From the IMG/VR virus record IMGVR_UViG_2061766007_000501: a stretch of 20,000 bases of DNA. One strand, written 5' to 3'. Of the stretch, positions 1-20,000 are shown piece by piece. A model generated the notes under the pieces. That model searched no databases. It was not told where the DNA came from and saw nothing but the letters and a program-made list of their open reading frames with translations. How positions within the stretch are numbered: position 1 is the first letter of the stretch; every line of letters begins with the position of its first letter. Source of the DNA: an uncultured virus (IMG/VR IMGVR_UViG_2061766007_000501). Lineage: Duplodnaviria > Heunggongvirae > Uroviricota > Caudoviricetes. Made by a program: the position numbers and the translations under genes.

Positions 1-1
1 T

Positions 2-3000
2 ACCGAGCAGGAAGATGAGGCTGAGACAAAGCCTGCCGTTGAAACAAAGCAGCAGGAGAAGCCAGTTGGTAAAGACCTGACACAAGTAAGGCTGCGTGAA
101 CTCCAAGAAGGTGAGGTGTGCTATGCAGAGCGTAGGTTTACCGAGGATAAGAGTTTTGTATTGACGGGTGGTAATAATAAGATTGAAACAGTGGCAGATG
201 TGGCATACATCTTCCGCTGCCTGCAAGACAAGGCTATTGAGCACGCCTTTATGGTGTTTGTTAAGAACGGAGAACCTACCATTGTGCACGTAGGTATGGG
301 CACTATCAATCAGACAAATGTTGACTTTGCTCCATTAGCAGCCCTTGCCGAAGATATGCAACCTGACGAAATCTACTTTGTGCATAACCATCCAAGTGGT
401 AACTTGCAGCCATCCAAGGCCGACATGTCACTGGTAAGCGGATTTAGGAAAGCTATCAAATCTGACATACCGTTAACCAACCTTATCATCGATACATACA
501 AGCACCAGTATCGTGTGTTTGCCGGTAATTCCTCGTACATTGATGAGGGTGAGGTAAGGAATGACAATGGTGAAAACCGTCAACTTCCATTGTTTGCATT
601 TGATGAGCGTGTATTCCATGATAATTTCCTGCCAAGAAAAATCAGTAGTTCGGCAGATGTATTCATCACTGCATCACTGCTTCGATTGGGCGATAACAAA
701 AAGATTGGATATGTTGTCATGGATCAGGCGGCAACTGTGATGGGTAATCTTTACTTGCCCGTTAGCAATGTTAGGGATATCACAGAAGACATGATGAGAG
801 ACATGATAAAGAACATCATGCTAATGAACGGTACCCAAATAGCATTGCATGGTACGGCCAAGTTTATAAATAGGGAAGTCACGCAGTTTACCAAAGCATT
901 CAATACCTTGTCTAAAGGAGAGGTGAGGGTAACTGATGTGATAGCCATGAATGGAGCCGATGGCGACTACCAAGGTTATTACAGTGCGCATGACAATGAT
1001 GTAATGGAGCCTAATTCTGTTTATGGAACCGTTAATGAGCCTGGAGGAACAATAACCTACAATGAGGTACGTGACGATGGCAATGTGCCGCAAAAAACAG
1101 GGAAAGGCTACAAAGTGTTTGTTTTGAAAGACGGTAAGCTCTATCCTCCAATGGTGGCTAATCCTAATGGTGCAGCTACACCAGTGGGTGTGTGGCTGGA
1201 AGCCCATGCAGCACCTGTGGCTGGCACCAGTAAGACTGGCAGACCACAAGTAAAAGCAGGTGGCAAAGGCACTCAGGGTGGTAGTGGTACGTCGGCGTAT
1301 CGTCCAGGATGGCATTTAGGCGAGATACCATACGCAAAGCAGTTCAACCGTGTAGATGAGAATGGCAATAAAAACCTGTTCCCTGCCAATTTCGTGTGGG
1401 CAGAAGTGGAATATGCCAACGATGTGGACTATCAGGAAGAAGCACGCAAAGAGGGTACCAATGCCAACGGCAAGTATCAGCACTCGTTGGCCGGCCTGAA
1501 GCGTGTGCCTGAGAATGGCAGTTATCGTTATCGTACTAACCCTGACCCAACAACCGATGAATGGATCATAACAGGTGCCATGAAGGTAAACCGCATACTT
1601 ACTCCAAGCGAAGTGGATGAAATGGTAAGGGCTGCAGGACGTGAGCCACAGAAACGTCAGGAAGGTGCAGTTACTGATGAGCAGGTTGGAGAGCTGAATG
1701 AAAATCTGTTTGGTATTCCACAAAGGCGAGCTGGCGAAGATTTGTTTGCCTTTGCTGAGCGTGTGGCAAATGGTTATGACAAGAGACGCAGTGAAGCGGC
1801 TTCCAATGTAGCACGGGATAGTGGTAAAGAGGAAATACCTTTGTCCCATGATGAGGCTGTGGCACAGGCTAAACAGTATGAACAAGAACATAAGGGTGCT
1901 GCTCGTACAATCGTGTTGGATAAGTCAGGTGACATGGTTCAGCAGCTGGTTGATGCAGGTGTCAGCCGTGATGTTGCCCAGGAATGGGTTGATGAAGGTG
2001 ATAGTGATGCGGCATACAACGAATTTCACGATATTGTAATAATATTTAATCCACGTGTTGGAAAAGACACTCTAAATGGCTATCTTTGCCATGAGAATGC
2101 ACATAGATACCTCGACTCTTTGCCAGCAGATGAGCGTGCAAGGTTAGTTGATATGGTATATAGAAGATTGTCTAATGCCAACAAAAAGCTAAAAGAGATA
2201 GCAGATTATGTGCATGAGGCTTATGCTGACAGGAGTGATGAAGAGCAGAAGGAAGAGTTTGTTTGCCACTTCCTGCAACGTGCAGCCATGACTAAGAAGA
2301 TGACGCTCGGAGAGAATGTTGAGTATGTTATCGAGCATTTTGACAAGTATGGCGAGCTAAATATATTACGTGACATTATAACTTTTATTGATAATGGAAG
2401 ACAAGAAGAAACAGGAAACGGACAACTTTCTGGCCGACAGCGGGGACGGATGGAAGATGAAATGCGGACACCCGACTTCGAAAAAGAAAAAAGAAAAAAA
2501 GACATCGTAAGCAACCCATCGGGTGTTAACATCACCATGCGTGACAAAGCTGCTGCCCGTGCTGCATACGAAAAAGAGGTTAGCAGTGCATCATATCAGG
2601 CACGTGAGGCTTTGCAGGATAGTATGCGAGGCCTGCACGCATTGTATAAAGCTGTGCTTGGTAAGGCGTTTACCAAAATTGAAGATGTTCCGGGCTTTGA
2701 GAATGCTTATACGGCAGAGAACCGTTTGAGCAGCGAAAGTTCCGGGCAGCAGGAAGAGTATGGTGTTAAATTCATGGTGCCCCTGCTGGATGCGGTCAGC
2801 AGGCTGACTGGCAATGATAAGGATGGGGAAAATATGAACAAGCTTACCGACTACATGATGGCTAAACACGGGTTGGAGCGAAACCGTGTGTTGGCGGCAC
2901 GTGACGCTAGGCGAGTGAGTGATGACTGGCTTCGTGATGCCTTGCAAAATCTAAACGGCAACCTGAAGCGTGATTTGGCAAACCTAAAAGGCAGGCTGAC

Positions 3001-5710
3001 TCGCAATGAAATCAACCAGGCACAGTTTGACACGATGAAGGTTGCATTGGAAAATAAAGCTGCAAAGGAAAAGGTTGCCTATGAGCAGGAAGCGGAGAGA
3101 ATGCGCCAAGCTGCCGAGGCGGAAAATAGGCAAAGAGATTATGCTGGTCTGACATCCCTGACAGGTGTAGAACCTAATGACGTGGCAGGCGCTGAGGCTG
3201 AGGCAAAGCGGATGGTTGAAGAATACGAGCGTGAGCATAAGCCAGAGGATATCAAAGACCTATGGGATAAAGTACGTGCCGCAACACGCAATACATTGGA
3301 GAAAATCTACAAGAGCGGTTTGTTGAGTAATGATGCGTATCAGAATACACTGAAAATGTTTGAGTATTACATCCCACTACGTGGCTTTGATGAAGAAACA
3401 AGTGATAAGGTGTATGATTACCTCTATGACAATGACGGTCCCCTTAAAGGCAGGATATTACAATCCGCAGGAGGAAGACGCAGTAAGGCAGATAACCCGT
3501 TTGCATATATATCTCAGATGGCTGACAGAGGCATCATGGAGGGTAACCGCAACCGCATGAAGCAAACCTTCTTGAACTTTGTGCTGAACCACCCTACCGA
3601 CCTGGTGAGCGTGAGCGATATGTGGGTTGAGTATAATTCTCTGGCCAATGAAGGAAAAGGTGGATGGGTAGCCATATTTCCTGATATTGACCCAAAAGAC
3701 ACGCCAGAGGAAGTGCAACAGAAAATTGAGGATTTTGAAAAGCGTATGAAGGAACTGCACGACCAGCAGCCTGACAAATACAAGCGTATAAAAGAGGAAC
3801 CCAATATCCCATACCGTGTGCTGAACAACAACCTGCGTGAGCATCAGGTAATAGTGAAGCGAAATGGCGTACCTACTGTGCTTACCATCAATGGCAACCC
3901 ACGTGCGGCACAGGCGTTGAATGGCATGACTAATCCCGATACTCGCCTTAGCAAGCTGATGCAGGCCATCAACGAGTGGTTAACACAAATGTTGCGCTTT
4001 ATGAGCAACGTCTATACCACATTGTCCCCAGATTTTGTGCTCAGTAACTTCCTGCGTGACTTTGGCTATACAGTTATCATGTCTGGCATGAAGGAGAATG
4101 CTAACTACTTGAAAGCATTTGAAAAGAACAGGCTCCGCTTTAACCCCATCACCATGCACAGGCTGTTTAAGAAGTTCCAAAATGGCACATTGGATGAAAA
4201 CGATCCGATAGAAAAGATGTTCCATCAGTTTATGGTTAACGGTGGTGAGACTGGCTACACCAACGTTCTGGATATTCAGGGACACAAGAAGAAGATAGAG
4301 AATATATTGCGTAGAAATAATGGCAATACAGCCAAAAAAGCCTGGGATTTGCTGGCAGAGAATTATGACCTGCTGAACAGGAGCGTGGAAAATGTGGCTC
4401 GCTTCGCTGCGTTTGTGACAAGTAGGGAAATGGGTGGAAGTGTTGAAAGGAGCATTTGGGATGCCAAGGAGATATCGGTCAACTTCAACAAGAAGGGCAG
4501 TGCCGACAGGTTCTTTAACAGCACAAGTACCACATGGCAGGGTAACGTCGCCGGCGGCATAGGTGCAATAGGCAGGCTCACACAGGTATTCTTCAATGCT
4601 GCCGTGCAGGCACTCACTAATTTCTTAAGGGCATACAGTTATAACCCAAAGAAAATGACGGGAGCCATAAGCGGTATTGCTCTTGTTGGCCTGCTGCAGC
4701 CAATCTTAGCAGAACTGCTCAGTGGCAATGATGACGACGACGGAGATTACTATGACCTGCCTGAATATTTAAGACGTACCCATCTCTGTTTCCGTATTCC
4801 TGGCACAAAGAACTGGGTAACCATACCGATGACGCAGGAGCTGCGTGCCATCTTCGGATTTGGTGAAATGGTATCAGGTATCATCACTGGCAAGGAGCCG
4901 CAGAATCCTGCAGATTTTACGATGAAAACCATTGAACTGGTCAGCCAGTCACTTCCTGTTGACATGTTTGAAGGTGCCGGAGGACTTAGTAAGTTTGTAC
5001 CCTCACAGGTACAGCCAGCCTATGAGATATGGGTGAACAAGGATTGGACAGGACTACCAATCTACCGTCAAGATGTTTATCCTGGTGACGAGAACAAGCC
5101 TGAATGGACAATGGTATATAAGAGTACGGACAAGCATCTTGTCGAGGCCTCCAGATTACTGAGCCACCTTTCAGGGGGTAAGGGAGAATACAAGCGAGGC
5201 TTTATCGAGATAAACCCTGCATGGGTGGAGCATTTGGGCGAAGGCTATCTTGGCGGTATATGGAATACTTTCATAAAAAACAAGAAAACCATTGAAACTA
5301 TCTTTGGACAAAGGGAGTTTGAGCCGAGAAATATGATGCTTTTGAACCGTGTGCTGTATCGCAGTGATGAACGTTCACAGGGTAGAAAGACACAGGAACT
5401 GTTCTATAAATACAAGGAAGAAGCCGAAAAGACGAAAGCAGAGGTGAAAGGATACCAGAAGGAACTGGAAAAGAATGGGGACGTATTCGATGAGGCTGCA
5501 ATGATTGACTACCTGAATTTCTCTGATGAGTATGGTCGCTATCAGATTTACGAAAAGTACCGTCCTGAGATAAATGCAGCCAAGAGGGGAAAGAAAGTTG
5601 CCATCAATGAAGAGGACAAGGTGAACGAAGAGTTCTATGAAAATGAGGAAAAACGCCTCATGAAAGAGATGGTTGACGAGATGGAACAGTTCAACAAGGA
5701 ACGCAAATAG
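2..5710 (+). CDS. Large polyvalent protein (5'-truncated): JAB/RadC-like domain, degenerate second JAB, YRPGWH domain, zincin-like metallopeptidase, coiled coil, LPD38-like C-terminus
   Basis: Frame is open from position 2 (TEQEDEAE...VRLRELQEGEVCYAERRF), so the true start lies upstream. JAB motif E..HNHPSGNLQPSKAD (HNHPSG at 383-400). HENAH at 2090-2104 with downstream EEFVCH. C-terminal DYYDLPEYLRRTHLCFRIPG..WVTIPMTQELR resembles LPD38. Confidence 0.85.
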   Translation, partial: TEQEDEAETKPAVETKQQEKPVGKDLTQVRLRELQEGEVCYAERRFTEDKSFVLTGGNNKIETVADVAYIFRCLQDKAIEHAFMVFVKNGEPTIVHVGMGTINQTNVDFAPLAALAEDMQPDEIYFVHNHPSGNLQPSKADMSLVSGFRKAIKSDIPLTNLIIDTYKHQYRVFAGNSSYIDEGEVRNDNGENRQLPLFAFDERVFHDNFLPRKISSSADVFITASLLRLGDNKKIGYVVMDQAATVMGNLYLPVSNVRDITEDMMRDMIKNIMLMNGTQIALHGTAKFINREVTQFTKAFNTLSKGEVRVTDVIAMNGADGDYQGYYSAHDNDVMEPNSVYGTVNEPGGTITYNEVRDDGNVPQKTGKGYKVFVLKDGKLYPPMVANPNGAATPVGVWLEAHAAPVAGTSKTGRPQVKAGGKGTQGGSGTSAYRPGWHLGEIPYAKQFNRVDENGNKNLFPANFVWAEVEYANDVDYQEEARKEGTNANGKYQHSLAGLKRVPENGSYRYRTNPDPTTDEWIITGAMKVNRILTPSEVDEMVRAAGREPQKRQEGAVTDEQVGELNENLFGIPQRRAGEDLFAFAERVANGYDKRRSEAASNVARDSGKEEIPLSHDEAVAQAKQYEQEHKGAARTIVLDKSGDMVQQLVDAGVSRDVAQEWVDEGDSDAAYNEFHDIVIIFNPRVGKDTLNGYLCHENAHRYLDSLPADERARLVDMVYRRLSNANKKLKEIADYVHEAYADRSDEEQKEEFVCHFLQRAAMTKKMTLGENVEYVIEHFDKYGELNILRDIITFIDNGRQEETGNGQLSGRQRGRMEDEMRTPDFEKEKRKKDIVSNPSGVNITMRDKAAARAAYEKEVSSASYQAREALQDSMRGLHALYKAVLGKAFTKIEDVPGFENAYTAENRLSSESSGQQEEYGVKFMVPLLDAVSRLTGNDKDGENMNKLTDYMMAKHGLERNRVLAARDARRVSDDWLRDALQNLNGNLKRDLANLKGRLTRNEINQAQFDTMKVALENKAAKEKVAYEQEAERMRQAAEAENRQRDYAGLTSLTGVEPNDVAGAEAEAKRMVEEYEREHKPEDIKDLWDKVRAATRNTLEKIYKSGLLSNDAYQNTLKMFEYYIPLRGFDEETSDKVYDYLYDNDGPLKGRILQSAGGRRSKADNPFAYISQMADRGIMEGNRNRMKQTFLNFVLNHPTDLVSVSDMWVEYNSLANEGKGGWVAIFPDIDPKDTPEEVQQKIEDFEKRMKELHDQQPDKYKRIKEEPNIPYRVLNNNLREHQVIVKRNGVPTVLTINGNPRAAQALNGMTNPDTRLSKLMQAINEWLTQMLRFMSNVYTTLSPDFVLSNFLRDFGYTVIMSGMKENANYLKAFEKNRLRFNPITMHRLFKKFQNGTLDENDPIEKMFHQFMVNGGETGYTNVLDIQGHKKKIENILRRNNGNTAKKAWDLLAENYDLLNRSVENVARFAAFVTSREMGGSVERSIWDAKEISVNFNKKGSADRFFNSTSTTWQGNVAGGIGAIGRLTQVFFNAAVQALTNFLRAYSYNPKKMTGAISGIALVGLLQPILAELLSGNDDDDGDYYDLPEYLRRTHLCFRIPGTKNWVTIPMTQELRAIFGFGEMVSGIITGKEPQNPADFTMKTIELVSQSLPVDMFEGAGGLSKFVPSQVQPAYEIWVNKDWTGLPIYRQDVYPGDENKPEWTMVYKSTDKHLVEASRLLSHLSGGKGEYKRGFIEINPAWVEHLGEGYLGGIWNTFIKNKKTIETIFGQREFEPRNMMLLNRVLYRSDERSQGRKTQELFYKYKEEAEKTKAEVKGYQKELEKNGDVFDEAAMIDYLNFSDEYGRYQIYEKYRPEINAAKRGKKVAINEEDKVNEEFYENEEKRLMKEMVDEMEQFNKERK

Positions 5711-5740
5711 TTAAAATAAGTTCTAGCCATGATTAGTTTT

Positions 5741-5784
5741 CGTGCAGGGGTTGTGTCGTGATTTGGCGCAGCCCCTGATTTATT
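5741..5784 (+). terminator. Probable intrinsic terminator / stem-loop after the polyvalent gene (copy 1)
   Basis: caggggttgtgtc / ggcgcagcccctg stem with G-U pairs on the + strand, followed by atttatt. Confidence 0.65.
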
Positions 5785-5882
5785 GCCATCAGACATCCGC
5801 TTCAATAGTTAAATAAATATAAAGCAGGGTATAGGCAAGGTGCGTGCCTATTTTGGGCTCTGAAAATAAATCGTGAAAACTC

Positions 5883-5912
5883 TTGTAAGTGAAATATTTT
5901 TCCGTACCTTTG
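5883..5912 (+). promoter_or_regulatory. Bacteroidetes sigma-A type promoter for the HU-like gene
   Basis: TACCTTTG (-7 box) at 5905-5912 with TTGT upstream at 5883. Confidence 0.6.
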
Positions 5913-5984
5913 CCGTGCTTTGCAAAGCTACACGTGTATAGAGAGAGACAACAGATTGTTTAACTAATTCAAAATTTGAGAGAG

Positions 5985-6527
5985 ATGAGTTTGATGTTTA
6001 AGAAAGTGAGCTCGACACTGAAATTCGACAAGCAGAACCCCAAGACAGTGTTCCGACTGCAGACGGTGCGCCAGTCGAAGGTGACGAGCGAGCAGCTAAT
6101 TAATGACGTTCACCGTGCATCTGGCGTAAACAAGGCGCAGACGCAGGCGGTGATTGAGGGTCTGATGGACAGCCTCTGCCATTTCATGGACTTGGGTCAC
6201 ACGGTGCAGATGGGTGGCTTTGGCACATTCCGGCCATACTTCCGAACCAAGGCACAGGACAGCCTTGACAAGGTGGGTGCAGACAATGTGGTGAGCTGCA
6301 AAATACAGTTCTATCCTGGCAGGCAACTGAGGACGGTGATGAAGAACATTTTGCTGGAGGACAGTGAGCCTGGTCCCGACAATGACGAGATGATAGCAGT
6401 GGCTACCGCAAGCGGTGTAATTCCCGTCAGTGGTAACCAGCCTTCAGGAGGTGGCAGCACACCTGGTGGCGGTGGCAACACAGGTGGTGATGGCGGCGGA
6501 AACGGTGACGACGACCTGGACATCTGA
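5985..6527 (+). CDS. Bacteroidetes HU/IHF-like DNA-binding protein with Gly-rich acidic tail
   Basis: SGVNKAQTQAVIEGLMDSLCHFMDLGHTVQMGGFGTFRP is an HU-fold signature. KIQFYPG and the GGGSTPGGGGNTGGDGGGNGDDDLDI tail are typical of the Bacteroidales subfamily. ATG at 5985 preferred over TTG at 5976. Confidence 0.85.
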   Translation: MSLMFKKVSSTLKFDKQNPKTVFRLQTVRQSKVTSEQLINDVHRASGVNKAQTQAVIEGLMDSLCHFMDLGHTVQMGGFGTFRPYFRTKAQDSLDKVGADNVVSCKIQFYPGRQLRTVMKNILLEDSEPGPDNDEMIAVATASGVIPVSGNQPSGGGSTPGGGGNTGGDGGGNGDDDLDI

Positions 6528-6554
6528 AAGCCTTGATGAGGCTGTGTGATAGGC

Positions 6555-6596
6555 GAGGGGGCTGTACCTTTTTGGTACAACCCCCTTCTCCTTTCA
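6555..6596 (+). terminator. Stem-loop, probable terminator of the HU-like gene
   Basis: agggggctgtacc-loop-ggtacaaccccct followed by a pyrimidine tract. Confidence 0.55.
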
Positions 6597-6730
6597 GCAC
6601 ACCGCTTGCCTCGTGTGAGTCATGCAGCGTGAGTGCAGGGAGGTGCGCCCGATGCCTCACTATACTTGTCGGGCATGATGTCTGATGCCTCCCTGCCTCT
6701 GCATTTGGTGAGACTCTATCTTATGCTATT

Positions 6731-7597
6731 TTACGTTATTGCATAATCTGCACTGGTTATCGCCTTGATGGCCTTGCGTGGGTTCCACTGGTTTTCCATC
6801 AGAGCAACGATGAAACGTTTCCCCTTCTCTCTCCAAACCGTATATTGGTTGGTGTTTATGGAGCCATCGCTACGGGTGAAGGTCTGCGTCCTGACGGAGT
6901 GCAGTCCCCAGCTCGTGTATGGCGAACGGAGCATCCACATACCGCTCTGACGGTAGATGATGCCTGCATCCTTTAACTTCTGGGTAAGCATGTGCACCTC
7001 CAGTCCTACCGACTTGGCGATCTGTGTAGTGGTCATGGTGTTCTGGCTCTGCATGGTCATGTCGTAGTAGTTCACCTTGGGAGCCTGCTTCTTCAGCTCC
7101 TCATCCTGCAGCTCTATCACGGCATCCTTCTGCTCTATGGCCACCTGCTGACTCATGTTGTCAGCCTCCAGGCTCCTGATGCGTTCCTGCTGCCTTTCGA
7201 TGGTCTTCTGTCCAATCTGCAGGGCACGTGCCATGATTTCCTCATCGGTCATCTGCCCGGTAGTGGCAATATAGCCGCCAGTCTTGCGGATGGAGGGAAG
7301 AACTTCTGATGTCACCCACTTGCGGAAAGGCTTGGCTTGCTCGCTGTCAGAACGGATGATTACGTCATATAGTCCACTTTCGGTGACAAATATCACTTGT
7401 TGTGTGCGTCCAAGGCTGTCGATGGTGTCCACCAGATGGACATCATCTTCCTCCAGTCTGTTTTTCACGTTTCTGGCGTTGGTTATCCCGACAGCCTTAC
7501 ATACATCACTAAGGCAGAACATGGGATTTTCTGCCGTTCCTGCAGTCCTAATCTCTCCAAACTGCTCACTTTTGAAAATCTGAATCGTATTATTCAT
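6731..7597 (-). CDS. Phage antirepressor (BRO-N + ANT/KilAC C-terminal domain)
   Basis: FGEIRT..NPMFCLSDVCKAVGI..FVTESGLYDVIIRSDSEQAKPFRKWVTSEVLPSIRKTGGY (BRO-N). QAPKVNYYD..MTTTQIAK..TVWREKGKRFI (ANT C-terminus). Confidence 0.95.
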   Translation of the reverse strand: MNNTIQIFKSEQFGEIRTAGTAENPMFCLSDVCKAVGITNARNVKNRLEEDDVHLVDTIDSLGRTQQVIFVTESGLYDVIIRSDSEQAKPFRKWVTSEVLPSIRKTGGYIATTGQMTDEEIMARALQIGQKTIERQQERIRSLEADNMSQQVAIEQKDAVIELQDEELKKQAPKVNYYDMTMQSQNTMTTTQIAKSVGLEVHMLTQKLKDAGIIYRQSGMWMLRSPYTSWGLHSVRTQTFTRSDGSINTNQYTVWREKGKRFIVALMENQWNPRKAIKAITSADYAIT

Positions 7598-7626
7598 ATA
7601 ACACTATAAAATTTGATGGTTCATAA

Positions 7627-7923
7627 TTATACTGCCACATCCTCCCTGGATTCCACAAACCTCCAAAGATACTCGATGAACACAGGAAGCATCCCGATAT
7701 TATCGGCAACACCCTTGGCATCGATGCCGGACTTAGACCAACCTGCCTGAATAGCATAGTCGATAACAAGATTGGTGATTTCTTTAAGAAAATCCTCTGG
7801 GGTGGTGTAAGCCTCAAAGAACTCCAATAACAGAGATGCATTGTACGTGGATTTCGCTCCACAGGGCGTGATCAGGACACTACTGTTCTTCGTACCCATC
7901 TCAATTTCATTACTCATTGCCAT
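7627..7923 (-). CDS. Small hypothetical protein co-transcribed upstream of the antirepressor
   Basis: 98-aa ORF with an AT-rich leader, ending 29 nt before the antirepressor start. Confidence 0.7.
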   Translation of the reverse strand: MAMSNEIEMGTKNSSVLITPCGAKSTYNASLLLEFFEAYTTPEDFLKEITNLVIDYAIQAGWSKSGIDAKGVADNIGMLPVFIEYLWRFVESREDVAV

Positions 7924-7954
7924 TTCACTAATGAAATTAAGTTAAACATTAAGT

Positions 7955-8155
7955 ATATAAAAAGATGCCGCCAGAGCATCCACTTCGCGGCAACGAGTAC
8001 TCAGGGTTAAAAACGCAAGAGCAGTGAAGGATGTCTGGCGGCAAGTATTCTGCATACTATGCCACACTAAGGCACAAAAAAATATGCCTTGCAGATTTAC
8101 TTAACCCTCGATGTCTGATACAAAGACGAATCGTTAGCCTCGTTGCCATTGAAGC
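7955..8155 (-). ncRNA. Structured 5' leader / C4-like antisense RNA of the antirepressor operon
   Basis: Stem tgccgccaga..catcc (7966-7981) / ggatgtctggcggca (8029-8043). Its loop (7989-8010) is complementary to boxes at 8139-8147, 8101-8108 and 7911-7921. Extra hairpin at 8069-8090. Confidence 0.6.
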
Positions 8156-8161
8156 TTTGTG

Positions 8162-8169
8162 CAAAGATA
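8162..8169 (-). promoter_or_regulatory. -7 promoter box for the antirepressor operon
   Basis: TATCTTTG on the minus strand in AT-rich context. Confidence 0.65.
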
Positions 8170-8239
8170 AAAAGTAATTAACTAATATGCAAGAAAAACG
8201 CAAAAAATTATCAAGAAAAATTGGATACCTATTATATAA

Positions 8240-8701
8240 TTAGATTTTGTTCAGGTGCCAATTAGTCTTACTCTTGAACCAAACGGCGTATTTCTTTTGC
8301 TCATATCTTGTAAAAATCCATGCTATGCCAAAAATACCTACTGGCCATAAAACAAAAGCTATCCAACTATCAAGAATAATAAGAATTACAATACATAAAA
8401 TTGACCAAAGTGTGGAAGCTGCCTTTATATAAATCTTGTTTTTATGCTGGACGCGTAGAAACTCATTGAGTTTTTCATATCCTCCATTATCAGCAAGTTC
8501 CTTTCCCCGAGGTTCAACATACCAAACCTTGCCTTCTTTTGTCCATTTGCTATCGATAAACCTATCATAAGCCAATACATCAAGTGCGTCCCTATCATGC
8601 CAATCAACATCAGTATCTCTAGTTACGCCATTCTTGATCATTTGTTTTAGCAGCCTATCAGCTTCAAACTCTACATATAAATATTCGAACCTGTTTTTCA
8701 T
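8240..8701 (-). CDS. AT-rich moron-like membrane protein with two C-terminal TM segments
   Basis: 153 aa; hydrophobic TLWSILCIVILIILDSWIAFVLWPVGIFGIAWIF; lower GC than flanks; own TATCTTTG box at 8740-8747. Confidence 0.75.
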   Translation of the reverse strand: MKNRFEYLYVEFEADRLLKQMIKNGVTRDTDVDWHDRDALDVLAYDRFIDSKWTKEGKVWYVEPRGKELADNGGYEKLNEFLRVQHKNKIYIKAASTLWSILCIVILIILDSWIAFVLWPVGIFGIAWIFTRYEQKKYAVWFKSKTNWHLNKI

Positions 8702-8739
8702 GATACATAACTTTAATATGTTTTACATAAACATGCTGG

Positions 8740-8747
8740 CAAAGATA
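8740..8747 (-). promoter_or_regulatory. -7 promoter box for the membrane-protein gene
   Basis: TATCTTTG on the minus strand, 39 nt upstream of the ATG. Confidence 0.55.
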
Positions 8748-8790
8748 TACTAAATACTCAGAATAAACAAGAGCTTCCTGTGTATAATTC

Positions 8791-8836
8791 CGTGCAGGGG
8801 TTGTGTCAGGATATGGCGCAGCTCCTGCTTTTTTTT
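8791..8836 (+). terminator. Intrinsic terminator (copy 2 of the 5741 hairpin)
   Basis: gcaggggttgtgtca / tggcgcagctcctgc stem followed by T8. Confidence 0.75.
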
Positions 8837-8880
8837 GTTAACGGATAAAGCGATGAGGCTGTAAGGAGCAACTAACTTTG
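8837..8880 (+). promoter_or_regulatory. Putative phage promoter GTTAAyGGATAA-N24-TAnCTTT
   Basis: gttaacggataa (8837-8848), 24 nt, taactttg (8873-8880). Same architecture on the minus strand at 13690-13733. Confidence 0.55.
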
Positions 8881-8941
8881 TCGTGGTGATATCCTGTATG
8901 TGTTTCGCAGGGTATTGCTGCAATAATCCTGGGAATGGGGT

Positions 8942-9080
8942 AAAAAAGAGAGCCCCTGGCCAGTCGATTAAAAATGTCTCACTAAATTTAAACGAATATC
9001 CTTGGTAGGAAAAGATGGCCAGGGGCTCAGTAAGCCGCTACTTTTCCTGTCAAGGGTAATTGTTTTATTAGTGAGACACT
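8942..9080. ncRNA. Structured RNA: long hairpin plus a crossing 13-bp helix (pseudoknot or alternative fold)
   Basis: tgtctcactaa 8975-8985 / ttagtgagaca 9068-9078; ccttggtaggaaaag 9000-9014 / cttttcctgtcaagg 9041-9055; gagcccctggcca 8950-8962 / tggccaggggctc 9016-9028. Minus-strand TATCTTTG at 9082-9089 and an A-tract at 8942-8947. Confidence 0.6.
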
Positions 9081-9101
9081 GCAAAGATACACATTATTTT
9101 T

Positions 9102-9335
9102 ATGAAAGCAATAGAAGTGGTCAGAATTATGGCCATCGGTATGAAAATTCTGTCAGAAGCTGACATTAAAACGAATGATTACCGCTACATCCAGCTGTAT
9201 GATGAGTATCTGAAACTCAGGCGTGAGGGTAATAAATACGACTATGTTATTACCGTTCTTTCTGAGCGGTACAAGTTGAGCCAAAGCACCGTCAGCAGGC
9301 TGATACGCAGGCTTGGCAAGGCTGTCAAAACGTGA
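9102..9335 (+). CDS. Small HTH DNA-binding protein, putative transcriptional regulator
   Basis: YVITVLSERYKLSQSTVSRLIRRL is an HTH-like C-terminus; resembles a common ~75-aa Bacteroidales family. Confidence 0.75.
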   Translation: MKAIEVVRIMAIGMKILSEADIKTNDYRYIQLYDEYLKLRREGNKYDYVITVLSERYKLSQSTVSRLIRRLGKAVKT

Positions 9336-9388
9336 CATAACGAATGACCCTAATCATTTCTTAACGTATATATTAAGCCGTAACTTTG
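9323..9388 (+). promoter_or_regulatory. Palindrome TGTCA-N5-TGACA plus TAACTTTG -7 box upstream of the Gly-rich operon
   Basis: tgtcaaaacgtgaca at 9323-9337; taactttg at 9381-9388. Confidence 0.5.
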
Positions 9389-9454
9389 GGCTATGGTTAT
9401 TGCGCAATGCCATTAATGTAATCAAAAAGTTAAACCAATTAAAAATTACAACGT

Positions 9455-10411
9455 ATGGCAACAGAAGTTATTTCTATTCCCGAAAATGGAGCAGGCGGCA
9501 GCAACACCGTACCTGCATGGTATCCTGCCATGATGAACGGAGGCCTGGGCGGTGGTCTTGGCCTTGGCGGTTGGGGTGGCGGCATCCTGGGTTTCCTCAT
9601 TGGATTGATGTTTGGTAACAACGGCTTTGGCGGTGGCTTGTTTGGCGGTGGCTATCGTAACAATGCAGCAGGCACTGCCTATCTTGGCAACATGATCAGC
9701 AACGACAATGGACGTGATTTGCTGATGCAGGCAATCAACAATAGCGGGGAGCGCAGCACGCAAGCTGTGCAGCAGCTCTCAACCATGATTGGTCAGGACT
9801 TCAATCTGGTGAACGGTGCCGTGCAGAACCTGCAGACTGCCTTGAACCAGGTGGCGAATGCGCAAGGCATCAATGCTCTGCAGGTCATCAACGCCATCCA
9901 GGCAGGCAACGCAAGCCTGGCAAGCCAGTTTGCTCAGTGCTGCTGCGAGAACCGTCTAGGCATGTGTCAGCAGACCAATGCCATCAACCAGGGCTTTGCC
10001 GGCGTACAGCAGAGCATAGCAGCCAAGAGTGCAGCAGACCAGTTATCAACTTGCCAGCAGACATACGCTCTGACCGACACCATGAACCGCAACTATCTTG
10101 CTCTTGACAACAAGATCGATGCGATGGAGTCAAGCCGCAAAGACCGTGAGTTGGCAGCCAAGGATGCGGAAATCGCAACTCTGAAATCACAGAACTTCAC
10201 GGCAGGCATCGTGCAGCAGGCAGTGGCTCCTATCAACGCACAGCTGGCTGGCCTTGCCAAGGAGGTGGATGACATCAAGTGCAAGCAGCCTTCAACGGTA
10301 AGCGTGCAGTATCCCAACCTTGTGGCTATGAACGCTACCCCTTATGTAAGCGGTGGCTTCTATCCCAACGGCAACGGCTTCAGTGGCTGGGGTGGTAACG
10401 TGGTGTTCTGA
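9455..10411 (+). CDS. Gly-rich hydrophobic N-terminus / coiled-coil 'CCC' phage protein, function unknown
   Basis: GGLGGGLGLGGWGGGILGFLIGLMFGNNGFGGG segment, long Q/N/A heptads, AQCCCENR, DDIKCKQP. Confidence 0.85.
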   Translation: MATEVISIPENGAGGSNTVPAWYPAMMNGGLGGGLGLGGWGGGILGFLIGLMFGNNGFGGGLFGGGYRNNAAGTAYLGNMISNDNGRDLLMQAINNSGERSTQAVQQLSTMIGQDFNLVNGAVQNLQTALNQVANAQGINALQVINAIQAGNASLASQFAQCCCENRLGMCQQTNAINQGFAGVQQSIAAKSAADQLSTCQQTYALTDTMNRNYLALDNKIDAMESSRKDRELAAKDAEIATLKSQNFTAGIVQQAVAPINAQLAGLAKEVDDIKCKQPSTVSVQYPNLVAMNATPYVSGGFYPNGNGFSGWGGNVVF

Positions 10412-10417
10412 TAAAGC

Positions 10418-10774
10418 ATGAGGAGGACGGATATGGGATGCTTTAGCATAACTACCAATGCAGGTGGAGTGCCTTACCTGACCACGACAAACATCACCGT
10501 GTCTGCCACGGCTGTTGACTTTGCCCTGGGATGGATGCGCAGGCAACTGCCACCTGTGGGCTACCTGACAATCAGGATAGCCAACGAGATACCTACCGGC
10601 ACTACTGCCACATTACCCATTACCATCACGCTGAATGGCGTTACACGTGCATTGACATTGTATGACGGGACAGCCGTTACCGTAGCCGACCTGATAGGCG
10701 GTACTGGAGTGATAACAGTGTTCAATGACCGTTTCAACGGCATTCTTCAGCTGATGTCACAGGGTGTGGCATAA
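10418..10774 (+). CDS. Hypothetical Thr/Val-rich beta-strand protein
   Basis: 118-aa ORF starting 6 nt after the previous stop; beta-rich composition; start may be the second Met. Confidence 0.8.
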   Translation: MRRTDMGCFSITTNAGGVPYLTTTNITVSATAVDFALGWMRRQLPPVGYLTIRIANEIPTGTTATLPITITLNGVTRALTLYDGTAVTVADLIGGTGVITVFNDRFNGILQLMSQGVA

Positions 10775-10810
10775 TGCAGTTTATTATACAATCATTAAAA
10801 ACTAAAGCTT

Positions 10811-11323
10811 ATGTTTTCAACGTTACAAAAAGGCACACTGATTTACGTGCTTGACAGACGGGGTGATGACCCTGTGCTAAAGCAGGGATTGCTGGCTGAG
10901 GATGCCATGAAATTGGCACCCAACCTTACACAACCCCTGCAGATGGGCATGATGCCAGAGCAGCTTGTAAAGCTGACGATGGAATCCGCTAACGGTGACA
11001 AGATGGAGCTGACAAGTCTCCCTGGTAGCCAGAACACATTTACATATCCAGATGGTAAGATTACGGTGACAGAAAGCCATGATGCTATACAGGGCATTAT
11101 CAGTGGCTTGAAACGCCAAAGTGACGAAGTGGTGAACGGATACGATAGGCACCTGCATCTGAGTGATGTCTATAAGAACATGCTCATGGACTTGAACCCC
11201 GAATATCGCAAGAATGAGGAGCGTGACCGTGAGATGGAGTCACTGAAAAGTGATGTGAACGAAATGAAGGGCATGATGAAGCAGTTGCTTGCTATGAACG
11301 GTGGAAGCGTAGGTGGTAAATAA
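10811..11323 (+). CDS. Hypothetical protein with C-terminal coiled coil
   Basis: MFSTLQKGTLIYVLDR...LNPEYRKNEERDREMESLKSDVNEMKGMMKQLL; AT-rich translation initiation region. Confidence 0.8.
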   Translation: MFSTLQKGTLIYVLDRRGDDPVLKQGLLAEDAMKLAPNLTQPLQMGMMPEQLVKLTMESANGDKMELTSLPGSQNTFTYPDGKITVTESHDAIQGIISGLKRQSDEVVNGYDRHLHLSDVYKNMLMDLNPEYRKNEERDREMESLKSDVNEMKGMMKQLLAMNGGSVGGK

Positions 11324-11335
11324 AGAACAAGCAAT

Positions 11336-11650
11336 ATGGCAAGATATTTGATTATATCGTCTGACAACGAAGACCAGAAGATCAAGGATGCGCTGGCGAG
11401 TATAGGCGCAGAAGAAGCTGGGATGCGCAGCGGGATGCGCAGCGGCTATCGCCGTGACAGCAGGGGCTATCCTATGGATGTGACCAATCTGCGCAGCGGG
11501 ATGCGTGGCAACTATCACGACAACCAGCAGGAGATTGATGCTTTGGAGGAGCAGATTCAGGAACTGAAGATGCGTAAGAAGCAACTGGAACATTCGGAAG
11601 AGGGTATGCGCCAGATGGGTGGTGCATACGGCCCCTATCCACAGTGGTAA
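11336..11650 (+). CDS. Low-complexity hypothetical protein with MRSG repeats and coiled coil
   Basis: GMRSGMRSGYR..LRSGMRG, encoded by gcgcagcgggatgcg repeats. Confidence 0.75.
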   Translation: MARYLIISSDNEDQKIKDALASIGAEEAGMRSGMRSGYRRDSRGYPMDVTNLRSGMRGNYHDNQQEIDALEEQIQELKMRKKQLEHSEEGMRQMGGAYGPYPQW

Positions 11651-11660
11651 TTGTGAAGTG

Positions 11661-11692
11661 GGTTTGCGGTGGAGATATCTTCATCGCAAACC
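11661..11692 (+). other. Intra-operon stem-loop
   Basis: ggtttgcggtggag-atat-cttcatcgcaaacc. Confidence 0.55.
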
Positions 11693-11733
11693 ATTTCCAG
11701 TATTTAACTTGAAAAATAGAAAGGAGTGCCGAT

Positions 11734-12156
11734 ATGTGTATGTGTAATGTGATAACTAGATTCCCTGCTGACATGCTTTCGTATATCAATGCCTATGGCT
11801 TGCACTTCAACAAGCCGCTTTGCGAATTTGCCGTAAAGAACATGCGTAAGAAGGACGTTAGCGGCAAGCCGATTGAGATAACTCCCGTCACCCGTGAGCA
11901 GTTGAGCATCATGATGAAAGAGGCTGGCTTTGCTCTTAACGACAAGAACGTTGTGTGGGATGGCGTGTATCTGGCCAATATGTGCCTTGCGGACTATATG
12001 GGTGGAGCCATTGCGGACAACCGTCACCTGGCGATGTTTGTCAAGCAGACACTGGATGACCCTGATGGCTGTGAGGGGCAGACATTCAACCGCTGGTATG
12101 CAGACATGTGTTTGGCTGGCAAGCAGCAGTATATTGACTGGGAAGAGATGATTTGA
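11734..12156 (+). CDS. Conserved phage hypothetical protein (YGxHFNKxLCEFAV family)
   Basis: YINAYGLHFNKPLCEFAVKNM..DGVYLANMCLADY..LDDPDG..FNRWYAD..IDWEEMI. Confidence 0.8.
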   Translation: MCMCNVITRFPADMLSYINAYGLHFNKPLCEFAVKNMRKKDVSGKPIEITPVTREQLSIMMKEAGFALNDKNVVWDGVYLANMCLADYMGGAIADNRHLAMFVKQTLDDPDGCEGQTFNRWYADMCLAGKQQYIDWEEMI

Positions 12157-12157
12157 A

Positions 12158-12529
12158 ATGCGTAGGCAGGACTTCACCATAACAGATACAGGATGGTGGA
12201 TAACCGTATTCCACGGTGCCACACCTGACAAGCTTGGTGAGGTGGCTGCCTCGCTGATTGATGCTGGCGAAGGTACCAGAAAAACCGCTGAGGCTATATG
12301 GGTGCTGCAAAAGCCTAACACAGGCTACACCTATACAAACTTCGATAACAAGAGGGGGGTGTCCGTTATCGGCAGGGCAACATCTGACAGGCAATACGCA
12401 AATACGTTCACCCATGAGCTAAAGCATATAGTGGAACACCTATCAACCTATTATGGAGTTGACCCGAAGAGCGAGCAAGCAGGCTATCTGCAAGGATATA
12501 TAGGTGCAAGGATGCTGACTTTTTATTAA
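12158..12529 (+). CDS. Small zincin-like metallopeptidase (HExxH)
   Basis: TFTHELKHIVEH followed by SEQAGYLQGYI (third-ligand Glu). Confidence 0.75.
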   Translation: MRRQDFTITDTGWWITVFHGATPDKLGEVAASLIDAGEGTRKTAEAIWVLQKPNTGYTYTNFDNKRGVSVIGRATSDRQYANTFTHELKHIVEHLSTYYGVDPKSEQAGYLQGYIGARMLTFY

Positions 12530-12637
12530 ATCATAAATGAAGAGGAAAAATAAAAACATAGTATTGATGAGCGATGAGGCTCTTTCTGTATTGTTATGCA
12601 ATATGGACGGATGCACCGATTATGTGTTCAACAAGTT

Positions 12638-13069
12638 TCAATGTATTTCCAGGGTAACGGTCTCGCCACGTTTGATGGCTGCCTCAATCATGCCGTTGAG
12701 ACGATAGGTGTAGAGCTTGCTGGCCGTGATGGACTGACCACTATGCCATTGCCCGTACATGATACATCCTTCGGTGTCCTTGTCGCTATTGCCTGGGTGG
12801 AAGCGTATGCCTGAGTAACCTGGCACATTCTCAACCAGAGGCAAGTCCTTTCTGAACTTTTTTGACCAAGTAAAAACAACATTGTAGGTGCCAGTGGGTA
12901 TGGCTGTGGCACCCTTGACTTTGATGGCCATGATTTCCTTCAAGGGCATGTCTTGACGTAATCCCCTGTCCCTGTCTTCCAAGGAATAGCCAAAGAAACT
13001 ACCATTGACATATACCTCACTGATGGTACAATTGTCTAATTTGTTGAGGCGCAGGATAATAATTTTCAT
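12638..13069 (-). CDS. DUF5675-type (L,D-transpeptidase-like) putative endolysin
   Basis: SLEDRDRGL..TAIPTGTYNV..PLVENVPGYSGIRFHPGNSDKDTEGCI with H/C catalytic-type motif. Start re-assigned to ATG 13069 (MKIIILR). Confidence 0.8.
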   Translation of the reverse strand: MKIIILRLNKLDNCTISEVYVNGSFFGYSLEDRDRGLRQDMPLKEIMAIKVKGATAIPTGTYNVVFTWSKKFRKDLPLVENVPGYSGIRFHPGNSDKDTEGCIMYGQWHSGQSITASKLYTYRLNGMIEAAIKRGETVTLEIH

Positions 13070-13070
13070 G

Positions 13071-13394
13071 TTACAGGTATTGTGTCCACGTATAATGCCT
13101 GCGTGCATCAATGTAGGCAAGATTGTACATATTGTAGTAGGCTTCCTTCTCTAAAGAAATATTGTAGTAAGCTTGCCTGGCATTGCCGCACTGGATAAGA
13201 CGGACAAGCCATTCGATGGCGTACCAGAGATAGAAGAAGATGTAAAGCATTTCCATTGCCTGACGCTGGTGGATGCTCTCATGGTTGATAGAGTATGCCG
13301 TTAGCCTTGCTCCTTTGCGTATAAAGAGTATGCCCAGCAGGTACATACACGCAAAGCCTTTGAATGGAATGTATTTGTTGACAAATTGGATCAT
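13071..13394 (-). CDS. HExxH-containing membrane-associated protein in the lysis module
   Basis: INHESIHQRQAMEMLYIFFYLWYAIEWL..AYYNISLEKEAY; ATGA overlap with the upstream gene. Confidence 0.75.
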   Translation of the reverse strand: MIQFVNKYIPFKGFACMYLLGILFIRKGARLTAYSINHESIHQRQAMEMLYIFFYLWYAIEWLVRLIQCGNARQAYYNISLEKEAYYNMYNLAYIDARRHYTWTQYL

Positions 13395-13657
13395 GGCTGC
13401 TGTGGTTGCCGTGAACGTCTTAGCTCGTTCTCATATTCACGTTTCAGTTCCTGTTTGAACTCCGTCAGGTCGTGTTTGAAATAGCTGGCTATGCCGAAGA
13501 TGGCAAGCCCTGAGCCGAATGCCTCACCTACGTATGTCAGCACTCCTGCCCCGATGGTGTAGGTGAGGATGAAACTTACGAATGCCAGTATGATGGCACT
13601 GGCTATCATAACCACGGCTGTGCTGTATTGGATGACTTCTTTAGTATGCGCTTTCAT
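13391..13657 (-). CDS. Putative holin (two TM segments, charged C-terminal tail)
   Basis: YSTAVVMIASAIILAFVSFIL and GVLTYVGEAFGSGLAIFGIASYF, then KHDLTEFKQELKREYENELRR; lies upstream of the endolysin-like gene. Confidence 0.65.
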   Translation of the reverse strand: MKAHTKEVIQYSTAVVMIASAIILAFVSFILTYTIGAGVLTYVGEAFGSGLAIFGIASYFKHDLTEFKQELKREYENELRRSRQPQQP

Positions 13658-13689
13658 TGTAAATTGTTTTTATTGCCACAAATCTGTTG

Positions 13690-13733
13690 TAAAGGTAGCG
13701 ATGATATTGCTGAGGCTGTTGTTATCCATTAAC
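13690..13733 (-). promoter_or_regulatory. Putative phage promoter GTTAAyGGATAA-N24-TAnCTTT for the lysis module
   Basis: Minus strand gttaatggataa (13722-13733), 24 nt, taccttta (13690-13697). Confidence 0.55.
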
Positions 13734-13736
13734 CAA

Positions 13737-13776
13737 GAAAAAAAACTGCCATCTATCCTCACGGACTGATGGCAGC
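13737..13776 (-). terminator. Intrinsic terminator of the minus-strand accessory operon
   Basis: ctgccatc..gatggcag stem followed by a T-tract on the minus strand. Confidence 0.75.
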
Positions 13777-13825
13777 AAGGCTTAAATGATCAAAAAAAAA
13801 GAATGTGTATTGCTGTAGGTTGAGG

Positions 13826-14230
13826 CTACCGTTTTGGCGGCAGCATGAGCCAGGCTGTTCGCCCATCGGGCAGTTCGTGGGGTATCACGCGCAACCGGAT
13901 GGGTTCGTTGGGTAGCATCATGTCATAGAGTATGCGACTGACGGTTGGCACCAATGTCTCGAAGCCCACGCAACGATGCTTGGTGTTGTACATGATTTCT
14001 GCAACAGGCGTATGGCTGTCCTTCGGCAAGGGTGGGTTCAACTCAAAGCCATATATGTCACCACAGACTGAATTAGCCACAAAAAACACTATCACCTTAG
14101 CCTCTTTACCTTGCATCACACCCAACTTTGCAAAGAGTTTCTTTGACAGTGTGATACTGGTGTCATTGGGGTCTAAGTCCGCATACAGACCCCTGTACTT
14201 GAATCGATGGATTAATTCTTTAATGTTCAT
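13826..14230 (-). CDS. Hypothetical phage protein (134 aa)
   Basis: Start re-assigned to ATG 14230 (MNIKELIH), which follows a GGAGG site and avoids overlap with 14244..14492. Confidence 0.75.
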   Translation of the reverse strand: MNIKELIHRFKYRGLYADLDPNDTSITLSKKLFAKLGVMQGKEAKVIVFFVANSVCGDIYGFELNPPLPKDSHTPVAEIMYNTKHRCVGFETLVPTVSRILYDMMLPNEPIRLRVIPHELPDGRTAWLMLPPKR

Positions 14231-14243
14231 ATTATATCCTCCT

Positions 14244-14492
14244 TCATTTAGCAACGCTGATATCAGGGTAGCGGCACACATATTTCTTCCTGCTGCGGAA
14301 GCTGATTGTCTCGACATGCAGGAAGCTGGCAGTTGTCTCGATGCTGAGGCGATGCTGCTCTGCCTGCTCACGGCTATTGAAGATAAAATTACAGAGCTCG
14401 CAGCGGTTGGTGCCACGGCTGTTGACTATGTTGGCATAGTACTTATCGCCTAATACAAAGGCGATGATCTTAGTGATTAATGACTGTTTCAT
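14244..14492 (-). CDS. Hypothetical phage protein
   Basis: 82 aa; ATGA overlap with the upstream gene. Confidence 0.75.
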   Translation of the reverse strand: MKQSLITKIIAFVLGDKYYANIVNSRGTNRCELCNFIFNSREQAEQHRLSIETTASFLHVETISFRSRKKYVCRYPDISVAK

Positions 14493-15160
14493 TTTTCTTT
14501 ATCGTTTATTAGTTCGTTATCAAAAAGGGGTAGGGGCTGCACCTGGGCAAAAGGATTTGCATCAAGCTGCTCCAGTATTTCCACCAGCGGTCTCACTTCA
14601 CCCATAAACTTAAGTCGGTTATTGAGCAGTTGTACGCACGTTGTGCGGTCACGGTGGATAAGGTTGCCAATGGTGAGGAAATCCAGCTTTGCCGTGCTCC
14701 AGAGGTAAATCAGTACGGCAAGCCTGCGGTTACACGTGTATCTGTCACGCCTGCGACCTGACAGATCACCGACCGTTGTCTTTAACGCCTTAGCAGCAAC
14801 TGCCAGCCAGCTGACATAGGGATTTTGCAGGGGTAGGTTGTACTTGGCGAAACATTCAAACCTGATGTCCTTCTCTGTTGCCAGTGCCACCTGCAGCTCA
14901 TACCTGCATCCATGTGACTTTTCCCATCCATTGAGGAAATAGATGATGTCACACCCCAACAGATGAGGCAGATCCTGGCGCATGTACTGGCCGTGACTGC
15001 TTCCTTCAGGCAGTTGCAATGAGCAGGGGTTATAAACATCATAGCCTTCAGCCTCCAGCTGCCTTTGCACGGCACAGAAGCGTTGCCACACTTCACGATA
15101 GGGGAGCCCCGTCATGGCTCCAGACATGTACACTTTGTTGTGTTTAAGTTCTTTTTTCAT
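14489..15160 (-). CDS. DUF4406 (nucleoside deoxyribosyltransferase-like) domain fused to a DnaA-C-terminal-like HTH
   Basis: KVYMSGAMTG..VYNP..YMRQDLPHLLGCDIIYFLNGWEKSHGCRYELQVA (DUF4406). LSGRRRDR..RRLAVLIYL..IGNLIHRDRTTC (DnaA domain IV-like). Confidence 0.8.
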   Translation of the reverse strand: MKKELKHNKVYMSGAMTGLPYREVWQRFCAVQRQLEAEGYDVYNPCSLQLPEGSSHGQYMRQDLPHLLGCDIIYFLNGWEKSHGCRYELQVALATEKDIRFECFAKYNLPLQNPYVSWLAVAAKALKTTVGDLSGRRRDRYTCNRRLAVLIYLWSTAKLDFLTIGNLIHRDRTTCVQLLNNRLKFMGEVRPLVEILEQLDANPFAQVQPLPLFDNELINDKEK

Positions 15161-15365
15161 GGTCTAAATAAAAGTTTTTCATTATATTCTCTTTCAGTTC
15201 CAGGTTATTCCTGGATTTATTAAATATGGCTTGCAACTCTGCAACAGCCTGCATATAGCCCTGTGTATAAACATTGGCAGATGTTGTGCCTGGCTCAATG
15301 TTGGCAGCCCAGTAAGCCGCCAAAGCCTTCTTCTTGATTCTTTGTTCGACTAACACCTCTCTCAT
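15144..15365 (-). CDS. Hypothetical protein
   Basis: Start re-assigned to ATG 15365 (MREVLVEQ), 1 nt after the upstream stop. Confidence 0.65.
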   Translation of the reverse strand: MREVLVEQRIKKKALAAYWAANIEPGTTSANVYTQGYMQAVAELQAIFNKSRNNLELKENIMKNFYLDHEKRT

Positions 15366-15366
15366 G

Positions 15367-15771
15367 TCAGCACCCCCTCGCGTATGTATTGGATTTCTTC
15401 GCAGCTTTTCGCCCAGCCTTCTTTCTATGTGGATGTTCTTTCTTATAGTCAGCAAGCAGTTCACTCGCTTTCACTCCTTCCTTGATGCGTTTAAGGAACT
15501 CGTCCCTTCCAAGCCAACGATAGACTGGAACAAGCTGCATGAGGCACAGGTCGGCAGGTTCGCCAGCAGGGATAGCTTTTTCCCTGCCAAGTCTATTCGC
15601 TTCAAAAGAACACTCAAATAAGTCCTTGCCCTCCTTGTTGACAATCATATACACATTACCGCCAACACTAATCTGCCCATAGTATCGAGCAAGTGATAAC
15701 GGGCTGTCAACCCAATACTCCTCTGCCATCACAAGCGGATGGATGCTGTCAATGTCTTTCTTGTTGTTCAT
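15367..15771 (-). CDS. Hypothetical phage protein
   Basis: 134 aa, tightly packed in the operon. Confidence 0.75.
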   Translation of the reverse strand: MNNKKDIDSIHPLVMAEEYWVDSPLSLARYYGQISVGGNVYMIVNKEGKDLFECSFEANRLGREKAIPAGEPADLCLMQLVPVYRWLGRDEFLKRIKEGVKASELLADYKKEHPHRKKAGRKAAKKSNTYARGC

Positions 15772-15774
15772 TGT

Positions 15775-16221
15775 TCACCTCCTATTATATCTGAATTTTG
15801 TAAAGTGAATTATCGCCAATGGTGTGGTCAAATCATAACTATGGAACCAGGAACACCAGTCAGTTAGAGACAGTCCATCATTCCTCGCCAAGTCCTTTGT
15901 GCTTATCATTTCGCCATCGACAAATGGGCAAGTTAAATCTTTGCCTCCAAAATAAAGTTTCTGTAACCCTATTCCATCTTTAGATGTCAACCTCGTCAAT
16001 TCGACCTGCTTGCTACGGTATGGCTTACCTGTCCATTGTCTTACACTTAGACAAGCATTGCCAGCTTCAATTTCATCAAATCGTCTCCTCCATAGGTCAT
16101 AATTGGCTCTGATGGTATGCAGCTTTCCTTCAAATAGTGATTCCGCAAATCCCGTTGGTTCTCCTGCCATTGGGTGTAATACAGGAAAAACTCTCGACAA
16201 TGTTATAACATAGATTTTCAT
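15775..16221 (-). CDS. ASCH/PUA-like domain protein
   Basis: EGKLHTIR..LSVRQWTGKPYRSKQ..LARNDGLS..WF..IIHF pattern. Confidence 0.65.
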   Translation of the reverse strand: MKIYVITLSRVFPVLHPMAGEPTGFAESLFEGKLHTIRANYDLWRRRFDEIEAGNACLSVRQWTGKPYRSKQVELTRLTSKDGIGLQKLYFGGKDLTCPFVDGEMISTKDLARNDGLSLTDWCSWFHSYDLTTPLAIIHFTKFRYNRR

Positions 16222-16484
16222 TGTTTACCTCCTTTCACAACTTCCATTATCCTAACCTCAGCCAATGCCTCCAAGAACTTCTCCTTTGTCTTATACACCT
16301 TGCCGTTAATCATATAGTGACGGTAGGATTTTCTTCTTCTGTTAGGTTCCCCGTCCTTGTAAGGAACATGGTCGCAGAAGCCGAACCTCTTATCTTCGCT
16401 GATATAGGTGGTACAATGCTCATCTTCCATGCTTAGATGGCTGACGAAATAAAAGGGAATTTTTTCTAATTCTTCAATTGTCAT
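16218..16484 (-). CDS. Hypothetical protein
   Basis: Start re-assigned to ATG 16484 (MTIEELEKIPF); ATGA overlaps at both ends. Confidence 0.75.
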   Translation of the reverse strand: MTIEELEKIPFYFVSHLSMEDEHCTTYISEDKRFGFCDHVPYKDGEPNRRRKSYRHYMINGKVYKTKEKFLEALAEVRIMEVVKGGKQ

Positions 16485-16678
16485 TGTTCGCCTCCTTTCC
16501 CCCAAACTTCTTCATACAAACTCGGATTTCCCCTCTCTTGCCATCCATCACAACACCCATTGGGAATTGTCTCGTCTGGCAGTTCATGCTGGCATTCCTC
16601 GTATAGTTCACAATTCTCGCAACAAGGCACTGTTTTTCCTTCAAATAATTGCTCATAAAGTGATATTGTCATAATCAT
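16481..16678 (-). CDS. Small Cys-rich protein (CENCELYEEC..CCDGW)
   Basis: 65 aa; translationally coupled to the downstream gene. Confidence 0.7.
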   Translation of the reverse strand: MIMTISLYEQLFEGKTVPCCENCELYEECQHELPDETIPNGCCDGWQERGNPSLYEEVWGKGGEQ

Positions 16679-16683
16679 TCCTC

Positions 16684-17073
16684 CTATATTAAGTTTTCCA
16701 ACACATACTTCAATGCTGCTTCAACAGCTTCTTCATAAGTAGCATAATCGCTATCCTCGTTATAATCTGTATTATCAGAGATGATTTCAAAAGAATAGTG
16801 TTTTTCTTTTTTACCAAATTCTATTGATATGTAAGATAGAAAGATGTTAGCATCAATACCTTTCTCTCTCAGCCAAGCTATTGCCATCTGATGAGTCGGG
16901 GCAACTATACGATTATAAAGATACTCATGACTTGATAGTGTTTCATTAGTCGCCTTCCATTGGTTTCTTCGTATCTCACCATTGGGGTCATATACTTGAT
17001 AAGTACAACAATCAAAACCTTTTTCCTTGAGTAGCTTTGCTACTTCATAGGAGCAATACGCTTCTTGTATCAT
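16684..17073 (-). CDS. Hypothetical phage protein (AKLLKEKGF..PTHQMAIAWLRE family)
   Basis: 129 aa; motif pattern common in Bacteroidales phages. Confidence 0.8.
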   Translation of the reverse strand: MIQEAYCSYEVAKLLKEKGFDCCTYQVYDPNGEIRRNQWKATNETLSSHEYLYNRIVAPTHQMAIAWLREKGIDANIFLSYISIEFGKKEKHYSFEIISDNTDYNEDSDYATYEEAVEAALKYVLENLI

Positions 17074-17104
17074 AATTATTTCTCCTTATATTTACTCTGA
17101 CTTC

Positions 17105-17338
17105 TTACTTTATTTCATATATGCTCTTTTTAACTATATAGCCTTTCTTCCTAAAATTTTTCATTATTCTACATAGTGTGCGATAAGAAATATTTGTATT
17201 ATTTGATATTTCTTCCATTGTGTCATTGCATCCTCCATCTTCTTGCATGCGCTTTGCAATATATGCATAAAGAATAAGTTCATTGCCAGTAAAACCCTTT
17301 TCTAAATATTCATCTTTAATTTCAATATTCATATTCAT
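17105..17338 (-). CDS. Small winged-HTH protein
   Basis: ELILYAYI..TMEEISNNTNISYRTLCRIMKNFRKKGYI; very AT-rich. Confidence 0.7.
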   Translation of the reverse strand: MNMNIEIKDEYLEKGFTGNELILYAYIAKRMQEDGGCNDTMEEISNNTNISYRTLCRIMKNFRKKGYIVKKSIYEIK

Positions 17339-17556
17339 TCCTCCTTTCTATACTTATCAGCTGCTTTTTTTGCTTGATATTTTGTAATAACAAGCATGTC
17401 CTTATCATCTTCCCATAATAGCTTTGCAGTATCTACCATAGCCTTTTCCAAACAGTCAGCACAATATGGATAGGATGGTATATCTGGGTCAATAATAGGA
17501 TAGAAAGCAACAGCTTGCTTACCACAAACACAACACTTGCAATCTTTAGCATCCAT
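17335..17556 (-). CDS. Small Zn-finger-like protein
   Basis: CCVCGK..YCADC. Confidence 0.7.
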   Translation of the reverse strand: MDAKDCKCCVCGKQAVAFYPIIDPDIPSYPYCADCLEKAMVDTAKLLWEDDKDMLVITKYQAKKAADKYRKEE

Positions 17557-17558
17557 AA

Positions 17559-17810
17559 TTATTCCTCCATTGCTTTTCTAAAATCTCTAACTAACACTTC
17601 TGTAGGCTTTGCATAACTATCATTTTTTAATAACCACTCACAAGCCTTCTCAATAGTTTCTTCCTTTGCAATCTCCACAGCCATCAATGCTTGTTCTGGT
17701 GTAAGCCATTCATGGTAGGAAATTACCGTCTTGCCATATCTATCCTCTACAGAACATAGTTCATTACTACACTTCCTTGTACTGTCTTGTATAAACTTTT
17801 CGGCTTTCAT
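17559..17810 (-). CDS. Hypothetical phage protein (IEKACEWL motif)
   Basis: 83 aa, tight operon packing. Confidence 0.75.
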   Translation of the reverse strand: MKAEKFIQDSTRKCSNELCSVEDRYGKTVISYHEWLTPEQALMAVEIAKEETIEKACEWLLKNDSYAKPTEVLVRDFRKAMEE

Positions 17811-17813
17811 ATC

Positions 17814-18098
17814 CTATAACTTGTTATATCTATTAATTCTGCACGATTCACGCATTTCCGCAACACGCCTTACGCAATATTCATTCCGTAAGGTGTGCAA
17901 TCTTTTCTTGGCATCCTTAAGTCGGAACTCCACCACATCGCCCTTGTCGGTAAAGTTCCGCAGCCCGATAATGTACACACCATCCCATTTCCTTTCGGCT
18001 ATCAACTGCGGTTCAATCTTAGGCAGTTCAGCCTTCTTTTTTATGCAGTATGCACGGTGTGCCTCCGTCTTCAGTTTTTTCAGTAATTTCGTTTTCAT
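17814..18098 (-). CDS. Basic hypothetical protein
   Basis: Start re-assigned to ATG 18098 (MKTKLLKKLK). Confidence 0.65.
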   Translation of the reverse strand: MKTKLLKKLKTEAHRAYCIKKKAELPKIEPQLIAERKWDGVYIIGLRNFTDKGDVVEFRLKDAKKRLHTLRNEYCVRRVAEMRESCRINRYNKL

Positions 18099-18201
18099 AT
18101 TCAATTGGCTCAAAGTTATCACAAGATTCACACTCGCTTGTCACACCCTCCCATTCAACGCACAGCTCATAGAGTGCGCACATAATACACATGTGTTTCA
18201 T
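18028..18201 (-). CDS. Small Cys-rich protein (57 aa, not in the ORF track)
   Basis: MKHMCIMCALYELCVEWEGVTSECESCDNFEPIEYENE...; ATG 5 nt after the upstream stop. Confidence 0.55.
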   Translation of the reverse strand: MKHMCIMCALYELCVEWEGVTSECESCDNFEPIEYENEITEKTEDGGTPCILHKKEG

Positions 18202-18206
18202 TATCG

Positions 18207-19121
18207 TTATTTTTTTGATATGTCTTTATCCAGCTTATCAAGCATTGCTTCCTGCTTCTGACGTTCCAGCTCTGCAATGGCATTCTCTTTTAATTCGTTG
18301 AGATCGCTGACCGCATTTACGAACTCGCCTTTGGTGCGAAAAATCTCCTTGAAGTCGGTGATGGCAGATGAGGCTGCGTCAAAGACAAGGGCTGGATGTG
18401 TCCACTTGTTCTGCAGCTGACGGATGCCAAGCGCAATATTCTCCTCGTCATACGTACTCAGCTTATGGCTGCTGATGCCTGGTTCCAGCGTGACAAGAGC
18501 CTTGTTCCAGAGGTCTGCTATATCTCGTATGAGGAACCCACGGAACAGGCTCTTCAGGATGTCCTTAGATACTCCCGTCTCTTTCACGCACTGCTTGATT
18601 GCCTCCTGCCAAATGTCGCATGACAGCTCCAGGCAGGTCATGGCAGCCATGCAGTATGATAGTGGCTCTGCATGCTCCTCCTTCTCGCCATTATGCAAAA
18701 ACGACAGGCGGTACTTGTTGGCAAGGCTACCGATGAGGGGTTTGCTGTCCATATAGACTGGCGAACCCAAGCCCTGCCACATTTCGAAGAACTGGCGGTC
18801 AGTGATATCACCGTAAAAGCTCCTGACGTGCTCATCCATATCGGCAAGGTGGAAAAACCTTTTCTGCCTAGCATAGAGCAGGTTGTTTTCGTAAGTCCTC
18901 CATTTATCGAACACCTTACGGAACAGGCTACCGGCACGGCCTATGTAGCCCGGATAAGCTTTGATTCTATCGTGTGCGTCAACCATCACCAGGTATGTGG
19001 CATTGTTGGCCACGCCAGTTGATGTCTTAACGACTGATGAGGCCACTGCAATAGCCCTCACGAACTCATCATTGGTGTACCCTTTCGGGTTTGTTATCGG
19101 ATTATATCTTATTGTTCTCAT
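18207..19121 (-). CDS. Hypothetical helical phage protein (304 aa)
   Basis: Long ORF in operon orientation; no motif recognised. Confidence 0.85.
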   Translation of the reverse strand: MRTIRYNPITNPKGYTNDEFVRAIAVASSVVKTSTGVANNATYLVMVDAHDRIKAYPGYIGRAGSLFRKVFDKWRTYENNLLYARQKRFFHLADMDEHVRSFYGDITDRQFFEMWQGLGSPVYMDSKPLIGSLANKYRLSFLHNGEKEEHAEPLSYCMAAMTCLELSCDIWQEAIKQCVKETGVSKDILKSLFRGFLIRDIADLWNKALVTLEPGISSHKLSTYDEENIALGIRQLQNKWTHPALVFDAASSAITDFKEIFRTKGEFVNAVSDLNELKENAIAELERQKQEAMLDKLDKDISKK

Positions 19122-19125
19122 TTAT

Positions 19126-19281
19126 TCACTGTTTATGAATTATCCTACTGAGCCCTGGCAAGGACTGGCAATGTCCATGAAAGCGGTATGGAGGGTGTGC
19201 AAGCAATACGCAGATAAGCCTGAGCGAACTTTCTTTGTCACGCTCCCTTACCAAATTATATGACCTCCTGTAATTATCCAT
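19126..19281 (-). CDS. Possible 51-aa ORF (or structured RNA) downstream of the pentamer array
   Basis: MDNYRRSYNLVRERDKESSLRLICVLLAHPPYRFHGHCQ...; stop 4 nt before the next ATG; the second copy (19472-19594) keeps the frame. Confidence 0.4.
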   Translation of the reverse strand: MDNYRRSYNLVRERDKESSLRLICVLLAHPPYRFHGHCQSLPGLSRIIHKQ

Positions 19282-19287
19282 AAAAAA

Positions 19288-19383
19288 ACTACGCTTTGCT
19301 TTGCTTCGCTTTGCCCNNNNNNNNNNTACTTAGCTCCGCAAGGCTGGGCTTTGATTAGCTTGGCTGGGCTATGCTTTCGCTAT
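19288..19383 (-). repeat. Pentamer (AGC-NN) array, copy A, interrupted by a 10-N gap
   Basis: Minus strand: at AGC gaa AGC at AGC cc AGC ca AGC ta ATC aa AGC cc AGC ct TGC gg AGC ta AGT [gap] GGC aa AGC ga AGC aa AGC aa AGC gt AGT. Confidence 0.85.
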
Positions 19384-19461
19384 TTATTTCACTTTCTTTA
19401 CGTCAAATCTTCCATATCTACGCCTGTATGTGCCAACACCGTACCTCATACCTGCTATATC
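19384..19461 (-). CDS. 3' end of a second Cas7/RAMP-like gene copy, cut by an assembly gap
   Basis: DIAGMRYGVGTYRRRYGRFDVKKVK* versus EIAGLRYGVGTYRRRYGRYEIKKVK* in the 19699 gene; changes are mostly synonymous. Confidence 0.75.
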   Translation of the reverse strand, partial: DIAGMRYGVGTYRRRYGRFDVKKVK

Positions 19462-19602
19462 NNNNNNNNNNTAAGCCCTGGCAATGCCCATGAAAGCGGT
19501 ATGGAGGGTGTGCAAGCGATACGCAGATAAACCTGAGCGAACTTTCTTTGTCACGCTCCCTTACCAAATTATATGACTTTCTGTAGTTGTCCATTTTAAA
19601 AA

Positions 19603-19698
19603 ACTATGCTATGCTGCGCTTCGCTGCGCTCTGCCGTGCTTCGGCTACGTTTCGCTTTGCTTCTCTATGCTCAGTTAAGCTTTGCTTTGCTATGTTGA
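19603..19698 (-). ncRNA. Pentamer (AGC-NN) array, copy B; putative guide-type RNA
   Basis: Begins 2 nt after the stop: AAC at AGC aa AGC aa AGC tt AAC tg AGC at AGA ga AGC aa AGC ga AAC gt AGC cga AGC ac GGC ag AGC gc AGC ga AGC gc AGC at AGC at AGT, then a T-tract; 19 triplets, 13 of them AGC. Confidence 0.7.
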
Positions 19699-19998
19699 CT
19701 ATTTCACTTTCTTAATTTCATACCTTCCGTACCTCCTGCGATAGGTGCCGACCCCGTAACGGAGGCCTGCTATCTCAGCTATCTCCATCACCTCCGACTC
19801 GTTCAGCTGGCTCTCGTCAAACCAGCACGTGCATTCAGCACTCCATTCAGGTATGATGGCACGGGTAGTGGTAATCTTCACATTCTTGATGCCAACGGCA
19901 CGAACGTCCACATAGATGCCAAGGTTGTACAGTTTATCTGGTGGAATCATCTTATCCCTGAAATCAAGCTTTGCATCATCGAATATGCGGAAGCTCTT
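19699..19998 (-). CDS. Cas7/RAMP-like (Vipr-like) protein, N-terminus outside the window
   Basis: Frame is open to the window edge (KSFRIFDDAKLDFRDKMIPP...). YVDVRAVGIKNVKITTTRAIIPEWSAECTCWFD..AGLRYGVGTYRRRYGRYEI shows a thumb-like hairpin and a C-terminal G-x-G-x-x-R-x-x-x-G-R-(Y/F) loop as in RAMP proteins. Confidence 0.7.
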   Translation of the reverse strand, partial: KSFRIFDDAKLDFRDKMIPPDKLYNLGIYVDVRAVGIKNVKITTTRAIIPEWSAECTCWFDESQLNESEVMEIAEIAGLRYGVGTYRRRYGRYEIKKVK

Positions 19999-20000
19999 CT

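Follow-up and report, generated by a model that had tools for sequence, protein, structure and literature searches.

A cattle-gut phage VIPR locus with an AGY scaffold, present as two alleles that carry different guide arrays

VIPR was published in 2026, and the locus described here makes testable where its new guides come from and how scaffolds other than GGY are read. The closest described systems are the type II VIPRs of SUSP1 and of a P. fulva prophage, which have a homologous RAMP protein of ~190 aa (10.64898/2026.04.26.720920; 10.64898/2026.04.26.720927). In cryo-EM structures, H17 and D177 are the readers of scaffold base 1 (10.64898/2026.04.26.720927), and perturbing GGY abolished SUSP1 silencing, with GGY>AGY among the listed changes (10.64898/2026.04.26.720920). 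SUSP1 guides are directed against the vipr genes of rivals and against an excision recombinase (10.64898/2026.10.15.759431). Non-canonical arrays have been described as YNNNG (Methods of 10.64898/2026.04.26.720920) and as WGT/NN and others (10.64898/2026.10.21.760802). The AGY scaffold that we report falls within these, and this variant class is already in print. What is new here is the covariation of residue 17 with the scaffold, the skip rule in the AGY clade, and the allelic guide cassettes. The main texts of 10.64898/2026.04.26.720920 and 10.64898/2026.10.21.760802, whose supplements and figures may include the clade, contain no link between scaffold base and residue, no test of the skip rule for such arrays and no allelic guide exchange. 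The term "AGY" appears once in the main text of 10.64898/2026.04.26.720920 and is absent from the main texts of 720927, 760802 and 759431; "recombination" is absent from the main text of 10.64898/2026.04.26.720920 and occurs in 10.64898/2026.10.15.759431 in the methods only.

The window, by which we mean the whole 20,000-nt stretch of viral DNA analyzed, comes from a cattle-gut phage that carries an AGY-scaffold VIPR, an RNA-guided gene silencer. As written, its minus strand carries the end of a gene (from 19998 to 19699); next come an AGC/NN array, the shared segment and a 10-N gap, and the set then recurs as a gene tail, an array with a gap of its own, and the shared segment again. The earlier note had described two copies, and both are confirmed on the minus strand: over their final 25 codons, 20 residues are identical, and downstream a 129-nt segment (19160-19288 versus 19473-19601) is directly repeated at 91%. 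The start of copy B belongs at 19472 and not at 19478. In copy B, the C-terminal 99 codons of vipr (19699..19998, minus strand; the 5′ half lies beyond the window end) are followed by an array of ~18 AGY/NN units (19603..19700, minus), which is contiguous with the gene in contigs X1 record 6 and X2 record 12. Two irregular units in it, one of 4 nt and one of 6, possibly mark two staggered guides, and the array terminates in AGT plus a T run. In copy A, a vipr 3′ end (19384..19461, minus) is, by the parse and the bubble contigs, the alternative to 19699-19776. Array A (19288..19381, minus) comprises nine in-register units, a gap of 45 unseen letters, and five units. The contig joint table gives the content of the gap at 19317-19326 as 45 letters rather than 10, so array A is ~35 nt longer than shown. 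A separate parse reproduced the NN lists first drawn up for A and B; past an irregular 3-nt unit, B continues for seven more units.

We identify the window gene, on sequence and on a predicted model, as Vipr, a small stand-alone RAMP with a thumb and a G-loop. Among 90 candidates, 53 are homologous to the window protein, mostly 187-191 aa long; one of them, P0001, is 90% identical to it over 99 residues. A search with P0001 matched 130 phage records, and 80 relatives lie on viral contigs. The family profile matches the Vipr of SUSP1 (agp039) at E 1e-28, with 28% identity between P0001 and agp039 over 188 residues. The agp039 record, with GGY arrays on both sides, has H17, E71, M72, R138, C173, D177, W178 and R179. 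The same residues are named for Vipr in 10.64898/2026.04.26.720927, whose T175 is V in this record. The window protein retains the thumb Arg and the Y-R of the G-loop and has T in place of D177 of SUSP1. The predicted model (pLDDT 91) has Csm3/Cas7 chains as its first structural matches, which is the fold of Class 1 CRISPR Cas7/Csm3 proteins. Unlike Class 1 CRISPR, the window contains neither a CRISPR array nor a cas operon, and the pentamer code is non-contiguous. An Rfam search of the window gave no match, and Pfam holds no family for Vipr or for the small ORF that follows it. Other markers within the window, a BRO-N protein with a KilAC antirepressor domain and an LPD38 protein, are those of a phage. 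Five of six genome matches are labelled Bacteroidales (the sixth Bathyarchaeota), and the host is probably a member of the Bacteroidota.

Tandem pentamers lie next to the gene, each combining a fixed trinucleotide with a variable NN. On the minus strand, RGY recurs with a 5-nt period for at most 8 units in a row; 60 shuffles gave maxima of 3-5, and the rest of the strand reaches 3. Scaffold base 1 is A in 27 units, G in 2 and T in 1; these are not canonical GGY arrays, and AGY fits YNNNG, a consensus related to GGY that is also counted as VIPR. The scaffold is AGC/AGT in the window versus GGY in SUSP1, and Asn17 (inferred from homologues) and Thr177 stand in place of His and Asp. Also unlike SUSP1, the window array begins at the stop codon and leads on to a T run and a 51-codon ORF, neither vap1 nor a structured tail is seen at the locus, and the host is probably a Bacteroidota. 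By analogy with the published system, Vipr subunits would polymerize on the array RNA, one per pentamer, holding the AGY bases and presenting the NN bases. The latter would read double-stranded DNA, one base (the codon wobble position) being skipped per unit, and the guides would silence genes of rival mobile elements. RNA expression, filament formation and repression would be expected at the window locus on the same analogy.

The scaffold base follows the residue that reads it. Asn17 is found in 49 of 49 aligned homologues (the alignment took 49 of the 53); residue 17 of the window protein itself lies outside the window. For covariation we used 62 distinct Vipr sequences, leaving out the window protein, L092 and L105 as truncated or broken. 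Asn17 accompanies an A-majority scaffold in 45/45 (1,673 A and 182 G of 2,074 units), and His17 a G-majority scaffold in 16/17 (384 G and 105 A of 558 units). The sole exception is L090, in which His17 occurs with a TGT/AGT-majority (T-majority) scaffold. These rows are related to one another; on the tree, residue 17 changes four times (at least three), and three of the four changes fit the scaffold. One starred clade of His proteins branches from within the Asn proteins and has reverted to a G scaffold, and the long-branch protein of a Listonella phage has Asn with an A scaffold. Where the scaffold is AGY, residue 17 is Asn and not His, a covariation which suggests that the residue may determine the scaffold base. 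The change of Asp177 to Thr was considered as the cause of AGY and discarded: ten His17/Thr177 proteins retain G-majority scaffolds. If true, a switch at one residue, with His17 specifying G and Asn17 specifying A, would yield orthogonal VIPR channels immune to GGY-type decoy guides and usable side by side as tools. The locus offers a natural allele pair together with a single-residue prediction, His or Asn at position 17, for scaffold specificity. Separately, Listonella phage phiHSIC (L012, 2085-2430) combines Asn17 and a changed thumb residue with AGC/NGC pentamer arrays, which underlie its annotated hypothetical ORF21; this cultured phage is a lab-tractable non-GGY VIPR.

The relatives also show how such arrays may be read. 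We scanned 133 distinct guides of at least 10 units, from loci L013-L106, against those same loci (1.16 Mb, both strands, E<0.01). With a skip of 1, 22 of the 133 guides match other loci, 13 of them from His17 and 9 from Asn17/AGY loci; many guides are near-copies, so that the independent events are fewer than 22. The same scan returned no match with a skip of 0, none with a skip of 2 and none for shuffled guides, and a skip of 3 recovered only the arrays themselves. All 22 matching guides score lower on their own locus. The best AGY case reaches 31/32 in a gene of L019 that we take, from reading its protein by eye, to be tape-measure-like; further AGY cases are 23/24 in the vipr gene of L075 and 24/28 at the 3′ end of vipr in L076. 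As in the SUSP1 and P. fulva type II systems, the array lies beside the gene, the relatives' guides read with a 1-nt skip in the wobble register, and their targets are on rival phages, including their vipr genes. The 1-nt skip code thereby extends, on sequence evidence, to the AGY clade of gut Bacteroidota phages; for the guides of the window itself the evidence is suggestive. In a separate observation, two gut-phage groups among L019-L069 carry mutual guides against a tape-measure-like gene just downstream of the VIPR locus. These guides mismatch the phages' own version of the gene (sites L019:4432, L019:4657, L029:5228 and L050:6401).

The preference of the earlier note for a programmable guide over a slipped microsatellite is borne out, since the protein is Vipr and the relatives' arrays decode to real targets with a 1-nt skip. 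That reading would have failed if arrays A and B had differed only in copy number; their units differ in NN and not in copy number. One could still regard the arrays as decaying microsatellites or as orphan, non-functional guides, given several degenerate units, the lack of vap1, and the lack of a confirmed target for either window allele. We consider this very improbable. NN varies between units and copy number does not, the scaffold base follows the base-reading residue of the protein, purifying selection acts on the gene tail, and the arrays of relatives decode to targets in coding sequence, with matches as good as 31/32.

The two copies could in principle be paralogous modules in real tandem within a single genome, each with a vipr tail, an array and a small ORF, the second adding another guide set; the window itself shows two modules in a row. 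The earlier note had offered this arrangement beside that of two haplotypes scaffolded in tandem, and inspection of contigs around the gaps, where it had proposed to look at reads or the assembly graph, upholds the second and rejects the first. Parts of the stretch occur in 20 runs from 14 studies; a single bovine gut sample accounts for two of these, which contain 0.88 of the window's words. The one RNA run has a share of 0.06. The contigs of four runs were compared with the window: X1 and X2, which represent one sample and possibly the window's own source, and X5 and X3, from a second and a third study. The scaffold gap at 19462..19471, the head-to-tail joint of the two copies, is unbridged as written in the contigs of all four runs, and copy A instead runs straight to the gene body in three of them, forming a bubble. 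In X1 record 5 and X2 record 11, the contig with copy A connects 19459 to 19775, a skip of 315 that takes out all of copy B, and a separate contig bears copy B in both runs. In X5, an A-type tail continues directly into the gene body (a join of 19450 to 19766) and the array is shorter; X3 combines a B-like body with an array that is likewise shortened. Depth is 5.62 (X1) and 6.65 (X2) for copy A and 5.7 and 7.54 for copy B, compared with 10 and 12.7 in the upstream flank and 12.3 and 15.9 in the downstream flank. The 46-nt core common to A and B has a depth of 14.5 in X1, that of a single copy and not of two, whereas in a real tandem each copy would reach the flank depth and the core twice that. 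The bubble, the half flank depth of each copy and the single-copy depth of the core indicate one polymorphic locus. A and B are two alleles of this locus, and the tandem is an assembly artefact, without significance in itself; a true tandem in this genome is highly unlikely.

Head-to-tail growth may occur in another population. X5 record 21, a single 427-nt contig (depth 6.3), matches window positions 19053-19288 and 19679-19743 at 85% likeness; it holds a short array, next 65 nt that resemble the 3′ end of vipr, and finally the terminal part of a further array. It is the one further item in favor of a tandem, and is possibly a real duplication that adds a second guide there.

The differences between the two alleles are confined to a patch. 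They span 19837 to 19159 in window numbering, ~0.4 kb per allele, and cover the last ~46 codons of vipr, the array and most of the small ORF. The vipr tails of A and B differ at 21 of 75 bases (28%), 15 of the 21 at third codon positions; all five differences listed upstream of the tail are at third positions, and 5 of the 10 in the small ORF are silent third-position changes. On either side, the flank contigs are unbranched over 6,805 and 21,459 nt, and over 559 flank positions the X1 and X2 contigs have 2-5 mismatches to the window, a near-identity that is approximate because contigs conceal isolated SNPs. Most likely, the alleles differ by a guide cassette exchanged through homologous recombination. 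The patch would have been imported from a related phage, with conserved coding flanks serving as recombination arms, and the exchange would give the phage a new guide set. A and B might instead be two distinct related phages, neither of them recombinant, whose assembly collapsed everywhere except at the patch; contig builders do merge isolated SNPs, and 2-5 differences per 559 flank positions were seen. We find this improbable: tails that diverge by 28% next to flanks that diverge by 1% or less require that the patch was exchanged at some time, and the flank contigs run for 6.8 and 21 kb without branches. Our account as a whole is of one VIPR locus in a Bacteroidota phage, with two alleles at ~1:1, placed head to tail by the scaffolder, and a patch that was most likely exchanged, and we hold it with high confidence. 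If cassette swapping is real, guides would be renewed through recombination across the interval from the 3′ end of vipr to the small gene that follows it. More tentatively, and with the odds somewhat against it, VIPR might achieve a form of "adaptation" without Cas1, in which ~0.4-kb cassette swaps, with guide sets at 1:1, combine with the residue-17 switch to give orthogonal channels.

The shared segment, the conserved 3′ segment of the earlier note, is a small protein-coding gene rather than a guide tail. A 51-codon ORF directly follows array A (19126..19281, minus), and ORFs of the same length occupy the corresponding position in the two closest loci, L093 and L094, and align without gaps (pair E 8e-4). 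Half of the changes between alleles A and B in the ORF are the silent third-position ones noted above. The allele B version, of which the window holds the first 41 codons (19472..19594, minus), is by the bubble contigs an artefactual second copy. An RNA tail or ribozyme in the segment was rejected, for it shows no stable fold relative to shuffles (z-scores -0.9 to +0.8 in five folds) and no Rfam match; an exact 24-mer from it has no match in the viral contigs. A structured 3′ tail, a feature of VIPR type II, was not found at the window locus. Nor was a vap1 homologue found in the window, L093, L094 or seven rumen-type loci, the DNA upstream of vipr lying outside the window; one is present in the gut relatives L013, L016, L050 and L091, with a profile that matches SUSP1 vap1 at E 5e-16. 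Human-gut and other relatives (L013-L070, L090-L106) have a guide-terminal hairpin, with a GTTCGA loop like that of a tRNA T-arm, just after vipr. Rumen-type loci (L071-L089) carry up to 10 guides with short linkers between them and no hairpin. After the small ORF, the window holds a gene of 304 aa (18207-19121, minus) that matches no Pfam family above the cut-off and lacks a homologue in those of the fetched loci that were compared.

For the guides of the window, allele A gives a candidate target. With 2 mismatches allowed, a scan of 401 Prevotella-genus genomes with the 19 bases of guide A gives 31 matches, spread over 30 genomes, and the reversed control gives 1. Thirty of the 31 match strings read one peptide motif, and all 20 fetched target loci are one family of small HTH proteins, in the wobble register, with HTH_17 in the three members scanned. 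We presume these to be excisionase-like, and the neighbors of the target genes resemble integrative elements. The match to this family is 17/19 with two fixed mismatches; one family counts as one event, and the control implies about one chance family per pattern. Independent support comes from three of 174 other guides (L075 at 22/26, E 1e-5; L080; and L085, at the same site), which with a skip of 1 match the opposite strand in 11 of these genes; none of the 174 does so with a skip of 0 or 2, and 0-1 do in 10 shuffles. The balance of the sequence matches tips slightly toward the view that the first guide of allele A aims at excisionase-like genes of integrated Prevotella elements.

Exact scans of viral contigs with guide A count against this target; they returned no match at 18 bases, and the seven at 16 bases were unrelated and set aside, five having an in-frame stop. 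A likeness to the start of the next gene (5/9 units by eye) was dropped as chance. Against all fetched loci, no window guide rises above chance. Allele B has no accepted target among the scans run. Its 18-base pattern has five exact matches in viral contigs, which is the chance expectation. One of them, in a tyrosine-integrase gene on a fragment of 26% GC (L111), extends to 20/20, or to 22/22 if an out-of-register first unit is counted; we rejected it because five is the chance count, the second half of array B is mismatched, and no other window guide matches that contig. Guide B has no match at 1 mismatch in the 401 Prevotella-genus genomes; at 3 mismatches it matches 227 of them, scattered and with no dominant family among the 150 matches listed.

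The second guide of L093 (1370-1430) and of L094 (1296-1356) shares its register, rare degenerate scaffold units and several NN with guide A. This likeness suggests inheritance of guides, with drift, among phages that share 73% identity in Vipr. In L093, this homologous guide matches the excisionase genes by eye at a further 5-6 of 9 bases, below threshold.

Elsewhere in the window, a polyvalent protein of >1,900 aa with a RadC-like JAB domain and LPD38 is encoded at 2-5710 (plus strand). Intergenic 47-nt copies at 5738-5784 and 8788-8834, with 85% identity, a hairpin and a T-rich end, are probably terminators. A gene cluster at 9455-12529 (plus) encodes a glycine-rich protein of 318 aa and several small proteins with Gly/Met/Arg-rich repeats.

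What the first reader, a model, noticed from the sequence alone, without database searches (positions are those of the whole stretch)
19288..20000. Cas7/RAMP-like gene directly followed by an AGC-NN pentamer array: candidate phage RNA-guided (VIPR-like) system
Seen: 2 nt after the stop of the 19699 gene there is a non-coding run of 19 units with 5-nt period. Each unit has a fixed triplet (13 AGC, 3 AAC, plus AGA, GGC, AGT) and a variable dinucleotide (at aa aa tt tg at ga aa ga gt cga ac ag gc ga gc at at). The run ends in a T-tract. The protein ends in AG..YGVGTYRRRYGRY. Established: RAMP/Cas7 proteins have a C-terminal Gly-rich loop and polymerise on RNA with a fixed nucleotide period. From memory, not verified here, VIPR systems pair such a phage protein with GGY/NN repeat RNAs. 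Inference: each subunit binds one AGC triplet and the NN positions spell a gapped target, giving a minimal guide system, possibly against competing phages. No cas1/cas2 or repeat-spacer array is visible in the window. The AGC rather than GGY triplet may mark a distinct variant.
Basis: partly seen in the sequence, partly recalled or inferred. Interest (0 to 1): 0.95.

Follow-up and report, generated by a model that had tools for sequence, protein, structure and literature searches.

The report
Rumen phage VIPR with AGY guides
A cattle-gut phage carries a real copy of VIPR, an RNA-guided gene-silencing system described in 2026, but with an A-G-C instead of G-G-Y guide scaffold; its own targets were not found, while in related phages the guides aim at DNA right beside the cassette in sister phages, and two protein residues appear to set the scaffold letter.

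Summary
Real VIPR locus. The 99-aa gene end matches SUSP1 Vipr (PDB 36pp, E 1e-9); a 90%-identical full-length relative folds like Csm3/Cas7 RAMPs. The 19-unit AGC/NN array is as described. The second array (19381-19282) is not a tandem copy but the other allele of the same locus, at about half depth. No target was found for the window's guides. Relatives add three things I did not find in the four VIPR preprints. (1) A-first arrays go with loss of both residues that read G1 in SUSP1 (His17, Asp177): 42 of 42 scored tree rows, but only 3 independent changes. (2) A-first guides obey the 1-nt-skip rule. (3) Targets sit beside the cassette in kin phages: the empty-site junction (44 of 44 hits) or tape-measure alleles 1.4-5.3 kb away (16 of 26 guides; controls 0). 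This recalls free-standing homing endonucleases, without a nuclease. The scan noted an AGY VIPR before on other DNA (e1-5889602), without targets. Verdict: new variant of a known kind.

The parts
19699..20000 (-). 3' half of vipr (C-terminal 99 aa of a ~189-aa RAMP protein: thumb Arg, Gly-rich loop with Thr-Tyr-Arg where SUSP1 has Asp177-Trp178-Arg179)
   Evidence: PDB 36pp_D SUSP1 Vipr E 1e-9; phrog_4652 E 2.6e-14, the family of SUSP1 Vipr; alignment
19598..19696 (-). Guide array, allele A: 19 AGY-type units (11 + 8, one 6-nt unit at 19646-19641), ending in T6; putative vrRNA, one guide with a slip or two guides
   Evidence: sequence; no fold above shuffles, z 0.52; no Rfam match
19472..19594 (-). 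Start of the short downstream ORF, allele A, cut by the scaffold gap
   Evidence: aligns with 19281-19126
19462..19471 (.). 10-N scaffold gap joining the two alleles; not a real junction
   Evidence: contigs join 19459 directly to 19775
19384..19459 (-). vipr 3' end, allele B (22 of 76 nt differ from allele A, 4 of 24 residues)
19282..19381 (-). Guide array, allele B: different AGC/NN units, ending in T7; the N gap at 19317-19326 stands for 45 unseen letters
19126..19281 (-). 51-aa ORF after the T-run; no family match; not vap1; a similarly placed short ORF follows the arrays of L006/L007
18207..19121 (-). 304-aa phage gene next to the cassette (context; 28-38% relatives in 10 of 401 genomes of the genus of a Prevotella MAG)

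Best explanation
A VIPR system of a bovine-gut Bacteroidales (probably Prevotella) phage. The array is transcribed into a ~95-nt guide RNA; Vipr subunits polymerise on it, one per pentamer, bury the AGC triplets and display the NN pairs, which pair with double-stranded DNA skipping every third base, and the filament blocks transcription there (mechanism shown for SUSP1, inferred here by homology). In this clade the pocket that reads the first base has changed (His17>Asn, Asp177>Thr), which fits an A-first scaffold (Thr seen in the window; Asn seen only in the 90%-identical relative P0002; causal link inferred). The guide is the variable part: two alleles coexist about 1:1 in one sample, swapped together with the gene's 3' end between conserved flanks (shown). 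By analogy with clade members whose targets were found, the guides most likely aim at close kin phages, at the allele beside the cassette or at a kin vipr gene (inferred; not shown for this window).
For: Homology to SUSP1 Vipr. AlphaFold model of P0002 pLDDT 94; top structural matches all Csm/Cmr/Cas7-11 RAMPs, Z 10.2, rmsd 3.3 over 136. DNA-contacting residues K33, R39, G87, K88, R138, R179 of SUSP1 kept, K82 as Arg. AGY arrays at 13 of 13 nearest loci. Residue/scaffold tally: 10 A-first clusters all lack His17 and Asp/Glu; 33 G-first clusters all keep His17 or the acidic residue; column 17 ranks first of 189. Skip rule in A-first guides: 44 exact hits, all one site, 22 of 22 NN; L052 29/32, L059 21/22, L074 23/26 with own locus 19, 15, 19. 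Alleles: flank depth 12.3/15.9, alleles 5.7/7.5 and 5.6/6.65.
Against: No target for the window's guides: 1 chance-level hit and 0, 0 in IMG/VR; 13 hits against 13 control hits and 0 hits in 401 and 381 genomes; none at E<0.01 in fetched records. No expression data. No structured tail and no vap1 after the gene; in SUSP1 both matter. Only 3 independent residue changes, sign test p 0.25; columns 134 and 53 track the scaffold as well; L122 (His/Asp) and L079 (His/Thr) have mixed T/A arrays and were among 8 of 51 clusters left uncalled. The N-terminal half of the gene is outside the window.
Confidence: 0.85

Rival explanations
1. Selfish-cassette reading: VIPR cassettes of this clade spread or defend themselves like free-standing homing endonucleases. 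Guides mark the empty or rival allele next to the cassette in co-infecting kin; the bound filament silences it or stalls replication, so that cassette-bearing genomes or recombinants are over-represented.
For: The L010 cassette (5727-6996) replaces a 335-bp two-ORF segment of kin; the target spans the right junction and is destroyed by the cassette. 0 of 5 target-bearing records encode Vipr (same query rings in 5 of 5 carriers); 0 of 3 carriers hold the target. 16 of 26 guides hit tape-measure alleles 1.36-5.34 kb from vipr, controls 0. Free-standing endonucleases cut hundreds to thousands of bases from their gene (PMC2988022, passages).
Against: No nuclease in these cassettes; no inheritance data; linkage alone is enough to explain why stable guides aim at alleles tied to the cassette (it prevents self-targeting after recombination). 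For the tape-measure family only kin records were searched. Nothing of this is shown for the window's own guides.
Confidence: 0.35
2. The window's guides aim at unrelated elements (satellites or prophages), as for SUSP1 and P. fulva, not at kin.
For: Published targets are mostly satellites and resident prophages. The single exact IMG/VR hit of units 1-10 lies in frame in an integrase gene, the gene class SUSP1 targets.
Against: That hit is in an AT-rich contig, does not extend to units 11-18 (5 of 14) and about one hit is expected by chance (my estimate). All targets found for clade relatives were in kin.
Confidence: 0.3
3. The system is decaying or inactive here: tail and vap1 lost, array drifting as a simple repeat.
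For: No hairpin tail, no vap1 downstream, one phase slip, no target found.
Against: The reading frame is intact and allele differences are mostly silent (22 nt, 4 residues). Tail-less arrays ending in T-runs are shared by L006/L007 and by the rumen clade L059-L078, whose guides hit kin vipr genes. Fixed triplets with free NN are kept in both alleles.
Confidence: 0.08
4. A stand-alone CRISPR Cas7 (type III or IV-B-like) gene next to an unrelated microsatellite.
For: Best structural matches in the fold libraries are Csm/Cmr/Csf RAMPs.
Against: SUSP1 Vipr is found by sequence alone (E 5e-22 for L006) while no Cas7 is; no Pfam cas family in the 17 window proteins scanned; the array tracks the gene across the tree and its NN positions encode real targets in relatives.
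Confidence: 0.02

Closest known systems
VIPR type II of phage SUSP1 (bioRxiv 10.64898/2026.04.26.720920, .720927; PDB 36pp)
   Same: Vipr protein family (phrog_4652), Gly-loop and thumb Arg, pentamer guide with fixed triplet and free NN, phage-borne; 1-nt-skip, wobble-aligned targets in clade relatives.
   Different: AGY instead of GGY (GGY>AGY is among the substitutions tested in SUSP1, whose text says motif perturbation abolished silencing; the figure was not seen); Asn/Thr at the G1-reading positions; no structured 3' tail; no vap1 after the gene; guide starts right at the vipr stop.
Non-canonical VIPR arrays (YNNNG class in .720920 methods; GAC, CAC, WGT, TGH triplets in bioRxiv 10.64898/2026.10.21.760802)
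   Same: Vipr-like protein beside a period-5 array with a non-GGY triplet; AGY fits YNNNG, and AGT fits WGT.
   Different: In the text I saw neither paper gives targets, a residue basis or a Bacteroidales example for them; their figures and tables were not visible.
vipr-targeting and solo vrRNAs of SUSP1-family phages (bioRxiv 10.64898/2026.10.15.759431)
   Same: Guides that hit the vipr gene of relatives and spare their own locus (L059, L067, L074); a vipr remnant with a lone guide (L194).
   Different: Targets at the cassette's empty-site junction and in linked tape-measure alleles of kin are not in the parts read; 'homing' and 'Bacteroid' have 0 occurrences there.
Free-standing homing endonucleases of T4 (seg/mob; PMC2988022)
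   Same: Cassette aims at a site in kin that lack it, near its own locus; own allele immune.
   Different: RNA-programmed, no nuclease domain found; biased inheritance not shown.

Membership tests
VIPR | Small stand-alone RAMP (Vipr) with RRM core, thumb and Gly-rich loop | tested here: met
   (fold from P0002, 90% identical to the window fragment)
VIPR | Adjacent non-coding tandem pentamers, fixed triplet plus variable NN (GGY or a related consensus such as YNNNG) | tested here: met
   related consensus admitted
VIPR | Minimal locus without cas operon or CRISPR array, in a phage | tested here: met
   17 window proteins scanned: phage families, no cas family; DNA upstream of 20000 not available, L006/L007 show an array and a small unrelated gene there
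VIPR | NN positions specify a DNA target with a 1-nt skip (this window's guides) | tested here: inconclusive
   no target found
VIPR | NN positions specify a DNA target with a 1-nt skip (A-first guides of the same protein clade) | tested here: met
VIPR | Guide is transcribed and forms an RNP that binds DNA and represses transcription | not testable with these tools
   the one RNA run laid covers only 84 nt of the gene at 90-95% identity
VIPR type II (SUSP1-like) | Canonical GGY triplet | tested here: not met
   13 AGC, 1 GGC of 19
VIPR type II (SUSP1-like) | vap1 gene (phrog_5926) after vipr | tested here: not met
   51-aa ORF without family match; vap1 present in L010 and L020
VIPR type II (SUSP1-like) | Conserved structured 3' tail on each guide | tested here: not met
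   array ends in a T-run; z 0.52 and 0.09; no terminator-like stem on the minus strand
Class 1 CRISPR Cas7 module | cas operon and repeat-spacer array | tested here: not met
   no cas family among 17 proteins, no Rfam CRISPR repeat in the window; holds for the window only
Free-standing homing element | Target near the cassette, present in cassette-less kin and absent from carriers | tested here: met
   for the L001/L010 relative; not found for the window
Free-standing homing element | DNA cleavage and biased inheritance | not testable with these tools
   no nuclease seen in the cassettes; needs mixed infections

The most novel reading that the evidence does not exclude
An orthogonal AGY-reading VIPR clade in gut Bacteroidales phages works as a nuclease-free, RNA-programmed kin-exclusion or homing cassette: guides are swapped by recombination within a population and aim at the allele beside the cassette in sister phages, and a two-residue switch (His17/Asp177 to Asn/Thr) keeps its guides separate from GGY systems.
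Probability: 0.35. Interest if true: 0.85.

Novelty: new variant of a known kind. Interest (0 to 1): 0.62.

Why it matters
VIPR is proposed as the ancestor of Class 1 CRISPR effectors, and only GGY systems have been tested. A natural A-first clade with a candidate two-residue specificity switch makes scaffold recognition directly testable and would give an orthogonal protein-guide pair for programmable repression. Targets next to the cassette in kin phages point to a role not in the parts of the preprints I read: selfish spread or kin discrimination, which also bears on the open question of how new guides arise without Cas1/Cas2 (here, allele exchange across conserved flanks).

Tried and rejected
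Tandem duplication of the cassette: rejected, the second copy is an allele. Target searches for window guides: units 1-10 in IMG/VR gave one hit in an AT-rich integrase gene that does not extend; units 9-17 and allele B gave 0; L006 guide 1 gave 0; 401 genomes with 2 mismatches gave 13 hits against 13 controls, best extension 28 of 36 (L141); 381 of the same genomes with units 5-16 and 3 mismatches gave 0. An in-frame 18 of 24 self-match at the end of ORF 15365-15144 was reached by 14 of 300 shuffles and that protein had no relative to test. Allele B fits 6 of 9 residues of a kin version (P0123) of the neighbouring 304-aa gene, own version 4 of 9, but 2 of 15 shuffles reach 6: a weak lead only. 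Close kin genomes were not found. The RNA run gave no cover of the array, which shows nothing. Pfam has no family for the protein; the ESM Atlas gave only unnamed clusters. No promoter or terminator signal above shuffles. The fold libraries did not list the SUSP1 Vipr entry, so no structural superposition with it was made.

Full report
1. Observation. On the minus strand an ORF runs in from beyond 20000 and stops at 19699; 2 nt later 19 triplets follow at 5-nt spacing (13 AGC, 3 AAC, AGA, GGC, AGT), with one 6-nt unit at 19646-19641, and end in six T. Period-5 self-identity is 55 of 90 (window mean 23.4, sd 4.7) and AGC density 13 per 100 nt (at most 8 elsewhere and in 200 shuffles); a lenient run-length test gives only 11 against a shuffle maximum of 10. 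A second gene end and array lie at 19459-19282 between two 10-N gaps. Contigs of two runs of one bovine gut sample show that this is an allele: flanks have depth 12.3 and 15.9, the allele A contig 5.7 and 7.5, and a contig of depth 5.6 and 6.65 joins 19459 straight to 19775; the inner gap holds 45 letters. A run from another study carries a third version, at under 90% identity, with many gaps in the 3' half of the array. These runs may include the sample the window came from, so they explain the assembly and are not independent support. The two alleles differ at 22 of the last 76 nt of the gene but in 4 of 24 residues, so guide and gene end are exchanged together.

2. The protein. The fragment matches phrog_4652 and, alone among PDB sequences at a meaningful E-value, SUSP1 Vipr (36pp_D, E 1e-9); SUSP1 Vipr is itself phrog_4652. 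The nearest full-length relative, P0002 (189 aa, 90% identical over the 99 aa), folds with pLDDT 94 and its top structural matches are Csm, Cmr and Cas7-11 RAMPs (Z 10.2). The window is phage DNA (antirepressor, replication initiator, large polyvalent protein); the host is inferred to be Prevotella-like from the habitat and from 28-38% relatives of the neighbouring 304-aa gene in 10 of 401 genomes.

3. Arrays travel with the gene. 13 of 13 nearest loci carry AGY/NN arrays after the stop. Three architectures are visible: T-run-ended arrays without tail or vap1 (window, L006, L007); strings of guides with a short linker, the last ending in a T-run (rumen loci L059-L078); and guides with hairpin tails followed by a vap1 homologue (L001, L004, L019, L020, L051 groups).

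4. A candidate scaffold code. The cryo-EM preprint says G1 is read by His17 and Asp177. The window has Thr at the Asp177 position and P0002 has Asn17. Over 134 loci, 94 distinct proteins and 51 clusters at 85% identity: 10 clusters have A-first arrays (9 Asn/Thr, 1 Ala/Gly); 33 have G-first arrays (26 His/Asp, 4 His/Glu, 1 His with the C-terminus missing, 1 His/Thr, 1 Asn/Asp); 8 were left uncalled for few or mixed units. Of the 42 called rows on the tree all fit 'A-first only if both residues are lost'; there are 3 independent changes, all concordant, p 0.25, which cannot reach significance. The His/Thr group L020 sits inside the Thr clade and has gone back to mostly G (171 G, 73 A, 22 T). 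Against: L122 (His/Asp) has 16 T, 10 A, 6 G; L079 (His/Thr) 13 T, 10 A, 2 G; columns 134 and 53 track the scaffold equally well. The code is an inference.

5. The skip rule and the targets in relatives. One AGT guide of the L001 group, written with 1-nt skips, has 44 exact hits in IMG/VR; all 44 are one site, the end of a small gene, in frame with the skip on the wobble base, 22 of 22 NN with the preceding unit; the last three units do not pair. The flanks of that site are the flanks of the cassette: L010:5727-6996 replaces L151:1681-2017, and the target (1998-2030) spans the right junction. None of the 44 loci and 0 of 5 whole records encode Vipr (positive control 5 of 5); 0 of 9 carrier loci and 0 of 3 carrier records hold the target (2 of 5 asked for were not held). 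In a second phage family the cassette lies just before a tape-measure gene (phrog_9959). Of 26 guides scored on 5 records (366 kb; records 54-70% complete, one fetched to 79.7 of 87.9 kb), 16 have 1-nt-skip hits at E<0.01, against 0 for no skip, 0 for two skips and 0 for reversed guides; all 16 lie 1.36-5.34 kb after vipr, at 10 distinct sites by my reading, so they are not 16 independent events; 3 come from Asn/Thr A-first cassettes. Own alleles score lower in 5 of 7 guides checked on whole records (for example 19 against 27 of 28); in the other two, which have no strong hit, the own record is highest or tied. Among 116 A-first guides scored on 1.69 Mb, 10 pass E<0.02 with one skip (4 of them circular, as the subject had been fetched by the pattern), 0 with none, 1 with two, 1 reversed; guides of L059, L074 and L067 hit kin vipr genes and spare their own (21 against 15 of 22; 23 against 19 of 26; 17 against 12 of 18). 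Of 15 guides of the L001/L004 type only the 2 versions of the empty-site guide hit the 5 records tested.

6. The window's own targets were not found, and no close kin genome was reachable. Sections 4 and 5 therefore describe the clade; for the window they are predictions.

7. Mechanism. Shown here: family membership, array anatomy, allelic exchange, gapped targets in relatives. Taken from the preprints: filament on the guide, triplex, repression. Inferred: that this tail-less, vap1-less version works the same way, that Asn/Thr gives A preference, and that its guides aim at kin. Whether cassette-linked targeting drives biased inheritance, as free-standing homing endonucleases do, or merely reflects that linked targets avoid self-attack, is open.

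8. Literature seen. Two searches found four VIPR preprints; a search for Vipr with homing found two unrelated papers. 10.64898/2026.04.26.720920: whole text read, supplement PDF searched for six terms, 'Bacteroid' and 'Prevotella' 0; figures, tables and data files not seen. 10.64898/2026.04.26.720927: parts 1-2 of 6 and passages. 10.64898/2026.10.15.759431: parts 1 and 3 of 8 and passages. 10.64898/2026.10.21.760802: passages and section 4.22. PMC2988022: passages. Non-GGY triplets are thus already in print in general terms; the residue pattern and cassette-adjacent kin targets were not in what I saw.

9. Verdict. A true VIPR member, not of the canonical SUSP1-like type (GGY, tail and vap1 not met); new variant of a known kind. 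Interest 0.62: the window itself is one more VIPR locus, but it opens a clade in which scaffold recognition and a possible selfish role become testable.

Noticed in passing
L010:5727-6996 against L151:1681-2030: VIPR cassette replaces a two-ORF segment of kin phages, and its most conserved guide targets the junction of that segment.
   Followed up: yes
L020-L058, L084 (vipr at 3001-3603, tape-measure gene from about 4400-5450): Two different VIPR cassettes (His/Thr with mixed GGT/AGT guides; Asn/Thr with AGY guides) occupy the same place before a polymorphic tape-measure gene and target other alleles of it; the N-terminal alleles are 56-98% identical.
   Followed up: yes
L059-L078, arrays after vipr: Rumen phage clade with several guides in a row, separated by a short constant linker, no hairpin tails; some guides target kin vipr genes.
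   Followed up: partly
L194 (G240:C252 near 13703-14100): 45-codon vipr remnant followed by one GGT guide with tail directly before the tape-measure gene, no vap1: a lone guide.
   Followed up: no
L001:1790-1860, L019, L020:3700-3770, L080 after vipr: Guide tails form a nested hairpin with a GTTCGA loop reminiscent of a tRNA T-loop (resemblance recalled); no Rfam match at the tails tested.
   Followed up: partly
L117 (Dechloromonas MAG) 4001-5250: Distant Vipr with Ala17/Gly at the G1 positions and AGC arrays: an independent A-first system.
   Followed up: partly
L122, L079, L124: Vipr homologues with other scaffolds: mixed T/A-first units (L122, L079) and GG-purine units (L124).
   Followed up: no
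window 2-5710 (+): Over 1900-aa phage protein with RadC-like JAB and LPD38 domains (large polyvalent protein), 5' end outside the window.
   Followed up: no
window 9455-12529 (+): Cluster of small genes on the strand opposite to the phage genes around it, including a Gly/Ala-rich 318-aa protein (phrog_16490) and a 123-aa protein with an HExxH motif; function not examined.
   Followed up: no
window 19126-19250: The 51-aa ORF region also has two alleles in the source sample (6 differences in 120 nt), so the exchanged tract extends beyond the array.
   Followed up: partly
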